Part shown: positions 1 to 64,000 of the stretch, piece by piece
Layout: every line of letters starts with the position of its first letter
Position numbering within the stretch: position 1 is the first letter of the stretch
Origin: a phage
Sequence record: NC_135728.1
Direction: 5' to 3' (one strand)
Length of the DNA: 64,000 nt
The notes under the pieces: generated by a model
Told to the model about the DNA's origin: nothing
Seen by the model: only the letters and a program-made list of their open reading frames with translations
The model's database searches: none
Program-made: the position numbers and the translations under genes

Positions 1-534
1 AACCTTGACGAGTGTAACGTTTGGCAACCCAAAAGGAAACTTGTTAGGGTCAAACTTGAAACTGGCACGTAGCCAACTGATCCCTCTACCTATCATGTCG
101 GGTGACCATGATGGGCAGTGTGTACCCATGAAAGGATCAGATGTTTTTCTGTCGTTATGTAGCTCCCACGATACCAGATCTCCATACGAGGAAATAGGAT
201 TACCGTCGATGAGTATGTCTTCTATACCTTCCAGAGGATGATTAGCAAGAACAATGGCACAATGGAGGGTTCTGTCTCTGTCCTGCTCCAAAAACGCAAG
301 CAGCCCAGACGTGCGTGTCTTCCCATACACTACAGAGCAGGGTGCAGCAGAAGATCTGAGAAGCTTTTGTCTATCTTGCTGACTTCTGTAAGATTTGTTG
401 CCCTCAAAAATCTTATCCAGAGTTCTGGTGGTAACAGTGTTCAGGCTGTCAGCCAGAGCTGCCTTGGATGCGTTCCAGTCATAACTTGAAGATCTTGCAG
501 AAGCAACGATGTTATCAATCATTGCAATTGGCAT
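1..534 (-). CDS. hypothetical structural protein, N-terminal ~177 codons only (gene runs off window start); possible tail-tip/host-specificity-like protein
   Basis: Minus-strand frame open from ATG at 534-532 to position 1; ATG overlaps the stop of the upstream gene (TAATG coupling); absent from the ORF track because no stop lies in the window. Confidence 0.45.
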   Translation of the reverse strand, partial: MPIAMIDNIVASARSSSYDWNASKAALADSLNTVTTRTLDKIFEGNKSYRSQQDRQKLLRSSAAPCSVVYGKTRTSGLLAFLEQDRDRTLHCAIVLANHPLEGIEDILIDGNPISSYGDLVSWELHNDRKTSDPFMGTHCPSWSPDMIGRGISWLRASFKFDPNKFPFGLPNVTLVKV

Positions 535-971
535 TAATACCTCCAGACATCAACAACGATAGAATCTTTCATGTCGAACATAAAGACCCCTTTATCACCT
601 TTCGCCCAAATCTGGTTGTTCCAGAACACACCAGCGGTGAGCCCGTTCAGACCTTCGAAAATGACAATATCTCCACGCTGAACCTGTTTAGGAGTATCCA
701 GCCGAGTCATAAAGAGATCAAAAATAGTAGGCAGGTGTGTGGTTTTGAAACGGAGCATGCACCATCTTTTGCTTTCCAACTCTGTTTTATACGTTCCTTC
801 GAAGTTAGAAAGAAAATCTGTTCCGTACTGGGCATCAACACACTTAGCTGCAAAGGTGCAACAATCGTGGAATCCCCATTCAAAAGGTATGGTGGCCTCT
901 TCGTCAAACACTTTCCACAATCTTTCTTGCCAATCCACTAAACGAGGGTGTGTGCTCATTAAACCTCCCAA
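534..971 (-). CDS. hypothetical protein (145 aa), possible cysteine-peptidase-like tail-associated protein
   Basis: ORF track; tight overlaps with neighbours indicate an operon; HDCC and GDIVIF motifs loosely resemble the NlpC/P60 fold. Confidence 0.45.
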   Translation of the reverse strand: MGGLMSTHPRLVDWQERLWKVFDEEATIPFEWGFHDCCTFAAKCVDAQYGTDFLSNFEGTYKTELESKRWCMLRFKTTHLPTIFDLFMTRLDTPKQVQRGDIVIFEGLNGLTAGVFWNNQIWAKGDKGVFMFDMKDSIVVDVWRY

Positions 972-1525
972 ATGATCGGGCGGCTCGCCACCTGATCCAC
1001 ATATTTAAAAAATCTGTCATTATCGTTTCTTGAGCTGTGGCTTTCCTCCGTGTACCTATAAGGAAAACCTCTTAACCAACTGTTGAAGATGGAAGAGATG
1101 GATATGGACAAAGCACTATTCTCACCTGTCTGAATAGCCATATCTGTTATAAGGCCGTCAAACAAGCCATTAGTTGTAACAGGCAGACCATTCTCCATAG
1201 CGGTAATGTACAACGTGGCACGACAACCAGAATACTCCGTCTTCAGCAGATCACCAACATACTTAGGATCAAACCCGTTCAATGTTGCTACCACAGATCC
1301 GAAGTTGGTGGCATCTTTCTCAGACACAGCAGTTAATGTTGCTGATCCACCTATCCCTATAAAATGTTGCCCCTCAATTACTACAACACCAGTGCCTGAG
1401 CACACCCTGACAGTTCCTGTCGGTAGCTCCAGCTTTGCAGCAATTAAGATCTCAACACCATCAAGCTCCAGCTTTTCAAGAAATAAATTATCTAATGGCG
1501 CTCTGATCATCTTAGAAATCCTCAA
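959..1525 (-). CDS. hypothetical protein (188 aa), tail-module associated
   Basis: ORF track; 13-nt overlap with downstream gene, same strand as tail genes. Confidence 0.45.
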   Translation of the reverse strand: MRISKMIRAPLDNLFLEKLELDGVEILIAAKLELPTGTVRVCSGTGVVVIEGQHFIGIGGSATLTAVSEKDATNFGSVVATLNGFDPKYVGDLLKTEYSGCRATLYITAMENGLPVTTNGLFDGLITDMAIQTGENSALSISISSIFNSWLRGFPYRYTEESHSSRNDNDRFFKYVDQVASRPIIWEV

Positions 1526-2102
1526 AGAAGTTGATAACTATATTATCACCTTTTTGCATAGCATCGACTTTTTGCTTAATTTTATAAATATCTCTGATAT
1601 GAAACCTACCCTTTGGGGATTGAGTTATTATCTTCATAGTATCCCCTGCGGCAATAGGTTTCCTAAGTCTTGGAGATATGCTTATAACAGCAGCCCCAAC
1701 ACCATCGCTGCGTACTGGAGCTGTTACTACTTTCAACTCATCGTTCACAGATATTTTATCACCAGCTCTGGCTATGTCTCTGTTTGGCTCCCACCCGACC
1801 GTCTTCAAAAAATCGTCGTTACCAGTAGGCCCAAGAGCGATTGGCTCATTAGCTGTTACCGAGTGACCGTAAGTTTTAATGAGAAATATGTTCCCATCTT
1901 TATATACCTGATCAACAAAGCTCTTAAGCTCTAACAACTGTGACTCGCTGATATTGGAAACCGTCAAAGTGCCTTTCCAGTTAGGTGTGGCATAGGTTAC
2001 TTTTTGCGTTTTACCTGTAAACGGACTTTTAAACGTAACAATATCTGCTAGCAGCTCCAATCTAATATCTGGAAGGTATCTAGGCCTTTCCCATAAAAAC
2101 AT
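1512..2102 (-). CDS. hypothetical protein (196 aa), tail-module associated
   Basis: ORF track; operon arrangement. Confidence 0.45.
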   Translation of the reverse strand: MFLWERPRYLPDIRLELLADIVTFKSPFTGKTQKVTYATPNWKGTLTVSNISESQLLELKSFVDQVYKDGNIFLIKTYGHSVTANEPIALGPTGNDDFLKTVGWEPNRDIARAGDKISVNDELKVVTAPVRSDGVGAAVISISPRLRKPIAAGDTMKIITQSPKGRFHIRDIYKIKQKVDAMQKGDNIVINFFEDF

Positions 2103-2164
2103 TGTGCCTCCAGGTTAAACAATCATGATAGTTATTTTACCAGATTTTAAGTTAATACGCAATA

Positions 2165-2194
2165 TAAACAAAAAGCCCCCGCCGAAGCGAGGGC
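2165..2194 (-). terminator. rho-independent terminator (GC hairpin with UUCG loop followed by U-run on minus strand)
   Basis: Plus-strand aaaaa-gcccccgccgaagcgagggc; on the minus strand a GC stem with TTCG tetraloop then T-run, just after the stop of the 2200-2532 gene. Confidence 0.6.
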
Positions 2195-2199
2195 AATAC

Positions 2200-2532
2200 T
2201 TAAAATACTTCCAAGGTAGACGCTGGAGGGTCGAACATGTTCAATTTCATCGACTCTACAACTTTTCCGCTTTTTGAGATAATGTTTTCTGCACCTTCGT
2301 CCAGAGTTAAAACATTAACATAAAACAATTCGCTTTTCTCACAAACAGGATAGACAACCATGTTGCCAAACTCATCTTCTGCCTCATAGGTATCTCCCGT
2401 CTCTGTGTAAACAAAGCCAGCAACCTCTACAAGAAGTGTGTTTTGCAACACCTCATTTTCGTAAAAGCCGATTTCATCCATGAAACCGTTGAAGTCCTCC
2501 CTGTCAGTGAACCCGAGGGTAAAGGTATTCAT
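2200..2532 (-). CDS. hypothetical protein (110 aa), possibly fibre assembly/tail accessory
   Basis: ORF track; start-stop overlap with upstream fibre gene at 2532. Confidence 0.45.
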   Translation of the reverse strand: MNTFTLGFTDREDFNGFMDEIGFYENEVLQNTLLVEVAGFVYTETGDTYEAEDEFGNMVVYPVCEKSELFYVNVLTLDEGAENIISKSGKVVESMKLNMFDPPASTLEVF

Positions 2533-5500
2533 TATTCAACACTCTCCATCATAAGTTGGGTATCTGTCAGCGCAGAGTTCCAAACTCTTATGTCCTTAAT
2601 ATGACCAAACAAATGTCTTTCTCCTGTTGCCGTTTGACCACCGATACGGATGAAAGCTCCTCCTGCCAGGAACTCCCAAGAAGACTGTGTTTCAGTGCTC
2701 ACCAGTCCGTTAGCAAAAGAGCAAGTTTTACCGTCTTCTTTTATCCTGAACCCCATCTTCAGTTTACGCGCTTTAGCCATCTCGTAGACACGTCTGTTTG
2801 ACCCTCCAATATCGCAGTATGGATACCCATCCTCTGCAATATTTGTTGCAGAACCAAACCCGAGAATAAAAGCTGCGCTCGTCTGGTGTCCTTCTGTGTC
2901 TATAACCCTAGGGGCTGCGTTAGGAGCTTTGCCCCAACCTCTCCAGTTAGCATCCACAGTAGCGGCGATAGTGAACGGTCTAGGTGCTAAGTTATCCGTC
3001 ATCGGGAATTTGCAAAGGTCTGCCGCTCTAGTTACAGGTGAAGATCCTGTGGGAATAAACGAGGACTCGCAAGAACCTAACTCAAATTGAGGTATTGCAA
3101 CATCAACCCAATCCCCTACAACATGCTGAGCACCTTCAGGTGGAGAAATCTGGAACTGGCACCCGATATTCTTGTCAGAGGCCACTGCCTCAAACGTAGC
3201 GGCAATCCTTACCCAAGCAGGTCCGGCTGTTTGCCATCTCTCAGCTTTTACTTTAATTCTCCCAGCTGCACCACCTGTTGTTTTAACTTCAAGTGTTGAC
3301 AGGTTAACATAAGCGTCACCTTGGAATACTGTGGTGGATCCGTCATACATGTCGAATCTTACACGTAATCTCTGGTTCGCTTTACCTCCCCTTGCAATAA
3401 TAGACCCAGTACAGAATTTCTCAGCACCTGTCACATCGGCACCTCTGGTGGCTGGAACTGTAGCAAGGTTTAACGCTGTTGTTTCCACACCGGATGCAGT
3501 GTTTACTGTAAATCTTGCACCTTTTGTGCCGTTGGTGTTTGTTACAGTACCACCAACAGTAATCTGTTGACTGGCTCCCCATTTACTAGGGTCTTCACTG
3601 TTAAGCATTAGGTTTGTCCTTTGCCCTTCAATAAGCAGACCATCTCTTTCAAACCGAGGATGATCGTTCTGAGCAGTAACCATCACACCGCGTTTAGAAA
3701 AGTATGTTGCTGTAGAAGGTCTGGAGAATACCATCTCTCCCTCACCAAGTGCAGGTTTTAAGTTGGAGGTCAAAGGTAACCAAAGATCAGGCATAACTGG
3801 GGCGGTTGTGCTTTCCGGGAAGCTTGTTCTCTTCCAAGGACTCCAAGCCATTCCACTACCAGTGTTATTATAATACCTTTCCCATGTTCCACCAAGGTAC
3901 ATCTTGTAGATCTGAATACAGCCCGTGCCCTCGTTAGCAGAGTTTCTAAGCACAATCAGCGTACCAGCCATCTGCTGTCCAGGCGGGTAATGTCTTTCAG
4001 CTGTAGCGTTAGCATTCGCCTCTTGATGGTAGATACCTTCACGATCTGCTTTATAATCGTTAAGGTCGCTATTCCCCAGTCCTTGACCACGGTGCTGAAT
4101 AACCTTGTTCCACGCTCTGTGATTTCCCTGCTCTATGGAACGGGTATATAGCTGATCTAATCGACCTGCTATCTGGAAAGCATAGTTCCCAGAGAATGCC
4201 ACAGACAACCCGCCAACAACCATCGAACCTTCAGGCCCGTTAACATTACCAGCCATTATTTTAGAAGGGTTGTTATTCCCGAACTGGTTGTTCCAGTCTG
4301 CACCTGTGTGGCATACAAAACCACCAGGAGCTGAGAAAGTGCCATCTTTGTTGAAGTTGTAGAATCTATGGGATGAACCAACAACATCTCTAACAATGAC
4401 CTGACCAGCCTCTGGGGTAGACCTGAACTCTGCCTGACCTTTGAGACCAGCACCATTACCGCATTTAGAGGTAAATGTACCGTTAGTTAAGTCCTCTGTC
4501 CCATCTGATGCACACTGGAATCCTGCATTAGAGAATAAAGCCTTTCTAGGGCTGCCGTAGCACAAATAGTCAAGACCGTCTGCCCATAGCTCGACTTTTG
4601 GCATATTCATTTTGCTCATCACAGCATAGCGTTCAGCAGTGCCTATATAGTGCCACTGTGTACCGCCGCCAGTGTAGAATCCAGAGGTACCTTTGAAGTC
4701 AACAATAGGTCTGGTGTTGGTATTGTTATCTCCAAGAACAGCAAGATTCAAATCTGCCGACTGGAGAGGTGCAACAAACTTAACCCCGTCCTGATTGTTT
4801 GTTACAGAACCAACCTGGTAGTCTTGTTCTTTGGTAAACACCTCTAAAACATTTCTACTTGCGTATATGCTGACAGGGAAAGCACGCGCCTCTGCATAGA
4901 AAGCAACATATTCTTGTTTACCCCTTGTTGGAGCAACCATCCCAAGAATTGCTTTTTCATTCTGGTAGAAATTTACTACTCCGTAGAAAGAGTCCCCTCT
5001 ATCTGTCCACCCACCAGTTCTATAATGACACTGTAAGGTAGCACAGTTCATGGGGTCACCACCAGATGACGACCTAGTAACTATGGTAATATCGGTGCCA
5101 GTAGCTGGAGCATAATACGGATCTGTTCTAACTATAATTGGGTAGTATTTCCCATCTTCCATCCCTGCGGTTCTTGGCAGCGTTAAGAAATCTTTTACGC
5201 CTGCAGCTATAGGAACTCTAAACAGATTCTGAGCCTCTGCCAAAGTTGTAGCCCCAGTACCACCTGCGGCTTGCGGTAAAGGTTCCCACTTGGCCTTCCG
5301 GTTGTTATAAACACCCCATTCCAGAGTGCCGTTACCGGATTCATCCATCCCGCCATCCCAGATGACCATCTTGGCGGCTTTCTTGGATCCCCAGAAGCCT
5401 CTTTCTGCTCCTGAACTACGGATCCACTCTCCGAGTCCCCAGTTTGTCAGCTGACCAGTAAGATCCCCAACCTGCATGTATTTAGGGCAGTCTAGCACGC

Positions 5501-6971
5501 CGTCTTCTCGGAAACCTAAATATCTATGGGTTTCAGATCCTTTTGCACCTTTGTGCAGGTGGATTGTCAACCAAGCCTTATTGTCGTTTCTTACCTCAGA
5601 ATAGATCCTATAACCATGCTCAAGAACACCATCAGTATTATATTTATCTCCATGGAGAATACCTGAGGCAGATTTAACATCTCCAGAGTATTGAGCTAAG
5701 TAAAGGTGCCCGAAGGCTGGTGAGTTGTTTTTACCAAGGCCGATATGAGATCTGAAGGTATCATCGTTACGAGGTCTGACCATCGGCTGCCATGCAGTCC
5801 ACTGATTTGTGTTGGCCTGATAGGTTCTCAAATACCAAACATCTACGTTAGAGAATGGATAGTATTCCTGACGACAACCTGCACCGCCGTTAGCATTGTT
5901 CTGCCAAACAATCAGGTGACCAGCACCAGAACCTGCTGGGTAACCATTTGCCTCGGTGGCATTGGCAGTCATGGGCTGGTAGTATACACCATCCTGATTG
6001 CCAGTCAAATTGTTAATATTGAAATTTGCCTCAAGGGCTGCACGTTGTTTATAAAAAGTTCCTAAATTAATACGTGCACCTGCGGCATCTCTGGCACCTG
6101 TACCACCTTGCTCTATAGCAAGAGGTTGCCATGAAGATGTCTGTTGGTTCCACATGCCCCAACGACCTGTTGCATCAAGCTGCAAGTACCCGGCTGTGTT
6201 TACATCATCACCAGCACGAATAACGGTTCTTGTTGGGTTGTTTGCCTCTAGGCGTTTAAATTCATCACGAAGTGCTATTCTTTTTGTTGTTGCTACACCG
6301 TTGGTTACTGCAATGGTGTACATAGCTCCGGAGGTAGCGCCACGGAAAATACCATCAACAGTTGTAGTATCACGACGAGATACCACACCGTTCAGGAATT
6401 TTTCACCAGCTGCTACGGAAGGGTAGTTAGTAGTTCTTCCCTCTTCAATAACTGCAGGGCCAACAAAATTGACAAGGTGAATAACATCGCCTACAGTGTG
6501 CACGGTACCAAAATCTACCCGCTGTGCAAGTGCTTTAGCATCGTTGGCGGTCTTAACTGTAACATCCATTACATCCTGGACAGACTGACCTTCAGCTGTC
6601 ATAATCATGGATGCGCCAATAGTTGATTCCAGCTCCTCTCTTAATGATGGATCTGTATATACCATCCATGCAGCATCAGTAATCCCACCATCGGAGTACG
6701 GTGAAGATAGTGCAGGAACGGTGTGCGGAAATTCGCCTTTCCAACGCAGGTAGAGGTCTTCCTCTTCGAAGTAGGCAAAATCCATTGGGCCGTTTAACTT
6801 ACCACCTTCCTTAAAGGAGATTACATGAGAAACAGTCCCATCCACATGGACAACATCGCCAATTTTTACACGACGAGTCAGGTCTGGTTGTTGAACAACC
6901 AGGTAATCATCCTCTGTCACTGCGGTAGTGGCAGGAAGAGATTCAATTCTGACAACTTTAATATCAGCCAT
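2532..6971 (-). CDS. long tail fibre protein (1479 aa)
   Basis: Very large ORF in tail module; internal duplicated segments (NNANGGAGCRQEYY / NSANEGTGCIQIYK); C-terminal lectin-like region; N-terminal motif shared with the 9606-10274 protein. Confidence 0.75.
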   Translation of the reverse strand: MADIKVVRIESLPATTAVTEDDYLVVQQPDLTRRVKIGDVVHVDGTVSHVISFKEGGKLNGPMDFAYFEEEDLYLRWKGEFPHTVPALSSPYSDGGITDAAWMVYTDPSLREELESTIGASMIMTAEGQSVQDVMDVTVKTANDAKALAQRVDFGTVHTVGDVIHLVNFVGPAVIEEGRTTNYPSVAAGEKFLNGVVSRRDTTTVDGIFRGATSGAMYTIAVTNGVATTKRIALRDEFKRLEANNPTRTVIRAGDDVNTAGYLQLDATGRWGMWNQQTSSWQPLAIEQGGTGARDAAGARINLGTFYKQRAALEANFNINNLTGNQDGVYYQPMTANATEANGYPAGSGAGHLIVWQNNANGGAGCRQEYYPFSNVDVWYLRTYQANTNQWTAWQPMVRPRNDDTFRSHIGLGKNNSPAFGHLYLAQYSGDVKSASGILHGDKYNTDGVLEHGYRIYSEVRNDNKAWLTIHLHKGAKGSETHRYLGFREDGVLDCPKYMQVGDLTGQLTNWGLGEWIRSSGAERGFWGSKKAAKMVIWDGGMDESGNGTLEWGVYNNRKAKWEPLPQAAGGTGATTLAEAQNLFRVPIAAGVKDFLTLPRTAGMEDGKYYPIIVRTDPYYAPATGTDITIVTRSSSGGDPMNCATLQCHYRTGGWTDRGDSFYGVVNFYQNEKAILGMVAPTRGKQEYVAFYAEARAFPVSIYASRNVLEVFTKEQDYQVGSVTNNQDGVKFVAPLQSADLNLAVLGDNNTNTRPIVDFKGTSGFYTGGGTQWHYIGTAERYAVMSKMNMPKVELWADGLDYLCYGSPRKALFSNAGFQCASDGTEDLTNGTFTSKCGNGAGLKGQAEFRSTPEAGQVIVRDVVGSSHRFYNFNKDGTFSAPGGFVCHTGADWNNQFGNNNPSKIMAGNVNGPEGSMVVGGLSVAFSGNYAFQIAGRLDQLYTRSIEQGNHRAWNKVIQHRGQGLGNSDLNDYKADREGIYHQEANANATAERHYPPGQQMAGTLIVLRNSANEGTGCIQIYKMYLGGTWERYYNNTGSGMAWSPWKRTSFPESTTAPVMPDLWLPLTSNLKPALGEGEMVFSRPSTATYFSKRGVMVTAQNDHPRFERDGLLIEGQRTNLMLNSEDPSKWGASQQITVGGTVTNTNGTKGARFTVNTASGVETTALNLATVPATRGADVTGAEKFCTGSIIARGGKANQRLRVRFDMYDGSTTVFQGDAYVNLSTLEVKTTGGAAGRIKVKAERWQTAGPAWVRIAATFEAVASDKNIGCQFQISPPEGAQHVVGDWVDVAIPQFELGSCESSFIPTGSSPVTRAADLCKFPMTDNLAPRPFTIAATVDANWRGWGKAPNAAPRVIDTEGHQTSAAFILGFGSATNIAEDGYPYCDIGGSNRRVYEMAKARKLKMGFRIKEDGKTCSFANGLVSTETQSSWEFLAGGAFIRIGGQTATGERHLFGHIKDIRVWNSALTDTQLMMESVE

Positions 6972-7006
6972 TCTTTCTCCTGAAAGGGGGCAAACAGCCC
7001 CCTATG

Positions 7007-9604
7007 TTAAAGGTACAATCCACGGTATTGAGCATAAAGGCCCAGACCGCGAAGGATTTCGCCAGAGTGATAGCCAACCGGATCAGAAACTGCCCAGCAG
7101 CCGTTTAAAACATTATCCCCATTAATGAAGTGGTGCTTTTGCAGTAGCTTCACACAGGCCTCTACAACAATATCTATTTGGGGTATTGTCTCTGAATACC
7201 CGCACAGACCTAGCCAGCAGCAACCTGCAAGCCATTCACCTACCACCCACATCCTGTCGCCTCTATCTTGATAAGAATATCCCCCAGAGGTGTTAAAGTC
7301 TGTAGGTAGGTTTCCTGAATGAGATGACTGGAATCTGTTGAGAAACCATGCCCATTTCTGGCAGAACAGGAATAATCTTTCATCAACAGGTTCTTTATGT
7401 TTCTTGAGCTCATAGATTGTGCGGCACGCAGCAACAAAAGATCTTGACTGGAGTTTAGAGTTATCTACCATCTCCCACCAACCAGTCAACCCTTCATTAC
7501 CTCTTTGCCATACATAACGTGAGGCAACTGGACCCTCTGTCTTAAATGTATTATTATACCAGACTTGAGCGTCATACAGAAAGCCTATTGTATTTGACAA
7601 TCTATGGCGATCTATGTTTTCTGCACCCATGCAGTATACTGCTGGGTATTGCATGCCAGGGTAGGGCCAATTTGGCTTTTCCTCTAAGAGATAGTTTTCC
7701 TTATCTATCACCTTTCCGGCAGGGAACACACCTGGTGTGTGCCTGTATGCACCTTGCTTGTAGTTTCTGACATAGCAATCACCAACCTTAGCGGTTGATT
7801 CTGTCTTGCTTGCCATCCATACGCTAAACCATATTAGATAAGCATCCCTATCTGCAATATAGAACTGCGGCAGCGTGTTTACGCAGTACAGATCAAACAA
7901 GCCATTGCCTATCTGCCTGTCGCTTAGGCTGAAATCTACAGAGGTGAGTCCCTTAGGATTAGCAAAGAAAGGTTTAATCTCTTCTTCGGTGTGATGAGGT
8001 TGTGTCGGATCTAGTTTGAAATCTCCTAGAGTAAGAGTTTCTGTTATCCATTGTCCATTAGTGGCATATAGATCAGCATACCATAACCACCTATCTTTGT
8101 CAAGAAATTTGACCCTTACCATCTCATCATCTGATCGATAAGTTACTGAGTTTAAAGAAATCTCTCTCCCAAAATTGAAAGTTACTTTACCTCTTGCTAT
8201 ATTACAACGGGTGAAGTTGTCAGAGTGGTTGTAAATGTCGGTATCATACTGCATACTAACACTAGCGCCACCGCTTACGACAATGTTTTCCTCTTTAGGT
8301 AAGAGATACGGATTACCGTCTTTACCAACTACCTCTACGAAATCAGTAACCTTGGCAACTATTTCTGTTACCTCTGCCCCTCCAAAAGGAACCCCTATCC
8401 TGTACTGTTTTTTGTTATTGTTGCCATCATTAAGGATGAAATGTGGCTGGAACAGAACCCCTTCTCCTCCGAAATTCATAACAATTTCAGCATCTCTGCC
8501 TATTTTGTATGTAGTCCCTTTTTGAATTATTTCGCAAGGCTGGCGTGCGTTCATTCTAAAATTGATATACCCGTCACTGTCCCTGCTCATGGCAGGAACT
8601 GTTCCTGCAACAAGGCAAGTACCATCTGTAAACGGTGCCTTAATCAACGTGGTCTTCCTAAACAGTTTGTCGTAGGCGTTTATATCACTGAAATTAAGCA
8701 ATTTGTTGTAAGACTGTTTAAACGCGGTGTAATACTTTTCCTCACCTGTCAAGGTGTAGAGTTGATAACAAGCGTCACACCACATTTCTTCCCCGTCCAA
8801 CTCTGGGGCCTGATTATCTGCAACCACGTTTATAGGATTTACAATTACAGGGGATCCTGCAGGTATCACCGATCCGCCCTGCTCTTGAGGTAATCTTACA
8901 CAATAGGTCACCTTGTGGCTGCCTGTAACACCCTTATCTTGTAATTGGATTGTGCCGAACTCTACAGACGTATGACCACTGTCGGCTATGCTACCGTTAG
9001 CCCAATAGCGGTTACCATCCCATGCTATGTACCACTCAACCCCCCAACTTAATCCGGATGTTGTCCAATCTGGGTTAGCATCTGTGCCACCGTAAACATC
9101 GGAGTCTACAGTATCTCTTCCTAACACACCGTTATACGCTTGGAATGCCTTGTCAAGGTATTCCCCCCATGTCGGAGATCCAGCTGGGATTTTTCCTCTA
9201 CCGTTGGTAAAAGACACCACCACATCTTTAAACCCACCATGTGATGGAACCCCATCTGTGGATAGAGGGTAGTGGGACAATCTTTGCATTTTACTTTCTA
9301 CTGCATATGCACCCAGAAGATGACTATTGTAAGCTTCCCAAGCATCTTTTGCCCTATCCAGATAGAAATCGCTTTTCGATGCCCTGTATGCTTCAATGTA
9401 TCCCAGAATCAACACAGCTTGGGACTCATGCATTGCCCAATCATTATTTATCTTATTACCTGCCCACCCTGCAGCTATAAGACCATCAGGGTTTACTAAC
9501 TTATTTTGAGTATGGGTGTTGGTAATACCTGTGTTGTTATCGAGGCACTTCCTGTGCCCCTCAATCATCTGAAATACGTTATCAATGTTGTGTTGAATAC
9601 GCAT
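7007..9604 (-). CDS. tail fibre/tailspike-like protein (865 aa), possible carbohydrate-active domain
   Basis: Large ORF between baseplate and fibre genes; composition suggests a glycoside-hydrolase-like fold (weak, by eye). Confidence 0.4.
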   Translation of the reverse strand: MRIQHNIDNVFQMIEGHRKCLDNNTGITNTHTQNKLVNPDGLIAAGWAGNKINNDWAMHESQAVLILGYIEAYRASKSDFYLDRAKDAWEAYNSHLLGAYAVESKMQRLSHYPLSTDGVPSHGGFKDVVVSFTNGRGKIPAGSPTWGEYLDKAFQAYNGVLGRDTVDSDVYGGTDANPDWTTSGLSWGVEWYIAWDGNRYWANGSIADSGHTSVEFGTIQLQDKGVTGSHKVTYCVRLPQEQGGSVIPAGSPVIVNPINVVADNQAPELDGEEMWCDACYQLYTLTGEEKYYTAFKQSYNKLLNFSDINAYDKLFRKTTLIKAPFTDGTCLVAGTVPAMSRDSDGYINFRMNARQPCEIIQKGTTYKIGRDAEIVMNFGGEGVLFQPHFILNDGNNNKKQYRIGVPFGGAEVTEIVAKVTDFVEVVGKDGNPYLLPKEENIVVSGGASVSMQYDTDIYNHSDNFTRCNIARGKVTFNFGREISLNSVTYRSDDEMVRVKFLDKDRWLWYADLYATNGQWITETLTLGDFKLDPTQPHHTEEEIKPFFANPKGLTSVDFSLSDRQIGNGLFDLYCVNTLPQFYIADRDAYLIWFSVWMASKTESTAKVGDCYVRNYKQGAYRHTPGVFPAGKVIDKENYLLEEKPNWPYPGMQYPAVYCMGAENIDRHRLSNTIGFLYDAQVWYNNTFKTEGPVASRYVWQRGNEGLTGWWEMVDNSKLQSRSFVAACRTIYELKKHKEPVDERLFLFCQKWAWFLNRFQSSHSGNLPTDFNTSGGYSYQDRGDRMWVVGEWLAGCCWLGLCGYSETIPQIDIVVEACVKLLQKHHFINGDNVLNGCWAVSDPVGYHSGEILRGLGLYAQYRGLYL

Positions 9605-9605
9605 C

Positions 9606-10274
9606 TTAGATAGCTCCTGCGATAATCAGTGCTCCGTACCAAGTTAACCCGTTGTCGTAGGTTTCCAACTTGAAAATGTCTGTTGCACCAGCTGTAAATG
9701 TTAGGATAGGATCTCTTCCGTAGGCCCATTTAACATTATCAGGCCAATAGACTTTGTTGCCGCCAGCGGTCTGAGTAATGCATACGGTTATAGTTCTCGC
9801 CACCCCTTCAAGACCTTCTGTTTGATTTTCAAAAGAGATTGTGGTATTTGAAGTTAGTCGAACTTTAAAGGTGTCTGCAACTTCAAGATCCATATCAAGC
9901 TGACCACCGATAGATCCGTAATCAACTATCCTGCCAGAAGAAGTTGCAGCAAGCTCACCAAAAACAGACCATGCTTTTGCAGACACACCCCCAGCACCCT
10001 CTACAGTGGAGTCTGGGAGGATTATTTTAGGATAATCCCCGTTCCACGTGTAGTAGCGCTTGGTCTCTGGATCATAGGCAAAGTCCTTCTTGCTCTTAAG
10101 ATAACCACCCTCTGTGAAATAGATTATTTTAGTAATGCTGAGATCGTTGACAACATCATCAATCTTAGCCTTTCTTGTCCCATCAGTCTGGTTGACAACC
10201 AAGAAGTCATCACTCAGGACTGTTTCTGCATCTTCAAGATCTGGAATTGGTATTGTAGGATAAGCTACAGCCAT
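9606..10274 (-). CDS. tail fibre-related protein (222 aa) sharing the N-terminal attachment motif of the long fibre
   Basis: N-terminus LSDDFLVVNQTDGTRKAKIDDVV parallels DDYLVVQQPDLTRRVKIGDVV of the 1479-aa protein. Confidence 0.5.
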   Translation of the reverse strand: MAVAYPTIPIPDLEDAETVLSDDFLVVNQTDGTRKAKIDDVVNDLSITKIIYFTEGGYLKSKKDFAYDPETKRYYTWNGDYPKIILPDSTVEGAGGVSAKAWSVFGELAATSSGRIVDYGSIGGQLDMDLEVADTFKVRLTSNTTISFENQTEGLEGVARTITVCITQTAGGNKVYWPDNVKWAYGRDPILTFTAGATDIFKLETYDNGLTWYGALIIAGAI

Positions 10275-10283
10275 GATTTCTCC

Positions 10284-11000
10284 TTAGTTAACATCAATAG
10301 CACGACCAGACTGGTTGGCAATAGCCTCATCATTGGAGGTAGCAATAACACCAGAGTATTCGCGCTCATCTGGAGCAAGCGTCCAGGTATTGCGGTTAAT
10401 GGTTTGTTCTGCCTCAGTCATCAGCAGATCTTTATCCTGAGTCAACAGAGAGCCTACAGGGATCGGGTTTTCCATCTCAGGACCAGCATACTGGTTCCAC
10501 CATGTGGCATCTCCGGTTCTAGGCAATCTGAAGTTAATCAGGTAGTACAGTTTATTAGCCCACTTAATCCAACCTTCATCATCACAGAGAGAGGTTGTCC
10601 CAGAATCAGGCTGTGGGTAGGTAAACTGATCAAGACCTACGAAAGCCAGCCTTACAATCTCGTTCTCTTTGGTAACAACCTCAAAGAACGCTTGGTATGT
10701 TCTCGATCTTCGATCCATAGTAGACTGGAAGTTTATGATGTTTAGCACATCCGGCTCTTGTCTTGCCACTTCCATGATCTTGTTATCAAGAACAGTCTTC
10801 ATGACCTTCTTACTGAGAAAGTCCATATAAGGGAAGCCAAACAACTCGTCAAAGTACCAGCTCCCCTTCCACGTATTAAACCTCATCCACAAGCGCTGGC
10901 GCAGACTTACCTGGTTTGAATCTATCAACTCAAGACCTTTGTCTATCGCCAAATCGCCTGTCTGTGGGTCCATCAATATATCACTATAAAGCGTAGCCAT
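10284..11000 (-). CDS. baseplate protein (238 aa), putative
   Basis: ORF track; position between central spike and fibre genes. Confidence 0.4.
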   Translation of the reverse strand: MATLYSDILMDPQTGDLAIDKGLELIDSNQVSLRQRLWMRFNTWKGSWYFDELFGFPYMDFLSKKVMKTVLDNKIMEVARQEPDVLNIINFQSTMDRRSRTYQAFFEVVTKENEIVRLAFVGLDQFTYPQPDSGTTSLCDDEGWIKWANKLYYLINFRLPRTGDATWWNQYAGPEMENPIPVGSLLTQDKDLLMTEAEQTINRNTWTLAPDEREYSGVIATSNDEAIANQSGRAIDVN

Positions 11001-11012
11001 GAAAGCCCTCTA

Positions 11013-11690
11013 TTAGTGCGGTCCACTTGTCTCGCCATCAGGGCAAGAGTGGGTATGACCTTTATATTCTGCATAGAATGAATCCAAATCCACACCAGCA
11101 GCAGTTATAATTCTACCAGATGGGTCTATTGTGGCACCATTCATTCTGATATTTCCATCCACAGCAGCTCGCAAATTGGCAGCACCGTTAGTGAAAGAGA
11201 ACTCCCCGCTGCTGTCGCACCGTAATGTCCCACCAGGTGTTTGAAGCTCAAAATCGCCAGAAGGTGTCAGTTTAAAATAAACCCTATCATTCCATAACTC
11301 TACGTTATCAGGATCGATCTGTAAAGCGTTCGAGTCTGAATGAACAGAGGTGATTGCCCACCCAGGAAACAGGCCGTGAGTTTGTTGATCATCGTTATTG
11401 TTTTCATTTCTCTCTGAAAACTGCAATCCTACAACATCTCCAGCCTTAATAGGAAGTGTTAACCTTGCCTTTCCGCTGTTTGCAGACATCACCTGAATTG
11501 GAACGTCATAGATAAGAGGGTATCTCTCTACATCCCCGTCATCAAACGTAGTTTCAGCTATTGGCTGCACGGCTGCAGAAGGTATACTGTAGTCTACACT
11601 GACAACCCTGGCCCTGATACTGGTGTGGTAGTCCCTCATTATTTTTTCTATAAAAGATCTTACAGCAGCATCTTTCCTATTTATTGCCAT
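11013..11690 (-). CDS. baseplate central spike protein (gpV/gp5-like) with C-terminal HxH apex
   Basis: 225 aa; N-terminal OB-fold-like region (GDVVGLQFSERN); C-terminal GHTHSCPDGETSGP resembles metal-binding spike tips of P2 gpV-type spikes. Confidence 0.6.
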   Translation of the reverse strand: MAINRKDAAVRSFIEKIMRDYHTSIRARVVSVDYSIPSAAVQPIAETTFDDGDVERYPLIYDVPIQVMSANSGKARLTLPIKAGDVVGLQFSERNENNNDDQQTHGLFPGWAITSVHSDSNALQIDPDNVELWNDRVYFKLTPSGDFELQTPGGTLRCDSSGEFSFTNGAANLRAAVDGNIRMNGATIDPSGRIITAAGVDLDSFYAEYKGHTHSCPDGETSGPH

Positions 11691-12694
11691 TATACCTCCT
11701 CAGTTTTGTCAACAACTCCACCCACTGTTTCCCCAAGGCCAAGCTCTGTAGTGTAATCACCACCTTCTATGGTGCCCTTATGATGCACCGTGATCACCTT
11801 ATAGAAGCCTGTATATTGCTTGCTTTTAAGATAAATAGTGGACTCTGGGAGGATAGCTCCGTTAAGGCATGTGGTTACAGTAAGGCCAACATCCTCTCTC
11901 GGGTTTTTCTTTTTCTTTTTAGATGTCGAACCACCTTTGGCAGCAGCTTTAGCTCTTCGTTTTTTAGCAGGTTCTGGGTTTTTAGGAGTAGGAGATCCGT
12001 GCATCCCAGACTCTGCACTTATTTCAAACACAGAGTCCTTGAACCTTTTTCCAACCTTGGTCCAATACAAAGCCCCATCCTGAACGCTAAATGTTGAGTT
12101 GGTCAGCCTTGCAAACCTGCGGAGGTTCTCTGCAGTGTTTCCAGAGAAAGCCATAGAGTATTGCAAAGTCTGGTTTCCAAAACCAACAACCCTACCCTTT
12201 GGCAAGTTCATATCCTTCAGTAGGTCATTAAGCACAGAGTTCAGAGGTGTGCCTTTCTGATAAGATCTTGTGCTTTGGCACTTAATGATGTTCTCAGTGC
12301 CATCCCCAAAGATGAACTTAGTTTTTCTGGTCGGACCTTCCCATCTGTCTTCAACAAACTCCACAGTTCCGGAGAATATCAACTGGTTCTCATTATCATA
12401 GCCAGCTTCAAACATAACTGCAAGGGCATCAGCCTGATGCATATCCAAATAGTTAACTGTATCGTCAGACAGGTTGTAAACTGTCACATAACCTTTGTTT
12501 GGCTCTTTGGTATTGTCCTTTTGTATGTCAAACTCTATATTGGCAGCACCAGTGTCCGAGCTAACTTCATAAACTCCGGAATCACTCTCCCCTTTCTTTT
12601 CAACAGATTTTGGGATATTGGTTTTTGATTTGCCGCCATGTTCTACAGGACGACCAAACAATAATCGCCATGTTCTACGTCTGTACTCTGCCAT
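11690..12694 (-). CDS. baseplate protein (334 aa), putative
   Basis: ORF track; start-stop overlaps both neighbours; contains a basic tract AKKRRAKAAAKGGSTSKKKKKN. Confidence 0.4.
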   Translation of the reverse strand: MAEYRRRTWRLLFGRPVEHGGKSKTNIPKSVEKKGESDSGVYEVSSDTGAANIEFDIQKDNTKEPNKGYVTVYNLSDDTVNYLDMHQADALAVMFEAGYDNENQLIFSGTVEFVEDRWEGPTRKTKFIFGDGTENIIKCQSTRSYQKGTPLNSVLNDLLKDMNLPKGRVVGFGNQTLQYSMAFSGNTAENLRRFARLTNSTFSVQDGALYWTKVGKRFKDSVFEISAESGMHGSPTPKNPEPAKKRRAKAAAKGGSTSKKKKKNPREDVGLTVTTCLNGAILPESTIYLKSKQYTGFYKVITVHHKGTIEGGDYTTELGLGETVGGVVDKTEEV

Positions 12695-13074
12695 TATTCT
12701 AACCCTTGCTGTTCCTTGTAAAGATCAACCGGGGTGCCGTATACAAGCTGTAGCTCAGATCTCGCCCCAAGGTTATATCTTCCAACCCTGCCCCAATATT
12801 GATCGTCTTTAAACGACAGCGCCATCAGTCTACCTTTCGGTAAATCATCTCTGTAATGCAGTCCGTCTAAAATATCTTGACAAGCTGTTACTTTTCTGGT
12901 TACTAAAGGGCTGTCACCTACTGGACCAAGAGATAACCACCAGGACTCATCCCTCTCATTCCATTGCATACGCATTTCATACGTTTCATTGTCTAAAACA
13001 ACACGCATGGTTTGATCAGGAAAGCCATCAATGTCCCACACAAAAGTGATTACACACCAATCTTTAAGCTCCAT
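12694..13074 (-). CDS. hypothetical baseplate/tail protein (126 aa)
   Basis: ORF track; operon position. Confidence 0.4.
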   Translation of the reverse strand: MELKDWCVITFVWDIDGFPDQTMRVVLDNETYEMRMQWNERDESWWLSLGPVGDSPLVTRKVTACQDILDGLHYRDDLPKGRLMALSFKDDQYWGRVGRYNLGARSELQLVYGTPVDLYKEQQGLE

Positions 13075-13085
13075 TGCTGTTCCCC

Positions 13086-13997
13086 TTATTTTCCGTTAAC
13101 TTTGTCGTAGTTTCCCTGCTCTGACGGAACTATAGTGGAAGGTCTTCCATATTCCTGATAGTACCAATCGGCAGCGGACTGGGTAACACCGTTTTCATCT
13201 GTCCACATCATAGACTTGTATGGCTGCCACTCTTCTGCAGCATTTGTGGATGCAGTGTCTGCAAATGCCCCTGTATCTCTCTTGTTACCTACATTACTAC
13301 CATTCTTACAATCGTTGACAGCACCTTTTTGCTGGGTCTTCCCAACTTTTTTAGGATTGCTGTACACTGTTGCATTAACAACTTTGTTCAAGTAAAATGT
13401 GCGGAATTCTGTAAGTTCTACATCAAACACCATTGCAGCTCCTTCACCAACAGACTTGTTGGCAGAAAGGCTGGTTATGATATAGTTCTCAAGGAGTCTC
13501 TCCTCGGTAACCAAGGAAACCAACTGTCGCTTATTGATAATCTCAGTCAAAGCCTCCAATGCAGCTCCTGGTCTCATAGATGCTGCAGGGTTTTTAGAGT
13601 CAGTATTCCTATCAATGTAGTTTTGCTCATAAATTATATGTGGGGATGTATTTACCCTGCCAGTAAAAGAAAATACACCATCTTTAATTACAGCGTGGTC
13701 TGACATGGTAGATTTATCTTCCACTGCAAAACCAGTTTTATCAACAGAATGTTTGAAAGAATAGTTCTCAACCTGGTCGAAGATAATGGCAAGATCGTTA
13801 GTAAAGTTTTTACCCTTCATCTCCGTATTGCGACCACCATAGTTAAGACCGCTGACAAACATAGTGTACTTTACATCACCTTCAGTTTGCTGCTCAGCCT
13901 TTTCAGCCTTTGGAGACTTAACCTCTTGAGGCTTGTACAGATCTTTTTCATCAACTATATTATTTGGCATAACCTCTCCAGGACACTCCGATACCAT
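13086..13997 (-). CDS. hypothetical tail protein (303 aa), immediately downstream of tape measure
   Basis: ORF track; synteny with tail modules. Confidence 0.4.
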   Translation of the reverse strand: MVSECPGEVMPNNIVDEKDLYKPQEVKSPKAEKAEQQTEGDVKYTMFVSGLNYGGRNTEMKGKNFTNDLAIIFDQVENYSFKHSVDKTGFAVEDKSTMSDHAVIKDGVFSFTGRVNTSPHIIYEQNYIDRNTDSKNPAASMRPGAALEALTEIINKRQLVSLVTEERLLENYIITSLSANKSVGEGAAMVFDVELTEFRTFYLNKVVNATVYSNPKKVGKTQQKGAVNDCKNGSNVGNKRDTGAFADTASTNAAEEWQPYKSMMWTDENGVTQSAADWYYQEYGRPSTIVPSEQGNYDKVNGK

Positions 13998-14048
13998 TTA
14001 GATATTGTATCATAAAATAGCTGTTTTTACAACACCGATAAAAATAAA

Positions 14049-14066
14049 GGGGGCCGGAGCCCCCCC
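14049..14066 (-). terminator. GC hairpin (gggggccggagccccc) flanked by A/T runs, possible bidirectional terminator/attenuator
   Basis: Perfect 5-6 bp G/C stem between the tape-measure stop and the next gene start. Confidence 0.45.
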
Positions 14067-14074
14067 GCAGTTTA

Positions 14075-16414
14075 TTACCAAAGATCTGTTGACATAAAGT
14101 TAATATCTTTGCTATTCTCCCACTCAAGTTTTGCATCAAGTATTTTGCTAAACTCACCTTCATCTATAGAAATGGTGATTTTACCATCGCTGATCTCCAA
14201 AGGTAACATTTCCATGGTTCTCAGTTGAGAGGCAAAACCAGGGCCACCAGGTAGCGGAAGGGTTCCACCAGGTAAAGTGTCTAGAGGATTAACAAACCCG
14301 TTGCCACCCGATACTATATCTTTGCGGATCATGTCACTAATAGTATCCAGCTGTTGATTTCTCTCACTGAAAGGGTTGAAACGATCATTAACCATAGCCC
14401 CAGCACTCAATAATGTCCCAAGTATCCCCAACTTACCTAACATACCGGTACCTTTGATGCCTGGTGCTTTTATTCCACCACCTTTTCCTGCTGCGCCACC
14501 TACAGAACCCCCTGTGGTGATGGCACCAGCGCCAGCAGCTCCAGCTGCACCTTTCAGGGTGCTAAGGAACTTAAAAGTTTTTACAAGCATGGATGCCATG
14601 ACAAACCCTTTTGTAAGAGCGTGCACTACCAGCATAATGGCAGCAGCATACCCTGCCCATTTGGCAGTGCTGAAGGTGTCATGCAGCTCTTCGGAATACT
14701 CCTTCGTCTTAGCTGTTATGAACCCCCATTTGATGCCCCACTCAAGGAAAAACAGGCGGATCTTAACTATAGTGTTGTTTAGCTCACCAACAACCCAGTT
14801 AAGGCCTCTAATAAATCCGCTAACAAAATCACCTGAGGCATCCCACACAAATTGCAGAGTCTCACCTGTGCGGATCAAGGTGTAGTAGAACTCTGTCAAT
14901 TCATCTGCCCAACGGGTGAACAGTTTCTGACGAGACAGTTCTATGAAGGTTTTCAGTCTGTTTTCTGCCAGTACGTTAGACTTCTGCATTCTTTCATAAC
15001 CAGCTGCAGATGCCTCGTTCATGTACTTAGCCACATACTTCATGATCTTAGCTGTTTTAACCTCACCTTTCTTCATCATATCCATGAACTGATCCATGGA
15101 GAGTTCAGAAAGACCAAAAGCCTCTTTGGTGGCCTTGATAAAAGGTTCGTATGCACCAGGTAATGCTTCAGCAAGTTGTTGCTTCAGTTCTTCGGACATT
15201 ACTTGTCCCTTGCCTAGCATCTGTTGGATTGCCATGATACCACGCTGGTATTTTACCTCATCGGCACCATAAGCAGCAGCATACTGGGAGTATGCAGAGA
15301 ACAGCTCATGAACCTCCTGATTTGTCATCTGGTTTTTGGCGTTTACCGCCATCTGGGCGTAACCTTGAAGACCAGATTTGAGATCAAAACCAAGACGCAT
15401 AGCCTCTTGCTGGACAAACGCAACCTCACTGTTGGCTTTGTTTGGATCTCCAGTAACAGCAGTAAGAGCAGCACTTGCACCCTCCATCATGTGACCGGAT
15501 CTGTTAACAGCAGTAAATCCAGAAAAAGCCGTATACGCAGCTGTTGCATTAATAACAGATCTACGTAAGTCTCTCATGGCATCGCCTAGTGTAAGCGTTT
15601 GGTTGGTGGCGCTTTTAAACCCAGACTGCAGCGCTGACAGGTGGGCGTTAAAGGTTGACTTCTTCATCTCCCCGCGAGCAAACCTGGACTCTAACTCTGA
15701 GTATCCTGGCAAGCTTCCACGGAATCCGGCCCCATACTTGGCAGAAAGTCTTATCGCGGAGTTGTAGAGGTGGGTTCTCCTTGCCTCACGATCCGACATA
15801 AGCTTATTATCCATACCAGCTTTACTGTCTCTTCTTAGCTGTCTATGATAACGATTCATAGCGGCTGTCTGAGCTTTCACAAGGTTAGGGTCGGAAGCCA
15901 CACCACCCATATTAGGGTTACCGGGGATATATTTGAAAGATTTGGCATTAGCCAAAACTCTTGCCTTAGGTGCCTTATAACCACCGTAAGACACTGGTGC
16001 AGATTTGGCAGCCTTTTTGGCCTCTTTAGCTTGCTGCTGGTAGAACTTACGCATCCTAGCCATTTCTGGATTTTTAGCGGTAAGATTACCTACAGCTTGT
16101 TTACGTCTCGCATTCTCCCTACGTTCTATTGCAGCCCTTACTGCAGCCTCTTTCTTGGCCTGTGCTACGCTCTCTCTGTGCAGTTTAGCATTTGCCTGAG
16201 ATTGCTGTCTGGCAACCCTCTGCATTGTCTGCTGGGTTTTAACAGCTACCGCCTGCCATCTACTCATGGGGTTGGCTGAGTTAAAATCCTCGCCCAGTTT
16301 CCTGAACTCCCTCCCAATACTGCGAATTTTCTCTACAGCTTTTTTGTAGGAGGAGTTCTCTATCTCAAAGCCAATCTTGTTGACTGTTGTGGCAACTATT
16401 TTGTTTGTAGCCAT
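14075..16414 (-). CDS. tail tape measure protein (779 aa)
   Basis: Long, Ala/Lys/Gln-rich helical protein with a Gly-rich hydrophobic C-terminal segment; follows tube and chaperone genes. Confidence 0.8.
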   Translation of the reverse strand: MATNKIVATTVNKIGFEIENSSYKKAVEKIRSIGREFRKLGEDFNSANPMSRWQAVAVKTQQTMQRVARQQSQANAKLHRESVAQAKKEAAVRAAIERRENARRKQAVGNLTAKNPEMARMRKFYQQQAKEAKKAAKSAPVSYGGYKAPKARVLANAKSFKYIPGNPNMGGVASDPNLVKAQTAAMNRYHRQLRRDSKAGMDNKLMSDREARRTHLYNSAIRLSAKYGAGFRGSLPGYSELESRFARGEMKKSTFNAHLSALQSGFKSATNQTLTLGDAMRDLRRSVINATAAYTAFSGFTAVNRSGHMMEGASAALTAVTGDPNKANSEVAFVQQEAMRLGFDLKSGLQGYAQMAVNAKNQMTNQEVHELFSAYSQYAAAYGADEVKYQRGIMAIQQMLGKGQVMSEELKQQLAEALPGAYEPFIKATKEAFGLSELSMDQFMDMMKKGEVKTAKIMKYVAKYMNEASAAGYERMQKSNVLAENRLKTFIELSRQKLFTRWADELTEFYYTLIRTGETLQFVWDASGDFVSGFIRGLNWVVGELNNTIVKIRLFFLEWGIKWGFITAKTKEYSEELHDTFSTAKWAGYAAAIMLVVHALTKGFVMASMLVKTFKFLSTLKGAAGAAGAGAITTGGSVGGAAGKGGGIKAPGIKGTGMLGKLGILGTLLSAGAMVNDRFNPFSERNQQLDTISDMIRKDIVSGGNGFVNPLDTLPGGTLPLPGGPGFASQLRTMEMLPLEISDGKITISIDEGEFSKILDAKLEWENSKDINFMSTDLW

Positions 16415-16427
16415 GGTTTCCTCATAA

Positions 16428-16464
16428 TAAAAAGGGCCAGATCCCAGAAAAGGAATCCGGCCCT
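16428..16464 (-). terminator. rho-independent terminator (imperfect GC hairpin plus U-run on minus strand)
   Basis: agggccagatcc...ggaatccggccct hairpin preceded on plus strand by an A-run. Confidence 0.5.
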
Positions 16465-16468
16465 TAGA

Positions 16469-16717
16469 TTATCCTCTCCTGCGCTTAGCTTTCGCAGCAG
16501 CTGCGGCAGCCTTCTGCTCCCGCTCCATTTCCCTGTTTTGGACGGTATCTAGGAATTCTTCGATATCAAGATACTCACAGAGCTTCAGGAAATACGCCAT
16601 ATCTGCAAGATTTAGCGATTCAAAATTTTCCCCTTTGAAATTCTTGAGCACTCTGCACCAAAGAAAGTCGAACCAGTTGAGTGAACTGTTCTTGGCTGCC
16701 CACTCACTGGCCCTCAC
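16469..16717 (-). CDS. tail assembly chaperone, downstream frame (possible -1 frameshift extension of the 16729-17202 product)
   Basis: 82-aa ORF in the -1 frame relative to the upstream chaperone ORF, 12 nt after its stop; classic position between tube and tape-measure genes. Confidence 0.45.
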   Translation of the reverse strand: MRASEWAAKNSSLNWFDFLWCRVLKNFKGENFESLNLADMAYFLKLCEYLDIEEFLDTVQNREMEREQKAAAAAAKAKRRRG

Positions 16718-16728
16718 AACAACCTTGC

Positions 16729-17202
16729 TTATTCCTGCTCTTCCGGAGTCTGATCCAGGTTGTTCACCTGCTGAATCATACCCATCTGCTGTAACATCTC
16801 CAGAAGGCTTCCTAAACCGTCTTGTGTGAAAAAACAGCCGTAGTTAACCTCCAGAACCTTACCTGCCAGCTTAATCATCTCCAGCAGATGCCCTGCAAAC
16901 ACAACATCTGGGTTAAGCTTATCCACACCATCTACGGTAATATCTTCGAACAAGATTTTAAATAACTCTTCAATAGAGCTATCATCAAGTTCTTGGAACA
17001 GGTAAGCCAGGGCAGTAGGAAGGACCTCTGCCATATTCTGACCGCCTGAGATAATAGATCCACCGATAGCACCTAGCGGAACAGCCACAATCTTACCGAT
17101 TTTAGGCATGTTTTTCATTGCTTTCATCGGTCCCCAGTGGGTGATCACAAAGTTGTGCCCTGCTAAATCAATCTCTGTTGTAGGTCTAAAGTTTATAGCC
17201 AT
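16729..17202 (-). CDS. tail assembly chaperone (157 aa)
   Basis: Position between tube and tape-measure genes; acidic C-terminus. Confidence 0.5.
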   Translation of the reverse strand: MAINFRPTTEIDLAGHNFVITHWGPMKAMKNMPKIGKIVAVPLGAIGGSIISGGQNMAEVLPTALAYLFQELDDSSIEELFKILFEDITVDGVDKLNPDVVFAGHLLEMIKLAGKVLEVNYGCFFTQDGLGSLLEMLQQMGMIQQVNNLDQTPEEQE

Positions 17203-17313
17203 TTTATAGCATCCTTATTAGTCATGTTGTGCACCATATTTGTGTATTTTACCATGATTATGGTGCATTGTCAATTTAACCTTTCAAGCAATTCAAGAAC
17301 GTGTGTCAAAACC

Positions 17314-17348
17314 ATAAAAAGCAAAAAGCCCCACCCTAAGGTGAGGCT
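17314..17348 (-). terminator. rho-independent terminator after the tail tube gene
   Basis: gccccaccctaaggtgaggc hairpin followed on the minus strand by TTTTTGCTTTTT. Confidence 0.6.
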
Positions 17349-17365
17349 TATGCTAAAGTGTGCCC

Positions 17366-17839
17366 TTAGATAATACCTGCAAGACCTGCGAGGCCAGTGA
17401 GAGCACCAGTAATGTTATCACGGTTGAGCCATGCATCCAGAATACCGATATCCCAGTCCAGTTGACCTACTTCGGTTCCGTAAGTCAGGTCTGGTTGTTT
17501 CTGGATCCAACCGATTGTGGAAATACCAGGGCCCTGGCTACCTTCCAGCAGAACCGGGAAGAATACCAGGCCAGTAATCGATGCCTGTTTCTGCCAGTCA
17601 GAGAGGTAAGCGTTCCATACTGAAGTGTTCTGCAAAGACACAGTCATGACACCAGATTGGTTACGGGACAGAGCCGCAGACATTTCACCATCCACACCGA
17701 CGTGAGGATAAATGTTGTCTTCGTTTCTTGAAACAACAATCTTGGTGTCAGCAGCGAAGCCAGTGACACGCTGCTGCATCAGATACAGTTTGACCTTTTT
17801 AGGGTCATACGCATAAGGAGTTAAAATTTGAGTTTCCAT
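17366..17839 (-). CDS. tail tube protein (157 aa)
   Basis: Small protein directly downstream of the putative sheath gene; synteny. Confidence 0.55.
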   Translation of the reverse strand: METQILTPYAYDPKKVKLYLMQQRVTGFAADTKIVVSRNEDNIYPHVGVDGEMSAALSRNQSGVMTVSLQNTSVWNAYLSDWQKQASITGLVFFPVLLEGSQGPGISTIGWIQKQPDLTYGTEVGQLDWDIGILDAWLNRDNITGALTGLAGLAGII

Positions 17840-17849
17840 CTAGGCTTCC

Positions 17850-19226
17850 TTATTCAGTCATTGCAACAGCATTGGTGGATTTAGAACCAACTTTGTCCAG
17901 AAGGACGTTGATCCGGATACGAACGAAGTGCAGGGCGTTATTATACACCAGTTCTACTTTCACACCTTCCAGAACACGAGCAGCCAACTGATTGGTTGGG
18001 ATTTCTGCACGTTTAGGAACTGTGATGATCGGGTCGTAGAATACATTATTGTCTTCGTCGAAACCTGTCAGGATCGCACCATTCTTAATGCCAGTGTTGA
18101 TTGGGTTGTTCATCAGGACAGACTTGATAACCGGAAGATCATCATCAGACATCTTCATGCTCAGACCCATATTAGATCGGCGATGCATGTATCCAAACAT
18201 AGACTCTTCGGATCTGAATTTAATCCAGTGGGCGAAGCGGATAGCATCTGCATACTGACCAGAAGCACATTTACCTTCCCAGAAAGCACCAACACCGTTG
18301 ATTGTTCTGTAGAAGTTAATGTTGTTCTCCCAAATCGCCATGCGCTGGGTCAAGGTCAGGGATGGTGCAAGAACACCAGGCATCTGTTTTAAGTGTAAGC
18401 TGTCGCCGTAGGACGGATCGTTGGATGCCATAGCACCGATAATACCGCCCTCTGGGAAGTCTTTGTCGGCGCGAGGGTCGTACATACCAATACTGTCATA
18501 TTTTGCAGCTTTCAGTTTAGTGGCAATGTTGCTGTCTTTGCCAGTCACATCTTCTGCAGTAGAGTAGACATGCAGTTTGTAGTTAGCCTGAGCCCACTTA
18601 GCACATGCTTCAATATCTGTGTGGTCTTCATGGCACAAGAAGTACCAATTATCCTGCTCAGCGTTGATCTTGTCGATCACGGTAGAAGGTTTTTCACTAT
18701 TGGCAATGTTTTTGATCGTATAATTACCAGTATGATAACCAACAGTACAATCACCAGTGATGGTGATAACACCTTCGTCTGCCTGCACGGTGATACCGTC
18801 TAAGCTATCATCAGCCTCAATTTTTTCCTTCATTGCCTCTGCGATCTGAGTTGCCCCTGTTCCACCAGAGATAGGGACTATCAAGGCAGTATTGTAGTCA
18901 CCTTTTGCAATAGTCATTACGACATCGGTATCAGCTGCGGCAGCAATACCTTTAAAATCTACAGTGGTCTTTTCTTTGGCCTGTCTGCCGATCATAACGT
19001 ATTGTGGAGGGAATACACCACCAAAAGCTTTTGCTGCAAACTCATACGCTGCAGAGCCTTGTGCGAAACCATCTTCCACCATCTGATCCAGCTCCGCATA
19101 TACGCGAGCTCGCTCAGTAAAGTTATTGTGGATAGCGATGAACAGGGGAGTTTCGAAACCTACAGTGTCAATAGGCTGGGTTCCGAGGTTAACTGTAACA
19201 TCTACCACTTTATCTAAATATGGCAT
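17850..19226 (-). CDS. tail sheath protein (458 aa), putative
   Basis: Sheath/tube/chaperone/tape-measure gene order typical of contractile tails; size appropriate. Confidence 0.55.
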   Translation of the reverse strand: MPYLDKVVDVTVNLGTQPIDTVGFETPLFIAIHNNFTERARVYAELDQMVEDGFAQGSAAYEFAAKAFGGVFPPQYVMIGRQAKEKTTVDFKGIAAAADTDVVMTIAKGDYNTALIVPISGGTGATQIAEAMKEKIEADDSLDGITVQADEGVITITGDCTVGYHTGNYTIKNIANSEKPSTVIDKINAEQDNWYFLCHEDHTDIEACAKWAQANYKLHVYSTAEDVTGKDSNIATKLKAAKYDSIGMYDPRADKDFPEGGIIGAMASNDPSYGDSLHLKQMPGVLAPSLTLTQRMAIWENNINFYRTINGVGAFWEGKCASGQYADAIRFAHWIKFRSEESMFGYMHRRSNMGLSMKMSDDDLPVIKSVLMNNPINTGIKNGAILTGFDEDNNVFYDPIITVPKRAEIPTNQLAARVLEGVKVELVYNNALHFVRIRINVLLDKVGSKSTNAVAMTE

Positions 19227-19298
19227 TTGTTTCCTCTTAATATCTGTGCACGGATATCAAACACGCAGTGTAATCATTACACTACACAATTATAACGA

Positions 19299-19850
19299 TT
19301 ACTGACCACTGTCTGTAACCGCTTTACCAGAATTGGGTGAAGGGAAGTGTGTGGTTATTTCAGCCTTAATTCCCTGAAGATCCTCAAAAGCCCCAATGTC
19401 TGTTTCAACAAACCTTACGTTAAATGTCAGCATCACAGTGGCTCTATTTTCATACGTCTGCTTATTCAACGGCACTCTTTGAGGTGAGATTGTTGAATTG
19501 TTAGAGTAGGCAAAGCACGATCCCAGAGGGAAATACTTGTCATAAAACATTGGAAGGTTTATTGCTTGCAATACTCTGCTAAGTGCAGCATATGCCCTGC
19601 CACGATAAGCTGTTAATAGATAAGTAACAGTGTAGCTGTGGGTGACGTAAGCATTACCCTCCGCATCTTGAAATTCATTATCTTCCCAAGTGGTGGGATT
19701 GATCGCTAAGGTTTGTAAAAGTACAAACTCACCTTCCGGCTTCGGTATGGTAGAGCTTTCTGCCAGAACTACAGTTCTTCCTGTGGCAACCTTGACGAGC
19801 TTAGCAATGGTTGTTTCAAGATCAGAAAAAACTTTTTCGAAAGCTTCCAT
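19299..19850 (-). CDS. hypothetical neck/tail completion protein (183 aa)
   Basis: ORF track; start-stop overlap with upstream gene. Confidence 0.4.
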   Translation of the reverse strand: MEAFEKVFSDLETTIAKLVKVATGRTVVLAESSTIPKPEGEFVLLQTLAINPTTWEDNEFQDAEGNAYVTHSYTVTYLLTAYRGRAYAALSRVLQAINLPMFYDKYFPLGSCFAYSNNSTISPQRVPLNKQTYENRATVMLTFNVRFVETDIGAFEDLQGIKAEITTHFPSPNSGKAVTDSGQ

Positions 19851-20275
19851 CAGTTCTCTCCTTCAGGCTCTTCTACCACAAAAAATCTATATCTCCCGCC
19901 GCCGGAGGTAACATATGCATCGCATTTTAAAACGGTAAACCATTTCAAGTCACCACGGATGTCAGGCAGCTGAATTTGGTCAGCCATTGCATATGTTCCT
20001 TCGTCCGGACTATACAACTTGGTTGAGGAGTAAACTGTAAAAGCCTCGTACTGTCTGTCACCTTCAGGGTTTATTTGAGAGGAGTAATCTTTAGCTGCCC
20101 TTCCTGTCAACGGCTGCACAACACACTCTAAGACATCAAACTCTTCATACTCAAGCTCTAACCCCTCGTTGACAAAAGGACCGCCAACTGTTTTGTTATA
20201 CACTCTGTGGCGACCTTTGAATGTTTTACGAGGTATTAGTCTGTTATTTCCTATCAGCTTATAACCTGCTGCCAC
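19850..20275 (-). CDS. hypothetical head-tail joining protein (141 aa)
   Basis: ORF track; synteny. Confidence 0.4.
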   Translation of the reverse strand: MAAGYKLIGNNRLIPRKTFKGRHRVYNKTVGGPFVNEGLELEYEEFDVLECVVQPLTGRAAKDYSSQINPEGDRQYEAFTVYSSTKLYSPDEGTYAMADQIQLPDIRGDLKWFTVLKCDAYVTSGGGRYRFFVVEEPEGEN

Positions 20276-20290
20276 TCAACCCCCTTATTT

Positions 20291-20761
20291 TTACTGTCCG
20301 ATTTTAAAGGTTGCAGATTCAAGCAGCACATCGTAATGCCGCATAGCCTCGTTGAAGCCCTTTTCTTGTGCCCACTGCTCACTAACAGTAGGATTACTAA
20401 ACTGACCAGCCTCAATAACAAACTGGATAGCTTTGGCCCCTGTGTCCCCCATCTGCTTAAGAATAGCCTCTGCACTTGATCCTCTAGCCATAGCTCTCAA
20501 CAATTTTTCTGTCAAGGTCTGTAGTTGAGTGCTGTGAAATGCAAAGGCTGTCTCCATGAAATTGCGAACAGGCAGCCCGTTCCAACCGAAGTTGTGAATG
20601 GCTGCCAATGTTGCCATATTTAAGCCTGACGGGTGAGGTTCGTCATAAAAGCCGTAGGTTATTGTTTTACTTTCAAGTCTCACAAGTTCTTTGTAGAAGC
20701 TATCTAAACGCTTTAGGTTGAACCTTGTTTGACATTTAACCTTTAGCATTATATCCCTCAC
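20291..20761 (-). CDS. hypothetical head-tail connector/completion protein (156 aa)
   Basis: ORF track; synteny. Confidence 0.4.
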   Translation of the reverse strand: MRDIMLKVKCQTRFNLKRLDSFYKELVRLESKTITYGFYDEPHPSGLNMATLAAIHNFGWNGLPVRNFMETAFAFHSTQLQTLTEKLLRAMARGSSAEAILKQMGDTGAKAIQFVIEAGQFSNPTVSEQWAQEKGFNEAMRHYDVLLESATFKIGQ

Positions 20762-20802
20762 TAATGTATTTTACCACAAAGATACATCAAAAGCAACAAT
20801 TT

Positions 20803-21480
20803 TTAAAAACTGCGTTTGCGTCTTGGGTGGCGAGGAGGTTGGTTATTTAGACCACTGATAGGTGTAATACCCTGGACATCGAACGGCCCGTTGCTGTTTT
20901 CATTAAATTTAACCCGAATTCCTTCATCTACACGAACACCACCAATGATAATCATTCTGCTGTAAGCATCTAGCTCAGAATCTACATAGTCTGGGTGTGC
21001 CAGCAGCCAATCAAGGAAATCTTTCCATTGGGCGTAGGAAGATCCACCACGAATCTCTATGGTCTCATCACCTATTTTTTCCAGACGGGAAGTTATACTT
21101 GCATTACCGCTGGAAACTTCCTGCATCATCAGCCATCGCACAAGCTGCACAAGCACATTGTACTTAAGCAGTGGTAGCTTATCAGGGTCTGCCGGATAAT
21201 TTAGTTTCAGCTTCTCCATATCAAGGAATGTTTTAATTACCTCATCAGGGAGTGTTTCCTCATCAACATTGCCAAGCAATAACCTCATAATATCAATAAG
21301 AGGTTGGTCTGGATCAGGTTCCGGAGGTACAGGATCTTCTTTTGGTGGCTCTTCTGGGGTATCGACTACACCATCATGGTTAGGCGGGGACGGGATAATA
21401 TCTTCATCTTCATACCATGCCATTTGAAAATACCTCGTAAAAATAAAGCCCCATTCCTGATTTGGAAGGGGCCTTAACAA
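20803..21480 (-). CDS. hypothetical structural protein (225 aa), Pro/Glu/Asp-rich N-terminus
   Basis: ORF track. Confidence 0.4.
   Translation of the reverse strand: MLRPLPNQEWGFIFTRYFQMAWYEDEDIIPSPPNHDGVVDTPEEPPKEDPVPPEPDPDQPLIDIMRLLLGNVDEETLPDEVIKTFLDMEKLKLNYPADPDKLPLLKYNVLVQLVRWLMMQEVSSGNASITSRLEKIGDETIEIRGGSSYAQWKDFLDWLLAHPDYVDSELDAYSRMIIIGGVRVDEGIRVKFNENSNGPFDVQGITPISGLNNQPPRHPRRKRSF
21439..21472 (-). terminator. rho-independent terminator
   Basis: gccccattcctgatttggaaggggc hairpin followed on the minus strand by TTTATTTTT. Confidence 0.5.
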
Positions 21481-21482
21481 AA

Positions 21483-22307
21483 TTATGCCAGTGCAGCCTC
21501 AAAATCTTTCATCATATTTTGGAAAGTTTTTGCCTTACTTAAGGTAACACCGTGCTCTTTAGCGAAGGTTTGGAGTGCATCTTTTGAACCACTTTTGTCA
21601 TCTTCGTTGTTAAGAGCTGCGGCCTGTTTAAGGATTTCATCCTTATTCTCAACAGCTGTAGATGCGAAAGAGGCTACAGCCACATCTTGTGGATCTGCTA
21701 CAGGACCTTCACCGTCACCCTCTCCAGGCGGCTCAGGCTCTGGTTCAGGCTCAGGTTCTGGTTCAGGTGCTACTGTAGAAGTCAAACCCAGATTTATAAC
21801 CTGAGAACGTTTCTTAGGCCACTCAATGGTGAAAGTTTGGGTATCTTCTTCATAAACAATGTTGCATTGCTCATCGTTTATGGTCACTTTTTTAGGCATT
21901 CCTGCAGGGTCCCATAGATGGCCCTCTGCCACGGAAACCTTGAAAGCAGCATCTACCTCTTTAAACACTGAAGGGGTAAGTGTAATGTTGACATCACCAC
22001 TTTGAAGTGTTAAAGTGCTTTCATCAAGGTTTTCTGTGAAGAACAGAAGAATAACACCCATACGGATAGTTGAAATACCAGTATCAATTGGCAGACCTGT
22101 ATGTTTTGCAATCTTCTCGAAGAAGTCTACAATCGTTCTACATGGATAGTGAACACTGCCAATAACGAATTCTGTTGGTGGCAGAAGGGCTGATAAACCA
22201 ACATTGATTTCTGGATTATATTGTGCTAAAAATTGATAAAAACTTAACTGATTGTTGAAAACTCTTAATAGAGGATCATACTCAACTGGATATACGGCTC
22301 TCTTCAC
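21483..22307 (-). CDS. hypothetical structural protein (274 aa) with (PE)n linker
   Basis: ORF track; contains APEPEPEPEPEPEPPGEGDGEGP low-complexity linker. Confidence 0.45.
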   Translation of the reverse strand: MKRAVYPVEYDPLLRVFNNQLSFYQFLAQYNPEINVGLSALLPPTEFVIGSVHYPCRTIVDFFEKIAKHTGLPIDTGISTIRMGVILLFFTENLDESTLTLQSGDVNITLTPSVFKEVDAAFKVSVAEGHLWDPAGMPKKVTINDEQCNIVYEEDTQTFTIEWPKKRSQVINLGLTSTVAPEPEPEPEPEPEPPGEGDGEGPVADPQDVAVASFASTAVENKDEILKQAAALNNEDDKSGSKDALQTFAKEHGVTLSKAKTFQNMMKDFEAALA

Positions 22308-22330
22308 GGGGCACTCCTGTTAAACCCTAA

Positions 22331-22364
22331 TAAATAAAAAGGGGAGGGGGAGAACCCCCTCCCC
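22331..22364. terminator. strong GC hairpin (ggggagggggagaaccccctcccc) flanked by A/T runs, bidirectional terminator
   Basis: Perfect G/C inverted repeat immediately downstream of the major capsid gene. Confidence 0.65.
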
Positions 22365-22391
22365 ATATGGGATGAATCACCTCAGTGATTA

Positions 22392-23399
22392 TTAATCACC
22401 TTTCAGAGTTGCTTTAACAACCAGCTCTGGACGGGTGTTAACTGCCAGCATAGAAGTTTCAGATTCAATCTTCTCTTCACGCAGGTATGCAGAGTGTTTA
22501 TACCACATATACAGTTCCTGTGCTGGGGTATTTGCTTCGTTAACATCATCTGCCGGAGCAAAGTGCAGCTGGAACATCTGATCAATACCCATCGGCAGAA
22601 TGCGAGCTTCTTTCTTAGGAATATTGCCAGAGATATCTTCGATAAAGGTGATACCTTTATGTTCGAACACACGATAAACGCTGTCCTGACCGCCAGCACC
22701 CAGACGACGACGCAGAGGTTCCTGAGCAGAGCCGTAGTAGGTGTATGCCAGCTCTACCAGCGGGTGGTGAGTGACTGCACTGAAGAACTCAGGAGAGCAC
22801 AGAGCCACGATACGGTAGCCAGCAGCGTTGTCACCAGCTTGCAGGGCGATATGCAGACGAGCGTCTTCCAGAACTTCCATCGGGTCCTGATCTGCTTTTG
22901 CAGGATCGATCTCAACAGATTTCTGAGACACACCCCACAGAGTGTAGTAATCATACTGGCAGGTAGCGTCACCAGGTGCATAGGATTTACCCAGAATAGC
23001 CTGGAACAGCGCTTTCTCACGCAGTGCTTCATGGGAAACACGGATACGGCGAACAACTCGGGTTACTACGTCCTGAACAGTTTTCGGAGCATCAGGGGTG
23101 AAGTAACGACGGAAGTTCTGAACATCTGCGGCGGTGATGCCTTTGTCCAGAGGGAAGAACGGGATGTTCAGGTTTTTAACCTGAGCACGTTCATTACCAA
23201 CGTAGTTACGCTCACCACCACGACGGCGTGCCGGAATGTCGGTTACAACTTCATCAACACGCTCGATCTGAGCAATCGTTGAGGTGCCGAGACGGGTTTC
23301 GAACAGATCCATACCAGTAATCAGTCGGAATTGGCGCGGAACAAGGTCCAGAGTAGCACCTAAATCAACAATGCCAAATTCATCTTTACGAGTAATCAT
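22392..23399 (-). CDS. major capsid protein (335 aa)
   Basis: Size and position after scaffold and small head protein; followed by a strong terminator, typical of highly expressed capsid genes. Confidence 0.75.
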   Translation of the reverse strand: MITRKDEFGIVDLGATLDLVPRQFRLITGMDLFETRLGTSTIAQIERVDEVVTDIPARRRGGERNYVGNERAQVKNLNIPFFPLDKGITAADVQNFRRYFTPDAPKTVQDVVTRVVRRIRVSHEALREKALFQAILGKSYAPGDATCQYDYYTLWGVSQKSVEIDPAKADQDPMEVLEDARLHIALQAGDNAAGYRIVALCSPEFFSAVTHHPLVELAYTYYGSAQEPLRRRLGAGGQDSVYRVFEHKGITFIEDISGNIPKKEARILPMGIDQMFQLHFAPADDVNEANTPAQELYMWYKHSAYLREEKIESETSMLAVNTRPELVVKATLKGD

Positions 23400-23447
23400 T
23401 TATTTCTCCAAAGTAAAACTTAAATATTTTCCCGAACAATTTAGGGC

Positions 23448-23837
23448 TTACTCATCACCAAGAGTCTGGACGTGAACTTTGTTACCTAAAGCTTCCAACT
23501 TATCCAGAATTCTTTGGTCTGCTTTAGTTCCACCTGCACCTAACAGCATGTCTTTTGCAAAGGTAACACCATGGACGGCAACAACCAGGTTATAGGCTTG
23601 ACCTACTTCTAAAGGTTTTGCAAGATGAACCGTACCAGCATCTTTGACAAGAGCACGGTCAACAAGAACGCCGTACACATCAGAACCGTCTGCGTTAGCG
23701 ATGGTACCTGTTTTTGTTACAACAGTGCCAGCGTGGTGATGCTCTGTCAGTGTTACCTTAATCTCTTTAAAATTGTAGCCAGCATCGCTAGAATCAACTT
23801 TGCCGAGCACGATATCAGAATATTGAGCGGTAATCAT
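23448..23837 (-). CDS. small head protein (129 aa), possible decoration/accessory capsid protein
   Basis: Position between scaffold and major capsid genes. Confidence 0.35.
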   Translation of the reverse strand: MITAQYSDIVLGKVDSSDAGYNFKEIKVTLTEHHHAGTVVTKTGTIANADGSDVYGVLVDRALVKDAGTVHLAKPLEVGQAYNLVVAVHGVTFAKDMLLGAGGTKADQRILDKLEALGNKVHVQTLGDE

Positions 23838-23857
23838 TTATTTCCCCCGTTAATGTC

Positions 23858-24835
23858 TTATTTGGCAGATTCTGCACGTGCACGAGCAAGTGCTTTTGCA
23901 ACGTTTTCAGCAAGAATTTCTTCTGCGGATTTTGCAATATCATCCACAACAGGTTCGCCATCATTACCATGTTCAGTGGTGGCAAACTCTTCTTTGGTTT
24001 TATGCACCTCTGCTTCCAGCTCTTTAATTTTGGCTTGAGCTTTCTCCAGCATAGCTACGATAGGTTCGTTAGCTTTTTCCAGCATGAAGTCAACCAGGGT
24101 TGCATGATCTTCTTCACCAACAAAGCTTAAAGCTTGAGCCTTGGTCAGCATTTTAGCTTTTTCAACTTCAACCTGGGCCTTAATAATTTCTTCAGCTTTA
24201 CTCTGGGTCGCTTTCAGCTCTTCTACTTGCTTCAGCAGGTCCAGGTACTCTTTGGTTTTGGTTACGTCCACCGGATTCTCCTCGGTATTTGCGGATTTTT
24301 CAATATCATCCACCTTGGTAGTTTTATCCACCTCAGCAGGTTCCTGTACCGCCTTAATCAGGTTCCCTTCTTTATCGAAGAGATCAGCGGTTACTTGTTC
24401 AAAAATCTGTTGTGTTTTTAACAGACTGTATTGATCTACCACACTAAGCTGCTTGCCTTCTTTTGCAGCTTTATGAATGGTCACGTTATCACAACGCTCT
24501 TCCAGCCATGCAATACAAGACTCTGCGTCAGCTTGCGCCCATTCCCAATCAGGATGCTCTTTAGCCCAAGCCTCTTCTTCAATCTCAAAGCCAAGCATGT
24601 GTGCAAGTGCTTTAGCATCATCATACCACATATCGAAGAAACGACGCAGGTATTCTTCAAAACTAAGCTCCACAGTAACTTGACGAAGTGCCTTAACAAT
24701 ATCGTCTGTTAACTGCTCAGGCTTAAGATCACTCTTCATCAAAAGAGATACAGGTCTGTTGTTAGCGCTATAGCCTTGCGCCTTGTGGCACAGGGCAATC
24801 CCCTTCTCTTTAATAGTAATCGTTTTTTCAGACAT
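23858..24835 (-). CDS. head scaffolding protein (325 aa), putative
   Basis: Highly charged Glu/Lys/Ala-rich helical sequence; position between portal/protease and capsid genes. Confidence 0.5.
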   Translation of the reverse strand: MSEKTITIKEKGIALCHKAQGYSANNRPVSLLMKSDLKPEQLTDDIVKALRQVTVELSFEEYLRRFFDMWYDDAKALAHMLGFEIEEEAWAKEHPDWEWAQADAESCIAWLEERCDNVTIHKAAKEGKQLSVVDQYSLLKTQQIFEQVTADLFDKEGNLIKAVQEPAEVDKTTKVDDIEKSANTEENPVDVTKTKEYLDLLKQVEELKATQSKAEEIIKAQVEVEKAKMLTKAQALSFVGEEDHATLVDFMLEKANEPIVAMLEKAQAKIKELEAEVHKTKEEFATTEHGNDGEPVVDDIAKSAEEILAENVAKALARARAESAK

Positions 24836-25269
24836 TATTCATTGCCCTCTTCTACAACACTGATCCCGAAGTTTACGTTGGTAATTTCACCAGTTTCTTC
24901 ATCAACATTACCTGTTGCCTGAATGCTTAGGCCACCAACAATGCCAGCCTTCTTAGCTTCCCATAATTCAGGATTATTGTATTTAACTTTAGCAACCCAA
25001 GAGCCAGCCTTGATGACCTGCTCAGTGCCAATCACTACAACATCAAACTCTTCTTGAATCCACGTCTTTTCAATGGTGAAAGCATCTGTAGAGGTCAAGT
25101 GAAAAAGGTTTTCAGAAACTAGTCCTGCGGCGTATGCTGCGTCCCAGTTATCTTTAGCCTTTTTGATGGTGTCTTTACTCATCCACTCACCGTGAGCATC
25201 TTTAGTGTCAGGCTCGTAGATGATTTCGTAGGAAATCATTTCTTCCTGTGGCATCTTATTCCCCATGTG
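24835..25269 (-). CDS. head morphogenesis protein, possible prohead protease (start uncertain)
   Basis: ORF track gives 24835-25410 but that overlaps the portal 3' end; internal Met at about 25269 proposed. Confidence 0.35.
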   Translation of the reverse strand, partial: HMGNKMPQEEMISYEIIYEPDTKDAHGEWMSKDTIKKAKDNWDAAYAAGLVSENLFHLTSTDAFTIEKTWIQEEFDVVVIGTEQVIKAGSWVAKVKYNNPELWEAKKAGIVGGLSIQATGNVDEETGEITNVNFGISVVEEGNE

Positions 25270-25321
25270 GATTATTTTATCACGCCAAAGGAGGTTTTGC
25301 AACCCCCTGTGTTGATAATTT

Positions 25322-26878
25322 TTAATTTTCCATGTTGGATATGGAATTATCTCTGGTTGATGACATCTTAGAAGTGCCGTTACCCGTGGATCCTGCAGCC
25401 ATTCCATCACCAGCTCTACTGATGTCCTGGCCCAAGAGCTTCATCAGCTCTTCCTGATCCATGTCCTCGTCAAATCTTTCATCAAACCCACCTACTTCAA
25501 GAATCTTATTAATTACTGCAGGAGTTTTTGGCAAGTAACCTACAGCACCGATCCTCTGGACAAACTTGGAGAAGCTCTCCATGTCCACCTCTTCAATCAG
25601 ACCAGGTTTCAGTTTAGGCATATCATCATCTTCAAGGATGATACCATTCAATGCCAAAAGCTGTGGAATAAGATCTTTATTGAAGGCTTCAGTGATAATA
25701 TCTATATCACGCTGAACAAAATGACCATGGATAGACTGTTTTGACTCAGACAGAGAGAAGGATCCAACGTTATCGTTACCGAGGTTAATAAAGCCAGCAC
25801 CGAAACGGTCAAGAATCGCCTTCTTACGGGCATCAATCAAATCTTTAGTGGAATACTGCTTACCCATACCGTCAACCCCCTTCAGGGTCATGGAGTAAAG
25901 CTCTTTACCAGACTTATCTCTATCAGACGGAAGTATAAAGAAACTTTGCTCACCACTATGGGCGTTTGCTGCGTCAAGCATAAGATCTGCAACCATTCTC
26001 CCTTCCATTGAATTCGGGTCAATGCTGGCCTTGTTCAAAATATTGGAAGGAATTTTCAGCTCAAGTACACCACCAAGGTCTTTGGAACAGCCAACAACCT
26101 CAAGGTTTTCAATCAGAACTTTCTCACGGAAAGATCTGTAGCAACCTATCATAGGTGACACACCTGCAGGGTTAGATTCTGTTCCTGACAGGGTCATGAG
26201 CATAAGTTTTTTAGCAGGGATGAAAATTTCAGGCTCATTAAAGCCTTTTGAAGGCATTGCAGCAAGAGGTCCAGCCCAGCGTGCATTCTGAGTGTTTAGA
26301 AATGCATTAGGTGACTGATAAATACCTGTCAGTGTTCTACTGTTCTTGTCAAAGACAAACGGCTCTGATCTAGACAGACTGGCCTGAGGTCGGAATGCAA
26401 TTTTATCAATAAGAAGCATCCCGGCATATTTACCTTCTTTCTCTCTGCGGTATACTTTCTCAAACAGTGAAAAACCATACTCGTTAAAGGTAGCTGCGCT
26501 TCTTGCAATATCCCGAAGGGTTTGTTGGTTTGCCAAATTACGCAAAGAATACTCTATAAGCTCTGCAGCTTTCTTAGAGTCTTCACTTTTAACATTATAA
26601 AGGATCTTAAAATCATTAAATGCTTTCGTGATGAAAACGTATTTTGTATCTAAGGCAGTAGCAACTGTGGAATCACATTTCATAGTCTCCACTGTGGCAA
26701 TCAGCTGAGGCCAACGCAATTCCTCAACCATCATAGATTGCGATTCTGCCATAATTTGGGAAAGTGCGCCAGAACCGATCTCACTCATACGAACATTATG
26801 AGTTGGTGCGCCTGCGTTCCCAGATTTATTCACAGTTTTGGCTGTGGCGTTGTGTTTCCTGCGGTTCTTTTTGGACAC
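25322..26878 (-). CDS. portal protein (518 aa)
   Basis: Size and position directly downstream of the large terminase. Confidence 0.65.
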   Translation of the reverse strand: MSKKNRRKHNATAKTVNKSGNAGAPTHNVRMSEIGSGALSQIMAESQSMMVEELRWPQLIATVETMKCDSTVATALDTKYVFITKAFNDFKILYNVKSEDSKKAAELIEYSLRNLANQQTLRDIARSAATFNEYGFSLFEKVYRREKEGKYAGMLLIDKIAFRPQASLSRSEPFVFDKNSRTLTGIYQSPNAFLNTQNARWAGPLAAMPSKGFNEPEIFIPAKKLMLMTLSGTESNPAGVSPMIGCYRSFREKVLIENLEVVGCSKDLGGVLELKIPSNILNKASIDPNSMEGRMVADLMLDAANAHSGEQSFFILPSDRDKSGKELYSMTLKGVDGMGKQYSTKDLIDARKKAILDRFGAGFINLGNDNVGSFSLSESKQSIHGHFVQRDIDIITEAFNKDLIPQLLALNGIILEDDDMPKLKPGLIEEVDMESFSKFVQRIGAVGYLPKTPAVINKILEVGGFDERFDEDMDQEELMKLLGQDISRAGDGMAAGSTGNGTSKMSSTRDNSISNMEN

Positions 26879-26892
26879 AAGCTTTACCCCTC

Positions 26893-26931
26893 AAAACAGT
26901 ATAACAAAATAGCCCTCGTGTTAGAGGGCTA
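26893..26931 (-). terminator. hairpin (tagccctcgtgttagagggcta) with U-rich tail on minus strand; attenuator/terminator between terminase and portal
   Basis: 8-bp stem followed on the minus strand by T-rich sequence. Confidence 0.45.
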
Positions 26932-26980
26932 GTATCTCCGATTAATCTATTCTACCACATCTAATTAAGATTGGCAACAC

Positions 26981-28102
26981 TTAGATAAAACGCTTGAACA
27001 TAGAAGGTGATGAGATTGATGGAATCACACAAGGAAGTGCTACCTCCTCTTTCTCCAGGAAATTAATTGCAGAAGCTACACAGTCAGCCCAGTCGTCTTT
27101 TCTGTTAAATGTTGATCTTTCCCCGTTGAATTTTTCAAGTTCGGTCAGAAATGCTTCCAGAGTATCAGGATGGAAACTGGATTTTACAATCCTCACCATC
27201 CCTTGTTGGGCAAGATTGGCAAAAGGTGAGAACCTTGTCAGTTTAGACTTGTTGGAAGGCATTGGGTCTTCTTCAACCCTGAACCCTTCTGCGAGCAAGG
27301 ATCTGGATGAGGTTAAGAACTCACTCTTACCTGCCTGACCAGGGTCCACAGAGAATACGATTATGCAATCATCACCATCAAACTGCGCCTGTTTCCTGAT
27401 GATCACATCTCGTTCACCAGCCTTTTTACAGAACTTGCCTTCCAGACCTGTGGAATACCTCCCGTCATCCACGTTTTCAGGACAATAATCCCCTGACAGG
27501 TAATAAAAGCCGTCGCTATCTTTACTTACCTTAATACTGGCAGTAAAGTCAGGAAATTTATTGCCAGAAGTTCTCTCGGTTCCTGCCTTATCCCATGCCC
27601 TGCAAGATACTGATCCAAGGGGTACTCTATCGGCATCACGAAGGAAAGATCTTTGAAAATAGTTTGCACCCTCAGGCTTTGCAAACCAGTTACCATGGAG
27701 AAGCTGAGCTTTTTCCAGCTCTGGTAGACCTTCGAGGAAAGCAAGGTATTCTGGGTTGTCTCTCAAACAGACAGGATTATCAAATATTGTTGCGCCTATG
27801 AACGAGAATGACAACGGTCTTGGCTTGATCTCTACACCCAGTCCGTTAACCGTGGTGTATTTCTCTATCAACTCTTCCTTAGAGTCTCCCCAAATAAATT
27901 CACCGTCGCGTCGGATAAAATATCTTTTCTTACCACATTTCTCCGGATCTGGATACCCTTCATCGTCCAACCACCATCTAACCAGTTTGGCAAGCATGTG
28001 TTCTGAATCAGGGTTACAGCTGATAACCATCCTTGATGGATACTTTGACTGAGATCGCAGACGAGACATCAGATAGTCTATCTGCTCCCATTCAAATTGT
28101 GT
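26981..28102 (-). CDS. terminase large subunit, exon 2 (nuclease half); 5' boundary approximate
   Basis: Frame continues upstream of the annotated Met (TQFEWEQIDYL-MSRLRS...); contains MVISCNPD motif; different frame from exon 1, reconciled by removing the intron. Confidence 0.75.
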   Translation of the reverse strand, partial: TQFEWEQIDYLMSRLRSQSKYPSRMVISCNPDSEHMLAKLVRWWLDDEGYPDPEKCGKKRYFIRRDGEFIWGDSKEELIEKYTTVNGLGVEIKPRPLSFSFIGATIFDNPVCLRDNPEYLAFLEGLPELEKAQLLHGNWFAKPEGANYFQRSFLRDADRVPLGSVSCRAWDKAGTERTSGNKFPDFTASIKVSKDSDGFYYLSGDYCPENVDDGRYSTGLEGKFCKKAGERDVIIRKQAQFDGDDCIIVFSVDPGQAGKSEFLTSSRSLLAEGFRVEEDPMPSNKSKLTRFSPFANLAQQGMVRIVKSSFHPDTLEAFLTELEKFNGERSTFNRKDDWADCVASAINFLEKEEVALPCVIPSISSPSMFKRFI

Positions 28103-28421
28103 CGTTTATGTTCGGGCAAGGTCGCTAGTCTTGCCCCGCCATTTTCAGGCAGCTGCATGTCTCCATGCAGACCAGACTATATCTTATAAGCGACAACAAC
28201 CGCTTACCCTCCCGTTTCGAATCGCTTGATTCTACGTCTCTCGACTAGTCGTTGAACGTTCATCCTCTCGGATGCTTCGCTGCGGATTATCTAAATTAAC
28301 ACACTGTTACCCTACCTTCGATCTCTCTTCGAAGCCTCTATCATGTTACCATGACAGGTTGGTGGTGTCAATAATAAAGATTTCCCCGCAATTAGGGAGG
28401 TTTTACGAGAGCTGCAAATTA
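28103..28421 (-). ncRNA. group I self-splicing intron (ORF-less, about 319 nt) interrupting the large terminase gene
   Basis: Minus-strand sense contains the four conserved group I core elements: P AATTGCGGGGAAA (plus 28381-28400 region), Q AATCCGCAGC (28279-28288), R GTTCAACGACTAGTC (28243-28257), S AAGATATAGTCTGG (28172-28185); in-frame stop right after the 5' splice site; intron ends in G. Confidence 0.8.
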
Positions 28422-28847
28422 ACCCTCATCGAAGCAAACCATGGTGTACTCAAGCCCCTGATGGTTAAGCTTATCTTGTACATACTCCATGTGGCAGTAT
28501 TTTACAACAGCTCCCTTTTTGCTTCTATCCCACTTACCAGTGTTCGGATCAAACCGTGGAAAAATGAACTTATGATCCTTCTCTCTGAACTTTGGCTTAA
28601 TGTTTTCAGGCAGATCACTATAAATAGCTACTGCTTTAGGCCATAGTCCACCCTCACCTTCCAACTGTGGGGTTGTTCTTCGGAACATAACCACAGAGCT
28701 GTGGGGGTCATCAATAATTTTAAGTGGCATCAACTGCAAGAGGAACGACTTGCCAGACCCTGCGGCACCTCCGATTACCAAAATATCTGCATCGTTTTCT
28801 AGGATCATCTTCTGCTTTTCAGAACACGGTCCGTAAATCTTAGACAT
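28422..28847 (-). CDS. terminase large subunit, exon 1 (ATPase half)
   Basis: Walker A GGAAGSGKS and Walker B VCFDE; ends at ...VCFDEG followed by an intron-borne stop. Confidence 0.8.
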
Positions 28848-29134
28848 TAACCTCTCTCCTTTGGAAACAGTGTTCTAATATAGTCTTGCAAAATGATCAA
28901 TTTAGCTCTATCATTACTACAAGACAGATTATTATCCCTCATAATGCCAGAATTCACCGCATCTGGCGCACCTTTCTTCAAAGGCATAGCTCTAGCAGGT
29001 GGTTTCATGGCACCTTCTGGGGGTTTAACAATCAACCTTCCTACATCTGGAGTGTCAATCCTATATTCTCTCTCAACGCTGGTTGCACACCCACATAATA
29101 ACAAGCACACAATAAACAGTGTAGCAACTCTCAT
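28847..29134 (-). CDS. o-spanin-like outer-membrane lipoprotein (Rz1-like)
   Basis: Signal peptide with lipobox LLCGC, proline-rich mature region (KPPEGAMKPPARAMP); follows and overlaps by 4 nt the i-spanin-like gene. Confidence 0.6.
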   Translation of the reverse strand: MRVATLFIVCLLLCGCATSVEREYRIDTPDVGRLIVKPPEGAMKPPARAMPLKKGAPDAVNSGIMRDNNLSCSNDRAKLIILQDYIRTLFPKERG

Positions 29135-29529
29135 CGATCCTCCTGATTGATACTCTCATTATAAATATCTATAAGCTGATCAGGGAGTGTTGACTTCTTA
29201 CCTTCAGGTGATTGGAGGTAGATAGTCTGCTTTTCTCTACCTGCCCTCTCAGCTATATTTAATTTATCCTGCAGATCAGAAAGAGATTTTTCAAGGTTTT
29301 TAACCTCCTCTGCGTGGCCCATTTTAATTTTGTCGGCCTGCTTTTGTTGCTGATCAAGGATCCGTTCCCACTTTAACTCTGTTGCTGACACACCCTCTTG
29401 GTAGGCATCATTAAGCTTAGAGTTAAACCAATACACGGCCCCAAGATAAGCTGTACCTATAGCCGCTGCAAAAACTAAACCTTTTATGATCCCTCTATAC
29501 CTACTAAGCCATGTTAAACCTGAAATCAT
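29131..29529 (-). CDS. i-spanin-like protein (Rz-like)
   Basis: N-terminal transmembrane segment followed by a charged coiled-coil-like periplasmic domain; paired with a downstream lipoprotein. Confidence 0.6.
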   Translation of the reverse strand: MISGLTWLSRYRGIIKGLVFAAAIGTAYLGAVYWFNSKLNDAYQEGVSATELKWERILDQQQKQADKIKMGHAEEVKNLEKSLSDLQDKLNIAERAGREKQTIYLQSPEGKKSTLPDQLIDIYNESINQEDR

Positions 29530-29544
29530 TTTAAGGCTCCAGAA

Positions 29545-29580
29545 ACGAAAAAACCCCGCAGCTATACAGCTAACGGGGCG
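29545..29580 (-). terminator. rho-independent terminator
   Basis: ccccgcagctatacagctaacgggg hairpin followed on the minus strand by TTTTTTCGTTT. Confidence 0.55.
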
Positions 29581-29634
29581 GGTTAAAATTGAGTAACCTA
29601 AATAGATCGAAACTAACTAAAAGGAGACTAATAC

Positions 29635-29904
29635 TTATCGAGGCACTCGGTGGATGATTCTAACAGTAACTGCATTTTCATTCATCAAGTATGCATCTAC
29701 ATCTCTGTAAATATAAAACTTCTGCTCACTATCAACAACACAAGCTACCGCCCCTTCAGAGTTGTCTTCAAAAAAGACCACCACTGCATCGCAGCTGAGT
29801 TCATGATATGACTCTCGAAGATTTACAGCCAGAGGATTGAAATCGTCACGAAAATCTACAGTATTGGTTGGATTTACACGCTCTACAATTTTAAGTGTAT
29901 ACAT
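29635..29904 (-). CDS. hypothetical protein (89 aa)
   Basis: ORF track. Confidence 0.45.
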   Translation of the reverse strand: MYTLKIVERVNPTNTVDFRDDFNPLAVNLRESYHELSCDAVVVFFEDNSEGAVACVVDSEQKFYIYRDVDAYLMNENAVTVRIIHRVPR

Positions 29905-29950
29905 TTTAAAGGTTCCTTTCGTTTGTATATGTTTAAAGTATAACTAAAGG

Positions 29951-30027
29951 TGGTCTCCACGGAGTGATTCGAACACTCGACCTCCTGATCCCAAATCAGG
30001 CGCTCTACCAAGCTGAGCTACGCGGAG
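29951..30027 (-). tRNA. tRNA-Pro (anticodon UGG)
   Basis: Manual fold: acceptor CTCCGCG/CGTGGAG, D-arm GCTCAGCTTGGTAGAGC, anticodon loop TTTGGGA, T-loop TTCGAAT, encoded CCA. Confidence 0.8.
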
Positions 30028-30038
30028 TATTTATAATT

Positions 30039-30113
30039 TGGTGGCCCTGGGTGGAATTGAACCACCATCTGGCGATTATGAGTCGCTTGCTTGAACCTTC
30101 CAGCTACAGGGCC
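30039..30113 (-). tRNA. tRNA-Met (anticodon CAU; could alternatively be a lysidine-modified Ile2-type)
   Basis: Manual fold: acceptor GGCCCTG/CAGGGCC, anticodon loop CTCATAA, T-arm GGTGGTTCAATTCCACC, encoded CCA. Confidence 0.75.
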
Positions 30114-30114
30114 A

Positions 30115-30190
30115 TGGTGCTGATGGCAGGACTTGAACCTGCAACCTATTGATTACAAATCAATTGCACTGCCAATTGTGCTACATCAGC
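30115..30190 (-). tRNA. tRNA-Thr (anticodon UGU)
   Basis: Manual fold: acceptor GCTGATG/CATCAGC, anticodon stem ATTGA/TCAAT with loop TTTGTAA, T-arm GCAGGTTCAAGTCCTGC, encoded CCA. Confidence 0.85.
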
Positions 30191-30196
30191 AAAAAG

Positions 30197-30294
30197 GTGC
30201 TAGGCGGTGGAATCGAACCACCTATGTATTCAACGACTACCTCGTCTATTTTCAGGATTAAAAATCCTCGCCCTTGCCAAAGGGCTTACCTAGC
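30197..30294 (-). tRNA. atypical tRNA-like gene (about 98 nt; canonical acceptor and T-arm, aberrant anticodon/variable region, CCA not fully encoded)
   Basis: Acceptor GCTAGGT/GCCTAGC and T-arm GGTGG-TTCGATT-CCACC are canonical; only a 4-bp AGGA/TCCT stem with loop TTTTTAA and a ~30-nt region before the T-arm; positions 8-9 are AA. Confidence 0.4.
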
Positions 30295-30392
30295 TCAGTA
30301 TGTTGACCATGTTGCTAGTCGGCGATGACGACTGTAACATTTGATAATCCGGTTCTGCTTCCGGCTTTCGCTTAATTACAAGGTCAACAATG

Positions 30393-30483
30393 TGGCGGAG
30401 AGTAATGGAATCGAACCATCATCGAGTCATCCTCAATGGGACGGTTTTCAAGACCGCTTGAGCACCATTGCTCCCTACCCTCC
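30393..30483 (-). tRNA. tRNA-Ser (anticodon UGA), class II with long variable arm
   Basis: Manual fold: acceptor GGAGGGT/ACTCTCC, anticodon stem GCGGT/ACCGT with loop CTTGAAA, long variable arm, T-loop TTCGATT, encoded CCA. Confidence 0.75.
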
Positions 30484-30598
30484 TTTATAAATTATACTGA
30501 TAATGACACTGATTTTCGAGCAGTTAGTGACTAGTATAAACGACGATAAATATCAATGCCATTATCTGTATTATTTACGCATCTAAAAAATATAAATT

Positions 30599-30685
30599 TG
30601 GTGGGGAGTGGTGGAGTCGAACCACCCGAGTCGCAATGACAATAGATTTACAGTCTACACCGCTACCTCTACGGGATAACTCCCC
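30599..30685 (-). tRNA. tRNA-Tyr (anticodon GUA), class II
   Basis: Manual fold: acceptor GGGGAGT/ACTCCCC, anticodon stem GTAGA/TCTAT with loop CTGTAAA, T-arm GGTGGTTCGACTCCACC, encoded CCA. Confidence 0.8.
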
Positions 30686-30689
30686 AATT

Positions 30690-30764
30690 TGGCACCCCGT
30701 ACTGGACTCGAACCAGTGTCAACGGCTTAGAAGGCCGCTGCTTTATCCACTAAGCTAACAGGGC
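30690..30764 (-). tRNA. tRNA-Arg (anticodon UCU)
   Basis: Manual fold: D-arm GCTTAGTGGATAAAGC, anticodon stem GCGGC/GCCGT with loop CTTCTAA, T-arm ACTGGTTCGAGTCCAGT, encoded CCA. Confidence 0.8.
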
Positions 30765-30822
30765 ACTGGGTGGCTTTCTTTTACACCTTAGCCGCCAGAA
30801 AAGGTGGGAGACCATGTTTACA

Positions 30823-30852
30823 ATATTACACTGTTAAGCAAAGTTTGTCAAG
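30823..30852 (-). promoter_or_regulatory. sigma70-like promoter upstream of the tRNA cluster
   Basis: Minus-strand TTGACA (plus 30847-30852), 17-18 bp spacer, TAATAT (plus 30823-30828). Confidence 0.5.
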
Positions 30853-30860
30853 AAAATATT

Positions 30861-31199
30861 TTAGCTATTGCTAACAGGCTGTATTTCTGTAGTAAATGGC
30901 ATAAAAGGTGCTGGTTTTTCAGCCTCTTCTACTACCACCTCTTCCTCTTCACCAAACATCTCATCATATTCTTCCTGCATTCGGTCTGCCTTATCAAGAA
31001 CATACTCTGCAATGCTTTGACGAATATTTTGTTTGGTTTTCGGGTCCAACATCAGCTCTCTTAAAACTTTGTGAGCTTCTGGAACCATCGCTATGAAAGA
31101 TTCCTTCATATCAAGGATGTTCTTCTCTAGCTGAATGGCGTTGGACTCCTCTTTCAGAGGTCTGCCTCTACGGCGACGCTTTTTAGTTGTATCCGCCAT
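30861..31199 (-). CDS. small AT-hook-like DNA-binding protein with acidic C-terminal tail (112 aa)
   Basis: Start chosen at internal Met (MADTTKKRRRRGRPLK) with GGAGG RBS 6 nt upstream and its own promoter; RGRP AT-hook motif; C-terminus EEYDEMFGEEEEVVVEEAE. Confidence 0.55.
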   Translation of the reverse strand: MADTTKKRRRRGRPLKEESNAIQLEKNILDMKESFIAMVPEAHKVLRELMLDPKTKQNIRQSIAEYVLDKADRMQEEYDEMFGEEEEVVVEEAEKPAPFMPFTTEIQPVSNS

Positions 31200-31227
31200 G
31201 TTTCCTCCATTATCACGTGATAGGTGG

Positions 31228-31256
31228 ATTTTATCATAGCAAATACTGATTGTCAA
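31228..31256 (-). promoter_or_regulatory. sigma70-like promoter for the AT-hook protein gene
   Basis: Minus-strand TTGACA, 17-bp spacer, TAAAAT, followed by GGAGG and ATG. Confidence 0.55.
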
Positions 31257-31545
31257 GTTCGCCGCAGGGTGGTATTCCCTGCGACTTGTCCAGCGTCCTG
31301 GACCAGCAAGACCCAACAAGTGGGTTACCAGAGGCCTATTACCCGCGCTTCGGCCCGACCTTGTTACAGGTTGGCTGGGGTCACATCGTCATGTGCTGGC
31401 TGCCCCTACCATTTTAAGTGTGGTGCACTATCAAGCCCTCTGAGGGGAACTCAGCTTTCTCCGAACCCTGTTTCAAAGCATCCGGAGATAAAGCCATCAA
31501 ATTCATCTTTAAATTGGATATTCATCATGATACACGAAAACAACC

Positions 31546-31788
31546 TCATTGTAAAGCACAAATAAATAAAACATACTTAATTTGTTTGTTATCAGGCTCA
31601 GGGTAGAAGTAGAAGATCTTGCTATCACCGATCTGAACACCACCATCCCAACAGCATAGCCCATAACCTGTATTCATACAAGCTAAGTCGTTGGCAAAAT
31701 CTATTGCATCATCCAGTGCACGAAATTCACCTTCATCTTCTAAATAATCCTCATTCATGGAACGAAAAACGAGCTTAACCTTAAACAT
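31546..31788 (-). CDS. hypothetical protein (80 aa)
   Basis: ORF track. Confidence 0.4.
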   Translation of the reverse strand: MFKVKLVFRSMNEDYLEDEGEFRALDDAIDFANDLACMNTGYGLCCWDGGVQIGDSKIFYFYPEPDNKQIKYVLFICALQ

Positions 31789-31864
31789 AGCATTACCTGT
31801 AGACCTCGTAAGTTAAAATTGCATCACATCATATTGCAGATCTTATCAGGTAACACTATTTTTG

Positions 31865-32074
31865 TCAACAGATTCCGGCCTTATCCTTCCTGTCTGCGTA
31901 TTCTTTAATCGCAACCTCATCTGCATTAGTGACCAGGTCTTCAAAGTAACTCTCAAGCTCCTCATCAATGTCAGGAGACCAGCTCTTTTTCCTGTCAGTG
32001 TGAATTGCAGACTTGTTGAACTTATTACAGTTCTTTGCTACCGGGTTGTTCATTAAGCGCTCCTCAGCGTTCAT
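31865..32074 (-). CDS. hypothetical protein (69 aa)
   Basis: ORF track; overlaps the start of the downstream gene. Confidence 0.35.
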   Translation of the reverse strand: MNAEERLMNNPVAKNCNKFNKSAIHTDRKKSWSPDIDEELESYFEDLVTNADEVAIKEYADRKDKAGIC

Positions 32075-32642
32075 AGTAAATCTTATTTAACATTACCTCA
32101 TCTTTTGCAGAAAGAATACCGAAATATGCATCACCGAATCTACCTGCAACAACCTCTGCATGATACATCACTTCGTTAATATCGTCAAGAGTGATAACTG
32201 GATGACCGTATCTCTCTGAGTATTGTCTCAGAGTGCGATGTAGAGAGTCATCATCATAGGCAGACTTTTTAATATCGCAAACACGACGAATAGCCTTGAT
32301 GTCGAAAAACCCTGTACGATACCAACCAAGAAAAAGGTTTCGTGCAGTGTCAACATCTACATCAATACCATCAAGAACCTTATCTACAAGATAGCTGTCA
32401 TCCTTTGGACCTGCTTCCTTAGTGCGAATGTAGTTGCCATCTTTTCCAGGTGACAGCTCCTTCTCATCACCAACCTGCATGCCATCATTTGGCGGTGTTA
32501 ACCACTTATCCGGATGCTTACGATCACGAGCGTTAGAATGATTACGCTGGAAACCTGGCTTCCACTTGAAAGTTTTCTCCATCTGTTCTTCATTCTGATA
32601 ACGTTTTGCAATCTTTTCACGGTCATCTTTGCGTGGACTCAT
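32064..32642 (-). CDS. hypothetical protein (192 aa)
   Basis: ORF track; GGAGG RBS upstream of ATG. Confidence 0.5.
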   Translation of the reverse strand: MSPRKDDREKIAKRYQNEEQMEKTFKWKPGFQRNHSNARDRKHPDKWLTPPNDGMQVGDEKELSPGKDGNYIRTKEAGPKDDSYLVDKVLDGIDVDVDTARNLFLGWYRTGFFDIKAIRRVCDIKKSAYDDDSLHRTLRQYSERYGHPVITLDDINEVMYHAEVVAGRFGDAYFGILSAKDEVMLNKIYYER

Positions 32643-33145
32643 AGCTGCCTCCTCTTCAAGTTATAGAAAAACTCACTGTATCGCTTTGTAACGAGCTTTT
32701 CTATCAAACTGGTGCGATTGCCTTACTTGGTATAGTTTATATGGCTGTGGAGCGATTTAGGGGCCTCATTGTCCGTTTCCACACATAAACTTTATCCAAA
32801 CTCGCGCGGGAATCTCTCAACCGACTCCTTACGGCGCTGGCAAGCTTTCGTCGGTGGTCCACATTAGTGCTCGGCCTTTGGCCTGCGCTATCGCTTCGCT
32901 CCCACACATGTTAACAGACCTGCATGTATGCACTTCTGTTATTGTGTGCACTATGGAGGCCCGGCATCTCGCCCCTCGTAGGCGAGTGCCAATGAAGGGC
33001 CGACACTACCTATAGAAAGTAATAAATTTAAAACATGGTACTTAGGATCTAGTATATTCTACATAAGTTAAGTATATGTACTTAGTACCATAAGTACTAG
33101 ATCTTTTATTTTTTATTATTTAGTTATTTTAGTTATATTCTTTAT

Positions 33146-33228
33146 GTGTCCGTATCACGGACAGTTAGTGTCCGTATCACGGACAGATGTGTCCGCGTGA
33201 CGGACAGTAGTGTCCGTATCACGGACAG
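33146..33228. repeat. array of four ~19-bp palindromic repeats (GTGTCCGTATCACGGACAG) at 21-22 bp spacing
   Basis: Copies at 33146-33164, 33168-33186, 33189-33207 (centre variant GCGTG) and 33210-33228; half-sites TGTCCG/CGGACA are perfect inverted repeats. Confidence 0.85.
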
Positions 33229-33302
33229 TTAATAGTTTCTGTTCCATGGTGAACATAAAACATACAAATCCTTATAGTACAGATATTTAAGTTTTTACTG
33301 GT

Positions 33303-33653
33303 CTAACCAGTTGTTGACATTCGAATAACTTCTTCTGGTGGCAAAACTTTGGAAAATGTGCATCTTTTACCTCTCCCTTGTGTGGATGTTTCAACAACTC
33401 CTGCACATTCTAAAGTTTTAACGCACGCTGCTGCTTTTGTTTTCTTTATCCCAACATCTGCTGCAATTTTCCTTGTGCTTGGTGTGAAGTGTGAATTTCC
33501 TCCAAGCTTATACCAGTTGTGCAGGTAGCAGTATACAATCTTGTCATACAAGTCAAGAACAACAACCTCCCCAGTTGTGTCATTCAAAACTTTTGACATA
33601 GATAGTATTTCAAGGGGGACTTTAAGATATAGCAGCTTATCCCCATCTTTCAT
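33303..33653 (-). CDS. putative DNA-binding protein (116 aa)
   Basis: ORF track; helix-turn-helix-like segment (TPSTRKIAADVGIKKTKAAACVKTLECAGVV); 75 bp from the palindromic repeat array. Confidence 0.4.
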   Translation of the reverse strand: MKDGDKLLYLKVPLEILSMSKVLNDTTGEVVVLDLYDKIVYCYLHNWYKLGGNSHFTPSTRKIAADVGIKKTKAAACVKTLECAGVVETSTQGRGKRCTFSKVLPPEEVIRMSTTG

Positions 33654-33700
33654 ATCTCCTGATTCTCCTTGTGTGGCAATTTTCTTTAAAATAGCAGGGA

Positions 33701-34255
33701 TTACTCCCTGCTGTCAATATCAAAACTCATTGCAATACGGTATGCCTCTTCTAATGGTAAGAGTCTCCCCCACACATCCCAACCGACATCAAACTGTCTA
33801 CCAAACAACTGTTGTGTGGTTCCGTGAGCATGACCGAACAGTTGGACTGATCCGTGATGCTTTCTGTTCCACGTTGCAAACTGGTAATGGCTCATACAGA
33901 TCAAATTCTTGTTGTGGCGAAGCTCGTAATAATCTACAACCTCATGACCGAACTCTTTCATAATTCTGACAGTCGTCCTTGTGTCATGGTTGCCACGAAC
34001 AAGAATAATATGTCCGTTCAACATATTTAGAATATCTGGAAGTAAGTTGTTGATATTCTTATCATTAGTGCACGCAATATCTCCCAGGTGGAACACAGTG
34101 TCTGCAGGTGACACAACTGAGTTCCACTCGGTGATGATTCCCGCATTCATACTGTCAAGATTGTGATCATATTGAGATCTGTGTTTTTGACATGAATCAA
34201 ACTCCATGACCCGCTGGTGGAGAAAGTGCGTATCGCTTGTTACAAAGTATTTCAT
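33701..34255 (-). CDS. calcineurin-like metallophosphoesterase (putative RNA 2',3'-phosphatase of an RNA-repair set)
   Basis: Motifs DTHF, GDIA, GNHD, GHAH; start set at internal Met with GAGGAA RBS just after the kinase stop. Confidence 0.65.
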   Translation of the reverse strand: MKYFVTSDTHFLHQRVMEFDSCQKHRSQYDHNLDSMNAGIITEWNSVVSPADTVFHLGDIACTNDKNINNLLPDILNMLNGHIILVRGNHDTRTTVRIMKEFGHEVVDYYELRHNKNLICMSHYQFATWNRKHHGSVQLFGHAHGTTQQLFGRQFDVGWDVWGRLLPLEEAYRIAMSFDIDSRE

Positions 34256-34262
34256 ACATTCC

Positions 34263-34673
34263 TCATTTAAGTTTAATGCAGTTTTTAAGCTGGCGTTCCA
34301 TACGATCCACAACCTTGTCTGGAACATCATGAATGCTTTTATTACCGTGGCGGTTTTCAACCACGATTACGGTATAACTATACCCATGACTGATTGCCAT
34401 GTCAACATATTCCTGCACATGTTTTTCTTTTGTAAACGTATTACTTACCACGATACGGTCGTATCCCATACACATCATATCTTCTACGTTATCTTTGCAC
34501 CATTTTGCTGCGAGTGTTACTTTACTTGCATCCCAGTTGTAATTGCCGTCATCGTCATACCAAAACATGTCATTCTCAAAATGTGGATACAGACCTTCTA
34601 AAGATAGCGCATTTGCCAGTGTTGATTTGCCAGACCCTGGCAGACCACGCACGATATATAGCATTTTAGACAT
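34263..34673 (-). CDS. P-loop polynucleotide kinase-like protein
   Basis: Walker A GLPGSGKST near the N-terminus; start at Met of MSKMLYIVRG with GGAGG RBS 7 nt upstream; ORF-track N-terminal extension judged spurious. Confidence 0.6.
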   Translation of the reverse strand: MSKMLYIVRGLPGSGKSTLANALSLEGLYPHFENDMFWYDDDGNYNWDASKVTLAAKWCKDNVEDMMCMGYDRIVVSNTFTKEKHVQEYVDMAISHGYSYTVIVVENRHGNKSIHDVPDKVVDRMERQLKNCIKLK

Positions 34674-34773
34674 AGCAATCCTCCGTTTTAATTTTAATGA
34701 TAGTATACCTAACTGTTTTGTTAATTTCAAGTGTTGACACCAGGTTGTTTGTGTGGCAGGATAGACTGACAAA

Positions 34774-35709
34774 ATGACAAATGAGGAACGTATGATGAAG
34801 TATTTTAATGCAGATGACCTAGTAGACAAAGGTCTTGTAACCAGTCGGTATTATCCAGATCTTGGATTAAAGATCTATAAATATGCCAGAAAAGTATTCT
34901 ACAACAATCTGTGGCATTTGTCTCCGCGTTTACTGGAGTGCCGAGGTATTGTTGTTGGCAATGAGGGGAATGTTGTGGCATGGCCTTTCACAAAAGTATT
35001 CAACTTAGGAGAAAACTCCACCAACCTACCGGACAGTAAACTTGTTACTGCGGTAGAGAAAAAGAACGGATTCCTCGGTGTGGTATCATCTCATAAAGGT
35101 GAACTATTGTTCTCAACAACCGGGTCTCTTGATTCCCCATATTGTAACCTCGCAAAAGAAACCATCAGGGAGCAATGTGGTAATTTAGATCTTATCAAGA
35201 AGGTTATGGGCAATGAAAACATGACATTCATGTTTGAAATTTGCCACCCTTCAGATCCGCATATTGTTCAGGAAGATCATGGCGCATATTTGATAGGTTG
35301 CAGATATAATGATTCTGGAATAATGCTACCAGAAGCAGCTTTAGATGGGATTGCCAAATACCTTGGTGCAAAACGTCCTCACACTGTGCGTGAAATTCCG
35401 TTCAGCTATGCAAAAGAATTAGCTGCAGAAACAAGAGGTGAAGGGTATATGATTCGTAAGCCTTACTACCCTTATGATCTGCAGCTGAAGATCAAGTCTC
35501 CATACTATCTGGCACGGAAGGCAGTAATGAGGGGTAAAGCTTGGAAGATTTGGGATGATGATATCTTTAAACGTGTTGACGAAGAGTTTTACGGTATGGT
35601 AAAATTTATTCGTAGCAACTATACAGAAGATGTGTGGAATTGCTTATTAGAGCAGGAGCGTCGTGAGATACTGGACTACTATTTCCACAACGAGGACTAT
35701 ATGCAATGA
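34774..35709 (+). CDS. RNA ligase, T4 Rnl1-like
   Basis: Stretches resembling T4 RNA ligase 1 as recalled: LECRGI, KVFNLGEN, nucleotidyl-transferase motif I KKNGFL, LFSTTGS. Confidence 0.65.
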   Translation: MTNEERMMKYFNADDLVDKGLVTSRYYPDLGLKIYKYARKVFYNNLWHLSPRLLECRGIVVGNEGNVVAWPFTKVFNLGENSTNLPDSKLVTAVEKKNGFLGVVSSHKGELLFSTTGSLDSPYCNLAKETIREQCGNLDLIKKVMGNENMTFMFEICHPSDPHIVQEDHGAYLIGCRYNDSGIMLPEAALDGIAKYLGAKRPHTVREIPFSYAKELAAETRGEGYMIRKPYYPYDLQLKIKSPYYLARKAVMRGKAWKIWDDDIFKRVDEEFYGMVKFIRSNYTEDVWNCLLEQERREILDYYFHNEDYMQ

Positions 35710-36056
35710 AGAAGTGGATTGTGTGGCTTGATGATTTTAGAGATCCGTCAGATTATGGACTCCCAGACGCTCTGTGGCTAAAGAATTCTTCTGAGTTTAT
35801 GGATTTTCTTAATGATAAGAGAAAGCTCTACAGACGCGTATCTGAGTGGTATTTTGACAATGATCTAGGTGAAGTGCTTGAAGGGTACGACTGCTTCTCT
35901 GCGCTAGAGGAGAAATTTGTATTCGGAAAGCCACCACTTATTGACAACGTGATTATTTTCGTGCATACTTCTAATCCATCGGCAGCTCGTAAATTTATGC
36001 TTGCTGCTGACTCATTCAAGAAGTTTGGAATAGAGATCAAACAAAACATCTACTAA
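35706..36056 (+). CDS. hypothetical protein (116 aa) within the ligase/Sir2 operon
   Basis: ORF track; start overlaps the ligase stop. Confidence 0.5.
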   Translation: MKKWIVWLDDFRDPSDYGLPDALWLKNSSEFMDFLNDKRKLYRRVSEWYFDNDLGEVLEGYDCFSALEEKFVFGKPPLIDNVIIFVHTSNPSAARKFMLAADSFKKFGIEIKQNIY

Positions 36057-36064
36057 GGACATTT

Positions 36065-36826
36065 ATGCGACGACTGATTATTATCTCCGGTGCTGGTTTG
36101 AGCGCTGAATCTGGTATTCCAACTTTCCGATCTGGTAGCACTGCAATGTGGGAGAATTTCAGCATCGATGAGGTGTGCAACATCCACACCTTTGCCAAGA
36201 ACTACTATAAGGTGCATGACTTTTACAATGCACGTCGTGTAGCTCTGGGCAGTGTTGATCCTAACCTTGCACATCTTCGGATCGCTGAGTGGTATTCCCG
36301 CTGGCCTGGTCGTGTGATCAACCTTACCACCAATGTAGATGATTTGCTGGAGCGTGCTGGTGTAAAACATGAAGATATTTTACATGTCCACGGGTATTTG
36401 CCTGAAATCACCTACGAAGATGCTGAAGGTAACGATGTAATTAAAAATATCGGATACACGGAGGTAGATACAGGCAAGTATACCTGGGTTAAGCCTAATG
36501 TAGTGTTCTTCGGTGAGGTTGCTCCTAAGTATACAGACATGTATGACCTGTTGACATCTCTCACAAGCAATGATATGGTGATCCTGGTAGGTTGTTCTAA
36601 CACAGTTATTAATTTTAACTGGGAATTGTTTCCTGCTACTTGTAAAGGCACAAAACTGCTGATTGTAAACAAGTATGACTCGCAGAGTGCAGATGGAAGT
36701 GGCATTTCACGTAGCGACCTTTATCAATATGAGGATCGCGGGATCCCTGTATGGTTTAACGGTGCTGTTGACGCTTTCTCTGATAAAGCATTTATTGAAA
36801 CTGTAGAAAACTTTATGGAACTTTAA
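36065..36826 (+). CDS. Sir2-family (sirtuin-like) NAD-dependent protein lacking the zinc ribbon
   Basis: Sirtuin signatures GAGLSAESGIPTFR, TNVDDLLERAG, HVHG, VVFFGE, ILVGCS; no CxxC pairs between the HG and FFGE motifs. Confidence 0.7.
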   Translation: MRRLIIISGAGLSAESGIPTFRSGSTAMWENFSIDEVCNIHTFAKNYYKVHDFYNARRVALGSVDPNLAHLRIAEWYSRWPGRVINLTTNVDDLLERAGVKHEDILHVHGYLPEITYEDAEGNDVIKNIGYTEVDTGKYTWVKPNVVFFGEVAPKYTDMYDLLTSLTSNDMVILVGCSNTVINFNWELFPATCKGTKLLIVNKYDSQSADGSGISRSDLYQYEDRGIPVWFNGAVDAFSDKAFIETVENFMEL

Positions 36827-36839
36827 AAGGAGACCTTTA

Positions 36840-37553
36840 ATGCTGAATACTAAACTGATCGACAACCTGGAAAAACTGTCTCAGCCTGAAAACTACCTTT
36901 GGTCTGCCAACTGGGTGGAAAACTGGAACCGTGTGGCAGCTAAAGTGAAAAAATCATACACACCATTCGAATTACAGCTTAGCTTCATTGAGGAAGAGTT
37001 CAATGAGGTTTTGGAAGAGCTGGAGAAAGGTGATGGTGGAGATCACCTGCTAAAAGAGGCCTGCGATCTTCACGTTGTCACAAGTTATGCCGCTTATCTT
37101 GTTAATGACAATCACGAAAAGTGGTCAAACCTGTTTGATAATCCACGAGGTCTTAAGTTCAAGATCGGTGAGTTCTATGATACACTGATCGCTGCGAAAA
37201 ACACATCCAAGCAAAGAGCGTCAGCTTACCGCTTAGCGGAGTTGTCAACAGCTTTGCTGTTCCAGCTTCGCGGAGATGTGTGTGGGATGATGCGGAAGGT
37301 TCTCAAATCTAATGACAGTAAGTTTGCACGGATCAACCATCTACGGCATTCACACGGTGCCAGTGCAGATATGCCTGCTGAACAACTCATCGAGTTGGAG
37401 ATTAAAGATCTTGAGCGTCGTTTTGGTGGTCGCTACGAAGGTTTCGTTGCTAAAGAGGAGTTCTACAACGGCAATAAAGTTATTATATTCCTTGACAGTA
37501 AAGGTAAGATTATGAAGCCTTCGAGCTTCAAGGATGTAACAGAGTATATTTAA
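36840..37553 (+). CDS. MazG-like nucleoside triphosphate pyrophosphohydrolase, putative
   Basis: EExxE-type motif FIEEEFNEVLEELEKG followed by KEACDLHVV, resembling all-alpha NTP pyrophosphatases. Confidence 0.4.
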   Translation: MLNTKLIDNLEKLSQPENYLWSANWVENWNRVAAKVKKSYTPFELQLSFIEEEFNEVLEELEKGDGGDHLLKEACDLHVVTSYAAYLVNDNHEKWSNLFDNPRGLKFKIGEFYDTLIAAKNTSKQRASAYRLAELSTALLFQLRGDVCGMMRKVLKSNDSKFARINHLRHSHGASADMPAEQLIELEIKDLERRFGGRYEGFVAKEEFYNGNKVIIFLDSKGKIMKPSSFKDVTEYI

Positions 37554-37557
37554 CAAC

Positions 37558-37584
37558 ATAGCCGGGATTACCCGGCTTTACTTA
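37558..37584 (+). terminator. rho-independent terminator
   Basis: gccgggattacccggc hairpin followed by TTTACTT. Confidence 0.6.
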
Positions 37585-37615
37585 TTATGGAAAGTATGCA
37601 GTGAGGTAGTCAGTT

Positions 37616-37924
37616 ATGTACAAGCATTCCAGAGATCTTGAAAAAGATGCTGTGTTTGGCGACCAGATGAAGGAGCTGATCAAACTTATTGGTAGAATGG
37701 AAGATAAGTTTGACACTAAAATCTACATCGATAGCAAGATCTTCAACCACAAAATATGGACAAATGTGTGTGTTGGGCTACATGGTGATAAAGATATTGT
37801 AAATTTGGTTGTAATAAAGTTCATAGTGTGGCAGAATAGGACTATACGTTATTCCGATCCACACTTACTTGTTTATCCTATAAAAGACCTACTACAGAAG
37901 GAGGACTGCAATGCCGTTATTTAA
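37616..37924 (+). CDS. hypothetical protein (102 aa)
   Basis: ORF track. Confidence 0.45.
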   Translation: MYKHSRDLEKDAVFGDQMKELIKLIGRMEDKFDTKIYIDSKIFNHKIWTNVCVGLHGDKDIVNLVVIKFIVWQNRTIRYSDPHLLVYPIKDLLQKEDCNAVI

Positions 37925-38180
37925 TCTTGCTAAACCTGTAGAAGCACACCAGTTTGACGGAAGCTCTTCATCAGTATCTGATCTGCAACGGTGGATTGAT
38001 ACTGGTGTGTTTACATCGTCGCCTGTTCGGACCAGAGATATTCGTCGCATGTGTGAGCTTATCGAGCCGTTTGGTAACCTTGTCTTGTACCAGGGAGATT
38101 GGCTAGTTGACTTTATGGGAGACTGGTTGGTAATGAGTAAAGAAGAGATGTTTAAAATTTTTAAGGAAGAGGCCGAGTAA
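37911..38180 (+). CDS. hypothetical protein (89 aa)
   Basis: ORF track; start-stop overlaps. Confidence 0.45.
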   Translation: MPLFNLAKPVEAHQFDGSSSSVSDLQRWIDTGVFTSSPVRTRDIRRMCELIEPFGNLVLYQGDWLVDFMGDWLVMSKEEMFKIFKEEAE

Positions 38181-39463
38181 TGCATCAAATCAAAACAACA
38201 CTGTACGCACTGAACAAAGATGGCAGCTACCAACAGTGGAAAGTATTCACTGATGGCGAAAAGGTTATCGTAGAGTTTGGCAAGCTTGACGGTAAATTGC
38301 AGTACAAAGAGACGGTATGCACACCTAAGAACGTAGGTCGTGCCAACGAGACTACAGCTGAGCAACAGGCCGAGCTTGAGGCTATCAGCAAGTGGGAAAA
38401 ACAAGTCCGCCTGGGGTATGTTGAAAACATGGAAGATTGCGAGCAGGGTGTTGATCTTTTACCCATGCTGGTGCATGACTACCTGAAGCGTGGCAAGGCA
38501 CTTAAATTACCTTGCTGGATCTTGCGTAAGTTAGATGGTCTTCGTCTGCTTGTTGTTTTCCAAAATGGTGAGCCTAAATTTATTTCCCGTGGTAATAAGT
38601 CCTACCCTATTCAAGGAAAGCTTTTAGAGCAACTTCGTTCTTTCCATTCTACCACTAGGATTAAACAACTTGATGGGGAACTATACATTCATGGTCTTCC
38701 TTTGCAGAAAATAGTGTCTCTTGCTAAACGGTGGCGCACACAGGAAGAGATTCAGGCCGAGATCGATAAAGACTATGAGGCAGATAAAAAACGCCGTCAT
38801 GCAGCAATTAAGGCAGGCTTATCAACATACAAAAACTTCAACAAGGTAGATATTCCTGTCGATGTTGAGCCTGTTCGTGATGATTTGCGTTACGGCGGGT
38901 ACTGTAGCTACGATCTGGAGTATCACATTTTTGATATTCCTAGCGACAAGGTGTGGTGGGATCCAGAAACAGAGTCTGGGCGCTGCAAGGATCTTATGGA
39001 TGCAGAGGATACCGTTACCACTCTGATGCTTGATCATATCAAGGTTGTTGACGCAGAGCTTGCGTACACAGTTGATCATTGCGAAGAATCTGTTGGTATA
39101 TTCATGTCCGAAGGATATGAAGGTACTATCATGCGTAATTTCTGCGGTAAATATGAGTATGGTCAGCGAACATCTGAAGCATTGAAATGGAAAAAGTTCA
39201 ACGACGCAGAGGTGAAAGTTATTGACGTTGAGAAAGATAAGAATGATGAAGGTGTTCTTATCTGTGTTGACAAGGAAGGTGTTGTTGTTAAAATGAAGAT
39301 GAAAGGCACGCACGAGGAGCGTAGCTATGACAGGATGCAGGAAATGATCGGCAAGTTTGTCACCTTCAAATACCAAGCAAGGACAGAAGACAACAACTAC
39401 CAATTCCCTGTCGGTATCTGCGTCCGAAATGTTAACCCAGACACTTGGGAGGTGCTTGAATGA
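38180..39463 (+). CDS. ATP-dependent DNA ligase
   Basis: Nucleotidyl-transferase motifs I (RKLDGLR), III (LDGELYIHG), IV (EGYEGTIMR), V (LKWKKF). Confidence 0.7.
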   Translation: MHQIKTTLYALNKDGSYQQWKVFTDGEKVIVEFGKLDGKLQYKETVCTPKNVGRANETTAEQQAELEAISKWEKQVRLGYVENMEDCEQGVDLLPMLVHDYLKRGKALKLPCWILRKLDGLRLLVVFQNGEPKFISRGNKSYPIQGKLLEQLRSFHSTTRIKQLDGELYIHGLPLQKIVSLAKRWRTQEEIQAEIDKDYEADKKRRHAAIKAGLSTYKNFNKVDIPVDVEPVRDDLRYGGYCSYDLEYHIFDIPSDKVWWDPETESGRCKDLMDAEDTVTTLMLDHIKVVDAELAYTVDHCEESVGIFMSEGYEGTIMRNFCGKYEYGQRTSEALKWKKFNDAEVKVIDVEKDKNDEGVLICVDKEGVVVKMKMKGTHEERSYDRMQEMIGKFVTFKYQARTEDNNYQFPVGICVRNVNPDTWEVLE

Positions 39464-39586
39464 TGTAGGAAGGTTCAGCAGGTAACGGTAGCCAATTGAA
39501 TGATGGTTTTCAATCGGCACCTACATAACCACACTGTGTAGTGTTGTTGATTGTGTTAGTTATGAGTAAACTGGAGAGTATGAAAA

Positions 39587-40057
39587 ATGAAACTTGATAA
39601 AAATGTTCAACGAAAAGCTTTCTTGGATATGATCGCATATTCGGAAGGCACAGATAATGGTAGGCAACCCACTAAGGATCGGGGATACGATGTCATAGTT
39701 GGTGGCAAGCTGTTTAGCGATTACAGCAAGCATCCAGGTGTGTACGTTAAGCTAAATGCTAAACTTACCTCCTCCGCTGCTGGTCGTTACCAGGTTTTGG
39801 AGAAGTTTGCTAAACACTACATGGAACAGTTAGGATTGCCAGATTTTGGCCCTGCCAGTCAGGACAAGATTGCGTTGCAACTGATCCGTGAGTGCAAGGC
39901 TCTCGCCGACATTGACGAAGGGCGTATCCACGAGGCTATCCATAAATGCCGTTCCCGCTGGGCTTCGTTACCTGGTGCTGGATATGGTCAGCATGAACAG
40001 AAGATCGAGAAGTTGATCGAGGTGTTTAAAAAGGCAGGCGGTGTTGTCCTTGATTGA
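39587..40057 (+). CDS. endolysin, lambda R-type lytic transglycosylase
   Basis: Near-colinear similarity to phage lambda R as recalled (QRKAFLDM..SEGTDNGRQ..GYDVIVGG..AGRYQ..WASLPGAGYGQ). Confidence 0.9.
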   Translation: MKLDKNVQRKAFLDMIAYSEGTDNGRQPTKDRGYDVIVGGKLFSDYSKHPGVYVKLNAKLTSSAAGRYQVLEKFAKHYMEQLGLPDFGPASQDKIALQLIRECKALADIDEGRIHEAIHKCRSRWASLPGAGYGQHEQKIEKLIEVFKKAGGVVLD

Positions 40058-40060
40058 TCA

Positions 40061-40089
40061 TTGACATAACCACAAGGACGTGGTATTGT
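40061..40089 (+). promoter_or_regulatory. sigma70-like promoter with palindromic spacer (CCACAAGGACGTGG)
   Basis: TTGACA, 17-bp spacer, TATTGT; spacer palindrome recurs at 55792-55822. Confidence 0.5.
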
Positions 40090-40120
40090 TACCTCATAAA
40101 ATGTTTAGGAGGGCTTAACC

Positions 40121-40327
40121 ATGAAAGATTTTCTGTTGGCAATTTTGTTCATGGCAGCATGTCTGGCCTGTGGTGTCGTGTTTGCAGGTGAAACAGCGTA
40201 TCTTGTCGATGTATATCGGGACAATGGTAAACGTATTTGCCTTTATGAGACAAGTCAAGGTGAGCTCTACGAGCTTGTGAAACAAGGCGAGGCTGGATCT
40301 TGTCCTCGCACCCATTTCTTTGAATGA
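40121..40327 (+). CDS. small lipoprotein (68 aa)
   Basis: Signal peptide with lipobox-like LACG; RBS GGAGGG upstream. Confidence 0.5.
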   Translation: MKDFLLAILFMAACLACGVVFAGETAYLVDVYRDNGKRICLYETSQGELYELVKQGEAGSCPRTHFFE

Positions 40328-40336
40328 GGAGAATAC

Positions 40337-40801
40337 GTGGAAGACGGACGTTTAATGAAGTCTGAACGCAGGCTTATTGTGCAACTGATCCCAGAAACAG
40401 CTTGGTATAATAACCTCCGAAACGCTGTGAAGAAGAGTGAGTGGGATAAGATCCGTAAGAAGTGCTACAGAGAAGCCAACTACACTTGCGAGGTGTGCGG
40501 AGGTAAAGGCAGCAAACATCCAGTGGAGTGTCATGAACTTTACACTTTCGAAGAAGGAGTGATCCGTCTTGTCGGACTGATAGCGTTGTGCCCAGACTGT
40601 CACACATCGGTGCATCCTGGGTTAGCAAATATCCGTGGAAAGTATGCTCAGGCAGTTAATCAGTTGGCTAAGGTGAATAAGATCACCAAGGGTATGGCAG
40701 AGGCGTATTACCGAGACTGCTTTGCAGAGTGGCGTGAGCTTAGTAAAGTTCCAGAATGGAAGACTGACTTTTCGTGGATAGAGGGTTACCTTGATGGCTA
40801 A
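40337..40801 (+). CDS. zinc-binding HNH-like protein (154 aa), possible endonuclease
   Basis: CEVCGG ... HPVECHE ... CPDCH arrangement of Cys/His pairs. Confidence 0.4.
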   Translation: MEDGRLMKSERRLIVQLIPETAWYNNLRNAVKKSEWDKIRKKCYREANYTCEVCGGKGSKHPVECHELYTFEEGVIRLVGLIALCPDCHTSVHPGLANIRGKYAQAVNQLAKVNKITKGMAEAYYRDCFAEWRELSKVPEWKTDFSWIEGYLDG

Positions 40802-41084
40802 GAAACCTGTAAAAGAGAAATTTGATAAGACAGCTTTTGTATTCGATACACCTTTGGACGATATCATCAGAGGTATGCAAGCCTTGTATCGGAAGTCTGA
40901 ATCTGAGCAGCTGTCGGAATCAGAGCTTTACTGGTTGGGTTGGTGGGAGCTTAATCTACCTAAAGCTGAAAGCTCTGATCTAAAAACCGTTAAAACGTGT
41001 GCCCAAGAAAATGCTGCACTTGGAATTTACCACAAAAGAAAAAGATCAACAAAAAGCTCTCCAAGAAAGACTAAAAAGTCTTGA
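40791..41084 (+). CDS. hypothetical protein (97 aa), basic C-terminus
   Basis: ORF track. Confidence 0.4.
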   Translation: MMAKKPVKEKFDKTAFVFDTPLDDIIRGMQALYRKSESEQLSESELYWLGWWELNLPKAESSDLKTVKTCAQENAALGIYHKRKRSTKSSPRKTKKS

Positions 41085-41111
41085 CAAATGAGTCTCTGAT
41101 CTGATATTATC
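41081..41111 (+). promoter_or_regulatory. sigma70-like promoter
   Basis: TTGACA (41081-41086), 17-19 bp spacer, ATATTA/TATTAT; followed by RBS AGGAGA and ATG at 41144. Confidence 0.5.
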
Positions 41112-41143
41112 AGTTAACTATTTATTAACTAGGAGAACTAGGT

Positions 41144-41452
41144 ATGCTTAAAATTTTTATTGTTGAAGATAAAGATATCGTCCAGTTGTATGCAAACGAG
41201 AATCACAAAGGTATGATTCTGAAGAAGGCAAAAAACCTTCATGAAAACACAATTCAACCGGGTGATGTAATTAAGATCTGTGGTTATATGATACCAGACT
41301 CCTTGATGAAAATAACCCACCACTGGGGGTCTAATCCGTTCCTTTTTGAAAAGTATTGGGATGTTGAGTCACTTATTGCAGAGAGTGATGATGCATTTCA
41401 TTACAGCATCCAACCATCTTGCAGAATAACTAACAGGAGGGGCTTTGAGTAG
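41144..41452 (+). CDS. hypothetical protein (102 aa)
   Basis: ORF track with RBS. Confidence 0.5.
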   Translation: MLKIFIVEDKDIVQLYANENHKGMILKKAKNLHENTIQPGDVIKICGYMIPDSLMKITHHWGSNPFLFEKYWDVESLIAESDDAFHYSIQPSCRITNRRGFE

Positions 41453-42584
41453 AGAATATCCACTTATTGAATCTGTAGATTGTCTTGCTGATCTTCTCGA
41501 ACCTGACGCTATAGTTTATTATGACTTCGACCAGGTTGCATATCAAGCTGCGGCAAGTTGTGAAAAAAGGACAATTGAGGTAACACACAAAGCCTCCGGA
41601 CGTAAGAAGATGTTTAAAACACGAACAGAGTTCTGGGGGCGGCAGAAAAACACCGTTGGTGGTTGGTTAAAAGCTGAGAATACCAACCGTGAAGCCGCAT
41701 GTAAAAAGGCTGGAAAGGAGTTTATTCCGTGGACACGCGAAGATTTCGATGTCTTGGATATCCAAACCCCTGATCCTGTAGAGAACTGCTTACACACAAT
41801 TAAGTGTAAAGCTAATGCAGTTCTTAACTATCTTGGTATTCCGGAAGAGCGATGTGTCGGGGTGTTGGGAGGCACAGGTAACTTCAGACTAGATCTTCCA
41901 ATGCCGGAAAGATACAAAGCCAACCGTAACAATACTCTTCGACCACTGCTGCTTGGAGATGCAAGACAGTATCTCCAAAAGCAGTATAATGCTCAAGTGA
42001 TCAACGGTATCGAGGCTGACGACTGGTTAGCTATCCAGCAATTTGAAGGTTGGAACCACTACCAAAAAACAGGTAAGTTCAACAAGTTTATTATCTCTAT
42101 TGATAAGGACCAAAGAACACTACCTGGACTTGTGTTCGATCCCATGCGAAACGATAAGGGAGATTTTGTAAGGGAAACCCCTATGCTGATCGATAACGGC
42201 ATGGGAAACATCTTCATGAAGCCTAATGGAGAGGTTGGTGGTTACGGAATGCTGTTCTTCGGATACCAAATGCTGTGTGGTGACTCTGCTGACAACATCA
42301 AGCCGTATCAAGGACTTATCGGTAAGGGTAAGTTCGGGGATGCCTCAGCATTCTACCTGCTGTCTCAGTGCAGCACTCCAAAGGAGATGTGGGTGGCTAT
42401 TATTGATCAGTACAAGAAGTGGTTCCCGAAAGGTGTTGTTAAGTATACTGACTTCAATGGCATTGATCGTAGAATTTCCGTAGGTCAATGGATGAGTATA
42501 ATTTTTGACTGTTTGTATATGAAGCGAACATTCAATGATCAAACAAAACTTGTTAACGTTCTTAGAAATGTTGGAGCAATTTGA
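41445..42584 (+). CDS. 5'-3' exonuclease / flap endonuclease (FEN family)
   Basis: Motifs IEADDWLA and GDSADNIKP typical of 5' nuclease family. Confidence 0.65.
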   Translation: MSREYPLIESVDCLADLLEPDAIVYYDFDQVAYQAAASCEKRTIEVTHKASGRKKMFKTRTEFWGRQKNTVGGWLKAENTNREAACKKAGKEFIPWTREDFDVLDIQTPDPVENCLHTIKCKANAVLNYLGIPEERCVGVLGGTGNFRLDLPMPERYKANRNNTLRPLLLGDARQYLQKQYNAQVINGIEADDWLAIQQFEGWNHYQKTGKFNKFIISIDKDQRTLPGLVFDPMRNDKGDFVRETPMLIDNGMGNIFMKPNGEVGGYGMLFFGYQMLCGDSADNIKPYQGLIGKGKFGDASAFYLLSQCSTPKEMWVAIIDQYKKWFPKGVVKYTDFNGIDRRISVGQWMSIIFDCLYMKRTFNDQTKLVNVLRNVGAI

Positions 42585-42916
42585 TGACTAAAAATGCTGT
42601 AGATAATGCAATTATGGAAGCTGTTTTTGAGGATGATCATACAACAGGGACACTTAAAACAAAAAACACATTTATTGTTGCCACAGGTATGTGGCGGTTG
42701 TACGAAGATGACACTATTGCATACATCTTGTATACTGATGATTACGCAGATGACCGTGTATGGTCTGCTGTTTTAAAAGAGGATTGTGAGCTGATTGAGG
42801 GCGAGCGGTTATGCATGTTCACCAGTGTGGAAACAGATGTTAAGCTTTGCTCTCTCGTCTTGTTCAAAGATAAGGCTTATGCTCCTGATGAAGGAGAGGA
42901 GGATGAGAGAGCATGA
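42581..42916 (+). CDS. hypothetical protein (111 aa)
   Basis: ORF track. Confidence 0.45.
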   Translation: MMTKNAVDNAIMEAVFEDDHTTGTLKTKNTFIVATGMWRLYEDDTIAYILYTDDYADDRVWSAVLKEDCELIEGERLCMFTSVETDVKLCSLVLFKDKAYAPDEGEEDERA

Positions 42917-43542
42917 GAGAGCGTCTATTATCCATAGACCAGTCGTTGACACACACAGCTTGCGTTGTATGGGACGATGGAAAGCCTGTTCATAAGGTTG
43001 TGTTACGAACTCAAAGCTCATCTGCAAAAGAGAAGAAACCAGGGACGGTTTCTTTTGCAACAGCTGCTGAGCGCATTGACTGGATCTGCAAACAGGTCAG
43101 ATATTATATCCACACGCACGGAGTTGACACCGTGGTTATGGAAGGGCTTTCCTTTGGATCACGCGGTGATGCCACACGTGAGCTGGCTGGGCTGTTTTAC
43201 GGTCTTGAAATTATGCTTTGGGATGCCTTAGCTGATTGTGAAAATGACGGCCTGTTTAAGGTCCACACAGTGACACCAACAACTGCCAAAAAGTTTGCTC
43301 GTAGTCATCTTCCTGAAGAACTTGCTTTTGAGGAGAAGAAAAAGCTTGACAAAAAGACAGGTAAAGAGCATACTGTGAAGAAACCTGTTACAATGGATAA
43401 AAAGTTGATGGTTAAGGCCTGCGAAGTATCTGAACCTGGGTTCCTAGATGGGATCAATTTGGTACAAGGTAAGGCCGATCTCGCAGATGCTTATTGGATA
43501 GGCAGGGCTCATCTGGAGGGATTATCGCAAAGCGTAAAATAA
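42913..43542 (+). CDS. RuvC-like Holliday junction resolvase, putative
   Basis: RNase-H-like start LSIDQSLTHTACVV, acidic residue in VVMEGLSFG, C-terminal DAYWIGRAHL. Confidence 0.5.
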   Translation: MRERLLSIDQSLTHTACVVWDDGKPVHKVVLRTQSSSAKEKKPGTVSFATAAERIDWICKQVRYYIHTHGVDTVVMEGLSFGSRGDATRELAGLFYGLEIMLWDALADCENDGLFKVHTVTPTTAKKFARSHLPEELAFEEKKKLDKKTGKEHTVKKPVTMDKKLMVKACEVSEPGFLDGINLVQGKADLADAYWIGRAHLEGLSQSVK

Positions 43543-44099
43543 GAAAGAAAGCTGTCAAAGCCCCAGTTCATAACGGGTGGTTAAAAGATTCTAAGGACAT
43601 AGCCAACTTTCGAAAAGAATTGTCAGAGGAGCAGGATGGTCTTGATCCGATCTTGTGCGAGCCACTTCGTAAGCCTTGTTTAGATCATGATCATCTGACT
43701 GGTCGTTGCAGGGGTGTTTTGTCTCAATGCACTAATACCTTTGAGGGATATGTGCTTAAATACTGGATGAAATACTGTAACGAGTATACAGATTGCAGTT
43801 TATCAGAGGCGTTGCGCCGGATGGCTGACTATTTGGAGAAAGACTACAGCGACTTCCCGCTCCACAAAAACTACAGAGATGATATGACAAAGTTCTTGAG
43901 GAGATGCTCTAAAGCTACGATTATTGCACGAGCAGAATCAGATCTAAATCTTGTCATTAATCCGGAGTGCACCAAGCATGAGGCTATTGAGTTCTACATG
44001 CAGGAGTTTATAAAGAAAACTGAGGAGAGAGATTTCTATGGGGATGAAAAAGGTATTCAATCCTTGCGACTCAGTCCTGATCAGGATGAAATACCGTAA
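43494..44099 (+). CDS. endonuclease VII-like recombination endonuclease (start uncertain)
   Basis: CLDHDHLTGRCRGVLSQCTNTFEG matches the Endonuclease VII zinc/HNH-like signature; ORF start overlaps the upstream gene by 49 nt. Confidence 0.6.
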   Translation: MDRQGSSGGIIAKRKIRKKAVKAPVHNGWLKDSKDIANFRKELSEEQDGLDPILCEPLRKPCLDHDHLTGRCRGVLSQCTNTFEGYVLKYWMKYCNEYTDCSLSEALRRMADYLEKDYSDFPLHKNYRDDMTKFLRRCSKATIIARAESDLNLVINPECTKHEAIEFYMQEFIKKTEERDFYGDEKGIQSLRLSPDQDEIP

Positions 44100-44259
44100 C
44101 TGGAAAGGTGTTGTTGCAGATCGCTGCGTTACTGAGCCTAATTTATGGTTTGGATCTACAGAGTATCATAAAGAAGAGCAGTGGTTGATGCGTGCCTTCG
44201 ATGTAGACAAGGGCGAATATCGTGACTTCGCTTTAAAAGACATTCTTCAGTTTTACTAA
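44038..44259 (+). CDS. hypothetical protein (73 aa or shorter)
   Basis: ORF track; overlaps 3' end of EndoVII-like gene. Confidence 0.3.
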   Translation: MGMKKVFNPCDSVLIRMKYRNWKGVVADRCVTEPNLWFGSTEYHKEEQWLMRAFDVDKGEYRDFALKDILQFY

Positions 44260-44271
44260 GGAATCTTAACG

Positions 44272-45255
44272 ATGATGACAAAGTTAACTCTTGAGCAAAT
44301 TTTAACACTAAAGCAACAGGGATACACTAATAGACAAATTGCTCGTGAATTTTTAGGCCGTGAGTCACGTGAGAGCTGGATCCGACTACAGCTTAAACGT
44401 GCACAAGAGAATATGTCAGAGATTGTAGGAGAAGCAACGGAGCGCTTCCTTGAAGAACACAAAGGTGCTAAAGTTTGGGTGTATGATACAGAGACATCCC
44501 CAACAAACGGCTGGTTCTTTGGGCACTATAAGACCAACATTCAAACCTGTGGTATTGAAGTTATGCCCTATATGCTAACTTTCGCAGGTAAGTGGTTAGA
44601 CAGCCCTAGTGTGGTTGACTGCGCTCTTCCAGATTACAAAATGTGGGATGAAGATATTCACAATGATCTCGAATTGATTCAGGATTTGTGGTATTATCTG
44701 GATAAATGCGATGTCGCAGTAGCCCACAATTCAGGTTTTGACTGCGGGTGGGCCAACCAACGATTTGCATTTCACGGGTTGCCTCCAACAAGCCCCTACA
44801 AAGAGGTTGACACCCTTAAAATGATCAAGAAGGCATTCCGTTTGAATGCAAACACTTTGGAGTATGCATGCAAATACTTCCAACTGGCCAGACAGAAACT
44901 GATTGATCACACATTTGAAATGTGGATCAAGTGTGTCCATGGCGATCTTGAGGCATTTAAACAGATGCGGGAGTATAATGTTGGTGATATCCTGTCTCTG
45001 GAAGGACTGTATTTGCTGGCTCGCCCGTTTGCTAAGCAGCACCCAAACATGTCATTGTACTACCAGGACGAGGAGCCAAAGGTTCGTTGCCCACGCTGTG
45101 GTGGAGAACACTTTCACGAGGAAGAAGCTTTGGCATATACTCAGCTGAGTGCATTTAAAACATACCGCTGCGAAGGTTGTGGATCTGTTGTTCGTGACCG
45201 TAACAACATCCGTACCAGAGAAGAAATGAAAAACACCCTGATTCAGATAATCTAA
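44272..45255 (+). CDS. DnaQ-like 3'-5' exonuclease with N-terminal HTH and C-terminal zinc finger
   Basis: DEDD motifs VWVYDTETS, VAHNSGFDCGW, YNVGDI; C-terminal CPRCGG...CEGCG. Confidence 0.6.
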   Translation: MMTKLTLEQILTLKQQGYTNRQIAREFLGRESRESWIRLQLKRAQENMSEIVGEATERFLEEHKGAKVWVYDTETSPTNGWFFGHYKTNIQTCGIEVMPYMLTFAGKWLDSPSVVDCALPDYKMWDEDIHNDLELIQDLWYYLDKCDVAVAHNSGFDCGWANQRFAFHGLPPTSPYKEVDTLKMIKKAFRLNANTLEYACKYFQLARQKLIDHTFEMWIKCVHGDLEAFKQMREYNVGDILSLEGLYLLARPFAKQHPNMSLYYQDEEPKVRCPRCGGEHFHEEEALAYTQLSAFKTYRCEGCGSVVRDRNNIRTREEMKNTLIQII

Positions 45256-45263
45256 CAATTATA

Positions 45264-45291
45264 GGGAGGCTTGCGCCTCCCTTTTCCTTTT
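45264..45291 (+). terminator. rho-independent terminator
   Basis: gggaggcttgcgcctccc hairpin followed by TTTTCCTTTT. Confidence 0.6.
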
Positions 45292-45300
45292 GGAGGCACT

Positions 45301-46119
45301 TTGAGCAAGAAAGAGTCCAACGACAAATATTACACAAACCCTGAGTATGCAGAATATCTTGTTGGTAAAGTAAAAGACAAGTATGGGAATTGTGCATACG
45401 TTGAGCCTTCTGCTGGAAGGGGTTCTTTTTCAAAACTATTTTCAAAGATACTGTCGTACGATCTAGTACCAGATCCTGAATTTGAAGGACCAACACAGTG
45501 CATTCAGGCAAACTTCTTGGAGGTGCATCCTAAGGCAGATGTCTTCATAGGTAACCCACCATTTGGCAAGAATTCATCTTTAGCTTGCAAATTCTTTAAC
45601 CATTGTGCATCATTGCTAGAGCTTGGCGGGGCTATAGCCTTCATCTTGCCACGGACATTTGAAAAAATATTTTTTGCAAACAAACTGGACATGTCTATGC
45701 ACCTTGTCTACAGCGAAAGGTGCCCTAAGAACTCGTTTTTACTTAATGGCAAACCTTACGACGTGCCATGTGTTTTCCAAATTTGGGAGAAAAAGGCGTG
45801 CAATAGGGATCCTGTAGAGATTGGAGAGAATAAGTTATTTTCTTTTAGCACTCCGGATGACTACGACTTCTGTGTAAGACGTGTTGGGTATAATGCTGGA
45901 AAAGTATTGGGGGATGATGACCCAAAATCTGAAGAATCGACATATTTCATAAAATCTTTAGTTGACGGTGTTGACAGAGTGTTTGCCGAATGCTATTCTT
46001 CTTTTCAAGAAGAAGCAGGTAAGACTGCTGGAATGAAGAGTATAGGCAAGAAAGAACTACAATACATTTTGGAGACCCGGTATGATCAAAAGCATAGACT
46101 TGACCAAAGAACTTACTGA
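45301..46119 (+). CDS. DNA N6-adenine (amino) methyltransferase; start uncertain (TTG at 45301 proposed; ORF-track ATG at 45271 lies inside the terminator hairpin)
   Basis: Motif I YVEPSAGRGSF and motif IV IGNPPFG. Confidence 0.65.
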   Translation: MSKKESNDKYYTNPEYAEYLVGKVKDKYGNCAYVEPSAGRGSFSKLFSKILSYDLVPDPEFEGPTQCIQANFLEVHPKADVFIGNPPFGKNSSLACKFFNHCASLLELGGAIAFILPRTFEKIFFANKLDMSMHLVYSERCPKNSFLLNGKPYDVPCVFQIWEKKACNRDPVEIGENKLFSFSTPDDYDFCVRRVGYNAGKVLGDDDPKSEESTYFIKSLVDGVDRVFAECYSSFQEEAGKTAGMKSIGKKELQYILETRYDQKHRLDQRTY

Positions 46120-46540
46120 TGCAAAAGCTTTTGGTGAGACAGCGGTACAAAGAGGCCAGGCGATGGGACTGGCACTACCTTTCGTCTTAAAAGAGCACTT
46201 TACAGATTTTCAACTTATCAAAGGTGATAAGGGAATGCTTATCCTGGAGCATAAGTTGAGTAAGAAACGCTACAAAGTTGTTTTTAATTCTAAAGCCCCA
46301 ACAAAACTTGGATTCAGAACTTACAATCTCAACCCATCCTATACTAAGGGTGTTGGAAGGGTAGAACAACAGCATTTCAGTGCTAGAGCTTCTTTAGCCC
46401 CTTTGATGCTAAATTTCTCAGGAGTGGCTTTAGGATACCTTGATAAGAAAAGAGTTCTTCATGTCCGTTTCACAGACTTTGTAACGCTTTTAGCTAACAA
46501 CGAAGTTGATGAAAAGGGACGTGTAAAAACAAACTTCTAA
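46082..46540 (+). CDS. hypothetical protein (152 aa)
   Basis: ORF track. Confidence 0.45.
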   Translation: MIKSIDLTKELTDAKAFGETAVQRGQAMGLALPFVLKEHFTDFQLIKGDKGMLILEHKLSKKRYKVVFNSKAPTKLGFRTYNLNPSYTKGVGRVEQQHFSARASLAPLMLNFSGVALGYLDKKRVLHVRFTDFVTLLANNEVDEKGRVKTNF

Positions 46541-46555
46541 TAACGCATAGTATGA

Positions 46556-46759
46556 TTGGAGACCGCAATGACACTAAAGTTAACAATTCCAGACAGCTTT
46601 TCAGAAAACTTTATCCCAGAAATGATGGGTAAGATGCGATCATTGCTTGATCAGATTGAGGAAGCTGTTTGGGAAGACGATGCTGTAGTGGCTAACGAGC
46701 TAGTAGATAAGTGTAAAAGTATTATTGATGCAGTTGAAGAATACTACGGAGGTTTTTGA
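46556..46759 (+). CDS. hypothetical protein (67 aa)
   Basis: ORF track; RBS GGAGA. Confidence 0.45.
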   Translation: METAMTLKLTIPDSFSENFIPEMMGKMRSLLDQIEEAVWEDDAVVANELVDKCKSIIDAVEEYYGGF

Positions 46760-47373
46760 TGGATATTATTGTTCTTAACGCCCCACCCAGCAGCGGTAAG
46801 GATCACATTGCAGATCTCTTGTTGGAAGCTATTCCTAACTCACACCATCGTGAGGTTAAGGAGATGCTCTTCAGCGTGGCAATTAAGGCAGCTGGTGTAA
46901 CTCCTCAACTCTGGAATGCACTTTATGACCGCCACTACAAAGAAGAGCCTTGCCCTTTCTTAATGATAGACGGCAAGCATGTTTCTCCGCGAGAGTGGAT
47001 GATCCATTGTAGTGAAAATCTGATTAAACCTATCTTTGGTGAAGATGCTTTCGGTAAGGCCGCAGTCACATCCTTGAAGAAAGATTTCCCTAAAGGTAAA
47101 GGGGTTGTTGTTTACTCCGATGGTGGATTTAAAGAGGAGCTGGCGTGCCTTAGTGAGTACGCATACAGCACAGGTGGAGATCTGTTGTTGTTCCGTATTC
47201 ACCGTGTCGGATATGACTGGGGAAATGATTCCAGAACCTATCTAAGTCTGGAAAAGAACGGAATAAAAGGGATTGAGTTCGATGTTGTAAATCCTGAAGG
47301 TGCACCTTGGGAATGTGCATCGGAGATTGTGTGCAAGTATATTGATGCTAAAGAGGCCCAAGAAGAATGTTAA
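46756..47373 (+). CDS. deoxynucleoside monophosphate kinase-like P-loop protein
   Basis: N-terminal LNAPPSSGKDHIAD resembles phage dNMP kinase P-loop (SGKDT). Confidence 0.45.
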   Translation: MMDIIVLNAPPSSGKDHIADLLLEAIPNSHHREVKEMLFSVAIKAAGVTPQLWNALYDRHYKEEPCPFLMIDGKHVSPREWMIHCSENLIKPIFGEDAFGKAAVTSLKKDFPKGKGVVVYSDGGFKEELACLSEYAYSTGGDLLLFRIHRVGYDWGNDSRTYLSLEKNGIKGIEFDVVNPEGAPWECASEIVCKYIDAKEAQEEC

Positions 47374-47960
47374 TCGGAATTGATGTAGATTTGACACTGG
47401 TAGATTCAGGAACAGCATGGTGGGAGTGGTTGGAGCGTTTGTATGGTCCAGCCAGTAAGACAGTCGTTAAACCTTCTAATGGGCTGATGTATTACGATCT
47501 GTCAAAGTATTGGCCTGATCGCCCCAAAGAAAACATCATAGGACCTTTTGATTTCTGGAGTGATCCGTTCCTCTACGACTTCCTTAAGCCTGAAGAGGGG
47601 GCTATTGAGGTTATGAAAGATTTGGTGGCTCGCGGTCACAAGCTCGCATTTATCTCGGTATGCAAGAAAGGTCACCTTGCATCTAAATCAAGGTTCTTAA
47701 AGCGTTGGACCAGTGATTTTATGGATCTGGATGATCACACCCAGGGTCACGGCTTCTACGCCACACATTTCAAAGGTAATGTGGCTGTAGATGTTATAAT
47801 TGACGACAGGCATGAATACCTGAACCAATTCGCTTCACGACCTGAAGTTATTAAAATCCTAAAAGACACACCTTATGAGCAATTCGAGGAGTTAAAGGTC
47901 AGTGTTGACTATACCACTAATAGCTGGTATAAAATAGGAAAGTTTTTAGAAGGTATTTGA
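47367..47960 (+). CDS. HAD-superfamily hydrolase (possible 5'-deoxynucleotidase)
   Basis: Motif I IGIDVDLTL (DxDxT) and downstream IIDDR. Confidence 0.5.
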   Translation: MLIGIDVDLTLVDSGTAWWEWLERLYGPASKTVVKPSNGLMYYDLSKYWPDRPKENIIGPFDFWSDPFLYDFLKPEEGAIEVMKDLVARGHKLAFISVCKKGHLASKSRFLKRWTSDFMDLDDHTQGHGFYATHFKGNVAVDVIIDDRHEYLNQFASRPEVIKILKDTPYEQFEELKVSVDYTTNSWYKIGKFLEGI

Positions 47961-47961
47961 A

Positions 47962-48162
47962 ATGGGCAGATGTTCTAAAGGTGGCGATCCTGTAGTCAGA
48001 TACGGTGACTGGCTGGAGGTATATGATCTGGGGGGCAAGCTAGTGTATGCCTCCAGGATCACCCAAGACATGTGCTCTGATATGTTTAACAGATACCTTG
48101 CATTTAAGGCTAACATAAGCCCAGACGAAATTTCCAAAATTAAAACAAGGAGAGCTAAATAA
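47962..48162 (+). CDS. hypothetical protein (66 aa)
   Basis: ORF track. Confidence 0.4.
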   Translation: MGRCSKGGDPVVRYGDWLEVYDLGGKLVYASRITQDMCSDMFNRYLAFKANISPDEISKIKTRRAK

Positions 48163-49145
48163 TGCTAAAACTGTGCACTGCAAAGATTATTGCTGACAGC
48201 ATTTCCGAGAAAGGTAAGCGTATCACCACTTTTGAGCTAGAGTATCCTCGAATTATTCACTCAGAGCTTATGACGCACCGAGTGTTCAGCCGAAACGCCA
48301 TGTCTTCCCGTGCAGTACCTGTCGGCAAGATGCTGCAACAGATTGTGGAGAACCCTGCAATGCCAGTACGCTTCGGTGTAAATAAGCGGGGGATGGAAGA
48401 TGGTGGAGAACACGATCAAAAGATCCGTGTAGAGTACACTGACATGGAGTTAACTCCTGAAGAGTTTTGGAAAGAAGCTGCAAAAAACGCAGCTTGGCAT
48501 GCAGAGAAGTTCGCCCTTGCTGGTTACCATAAGCAAGTATGTAACCGCTTAGTGGAGCCGTTTCAGCGCATGAAAACAGTTGTAACAAGCACAGAGTGGA
48601 ATAATTTCTTCCATCTCCGTTGCTGGCACGATGCGGACCCTACTATTCAGATGTTGGCTAATTGCATGTGGGAGGCTCTTATGAATAGCACTCCTGAAAT
48701 CCTTAAACCTGGTCAATGGCACACACCATATGTAGAGCACGTTTATTTGGACGGCGAGTTTAACTATGCTGTACGTGACACAGAAGGAAAGCTTTGCATT
48801 CTCGATACTGGAGAAGCTCTGTCTATTAGTGCTAGTTGCTGTGCACAAGTATCTTATCGAAATATTGACAGCACGTTTGAAAAGGCAGACAGTGTGGCTA
48901 AAAAATTGATTGGTGGGGATCGTATTCATGCAAGCCCTTACGAGCACCAAGCAACACCTATGGATCACGATAACGCAATGGAACGTTTAAACTACTATCT
49001 ATCTTCATGTGAAATCACACAAGACAGCTGTGTTTGGCAGGAAGGTGTAACCCATCAAGACCGTGATGGTAAATTCTGGTCTGCCAACTTTTGTGGGTGG
49101 GTTCAGCACAGACAACTGCTTAATAACCACTTCGTGAAAGGTTAA
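48162..49145 (+). CDS. thyX: flavin-dependent thymidylate synthase ThyX
   Basis: ThyX signature LMTHRVFSRNAMSSRA (RHR-x7-S type) near the N-terminus. Confidence 0.75.
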   Translation: MLKLCTAKIIADSISEKGKRITTFELEYPRIIHSELMTHRVFSRNAMSSRAVPVGKMLQQIVENPAMPVRFGVNKRGMEDGGEHDQKIRVEYTDMELTPEEFWKEAAKNAAWHAEKFALAGYHKQVCNRLVEPFQRMKTVVTSTEWNNFFHLRCWHDADPTIQMLANCMWEALMNSTPEILKPGQWHTPYVEHVYLDGEFNYAVRDTEGKLCILDTGEALSISASCCAQVSYRNIDSTFEKADSVAKKLIGGDRIHASPYEHQATPMDHDNAMERLNYYLSSCEITQDSCVWQEGVTHQDRDGKFWSANFCGWVQHRQLLNNHFVKG

Positions 49146-49174
49146 TCCTATCACAGCGATAGGTAACTTTTGTG

Positions 49175-49203
49175 TTGACTAATATTATCAGATAATCTAT
49201 AAT
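49175..49203 (+). promoter_or_regulatory. sigma70-like promoter (near consensus)
   Basis: TTGACT (49175-49180), 17-bp spacer, TATAAT (49198-49203). Confidence 0.6.
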
Positions 49204-49204
49204 A

Positions 49205-49705
49205 ATGGCTCACTTTGTTGGTGAGCCAGAAATGGAGACAGATATGAGTAATGTTATGATTCCTAAAAAGACATTTATTTCAGTTACTTTAGATTTCCTA
49301 TCTACCGTACCTGGGTTTAACGTTCGCACACGAAACGGTCTCCGAGCTGCACTCTTCGCCGTAGGCTTTGATTTAAAAAATATTGATGTTCTCCGTGGAA
49401 AAAACGTTCGATGCAAAAATAAGCCAACCCATTATCGAAAGGCAGATGTGTTTGCTGGTGTCATGCGTGCAGACTTTAGATACCCACAAATGTATAACGG
49501 TGTAGATATTTTAGATGTAGATAAAGCACCTGGTGAGGCAATGCTTGTTCAAGATCTTCCGTATGATATCCCAGTAGAAGATCGTGTTAATGTAAGAAAG
49601 TATACAAAACAATCTGAAAAGGCTGAAGATATTCATATTGTTGATGAACCTTTCAATTTTGAAGATCTGCATCGCCTAGAAAAATTATTCGGTATTGAAA
49701 GCTAA
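49205..49705 (+). CDS. hypothetical protein (166 aa)
   Basis: ORF track. Confidence 0.45.
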   Translation: MAHFVGEPEMETDMSNVMIPKKTFISVTLDFLSTVPGFNVRTRNGLRAALFAVGFDLKNIDVLRGKNVRCKNKPTHYRKADVFAGVMRADFRYPQMYNGVDILDVDKAPGEAMLVQDLPYDIPVEDRVNVRKYTKQSEKAEDIHIVDEPFNFEDLHRLEKLFGIES

Positions 49706-49946
49706 GGTGGTGAAGATGAGTCATAGCTCCAAGTGGAAGGATCTTGGTTTTGCAAGTCGGGCAGAGTATGTTGGTTGGCTTTGGTTCAACGGTCTGACAA
49801 ACGATATTAAAATGTATGATGATGTTTATTATGACGAGTATACAGGTAAAATTATAAATATCTCTGTAGAAGAGGATACCTTTATCCAGCAAGATACTGA
49901 TACCTGCCTTGATAAATACGTTAATGAAGTGGAGGAAGCAAATTGA
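49695..49946 (+). CDS. hypothetical protein (83 aa)
   Basis: ORF track. Confidence 0.4.
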   Translation: MKAKVVKMSHSSKWKDLGFASRAEYVGWLWFNGLTNDIKMYDDVYYDEYTGKIINISVEEDTFIQQDTDTCLDKYVNEVEEAN

Positions 49947-52258
49947 TCACCAAGGTAATTAAAAGCAACGGATGTGAAGTGGCATTCGATCCAGAACGTT
50001 TAAATAAGGCAGCTATTTTCGGTGACGACGGTAACGGCAATTGGTCACACATTGCACTGGATGCATACAAACGACTGTATGATGGATGTACGACCAAAGA
50101 AGTTAACCAAGCTATCATAGACTCCTGTGTTAGCCGTAAAGACGAAGCACATTCCCGTATGGCTGGTCGTGTTCTTATTGGTCAGATTTATAAAGAGGCT
50201 TTTGGAGGGTTTACAAAGATCCCTTCATTACCATCATTTTACAATACCATGGTTGAGAAAGGGTATTGGGAGGATATGGGTTATAGCTTTACCGAGCTAA
50301 ATACTTTAGGCGCTGTTATTGACCACAGTAAAGATCTCGGTTACGGCTATGCAGTCCTTAAACAGTTTCGCGACAAATACGGGATCAAGGATACTCTTAA
50401 AGACACCCTGTTTGAATCTCCCCAGATGATGTTTATGGGGATAGCAATGGCTGTCATGAAGAATATGCCGAAAGAACGTCGTATCAACGATGTTGTAAAA
50501 TTATACACTTATCTGTCCGACTTAAAGATCAATGCCCCGACACCGTACTTAAACGGGCTGCGCACAGGTAAGACAGGGTATGCATCTTGTTGTGTAATAA
50601 AAGCTGACGATACAGCAAAATCTATTGGTGTGGCACGTGAAGTTGCGTACACTATGACGGTTAACCAAGCAGGTATCGGCTACTATTTATCATCAAGATC
50701 TGCAGGCGATGGTGTTCGTGGTAACACTATTAAACACATGGGTAAGATTCCATATTATCGAGGTATTGATGCTGGGGTTAAGGAGAACAGACAACAATCA
50801 CGTGGCGGTTCTGCAACAGTATCATTCCTTGCACTGGATCCGCAGATTGATGAGCTAATCCGTTTGAGAAACCCTATGACTGTTGCTTCAAAAAGAATCA
50901 ACACCATGGACTACTCTATAGGTATTAACAGGTCGTTTATCAACCGTGTGGCTAAGAATTTAGATTGGATGCTTGTTTCTTATAAGCACGCGCCTCAACT
51001 GCATGAGGGTATCTTCACCATGTCTATGGAGGAGTTTGATGCAGAGGTTGATCGTATCGCTAAAGATGACAGTATTCCTAAAACATGGATCCGAGCTAGA
51101 GATCTTGCTGTTGAGCTGATCACGCAGCGTACTGAGGTGGGAAGACTGTACGTATACTGGACAGATGAGATGAATAGACATACACCTTTTAAAGATGTGA
51201 TCTATTCAAGTAACCTGTGTGCAGAAATAGCCCTCCCGACAAAAGGCTATTCAGATATGCGTAATATCTTCAAGTACGATGCTGATGATGGCGAGGTTGC
51301 ATTGTGCTTCCTGTCATCTCTTGTAGCTGGAAGGGTTACCCCAGAGGAGTATGAGGATGTTGCATATTACACGGTGCTTATGATTGACAATGTTATGGAA
51401 ATCATGACATATCCGTATGAAAATATGGAGAGCACTGTTAAAAAACGCAGATCCATCGGGGTTGGCCTTACCAACGTTGCACATTTTATTGCCAGCCATA
51501 AGGTTACTTACGGATCTCCTGAAAGTAAACAGCTTGTTCACGATCTTGCAGAACTTCACAGCTACAGCTTGCATAAGGCAAGTTTACGGTTGGCAAAAGA
51601 GCGTGGTGTCTGCGAGTGGATGCATAAAACAAAATATCCAGAAGGTTGGTTACCAATCGACACCTATAACAAAGAGGTCGATAGCGTGGTGAAAGATCCT
51701 TCTCTTAAACAGGATTGGGAAGGGTTACGTAAAGAAATCATTGAAAATGGTGGGCTACGTAATAGCGTTCTTGAAGCATATATGCCTAATGAAAGCTCTT
51801 CGCTGGCAACAAACACCACTAACGGGGTTTATCCTGTCCGTGAGCACATTATCTTTAAAAAATCGCCACAAGGGCAGGTGCTGTTTATCGTTCCTGAATA
51901 CGATGAGCTGAAAGAGTATTACACTTCGGCTTGGGACGTTGATACTAACGACATGATCGATATGTATGCTGTGATTCAAAAATTCACAGGCCAGGCAATC
52001 AGCGCGGATTTATACATAGACTACACCAAGTTGAAAGATGGTAAAATTTCAATGAAGGAGCAGCTAGGGTACCTTATCCGTGCCACTAAATTCGGGATGA
52101 AGACATGGTATTATTTAAACTCCAGGGTTGGTGCTGGTGACTCCTTGGCAGAGGAACTTCATGCCAAGAAACAAGCTGAAGATGAAACCAGAAAGAACTA
52201 TCCTTTGATTGCAGATAGTTCAGTTGAAGATCCGTATTGCGAAAGCTGTGCATTGTAA
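49943..52258 (+). CDS. nrdA: ribonucleotide reductase class Ia alpha subunit
   Basis: N-terminal ATP-cone (VIKSNGCEVAFDPERL), active-site NLCAEIALPT, C-terminal CESCAL cysteine pair. Confidence 0.9.
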   Translation: MITKVIKSNGCEVAFDPERLNKAAIFGDDGNGNWSHIALDAYKRLYDGCTTKEVNQAIIDSCVSRKDEAHSRMAGRVLIGQIYKEAFGGFTKIPSLPSFYNTMVEKGYWEDMGYSFTELNTLGAVIDHSKDLGYGYAVLKQFRDKYGIKDTLKDTLFESPQMMFMGIAMAVMKNMPKERRINDVVKLYTYLSDLKINAPTPYLNGLRTGKTGYASCCVIKADDTAKSIGVAREVAYTMTVNQAGIGYYLSSRSAGDGVRGNTIKHMGKIPYYRGIDAGVKENRQQSRGGSATVSFLALDPQIDELIRLRNPMTVASKRINTMDYSIGINRSFINRVAKNLDWMLVSYKHAPQLHEGIFTMSMEEFDAEVDRIAKDDSIPKTWIRARDLAVELITQRTEVGRLYVYWTDEMNRHTPFKDVIYSSNLCAEIALPTKGYSDMRNIFKYDADDGEVALCFLSSLVAGRVTPEEYEDVAYYTVLMIDNVMEIMTYPYENMESTVKKRRSIGVGLTNVAHFIASHKVTYGSPESKQLVHDLAELHSYSLHKASLRLAKERGVCEWMHKTKYPEGWLPIDTYNKEVDSVVKDPSLKQDWEGLRKEIIENGGLRNSVLEAYMPNESSSLATNTTNGVYPVREHIIFKKSPQGQVLFIVPEYDELKEYYTSAWDVDTNDMIDMYAVIQKFTGQAISADLYIDYTKLKDGKISMKEQLGYLIRATKFGMKTWYYLNSRVGAGDSLAEELHAKKQAEDETRKNYPLIADSSVEDPYCESCAL

Positions 52259-52264
52259 TTTTAA

Positions 52265-52280
52265 AGGGGCTTCGGCCCCT
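52265..52280 (+). terminator. GC hairpin with UUCG loop after nrdA (attenuator/terminator)
   Basis: aggggcttcggcccct followed by GTCTT. Confidence 0.35.
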
Positions 52281-52297
52281 GTCTTAGAGGTAGAATA

Positions 52298-53386
52298 ATG
52301 GCTGTATTTAATGCTGAGAACACTGCTCATAAAACTGGTGACTATCCGCTGTTTTTAGGACAGCAAATGGGTATGTACGACTCTATTAACAAAAAATATC
52401 CACAACTGTTCGAACTGTACAAAAAACAAAAAGAACAAGACTGGGCAGAGGATGAAGTGGATTTGTCGCAATCTATTTCAGATTTTGTAACATGCTCCAA
52501 GTCAACTTATGACGTGATGGTGCAGACCTTGATGTGGCAATGGGAGGCTGATAGCGTTGCGGCAAGATCGATCATCTGCCTCTTTTCACCATTCATCACT
52601 AATAGTGAGCTTTTCACTCTATTGATGAAACAGTCAGAGATTGAAGTTCTTCACGCACTAACCTACTCAGAGATTGTTAGACAATGCCTTCCTAATGCTC
52701 GGGAGATTATAGAAGAGATTCAGGAAAACCAGAACGTACTGAGCAGATCTGGAGTTATTGTCAAATACATGCAAGAGCTTGAGGTTATTGGTGCAAAATA
52801 TCGACTGGATCCTTTTAGTGTTGAAGAAGATACTGTGCGGAAATGCATTCTTAGAGCGCTTTTTGCACTTTTAGCTCTAGAAAGTATTGAGTTTATTGCA
52901 AGTTTTGCATGCACTTTCGCAGTAGCTGAACAGGGTATTTTTGTTCAGGTGGCACAGCTTGTTCAAAAAATCATGCTTGACGAAATGCTACATTCGAAAG
53001 GTGATTTTGCCATCATTGATATCCTGCTTAATGATCCAGCATGGGAGAAAAGCTTCCTTGAGATAAAGGGAGAGTTAAAAGAGATTCTTGATGAAGTACG
53101 GACCAAGGAGTACGGTTGGAGTGACTATATTTTCAGCGAAGGAAGAGCGATTATAGGTCTTAACTCACCGTTGCTTAAAGAATGGGTTGACTATAACTGC
53201 TCACCGATTTATGATTACTACGACATCGACAAAGACTTTGTGCCGCCAACAAAGGACCCGCTACCGTTTATGCAGGTGTGGATGAAACCTTCATTGCAAC
53301 AGACGGCTAACCAGGAAATGTCGAACACCGACTACCGAGTCAACACAACTGTTAACGACGCTGAAGAAGAAATTTGGGAGTTTTAA
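52298..53386 (+). CDS. nrdB: ribonucleotide reductase class Ia beta subunit
   Basis: Size, position after nrdA, ferritin-like helical composition and acidic C-terminus. Confidence 0.85.
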   Translation: MAVFNAENTAHKTGDYPLFLGQQMGMYDSINKKYPQLFELYKKQKEQDWAEDEVDLSQSISDFVTCSKSTYDVMVQTLMWQWEADSVAARSIICLFSPFITNSELFTLLMKQSEIEVLHALTYSEIVRQCLPNAREIIEEIQENQNVLSRSGVIVKYMQELEVIGAKYRLDPFSVEEDTVRKCILRALFALLALESIEFIASFACTFAVAEQGIFVQVAQLVQKIMLDEMLHSKGDFAIIDILLNDPAWEKSFLEIKGELKEILDEVRTKEYGWSDYIFSEGRAIIGLNSPLLKEWVDYNCSPIYDYYDIDKDFVPPTKDPLPFMQVWMKPSLQQTANQEMSNTDYRVNTTVNDAEEEIWEF

Positions 53387-53389
53387 TAT

Positions 53390-53668
53390 ATGAGCTGTGA
53401 AAAATCTTTTTTCTTTATTATTTACGGTAAAGATAACTGCCCACATTGTGTAAGAGCAAAAGAATTTGCAGTCAGTAAAGGTCTGCCTTTTGTATATAAG
53501 ACACTTGGAGAGGGATACACAAAAGAAGAGCTTATTGAGAAGTGTAGTCCAATCGTCCCAAGAACGTTACCGCAGATCTTCTTAGAAAGCGATCTTGATA
53601 GTGTCCATGTAGGTGGTGCCGACGATTTCATCTCTTTTGTTAAGAATGATTTTGGAGAGAAAAAGTGA
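53390..53668 (+). CDS. glutaredoxin/NrdH-like redoxin
   Basis: Redox-active CPHC motif near the N-terminus; placed between nrdB and nrdD. Confidence 0.75.
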   Translation: MSCEKSFFFIIYGKDNCPHCVRAKEFAVSKGLPFVYKTLGEGYTKEELIEKCSPIVPRTLPQIFLESDLDSVHVGGADDFISFVKNDFGEKK

Positions 53669-55788
53669 AAGTTGTAAAACGGGACGGTAGAGAAGAGGTC
53701 TATAACGGAATTAAGGTGATCAAGGCGGCAGAGTCCGCCTTACTTGAGTCTGGACATACTGAAGAAGAAGCTTACCGGATCGCCTGCGCGGTTAATGAAG
53801 TTGTTGCTAACAATCTACCAACCGACCAGTGCACGATCTCTGTAAAAAATATCCATATCCTTGTTGAAGACGCTCTTATGGATATGGGTTTAAAATGTGC
53901 AGCCAGAGAATACATCCAGTATAGGCAGACAAGAGATAATAACAGAGAGGCAGGTGGAAAACTGCTTGCAGATATTAGTGGCTTCTTGGATCGCACTTGT
54001 GATGAATTTACAAAAGAAAACGCAAATAAGCCTACCAACCATGTACACACTCATCGTGACCTGCTTGCAGGCATCCTTAGCAAACACCTTGCATCAACAC
54101 AGATCCTGCCAGACCGTGTCTCCGAAGAGCACAATAAAGGCTTCATCCATGTGCATGATCTTGATTATTTGATCAGTCCGTTAACAAACTGTTGTTTGGT
54201 AAATTATCCAGATATGCTGGAAAACGGATTCAACATTGGTAACGCCCATGTCAGTAAGCCGAAGTCAATAGGGGTTGCAACAACAATCCTTAGCCAAATC
54301 TCTAGTGCGGTAGCTAGTGCTCAATATGGCGGTCAGACTATGAGCCATATTGATCATTATCTGGCACAGTATGCTGAAGCAACCTATGAGAAGAACCTTA
54401 AATTTTGCCAGGAACATTGGTTGCCAGATGCTGAGACTGTTGCAATGCAAATGACAGATAAAGACGTATTTGACAGCATGCAGACTTTGCTCTATCAAAT
54501 CAATACGTTAACTTCTGTCAACGGGCAAACTCCATTCATTACATTAAGTTTGGGTCTGGACACCTCAGTATTTGGTAGAATGATTACCAAAAACTACTTG
54601 AAAGTCCACAAAATGGGTCTTGGTGAAGAACGTATCACACCTGTGTTCCCTAAAGTGCTGTTCTTCCTAGAAGAGGGTGTCAACATGAACCCTGGAGATC
54701 CTAACTATGATTTGAAACGATTAGCTCTGGAATGCTCTGCAGAGCGGATTTATCCTGACTTTGTTTCTGTTCCACTAAATCGTAAAGTGACAGGCTCGAC
54801 AGATGGCAAAGTAACGAGCATGGGTTGCCGGAGTTTTCTTAGCAAATACAATGACTTGGAAACAGGTGAGGAGAAATACCTCGGCAGATTCAATTTGGGT
54901 GTTGTTAGTCTTAACCTACCAATGATTGCGGCAAAAGCTAAGACGGAAGGTGTTGATTTCTTTGCCGTTCTTGACGAATACCTGGATCTTGCATACGAGG
55001 CTCACCTTGTAAGGGTTAACCGTCTAAAAGGAACAAAGGCAGGGCAGAACCCTATCATGTGGTGTGAAGGTGCTCTTGCTCGCCTGGATCCTGAAGAGAG
55101 TATTGATAAACTCTTCTATGACGGGTACGCTTCCATCAGTATTGGGTATATTGGTGTGTATGAAACCTGTCAGATTTTGGGCAGGGAGGGTGACAAGGCT
55201 TTAGCTCTTGGAATACTTCAGCACATGAGAGATGCTTGCGAGCGATACAAGAAGGAAAGTAGACTAGCGTTTAGCTTGTACGGCACCCCTTCTGAGAGTC
55301 TATGCTATAAAGCTGCAACCTGTCTGGATCGTGAATATCCTGAAGTGTTGAAGCACGAGCATGAATATCTCACCAACAGTTTCCATCAGCCAGTGTGGAT
55401 CAATAGCTCTCCTTTTGATAAGTGGGAATATGAGGAAGGTTTTGCTATGATCTCCTCTGGTGGCAACATCGGGTACGTAGAGACACCAAATCTGAAAAAC
55501 AACTTAGATGCTTTAGAGGCTCTTGTTGACTTCGGGTATAAACACATTATGTATTTTGGTATTAACCAACCTGTGGATAAATGTCTCAAGTGTGGTTTCT
55601 CTGGTGAGTTCAGTGCAACAGCTAAAGGCTTTGTATGCCCAGAGTGTGGAAACCATGAAGAGGGAACGATCAGTGTGATCAGACGTGTATCCGGGTACCT
55701 GTCTAGTCCAAACTCCCGTCCTTACAATAAAGGTAAGCAAGCGGAAGTTATCGAGCGGGTTAAGCACTATGGAAGTTGTAGTTGCTGA
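53665..55788 (+). CDS. nrdD: anaerobic ribonucleotide reductase (class III)
   Basis: N-terminal ATP-cone, C-terminal glycyl-radical motif RRVSGYL, zinc site CPECG. Confidence 0.9.
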   Translation: MKVVKRDGREEVYNGIKVIKAAESALLESGHTEEEAYRIACAVNEVVANNLPTDQCTISVKNIHILVEDALMDMGLKCAAREYIQYRQTRDNNREAGGKLLADISGFLDRTCDEFTKENANKPTNHVHTHRDLLAGILSKHLASTQILPDRVSEEHNKGFIHVHDLDYLISPLTNCCLVNYPDMLENGFNIGNAHVSKPKSIGVATTILSQISSAVASAQYGGQTMSHIDHYLAQYAEATYEKNLKFCQEHWLPDAETVAMQMTDKDVFDSMQTLLYQINTLTSVNGQTPFITLSLGLDTSVFGRMITKNYLKVHKMGLGEERITPVFPKVLFFLEEGVNMNPGDPNYDLKRLALECSAERIYPDFVSVPLNRKVTGSTDGKVTSMGCRSFLSKYNDLETGEEKYLGRFNLGVVSLNLPMIAAKAKTEGVDFFAVLDEYLDLAYEAHLVRVNRLKGTKAGQNPIMWCEGALARLDPEESIDKLFYDGYASISIGYIGVYETCQILGREGDKALALGILQHMRDACERYKKESRLAFSLYGTPSESLCYKAATCLDREYPEVLKHEHEYLTNSFHQPVWINSSPFDKWEYEEGFAMISSGGNIGYVETPNLKNNLDALEALVDFGYKHIMYFGINQPVDKCLKCGFSGEFSATAKGFVCPECGNHEEGTISVIRRVSGYLSSPNSRPYNKGKQAEVIERVKHYGSCSC

Positions 55789-55791
55789 TAC

Positions 55792-55822
55792 TTGACAAAA
55801 GCCACAAGGATGTGGCATATTA
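55792..55822 (+). promoter_or_regulatory. sigma70-like promoter with palindromic spacer (CCACAAGGATGTGG)
   Basis: TTGACA (55792-55797), spacer palindrome, CATATT/ATATTA; followed by RBS GGAGG and ATG at 55852. Confidence 0.5.
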
Positions 55823-55851
55823 TTGACACACAGTGAGCTAGGAGGTACAGT

Positions 55852-55968
55852 ATGTCTAAAGGTATTTATAAAATTTGCAAGTGTGGTTGTCGTTGCAATC
55901 TTCGTTGGTGCAAGGCACTTGATGATTTTATTTGGCATTGCCCTGAATGCGATGCGGAGTACTTATAA
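55852..55968 (+). CDS. small cysteine-rich protein (38 aa), possible zinc ribbon
   Basis: Not in ORF track (short); ATG with strong RBS (GGAGGT, 7 nt); encodes MSKGIYKICKCGCRCNLRWCKALDDFIWHCPECDAEYL. Confidence 0.5.
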   Translation: MSKGIYKICKCGCRCNLRWCKALDDFIWHCPECDAEYL

Positions 55969-56119
55969 GCATAAGGGGTCGAAATGCGGAAATCTATCAA
56001 GAAAATCAAGATAAGATTGTTGGTACTGAAGCGTAAGTATAAAAAGTTATACGGCTTCATTAAATGGACTTTTATAGGTTTATCTTGAATAGAAGCACAC
56101 CACAGAAGAGAGGTTCCTT

Positions 56120-56356
56120 ATGATAGGTGTCTGTGTAAAAGCTAACAGATGGTTTACATTCGGTAAGGATTACGAAATTATCTTTCATTCGGACAGAGCC
56201 ACAACAGTAGAAAGCGATGATGGGTGCTACTGGTTCGTTAGTTACCATGGTGATGGGTATTATAGATCTACTGATTCCAGAGGGGAAGAAGCTGTTTTCT
56301 TAGATAGAGCTTATTGTGGGCCTGAATATCCCTACCTCAAAGAGGATAAGGAATGA
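56120..56356 (+). CDS. hypothetical protein (78 aa)
   Basis: ORF track; start-stop overlaps nrdG. Confidence 0.45.
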   Translation: MIGVCVKANRWFTFGKDYEIIFHSDRATTVESDDGCYWFVSYHGDGYYRSTDSRGEEAVFLDRAYCGPEYPYLKEDKE

Positions 56357-56826
56357 ATGTTGTTAATATTATAGAGTGTAGCATGGTTGACGGCCCAGGC
56401 ATTAGGACAACGGTGTTCTGTTCTGGTTGCCCACATCACTGTGTCGGTTGCCAAAACAAAAGTGTTTGGTCACCAGCTAAAGGTGAACCGTTAACAAATG
56501 ACACTATTGAGAGTATACTTCACTCTATAGAGCCGAAACATATTACTGGCGTTACATTATGCGGTGGCGAACCTTTAGCGCCTTACAATATCGATGGTAT
56601 GTACTCGATCATTCGCGCTATCCGTGAACGCTTCGGCAACACAAAAACTATCTGGGTGTACACAGGGTATTTGTTTGAAGAGGTTCCCGATCACATTAAA
56701 GATAGTGTCGATTACATTATGGATGGTAAGTACGAAAAAGATAACCCTACCAAAAAAACCTTCAGAGGTAGTGATAACCAAAGAATGTTTAAAAAGGTAG
56801 CAGGCGGTTGGGTTCAGGTTGACTAA
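56353..56826 (+). CDS. nrdG: anaerobic ribonucleotide reductase activating protein (radical SAM)
   Basis: N-terminal CSGCPHHCVGC cysteine cluster; follows nrdD. Confidence 0.85.
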   Translation: MNVVNIIECSMVDGPGIRTTVFCSGCPHHCVGCQNKSVWSPAKGEPLTNDTIESILHSIEPKHITGVTLCGGEPLAPYNIDGMYSIIRAIRERFGNTKTIWVYTGYLFEEVPDHIKDSVDYIMDGKYEKDNPTKKTFRGSDNQRMFKKVAGGWVQVD

Positions 56827-56829
56827 TTG

Positions 56830-56859
56830 TTGACAAAGCTTTGTTAAGTTGGTTATAAT
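56830..56859 (+). promoter_or_regulatory. sigma70-like promoter
   Basis: TTGACA (56830-56835), 17-18 bp spacer, TTATAAT; followed by RBS GAGGAGG and ATG at 56883. Confidence 0.6.
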
Positions 56860-56882
56860 TAGGAAAGCAGAGGAGGTGCCAA

Positions 56883-56996
56883 ATGGCTAAAAAAGCCTTG
56901 AAGAAGGCGTACAAAAAAGAAATTGCGCTTGAGCTTAAGAAAAAACACAAGCGTGAAAAGAAACATCATGAGGATGAAGAGGGGGTGCAACAGTGA
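56883..56996 (+). CDS. small highly basic protein (37 aa)
   Basis: Not in ORF track (short); strong promoter and RBS upstream; MAKKALKKAYKKEIALELKKKHKREKKHHEDEEGVQQ. Confidence 0.45.
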   Translation: MAKKALKKAYKKEIALELKKKHKREKKHHEDEEGVQQ

Positions 56997-57343
56997 CACA
57001 AGAACGTATCGATTTGGCTAATAAGTTTGTAGATCTCATTTTGCCACGGTTAGTTACTCAACATGCAGACGCTATTTCTACTAATCTTGATGGCTTACGC
57101 CTAATGCTGAATCGCACAGATGACCCTCGTATTCGGGCTGATTTAGAAGCCTCTGCCAACAAACTGGAAAAGTTCTTGCAAGTAGACACGCAAGAAGCCT
57201 TACACAAGATTATGGTGGAAGGTTTCTCTAAAGAATTTACCATTAAAGAGCTTAAGGAGCTGATCCACCAAGAAGAGATGAATATCCGAGTTCAGGCTGT
57301 TGCAAGCAGCATGGAAGCGGCTATTGAAAAACTGTTGCAGTAA
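56993..57343 (+). CDS. hypothetical protein (116 aa)
   Basis: ORF track (GTG start overlapping upstream stop). Confidence 0.45.
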   Translation: MTQERIDLANKFVDLILPRLVTQHADAISTNLDGLRLMLNRTDDPRIRADLEASANKLEKFLQVDTQEALHKIMVEGFSKEFTIKELKELIHQEEMNIRVQAVASSMEAAIEKLLQ

Positions 57344-57381
57344 AAGTACTTGACACATCTCAATCTGAAAGGAGTCCCAAC

Positions 57382-58170
57382 ATGGGTCGAGCTAAAGAAA
57401 CAAAACGCATGCGTGATGAAGCTAGAGAGGCTCGCAAATCTGATCGCCTGCGTAAGGCTGCTGAGAAATTTGCTGACGAACGAGAGCACACAGCTCCAGC
57501 TCTCCGACCAATGAATAAAAAGCAGCAAAAGTATCTTGATTATCTAGGGTCACGTAAGATTATTATTGTAAACGGTGTGTTTGGATCCGGTAAGACATTC
57601 ATGGCATCTGCATATGCAGGTGATCTTCTGCGTAAGAACGAGATTGATAAGATCATTGTTGCACGTCCTTACGTTCAGACAGGAAAGACTTCAGGATTTA
57701 AACCTGGAAATGCAATGCAGAAACTGTGGCCCTATCTTAGAAGCATGATGGACACGATTTGTCGTCGTGTTGGCAAAGGTGCTTTTGCCGCAATGCTGGG
57801 AGACGGTCAGAACAGCCGTATCGAGATTTGTGAGGTTGAAAGCATTCGTGGTCGTAGTTTCGATGAGCGATGCTTTGTCCTGATTGACGAGGCACAGCAA
57901 ACTAACCCTGAAGAAATGTTGTCAATTATCACAAGGATCTCTGATCAGGCCACTCTTGTAATTATGGGAGATAATAGTCAACGTGACATCCCTGGTAAAT
58001 CTGGCCTTGCATGGGTGACAGATTTCTTTACTCGTCATCCAGATCCTGAGGTTGGAATGATCAGCTTTGATAGTCCAGACGATGTCGTTCGTTCCGGGTT
58101 GGGTCGTCAGATTGCACTCAATCTTATTGAGGATCGTGCAAATCATATTTGGACCCCTGTTTCCGAGTAA
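57382..58170 (+). CDS. phoH: PhoH-like ATPase
   Basis: Walker A GVFGSGKTF and Walker B-like FVLIDEAQ in PhoH arrangement. Confidence 0.8.
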   Translation: MGRAKETKRMRDEAREARKSDRLRKAAEKFADEREHTAPALRPMNKKQQKYLDYLGSRKIIIVNGVFGSGKTFMASAYAGDLLRKNEIDKIIVARPYVQTGKTSGFKPGNAMQKLWPYLRSMMDTICRRVGKGAFAAMLGDGQNSRIEICEVESIRGRSFDERCFVLIDEAQQTNPEEMLSIITRISDQATLVIMGDNSQRDIPGKSGLAWVTDFFTRHPDPEVGMISFDSPDDVVRSGLGRQIALNLIEDRANHIWTPVSE

Positions 58171-58214
58171 CACAGAAGGGTGGTTATTCCACCCTTAGAT
58201 ATCTAAAACAGTTG

Positions 58215-58243
58215 TTGACAAATAGGTAAGCTTTAGATATTAT
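58215..58243 (+). promoter_or_regulatory. sigma70-like promoter
   Basis: TTGACA (58215-58220), 17-bp spacer, TATTAT (58238-58243); RBS AGGAGAAGGAG before ATG 58269. Confidence 0.6.
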
Positions 58244-58268
58244 TATCGGACAAGGAGAAGGAGATAGT

Positions 58269-58580
58269 ATGGCTACAGTACAAGAGAAACTGAATAAAAT
58301 ATACTGCCTGTTTGTCTATAACGGCGAGACAATTCTGGCATATAAAGGATCCAAGAATGTATGGATCAAGGACAGTGGTGGTAATATAATCAACTTAGCG
58401 TTGCTACGTGAGCGCCGACACAGATTCTTTATCGAGTCTCGGATTATTGAAAGCAGCACCTGCTACAGAACAGGCGATAAAGTAATTGTTGACAATGATA
58501 CGTGGTATGTGGTAGACTGGCAATCATTGAGCTGTGATGCTTCTGACAATCGTAAGTATTCTATAGTGATTGCTAAATAA
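58269..58580 (+). CDS. hypothetical protein (103 aa)
   Basis: ORF track with promoter and RBS. Confidence 0.5.
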   Translation: MATVQEKLNKIYCLFVYNGETILAYKGSKNVWIKDSGGNIINLALLRERRHRFFIESRIIESSTCYRTGDKVIVDNDTWYVVDWQSLSCDASDNRKYSIVIAK

Positions 58581-58639
58581 AGGTAAATGTGAATCAGGTT
58601 TAATAAATAGCTTTCAACTTCCAATATTAAGGATTTCTC

Positions 58640-59689
58640 ATGAATTTAACACCTCGCAGCACCATGGTACACGGCATGAAAGAAAAACAGAACGGTTTCG
58701 AACCTATGAGTAATAAAATGTTTGGTATGCCAGGTGGTATTATGGAAACATACAGCTACCCAACACCAGTTGTTGACCACGTTCTTTATATCGACGATTT
58801 GGAAGACTTACAAGATCATATGTCTCGTCTACAGACGATCCGTATGGCTCAGCCGGAAGAAAGCATTCGGGTGATCATCAATAGCCCTGGGGGTTGCGTG
58901 CACATTGCAATGGCTTATCTGCAGGCATTCCGTGAGTCTCAGGCAAGCGTTGTTGCACATGCTGAAGGGATGTGCTGCTCTGCGGGAACAATCTTATGGC
59001 TGGGTTGCAAAGAGCGCACTGTTGCTCCGGACACAGAGTTTATGTTCCACTACTACCAAGGTGGCACCTATGGTAACGGTGTGAACATGAATACCCAGAT
59101 CAACTACTGGAAGAAACGTTTTGAACGCCTGATCGAAAAATACTACGGTGGGGTGTTAACAGAAGATGAGATCGCATCCATCACAGCTGGCGGTGAAGTG
59201 TGGTTAGATGGAGAAGAGCTGGCATCTAGAACTGGTGCTATCATTCTGGACGATGAAAACATTCAGCGCATTCAGAATGGACAGAAACCGAAAAAGCTTT
59301 TGGCAAAAAGTGATGAAGAAGGTGTGCTAGGCGAAGCAGGCCTGCCAGAGATTCACCAATGCACATCTCTGGACGAGCTGGTTCATGCTGTTGAGTCTGC
59401 AAAAGCAAATGGTATGAAAGATGATGTTCACACTGTGTTCCTGAATCTGCAGATGGAAAGTGGCGAGACAGTCAGGATCGCCCTGGGTGAAATTACTTCA
59501 GAAGATCTGCAGCGATTCTCTGTCGTCGAACTTCAGGATATTCTGTCTCAATTGAAGACTACTCTGAACGGCGGTGAAGAGGTTAAGGTGAAAGACAAGA
59601 CCCGCAAGCGTCTGATGGACAATATCATTAAAACAGCAAAAGAGCTCAATGAAAAAATCCTGGGTTCAGGAATTGTCGAAGAAGCTTAA
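58640..59689 (+). CDS. ClpP-like serine peptidase with acidic C-terminal extension
   Basis: ClpP-type motifs INSPGG and GMCCSAGT (Ser nucleophile context). Confidence 0.55.
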   Translation: MNLTPRSTMVHGMKEKQNGFEPMSNKMFGMPGGIMETYSYPTPVVDHVLYIDDLEDLQDHMSRLQTIRMAQPEESIRVIINSPGGCVHIAMAYLQAFRESQASVVAHAEGMCCSAGTILWLGCKERTVAPDTEFMFHYYQGGTYGNGVNMNTQINYWKKRFERLIEKYYGGVLTEDEIASITAGGEVWLDGEELASRTGAIILDDENIQRIQNGQKPKKLLAKSDEEGVLGEAGLPEIHQCTSLDELVHAVESAKANGMKDDVHTVFLNLQMESGETVRIALGEITSEDLQRFSVVELQDILSQLKTTLNGGEEVKVKDKTRKRLMDNIIKTAKELNEKILGSGIVEEA

Positions 59690-59700
59690 ACATTAATTCT

Positions 59701-59727
59701 AAAGCCCTCTTCGGAGGGCTTTTATGA
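59701..59727 (+). terminator. rho-independent terminator
   Basis: aaagccctcttcggagggcttt hairpin with UUCG loop followed by T-run. Confidence 0.6.
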
Positions 59728-59740
59728 TCTGGAGATTTGC

Positions 59741-60274
59741 ATGACTTGTGCTAGAAAACCTGATGAACAACGTAACGCATACGATGAGTATGTGACACCG
59801 GAGTGGTGTGCAGAAGGGCTGTATGACCTTATTCCGTTCCCAGAGGACTGGACCTACTTAGAGCCTTGCAGGAATAGTGCCTCAGGTGTGTTCTACTCCC
59901 GTATGCCGTTAGGATCTGCATGGGGAGAAATCCAAGAAGGTGTTGACTATCTGAATACAGAATACAACCATGTTGACTGTATTATCACCAACCCACCATA
60001 CAGTCTGGCCCGTGAGTTTGTAGACAAGGCGTTGAAAGATGCTGACGTAGTTATTATGCTTTTGCGTCTTAATTTTCTGGAAAGCAAAGCCAGATTTGAA
60101 TGGTGGCTTGATAATGCACCTACCACTGTGATCACAATATCTAAGCGTCCATCATTTCAATCAAATGGTAGAACTGACGGGCAAGCATATGCATATTTTG
60201 TGTGGGATAAGAAAAACCGTTTAGACTTGCCGCCATTTATGTGGTTGGCACCCCCAGAGGTAGACCTGAAATGA
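59741..60274 (+). CDS. DNA methyltransferase (amino-methyltransferase, NPPY motif)
   Basis: IITNPPYS catalytic motif; second methyltransferase in the window. Confidence 0.55.
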   Translation: MTCARKPDEQRNAYDEYVTPEWCAEGLYDLIPFPEDWTYLEPCRNSASGVFYSRMPLGSAWGEIQEGVDYLNTEYNHVDCIITNPPYSLAREFVDKALKDADVVIMLLRLNFLESKARFEWWLDNAPTTVITISKRPSFQSNGRTDGQAYAYFVWDKKNRLDLPPFMWLAPPEVDLK

Positions 60275-60555
60275 AAATGAGTGCTAAGGACAAATTACAC
60301 CAACTGGCGCTAAAACGTCCTGTAACGCTTCCTGACGAGCTTAACTCTATTTATGATGCGATTGTAGGGGAGATACAAAATAAAGCGTTAGCAGGCTTTC
60401 TGGGATGCGGATTTTCGATAAATCTACCCTCGCATCTCTCAGATTACTTCCCGCATATTGTTGGGGATTTGAGGGCAGGAGGTCTGCAGGTAGATGTTGT
60501 TGGCATCTCTCCAGAGAAAAATAACACGGTTGCCTACTTGACAGTAACTTGGTAG
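60271..60555 (+). CDS. hypothetical protein (start adjusted to ATGA overlap with upstream stop)
   Basis: ORF track 60241-60555; internal Met at 60271 overlaps the methyltransferase stop. Confidence 0.4.
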   Translation: MKMSAKDKLHQLALKRPVTLPDELNSIYDAIVGEIQNKALAGFLGCGFSINLPSHLSDYFPHIVGDLRAGGLQVDVVGISPEKNNTVAYLTVTW

Positions 60556-60566
60556 TTGTGTATTGT
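60538..60566 (+). promoter_or_regulatory. sigma70-like promoter
   Basis: TTGACA (60538-60543), 17-bp spacer, TATTGT. Confidence 0.45.
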
Positions 60567-60829
60567 TGTTATCAACAAGGGGGTCATTTATGTACAAGTC
60601 ATTTTCAATTTACTCAAGACAGGCGAAACATTACACAGAGATTCTAATCACTCAGAAAAAATCTGTAGAAGGTGAGTGGGAATATCATCATAAAATGTTG
60701 CGTCCAGACTGGGTTTTTGATAGGCTTATTGCTATGATCCCTCTTGGAGAAGTATACCCTCTGACAGGTCATAGGGATGCTTGGGATTTAATTGATTACA
60801 TAGATTCATTTAAGGAGCCTAGTGTATGA
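60563..60829 (+). CDS. hypothetical protein (88 aa)
   Basis: ORF track. Confidence 0.4.
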   Translation: MLLSTRGSFMYKSFSIYSRQAKHYTEILITQKKSVEGEWEYHHKMLRPDWVFDRLIAMIPLGEVYPLTGHRDAWDLIDYIDSFKEPSV

Positions 60830-61224
60830 AGATTGAGATCACTAAAGAAGGTAAGAAAGTGTCTGGCGATTATGCAACAGTAATTCGGGATGTAATGTTC
60901 GAAGTAACCCAGACTGGTACGTCTAAGGTTGGTCAAACGGTAAGTGTGCAAGGTAATATTGCCGCAGGTGAAAAGATAATCATCGTGATCAAAGGACAAG
61001 ACCCTGTGGAAGGAACAGTGGGCCGAGGAGGCTACCTGTGTATTTCTGAAGAACCTCGTATGCTGGTTGCTGATAACTCCACAGGTAAAAAGCGGGTATG
61101 TAACACGGACGAGGTGATGATTATCTATCCAGTCAACCCAGATGATCCGGCAACATGGATTGTGGGAAATGAAATCTTCTCTTTAGAAGAGTTATCCTTC
61201 CCAGCTCCGCGCTCTGTTCAGTAA
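60826..61224 (+). CDS. hypothetical protein (132 aa)
   Basis: ORF track; start-stop overlap. Confidence 0.45.
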   Translation: MKIEITKEGKKVSGDYATVIRDVMFEVTQTGTSKVGQTVSVQGNIAAGEKIIIVIKGQDPVEGTVGRGGYLCISEEPRMLVADNSTGKKRVCNTDEVMIIYPVNPDDPATWIVGNEIFSLEELSFPAPRSVQ

Positions 61225-61263
61225 TAATTTATCTTACCAGGGACGGTAGAAGTAGGAGGTAGC

Positions 61264-61497
61264 ATGAAAGTTAAATTTCTTACAGATTTAGGGTACCCTT
61301 CCTTGGTTGACTGTGTTGGTAAAATTGTGGAAGCAAAACGGCTATCTGCAAACGAGAATGTTGTCATGGTTAAGGGAAAAGATTTATTAGCTGCAGGTGC
61401 AGAGTCTGGCAGGGTCTCTCCTGACTATACGTATTACCTGTCTTTAAGTAATCTACCAGAACGAGGCGGCAAAGGCCTTGAAGTTGTGGAGGAGTGA
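61264..61497 (+). CDS. hypothetical protein (77 aa)
   Basis: ORF track; RBS AGGAGG. Confidence 0.45.
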   Translation: MKVKFLTDLGYPSLVDCVGKIVEAKRLSANENVVMVKGKDLLAAGAESGRVSPDYTYYLSLSNLPERGGKGLEVVEE

Positions 61498-62027
61498 CAG
61501 GTATGCTTCTGATTAACTGGGAAGACCTCTATGGGGACAAAGACCCTGTTGCGTTTGTTGATCGTAGATGGAGATATACTGAAGAACAACTGGCTGCAAA
61601 AAATTTAACTGCAAAACGCAGAAAGATCATCCAGTGCAAGTATAAATACGCACAGTTTGCTGCAAAAGTGTCTCCCCAAATCGAGAGCTTTGTGCTTAAA
61701 TTGTATGACGAGTACCTCAAATTCAAACTGGATTTTGTACAGGTATACCGTGCACAGATACGCCCAGATACCAGCATTTGTAGATGGAAGGTTGTTTGTG
61801 ACGGTAAAGATTTGCCACTCAGCTTGACAATTGAGCAGCGTTGGGGGTATCATGAGTGCGGTCTGTATGAGACTTGGGATGTCATTGTAGATCCTGCTAA
61901 GTACCTGAACACAGAGGAGCTGGAATATATCAATAAGGTTATTCTCGATATGTTTTTCAGATACACCTGTGAAAACTCTGAGAAAGAACGGGATAATTTT
62001 CTTGACACCATCAGCAACCATCTGTAG
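61494..62027 (+). CDS. hypothetical protein (177 aa)
   Basis: ORF track. Confidence 0.45.
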   Translation: MTGMLLINWEDLYGDKDPVAFVDRRWRYTEEQLAAKNLTAKRRKIIQCKYKYAQFAAKVSPQIESFVLKLYDEYLKFKLDFVQVYRAQIRPDTSICRWKVVCDGKDLPLSLTIEQRWGYHECGLYETWDVIVDPAKYLNTEELEYINKVILDMFFRYTCENSEKERDNFLDTISNHL

Positions 62028-62057
62028 TATACAATTTAACCTACAAAGGGAGGGCTA

Positions 62058-62294
62058 ATGAGTATAAATGTTGTGCTAATAGGTTACCTGGTAATAGCAG
62101 TTATAACAGCGGTATTCTTGACAGGTATATGCATCGTGTCTAGACGAAGGGTGAAGTTTGATGATTTTATCACCATCATCACTGCTGCACCTTTTTGGCC
62201 TATTGTTATCTTCATCGTAATAATGTGCCTAGTTGATTACTACAAGAATATCCGTAAGGAGAAAAAGGAGAGTAGGGATGGAGACCGCGCCTAA
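62058..62294 (+). CDS. small membrane protein with two predicted transmembrane segments (holin candidate)
   Basis: Two hydrophobic stretches (VVLIGYLVIAVITAVFLTGICIV and ITIITAAPFWPIVIFIVIMCLV) and charged C-terminus. Confidence 0.4.
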   Translation: MSINVVLIGYLVIAVITAVFLTGICIVSRRRVKFDDFITIITAAPFWPIVIFIVIMCLVDYYKNIRKEKKESRDGDRA

Positions 62295-62430
62295 AACTGT
62301 TTATACTGTTCTTAAAGAGATTGCGTTCTACGCAGATCTTAGCCAGGCACCTTTATGGGAAAAGAGCATGTATTTAAAATGGTGCGTTAATTTATGGAGA
62401 CCTTCCAGTGTTTCAAGCCATGTTTATTGA
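62278..62430 (+). CDS. hypothetical small protein (50 aa)
   Basis: Internal Met of ORF 62233-62430 preceded by strong RBS (AAGGAGAGTAGGG). Confidence 0.3.
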   Translation: METAPKTVYTVLKEIAFYADLSQAPLWEKSMYLKWCVNLWRPSSVSSHVY

Positions 62431-62513
62431 GATGCTATCTGGGGTATTGTTACTGGTAGCCATCTTAGGTGGTGCAGTTCTGATGTATAACTATCTTGAA
62501 AAAGGAGACAGCA

Positions 62514-62699
62514 ATGGCAAAAAATAAATCTTTAGAGCAGGCTGAAAACCTTCTCCACGAGCTAGTAAAGGAGTGGAAAGTTGAATACTCAGATTTTAAT
62601 GCACGAGAGGGTGAAGATTATTGGCCTACGGAGCGCTCAGAGGGCGAATGGTATCAAGATTTTATAGAGTGGTTATATCAGACGTGTGATGAGGGGTGA
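62514..62699 (+). CDS. hypothetical protein (61 aa; start at second Met with RBS)
   Basis: ORF track 62496-62699; AAGGAGA RBS precedes the ATG at 62514. Confidence 0.4.
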   Translation: MAKNKSLEQAENLLHELVKEWKVEYSDFNAREGEDYWPTERSEGEWYQDFIEWLYQTCDEG

Positions 62700-63157
62700 C
62701 GATGTTTGTTAAATATGTAAAAACGTGCCTCAACAGTCTTGGCAGAGAGCATTGGTACACCTTACTTGAAAAAGGAGAAATTTTAACAAAATCTGGAAAG
62801 ATAACTTTGATACCCTTGGACGATAAAGACCCGTCACTCCTTGTCATAGATGATTACGTTACAGGTGTGTCGTACGAGGTCTCTGTGGAGAGGTTAATAC
62901 GCAGATCTGGAGGTCCTTATGACCGAAGAGAGTATGTTTTCGATTCTGTTACAGAGAAGGAAGATCCGTCTCTAATGTTCAGGATGGTAATCAGAGATAT
63001 GAGGTCATCTATAGACAGGATCGTAAAGGACATTAAGGAGCCTTTTAGGGTAAAAGTTAAGAAGTTTTTTGATTCTAAGATTAACATACTTGCCGTTGTG
63101 CTAGGCGTAATTCAACTTCTGTTAATTTTGCACTATCTTGAACTGTTGTTTAAGTAG
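62696..63157 (+). CDS. hypothetical protein (153 aa), C-terminal hydrophobic segment
   Basis: ORF track. Confidence 0.45.
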   Translation: MTMFVKYVKTCLNSLGREHWYTLLEKGEILTKSGKITLIPLDDKDPSLLVIDDYVTGVSYEVSVERLIRRSGGPYDRREYVFDSVTEKEDPSLMFRMVIRDMRSSIDRIVKDIKEPFRVKVKKFFDSKINILAVVLGVIQLLLILHYLELLFK

Positions 63158-63217
63158 TGTGCAATAAGGCACAAAGGATGTGCCATAACTAAATAAACTA
63201 AGAAAGAGGTAGAGAGA

Positions 63218-63565
63218 ATGCCAAAGATTAAATCGATATTAATGTGGGTAGCTGTTGTGGCTTTTGTAGGATACTGGACTTGGGAAACTGAATTAAAAGA
63301 TATCGGATATACCAGTCTTGAGAACAAGGCGTGCATTGGCATAACCGATGCATTCAGGCAAAATGCTATGGATCACGAATGTGTCGATGCAGACATAGAT
63401 GAGAAACTGTCTAAGGACAAAGACTTCTACCACGGGTATGCTTTGCTTGATAGTGGAGACACTGTAGAGTTCTGGTCGTGGTTCCGTAAAGATGGAACAA
63501 TAAAAACAGCAGTAAAGATCTCTAACAAAGAGTTAATGCTGTTGCAGCAGAAGGAGGCTCAATGA
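63218..63565 (+). CDS. hypothetical protein (115 aa) with N-terminal transmembrane/signal-anchor segment
   Basis: ORF track; hydrophobic N-terminus ILMWVAVVAFVGYW. Confidence 0.45.
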   Translation: MPKIKSILMWVAVVAFVGYWTWETELKDIGYTSLENKACIGITDAFRQNAMDHECVDADIDEKLSKDKDFYHGYALLDSGDTVEFWSWFRKDGTIKTAVKISNKELMLLQQKEAQ

Positions 63566-63849
63566 TCTGGATATCCTATGCTGATGGCACCATGCTGTAT
63601 ACTGCAGGTACCAGATATGAGGTTCAGGAGAACGATAAAAAATTTATCGTAAGAACATTTGACAAGGACGACAACCTTTTGCTAGAATTAACTTACAAGG
63701 TTGGGGATGTATCTAGCATCCAGTTGGATTGCGGTCATAAAGATAACCCACTCAAGAAACCTGGGGTAGGTAAAGCTTCAGAAAAACGCCTGTCTCGTAT
63801 TGCAGAAAGCGTTTCTGCACAAAAATCTAAGAAGGGGACTAGAAAATGA
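63562..63849 (+). CDS. hypothetical protein (95 aa)
   Basis: ORF track. Confidence 0.4.
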   Translation: MIWISYADGTMLYTAGTRYEVQENDKKFIVRTFDKDDNLLLELTYKVGDVSSIQLDCGHKDNPLKKPGVGKASEKRLSRIAESVSAQKSKKGTRK

Positions 63850-64000
63850 AAAACTTACGTTTTAACACTTATTACTACAACACATTGAATGATTTGTATT
63901 ATATTGTTCGAAGTAAAAGTCCTGAAACAGTCCTATTCTGCCGCGAACCTTTCAAAGGGGAGGAAGTAGAGTCTGAGATGAATGTTAGCCATATTACCTC
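63846..64000 (+). CDS. hypothetical protein, 5' part only (runs off window end)
   Basis: ATG at 63846 overlapping the upstream stop; open frame to the window end. Confidence 0.3.
   Translation, partial: MKNLRFNTYYYNTLNDLYYIVRSKSPETVLFCREPFKGEEVESEMNVSHIT

Follow-up and report, generated by a model that had tools for sequence, protein, structure and literature searches.

Twelve conserved, mostly dispensable small genes beside an adenine methyltransferase gene in an rV5-like Vequintavirus

Introduction

Phage T4 encodes Imm, Sp and RI, small non-essential early membrane proteins involved in superinfection exclusion and lysis inhibition. Antiholins of the T4 RI type consist of an N-terminal anchor and a periplasmic domain, and S21 is a class II holin. 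In phage Mu, the small regulator gene com overlaps the DNA-modification gene mom, and uncontrolled expression of the modification gene is harmful.

The locus described here, twelve small genes designated O1 to O12, likewise encodes small single- and double-pass membrane proteins among the non-essential genes of a large virulent myovirus. However, these have no sequence similarity to the T4 proteins, the anchor of O10 is C-terminal, a difference from Imm, Sp and RI, and a shared function is putative. As in com–mom, a small-protein gene (O1) overlaps a DNA-modification enzyme gene, and the small gene outweighs the enzyme for fitness. In contrast to com–mom, the gene order is reversed, with the enzyme gene first and O1 second; O1 has neither a zinc-finger signature nor a likeness to solved structures, and regulation by O1 is putative. 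Phages related to rV5 rank among those isolated most often from Escherichia coli and serve in cocktails for biocontrol and therapy, and such small genes make up about one fifth of their genomes.

Identity and extent of the gene run

The window, a stretch of 64,000 nucleotides (NC_135728.1), stems from an rV5-like Vequintavirus of E. coli. Based on gene calls in relatives and our own reading of the sequence, twelve genes are located on the + strand at positions 60271–63849, where the initial annotation had counted nine open reading frames (ORFs). The twelve genes are orthologues of rV5 ORF124–135 and correspond gene for gene to rv5_gp119 to rv5_gp130; the nucleotide identity of the region with 119 Vequintavirus records was 92–97%. 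The run of small genes comes after genes for PhoH, a ClpP-like protease and an N6-adenine methyltransferase (MT).

59741–60274, + strand: MT, N6-adenine methyltransferase with NPPY motif, 177 aa; phrog_799, E 8e-67
60271–60555, + strand: O1 (rV5 ORF124, bas54_0169), 94 aa, soluble alpha/beta protein; ATGA overlap with the MT stop
60590–60829, + strand: O2 (ORF125), 79 aa, soluble
60826–61224, + strand: O3 (ORF126), 132 aa, soluble; ATGA overlap with O2
61264–61497, + strand: O4 (ORF127), 77 aa, soluble
61503–62027, + strand: O5 (ORF128), 174 aa, soluble; labelled 'putative glycosidase' in BASEL
62058–62294, + strand: O6 (ORF129), 78 aa, two transmembrane segments; 'putative holin' in the rV5 paper
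62278–62430, + strand: O7 (ORF130), 50 aa; overlaps both neighbouring genes
62408–62527, + strand: O8 (ORF131), 39 aa, single-pass membrane protein, GTG start
62514–62699, + strand: O9 (ORF132), 61 aa, acidic, pI 4.3
62702–63157, + strand: O10 (ORF133), 151 aa, C-terminal transmembrane anchor
63218–63565, + strand: O11 (ORF134), 115 aa, N-terminal transmembrane anchor
63562–63849, + strand: O12 (ORF135), 95 aa, basic, soluble; ATGA overlap with O11

On the + strand, ORFs with an ATG start and a length of 50 aa or more numbered eleven and covered 93% of the interval, whereas 500 shuffles gave 1.6 such ORFs and a coverage of 8%; with the twelve-gene set, the coding density was 95%. The size range given initially (50–177 aa) was nearly correct, except that the smallest gene encodes 39 aa and that 177 aa is valid for O5 only with GTG at 61494 as the start. 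Overlapping stop and start codons, also part of that description, were present at six junctions including that with MT: ATGA overlaps at MT/O1, O2/O3 and O11/O12, and longer overlaps at O6/O7 (17 nt), O7/O8 (23 nt) and O8/O9 (14 nt). Of the other junctions in the block, two are almost seamless, with 5 and 2 nt between the genes, and four show spacings of 30–60 nt. The remaining structural statements held: Shine–Dalgarno-like sequences precede all twelve genes, given an O8 start at GTG 62408 (ATG in three relatives), transmembrane segments were found in four proteins (O6, O8, O10 and O11), and enzymatic motifs were found in none of the twelve with Pfam and NCBIfam.

The end of the block at 63849 was set by the window edge, which cuts the next small gene, itself ATGA-coupled to O12:

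63846–64000, + strand: start of the next small gene (rV5 ORF136)

In rV5, the small genes extend eight further genes past the O12 equivalent, and the interval represents the first twelve genes in a run of about twenty.

Transcription context

Two upstream features frame the transcription of the block.

58215–58243, + strand: sigma-70-type promoter-like site, TTGACA-17-TATTAT, 11/12; equivalent of rV5 promoter P121
59701–59722, + strand: hairpin with a 9 bp stem and UUCG loop, then UUUUAU, directly past the ClpP-like gene

The former is the closest strong promoter-like site upstream of the block. The hairpin (−14.7 kcal/mol, z = −2.3) has a terminator annotation in phage Gotham and is likely a leaky intrinsic terminator. 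No promoter-like site was seen between the hairpin and the MT start, and no late-type motif was found in the intergenic regions of the block. The block is part of the rightward non-structural transcription unit and follows consensus sigma-70-type promoters; its position makes early timing plausible. No transcriptome of any Vequintavirus was found.

Conservation and selection

All twelve genes were under purifying selection (dN/dS 0.003–0.32, dS 0.12–0.38). The ORFs were intact across 12 sampled relatives with two exceptions, APECc02, which has an indel where O8 meets O9, and Bas54, which carries a deletion, and the block was syntenic in 113 of 119 genomes. Compared with the orthologues in rV5 (ORF124–135), Bas49 (0165–0176) and Bas54 (0161–0169), the order, sizes, overlaps and transmembrane predictions were the same. 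Four divergent IMG/VR contigs (ClpP 61% identical) retained the order MT-O1-O2-O3-O4-O5-O6-x-O8-O9-O10-O11 with matching sizes and transmembrane positions, and protein identity in the sister lineage was 27–67%. Conservation, the lack of which was initially named as speaking against the block, was found in more than 110 Vequintavirus genomes and in the sister lineage. Judged by gene order, the block appears to be stably syntenic and not a hypervariable or swap-prone island.

Other Vequintavirus genomes showed allelic differences only. The window phage has the common O5–O7 allele, and its O3 allele class, one of two with a protein identity of about 85% between them, is shared with BP9 and YP-6. 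Divergent alleles are known for O5–O7, including a second O5 allele within the genus (about 50% identical) and a 43-aa variant of O7, whose slot is occupied by an unrelated 57-aa ORF in the sister lineage; O10–O12 can be lost. The fastest-evolving genes were O5, O6 and O7 (dN/dS about 0.3). O8 and O9 were under strong purifying selection (dN/dS about 0.05), which is unusual for arms-race genes. Homologues of single genes were also observed further afield: O2 has one in a Mydovirus-like Klebsiella phage (35% identity), O4 is 67% identical in the sister lineage, and O9 is conserved and precedes O10 in Mydovirus and Seunavirus, with one small gene between them in Mydovirus.

Dispensability and overall organization

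In published transposon sequencing of Bas54, 88–95% of the TA sites in O2–O9 were hit and these genes were called non-essential on K-12, while O10–O12 are naturally deleted in this viable phage. Eleven of the twelve genes, all but O1, are dispensable in at least one viable phage, which fits accessory, host-directed functions. None of O1–O9 was conditionally required on the uropathogenic isolate CFE311 versus K-12 (all q ≥0.89); this conditional test comprises one wild host and covers O1–O9, as Bas54 lacks O10–O12.

The block is a real, dense run of conserved small genes, most of them dispensable. On balance, these probably fall into three sets and do not form one machine. O1, cytoplasmic and translationally coupled to the methyltransferase, would constitute the first set. 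The second would comprise O2–O5, O7, O9 and O12 as condition-specific soluble factors, which may bind host proteins rather than catalyse reactions. The third would consist of O6, O8, O10 and O11 as inner-membrane proteins with a role in the envelope, where they might contribute to superinfection exclusion or to the timing of lysis; predicted topology suggests this envelope role, and essential holin or virion parts are unlikely among them. The block has already been catalogued and annotated, and its genes are ordinary accessory genes with one interesting lead.

O1 and the adenine methyltransferase

The MT gene lies outside the block as initially delimited; it precedes O1 and is coupled to it. 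MT matched EcoRI_methylase and Dam in Pfam, both weakly, and had a dN/dS of 0.009. O1 was almost invariant (dN/dS 0.003) and present in 189 phage records across Vequintavirinae. Its AlphaFold2 model had a pLDDT of 90; no fold match was found with Foldseek and no solved-structure sequence match in the PDB, nor was a partner or target of O1 found.

In Bas54, 8 of the 19 TA sites of O1 were hit, with mean counts of 1.8 versus 190–1100 in neighbouring genes. The non-essential MT gene was hit at 33 of 34 sites, the counts in O1 being about 100-fold lower. O1 was important for fitness in the reference library, on K-12 BW25113 and on CFE311, non-conditionally between the latter two, and is the sole member of the block whose loss cripples the phage. 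Since O1 was needed in every reported condition, it behaves unlike a host-specific inhibitor.

O1 overlaps or abuts the MT gene in the examined genomes of three genera, including a Mydovirus-like Klebsiella phage and Henunavirus Hena1. On one divergent metagenomic contig (L021), an unrelated D12-class Dam methyltransferase gene (PF02086, E 4e-37) occupies the slot of MT and likewise overlaps an O1-like gene. Two properties of a pair of an enzyme and its control or antidote were observed: the genes overlap and always occur together in the genomes examined, and in Bas54 loss of the small gene is harmful while loss of the enzyme is harmless. O1 may thus work with or on the methyltransferase, either controlling the enzyme or offsetting harm from its activity. 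We infer such a functional link tentatively, as a possibility somewhat short of even. In the other reading, O1 would have an independent core function and merely be co-located with the methyltransferase. Their adjacency could simply reflect synteny, as ClpP and O2 are equally conserved neighbours in most lineages, and the transposon data fit both an O1 that offsets MT and an O1 that is independently important. A speculative and rather unlikely proposal is that O1 founds a novel family of small proteins that partner with adenine methyltransferases of phages and are required to control or survive the activity of the enzyme, for instance by curbing over-methylation or shielding methylated phage DNA; this family would be conserved across Vequintavirinae and retained even after a swap of the methyltransferase for an unrelated D12-class enzyme. 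The MT–O1 pair is the one lead in the block worth bench time, the fold of O1 being confident yet unmatched.

Alternative readings of the block

Small size and a lack of database matches are all that would favour chance open frames or decaying remnants without function, and we give this explanation practically no credence. It is refuted by purifying selection on 12 of 12 genes, by frames conserved in the sister lineage at 27–67% protein identity and by an ORF coverage far above that of shuffled sequence, and O1 has a fitness phenotype. The genes are real, conserved, of unknown function and devoid of enzymatic domains. The initial annotation proposed host takeover or anti-defence, a role that is plausible for the block, but existing tests give anti-defence no support. 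Searches with Pfam, NCBIfam, PADLOC, PDB sequences, AlphaFold2 and Foldseek revealed neither an enzymatic domain nor a known anti-defence domain. That several of these proteins inhibit bacterial immune systems and are produced early so as to disarm the host is, in our view, unlikely. Such inhibitors would agree with small, domain-less proteins that are dispensable on K-12, with the fast evolution (dN/dS about 0.3) and divergent alleles of O5, O6 and O7 within the genus, with the small and very acidic O9 and with the loss of O10–O12 in one isolate. However, O1–O9 were never conditionally required on CFE311, and in the Bas54 screen, the only genome-wide test of conditional essentiality for a Vequintavirus, anti-defence genes were located elsewhere (bas54_0063, bas54_0140 and bas54_0108). 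Vequintavirinae have also been reported to be exceptionally susceptible to restriction-modification systems, without effective protection against them. Synteny over genus-level divergence is further at odds with a swap-prone island, and no protein of the block matched any chain in the PDB, where the anti-defence proteins solved so far are included.

The membrane proteins could instead form a lysis cassette, with O6 as the holin and O8, O10 and O11 as antiholins or lysis regulators, which we regard as improbable. Their transmembrane predictions (C-terminal in O10, N-terminal in O11) agree with the rV5 table. O6 has the shape of class II holins such as S21 in its size (78 aa), two transmembrane segments (near residues 5–21 and 43–59) and charged C-terminal tail (KNIRKEKKESRDGDRA), and O11, with an N-terminal anchor and a domain of ~90 aa with two cysteines that is predicted to be periplasmic, has the layout of a T4 RI-type antiholin. 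In contrast to such holins, O6 is non-essential (17 of 19 TA sites hit in Bas54), whereas endolysin, both spanins and the T4 and Bas37 holins show no insertions in the same data sets. O6 is also remote from its would-be partners, the endolysin gene being 22 kb distant (39587–40057) and the spanins heading the terminase operon, and it matches no Pfam holin family; the BASEL annotation gives 'putative holin' to another gene, bas54_0115. Apart from its shape, O6 was thus rejected as a holin by essentiality, adjacency to endolysin and spanins, and family membership. Still less probable is a virion structural role of O10, which would place morphogenesis genes in the block. O10 matches phrog_7821 (E 1.9e-67), which bears the name 'virion structural protein', has relatives across the subfamily at about 30% identity, and its rV5 orthologue ORF133 is listed in the rV5 paper as 'structural protein (MS evidence)' with 15.9% coverage. 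This MS evidence, however, comprises two single-spectrum non-tryptic matches, CDQREYVFDSVTERDHPSL and LLLIL, the latter of five residues; Bas54 is viable without the gene, which is located away from the structural module, has no late-type motif upstream and encodes a protein that ends in a membrane anchor.

Public labels of O5 and O10

O10 carries the public labels 'virion structural protein' and 'HNH homing endonuclease'. For the latter, O10 had no Pfam or NCBIfam match, and a profile of its relatives found no PDB nuclease. The glycosidase label of O5 was likewise rejected, as O5 had no Pfam, NCBIfam or PDB sequence match. Its AlphaFold2 model, of modest confidence (pLDDT 63), gave only weak NTF2/SnoaL-like matches with query TM-scores ≤0.28, and no partner, target or fold relative of O5 was found. 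The structure prediction and Foldseek comparison suggested initially, run on O1 and O5, thus yielded no fold relative for either protein. Four public labels (holin, virion structural protein, HNH endonuclease and glycosidase) are unfounded, and recognizing this limits the spread of wrong annotations.

Gene content and genomic context

The block at 60271–63849 on the + strand lies in the non-structural unit and is most likely an assemblage of several kinds of conserved accessory gene. It held twelve small genes, here called O1 to O12, whose counterparts in phage rV5 are ORF124–135 (locus tags rv5_gp119 to rv5_gp130).

Genes of the block and two upstream comparison genes, with pooled dN/dS
58640-59689, ClpP-like gene, dN/dS 0.04
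59741-60274, N6-adenine methyltransferase gene (MT), 177 aa, dN/dS 0.009
60271-60555, + strand, O1, 94 aa, dN/dS 0.003
60590-60829, + strand, O2, 79 aa, dN/dS 0.08
60826-61224, + strand, O3, 132 aa, dN/dS 0.13
61264-61497, + strand, O4, 77 aa, dN/dS 0.11
61503-62027, + strand, O5, 174 aa, dN/dS 0.32
62058-62294, + strand, O6, 78 aa, dN/dS 0.32
62278-62430, + strand, O7, 50 aa, dN/dS 0.30
62408-62527, + strand, O8, 39 aa, GTG start, dN/dS 0.05
62514-62699, + strand, O9, 61 aa, dN/dS 0.04
62702-63157, + strand, O10, 151 aa, dN/dS 0.18
63218-63565, + strand, O11, 115 aa, dN/dS 0.10
63562-63849, + strand, O12, 95 aa, dN/dS 0.11

The initial annotation had described nine small ORFs with overlapping stop and start codons, good ribosome-binding sites and, in several, transmembrane segments. 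The run of small genes was recovered with twelve members instead of nine. Stop and start codons overlapped at MT/O1, O2/O3, O6/O7, O7/O8, O8/O9 and O11/O12 and not at the other junctions, where the spacing was 5 nt (O4/O5), 2 nt (O9/O10) or 30–60 nt (the remaining four); the O12 stop overlapped the start of the next gene too. A Shine-Dalgarno-like sequence preceded all twelve starts. Transmembrane segments were indeed predicted in O6 (two), O8 (one), O10 (one, C-terminal) and O11 (one, N-terminal), identical to the predictions in the supplementary table of the rV5 paper (PMC3606486). ATG-started ORFs of at least 50 aa numbered 11 and covered 93% of the + strand of the block, compared with 1.6 ORFs and 8% in shuffled sequences (n = 500). 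The proposed block end at 63849 was dictated by the nearby window edge, and in rV5 the small-gene run goes on for eight further genes, until the promoter ahead of a RaiA-like gene. Directly 3′ of the O10 stop, a 6-bp GC-rich hairpin without a T-run was observed (63168–63184, GGCACA-AAGGA-TGTGCC; −9.2 kcal/mol, not significant against shuffles, z = −1.6).

The region 59700–64000 matched 119 phage records at 90–97% nucleotide identity, 113 of them with at least 80% coverage, and a more sensitive DNA search found nothing outside the same 119. Nearly all were Escherichia phages of the genus Vequintavirus (rV5-like myoviruses, ~137 kb), with phage BP9 as the top match (97%). The block is real but already catalogued. 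Its sequences occur in >100 public genomes, and nine of the twelve genes were included in a genome-wide screen that has been published. Eighteen GenBank 'Campylobacter phage' records (MG0656xx, host Campylobacter jejuni) were 92–95% identical to the region; their host label looks doubtful.

Conservation and selection

In a comparison of the window with twelve relatives, all block ORFs were intact barring three kinds of exception. Phage APECc02 had an indel at the O8/O9 junction, phage MaxBurger (Bas54) had a 1,855-bp deletion, and three phages had divergent alleles of O5–O7. In these three (YP-6, O157 typing phage 4 and SYGMH1; loci L006–L008), O5, O6 and O7 were replaced jointly over the equivalent of 61503–62430. 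The second allele group showed ~50–60% protein identity and the flanking genes were 93–98% identical, so that the replacement looks like a recombination cassette. The Bas54 deletion (around position 5461 of locus L005, window position 62732 onward) took away all of O10 past codon 10 together with O11, O12 and three or four small genes beyond them, and left a viable phage.

A sister lineage of four IMG/VR contigs (118–141 kb; ClpP-like protein 61% identical) kept the order MT-O1-O2-O3-O4-O5-O6-(unrelated small ORF)-O8-O9-O10-O11. Gene sizes, the overlaps between genes and the placement of transmembrane segments agreed with the window, and protein identities ranged from 27% (O5) to 67% (O4). The initial annotation was to fall if the ORFs were not conserved; they were conserved, since gene order, sizes and overlaps are kept in this lineage. 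O3–O8 and O11 were detected in Vequintavirus and the sister lineage only, save possible distant counterparts in a more divergent contig (L021), and O12 in Vequintavirus only, the sister-lineage loci stopping short of its position. O10 was found in 170 phage records, at ~30% identity beyond the genus. A Mydovirus-like Klebsiella phage carried ClpP-MT-O1-O2 and, beyond a ~6-kb stretch occupied by other genes, counterparts of O9 and O10; O9-like and O10-like genes also lay near each other in Proteus phage Mydo and Seunavirus SPLA5a.

Promoters and timing

In rV5, genes 82–163 form a single rightward transcription unit containing DNA-metabolism genes; sigma-70-type promoters occur genome-wide and a T4-late-like motif upstream of structural genes only (PMC3606486 and its supplementary gene table). 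The following promoter-like sites were found here.

56830, sigma-70 consensus site, 12/12, equal to rV5 promoter P118
58215, sigma-70 consensus site, 11/12, equal to rV5 promoter P121
60538, weaker promoter candidate just ahead of O2
62002, weaker promoter candidate just ahead of O6

A strong hairpin was located 3′ of the ClpP-like gene. Since no promoter-like site was found between this hairpin and the methyltransferase gene, read-through probably carries transcription into the block. No match to the late-type motif occurred in the block intergenic regions, and ten of its eleven near-matches, all on the − strand, fell in the structural half of the window. No transcriptome for the rV5-like group was found in the literature; it is reasonable to infer an early timing.

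Function searches and structure models

Profile searches of all twelve proteins against Pfam, NCBIfam and PADLOC gave nothing above threshold, in line with the reported lack of recognisable enzymatic motifs. Strong PHROGs matches were to families of unknown function only, except that O10 hit phrog_7821 ('virion structural protein'). PDB sequence searches (single proteins, and profiles for O1 and O10) returned noise, bar a tau-like stretch in O12, and Rfam gave no RNA family over 56000–64000. In a set of 5.8 billion proteins, O1 homologues formed one cluster and O5 homologues three; a viral-contig scan with O5 gave no hits, nor did scans from two remote relatives of O1.

Structure prediction with Foldseek comparison, as suggested by the initial annotation, was run for O1 and O5 and yielded models for both, with no significant match. 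The O5 AlphaFold2 model was mediocre (pLDDT 63), with helices against a four-stranded antiparallel sheet, and matched NTF2/SnoaL-like folds only weakly (query TM-scores ≤0.28). O12 residues 41–75 (63682–63786) resembled a single microtubule-binding repeat of tau. Along the pattern D[VL]S.[IV]Q..CG.KDN....PG.G, 11 of 22 residues were identical to repeat R2, and the stretch was nearly invariant across all 12 orthologues. With phmmer against PDB, E was ~0.002 for single-repeat tau chains and 7e-9 solely for an engineered four-repeat construct; the likeness is probably due to chance or convergence.

Transposon-insertion sequencing of Bas54

By transposon-insertion sequencing of Bas54 (HIDEN-SEQ; bioRxiv 10.1101/2025.11.20.689424, Extended Data Table 8), the genes from bas54_0161 (O9) to bas54_0168 (O2) were classed non-essential, 88–95% of their TA sites having been hit. 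The methyltransferase gene bas54_0170 was also non-essential (33/34 TA sites). O1 (bas54_0169) was 'intermediate' (8/19), and its mean counts in the competition assay were 1.8 with K-12 as host and 0.5 with the uropathogenic wild isolate CFE311, against 190–1100 for neighbouring genes. The orthologue of the ClpP-like gene was 'intermediate' as well (28/44), and the conserved ClpP-MT-O1 trio thus comprises two fitness genes flanking a dispensable enzyme gene. Within the block, O1 alone had a fitness phenotype. The HIDEN-SEQ transposon carries no terminator and its authors argue against widespread polar effects (bioRxiv 10.1101/2025.11.20.689424); as to polarity behind the O1 defect, all block genes downstream of O1 are dispensable.

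None of O1–O9 was conditionally depleted between K-12 and CFE311 (q ≥0.89), and the anti-defence or conditional genes of Bas54 (bas54_0063, bas54_0140 and bas54_0108) lie elsewhere in the genome (bioRxiv 10.1101/2025.11.20.689424). In sheets Data S6/S7 of Extended Data Table 8, the sheet for K-12 against CFE303, a second wild isolate, shows the CFE311 command line. Its rows, where compared, equalled the CFE311 numbers, so that the conditional comparison covers one wild host, CFE311. Small coupled genes with host-directed roles, as initially proposed, are a reasonable reading. For the more specific host-takeover or anti-defence role no positive evidence was found, and some evidence speaks against it. 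The seven small soluble proteins would probably bind host components under conditions absent on laboratory hosts.

O1 and the methyltransferase

A tblastn search located O1 in 189 phage records; those from Klebsiella, Salmonella, Cronobacter, Erwinia and Proteus phages showed 36–45% identity. It was nearly invariant in the genus, with at least 99% protein identity in 104 of the 189 records, though dS was 0.21. An exhaustive HMMER search of 1.84 billion representative proteins gave nine matches. Eight, O1-sized or shorter and unnamed, were kept, and the ninth, a 3,795-aa repeat protein, was excluded. The eight relatives shared the motif PHI[IV]GDLRxGG..VD[VI]...[IL]TW, and the AlphaFold2 model from their alignment was confident (pLDDT 90, pTM 0.71; helix, helix, strand, helix, strand, strand). 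Foldseek of this model against PDB gave nothing significant (best E 0.05, TM 0.46, generic ferredoxin-like domains), and the viral structure library BFVD returned uncharacterised phage proteins only.

Everywhere the pair was examined, the O1 start lay inside the methyltransferase gene or exactly where that gene ended. In the Mydovirus-like Klebsiella phage K54_rec3 (L020, 2429–3224) and Erwinia phage Hena1 (Henunavirus; L022, 1981–2773), the methyltransferase ORF overran the O1 start by ~50 codons in another frame. Of the full-length O1 ORF, public annotation of K54_rec3 retains only the C-terminal 49 aa, and that of Hena1 lacks the gene altogether. In L021 (IMG/VR contig 3300045988_163358, 136 kb; region 1599–2770), the slot between the ClpP-like and O1-like genes was occupied by a 301-aa D12-class Dam methyltransferase (PF02086, E 4e-37). 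BLASTP detected no similarity between it and the 177-aa enzyme of the window (E 2.9), and its gene overlapped the O1-like gene by 31 nt.

A losable or swappable enzyme beside an indispensable small gene fits a control or antidote relationship; simple positional conservation fits equally. O1 matters for phage yield and may be functionally tied to the methyltransferase. Inhibition of type IV (methylation-dependent) restriction was set aside as the role of O1, because depletion of its mutants was evident already in the reference library and did not differ between K-12 and CFE311, a pattern unlike that of the Bas37 McrBC inhibitor (bioRxiv 10.1101/2025.11.20.689424).

Public labels of block genes

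A role at the envelope is probable for the four inner-membrane proteins, which are most likely neither the essential holin nor virion parts. The label 'putative holin' for O6 (rV5 Table S3) has topology as its sole basis and fails on essentiality: in the transposon data, insertions were tolerated in O6 as well as in bas54_0115, the gene that BASEL names 'putative holin', whereas none were recovered in the endolysin, both spanins and the T4 and Bas37 holins (bioRxiv 10.1101/2025.11.20.689424). O11 and O12 were rejected as spanins, which are already annotated at the terminase operon and essential. 'Putative glycosidase' for O5 (BASEL records) found no support from sequence (Pfam, PDB) or model, and no HNH domain (Pfam, PDB profile search) was found in O10, an 'HNH homing endonuclease' in several records.

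The O10 label 'virion structural protein' derives from the rV5 paper, where gp133 was called 'one of the predominant proteins' with 15.9% coverage (PMC3606486). According to supplementary Table S5 of that paper, the evidence consists of two non-tryptic peptides, each matched by a single spectrum: CDQREYVFDSVTERDHPSL at XCorr 2.54 and, at XCorr 1.90, the pentapeptide LLLIL. O10 is absent in viable Bas54, has a C-terminal membrane anchor and lies outside the structural module; a structural role is unlikely. The label, as 'virion structural protein (MS evidence)', has spread to phrog_7821 and many GenBank records.
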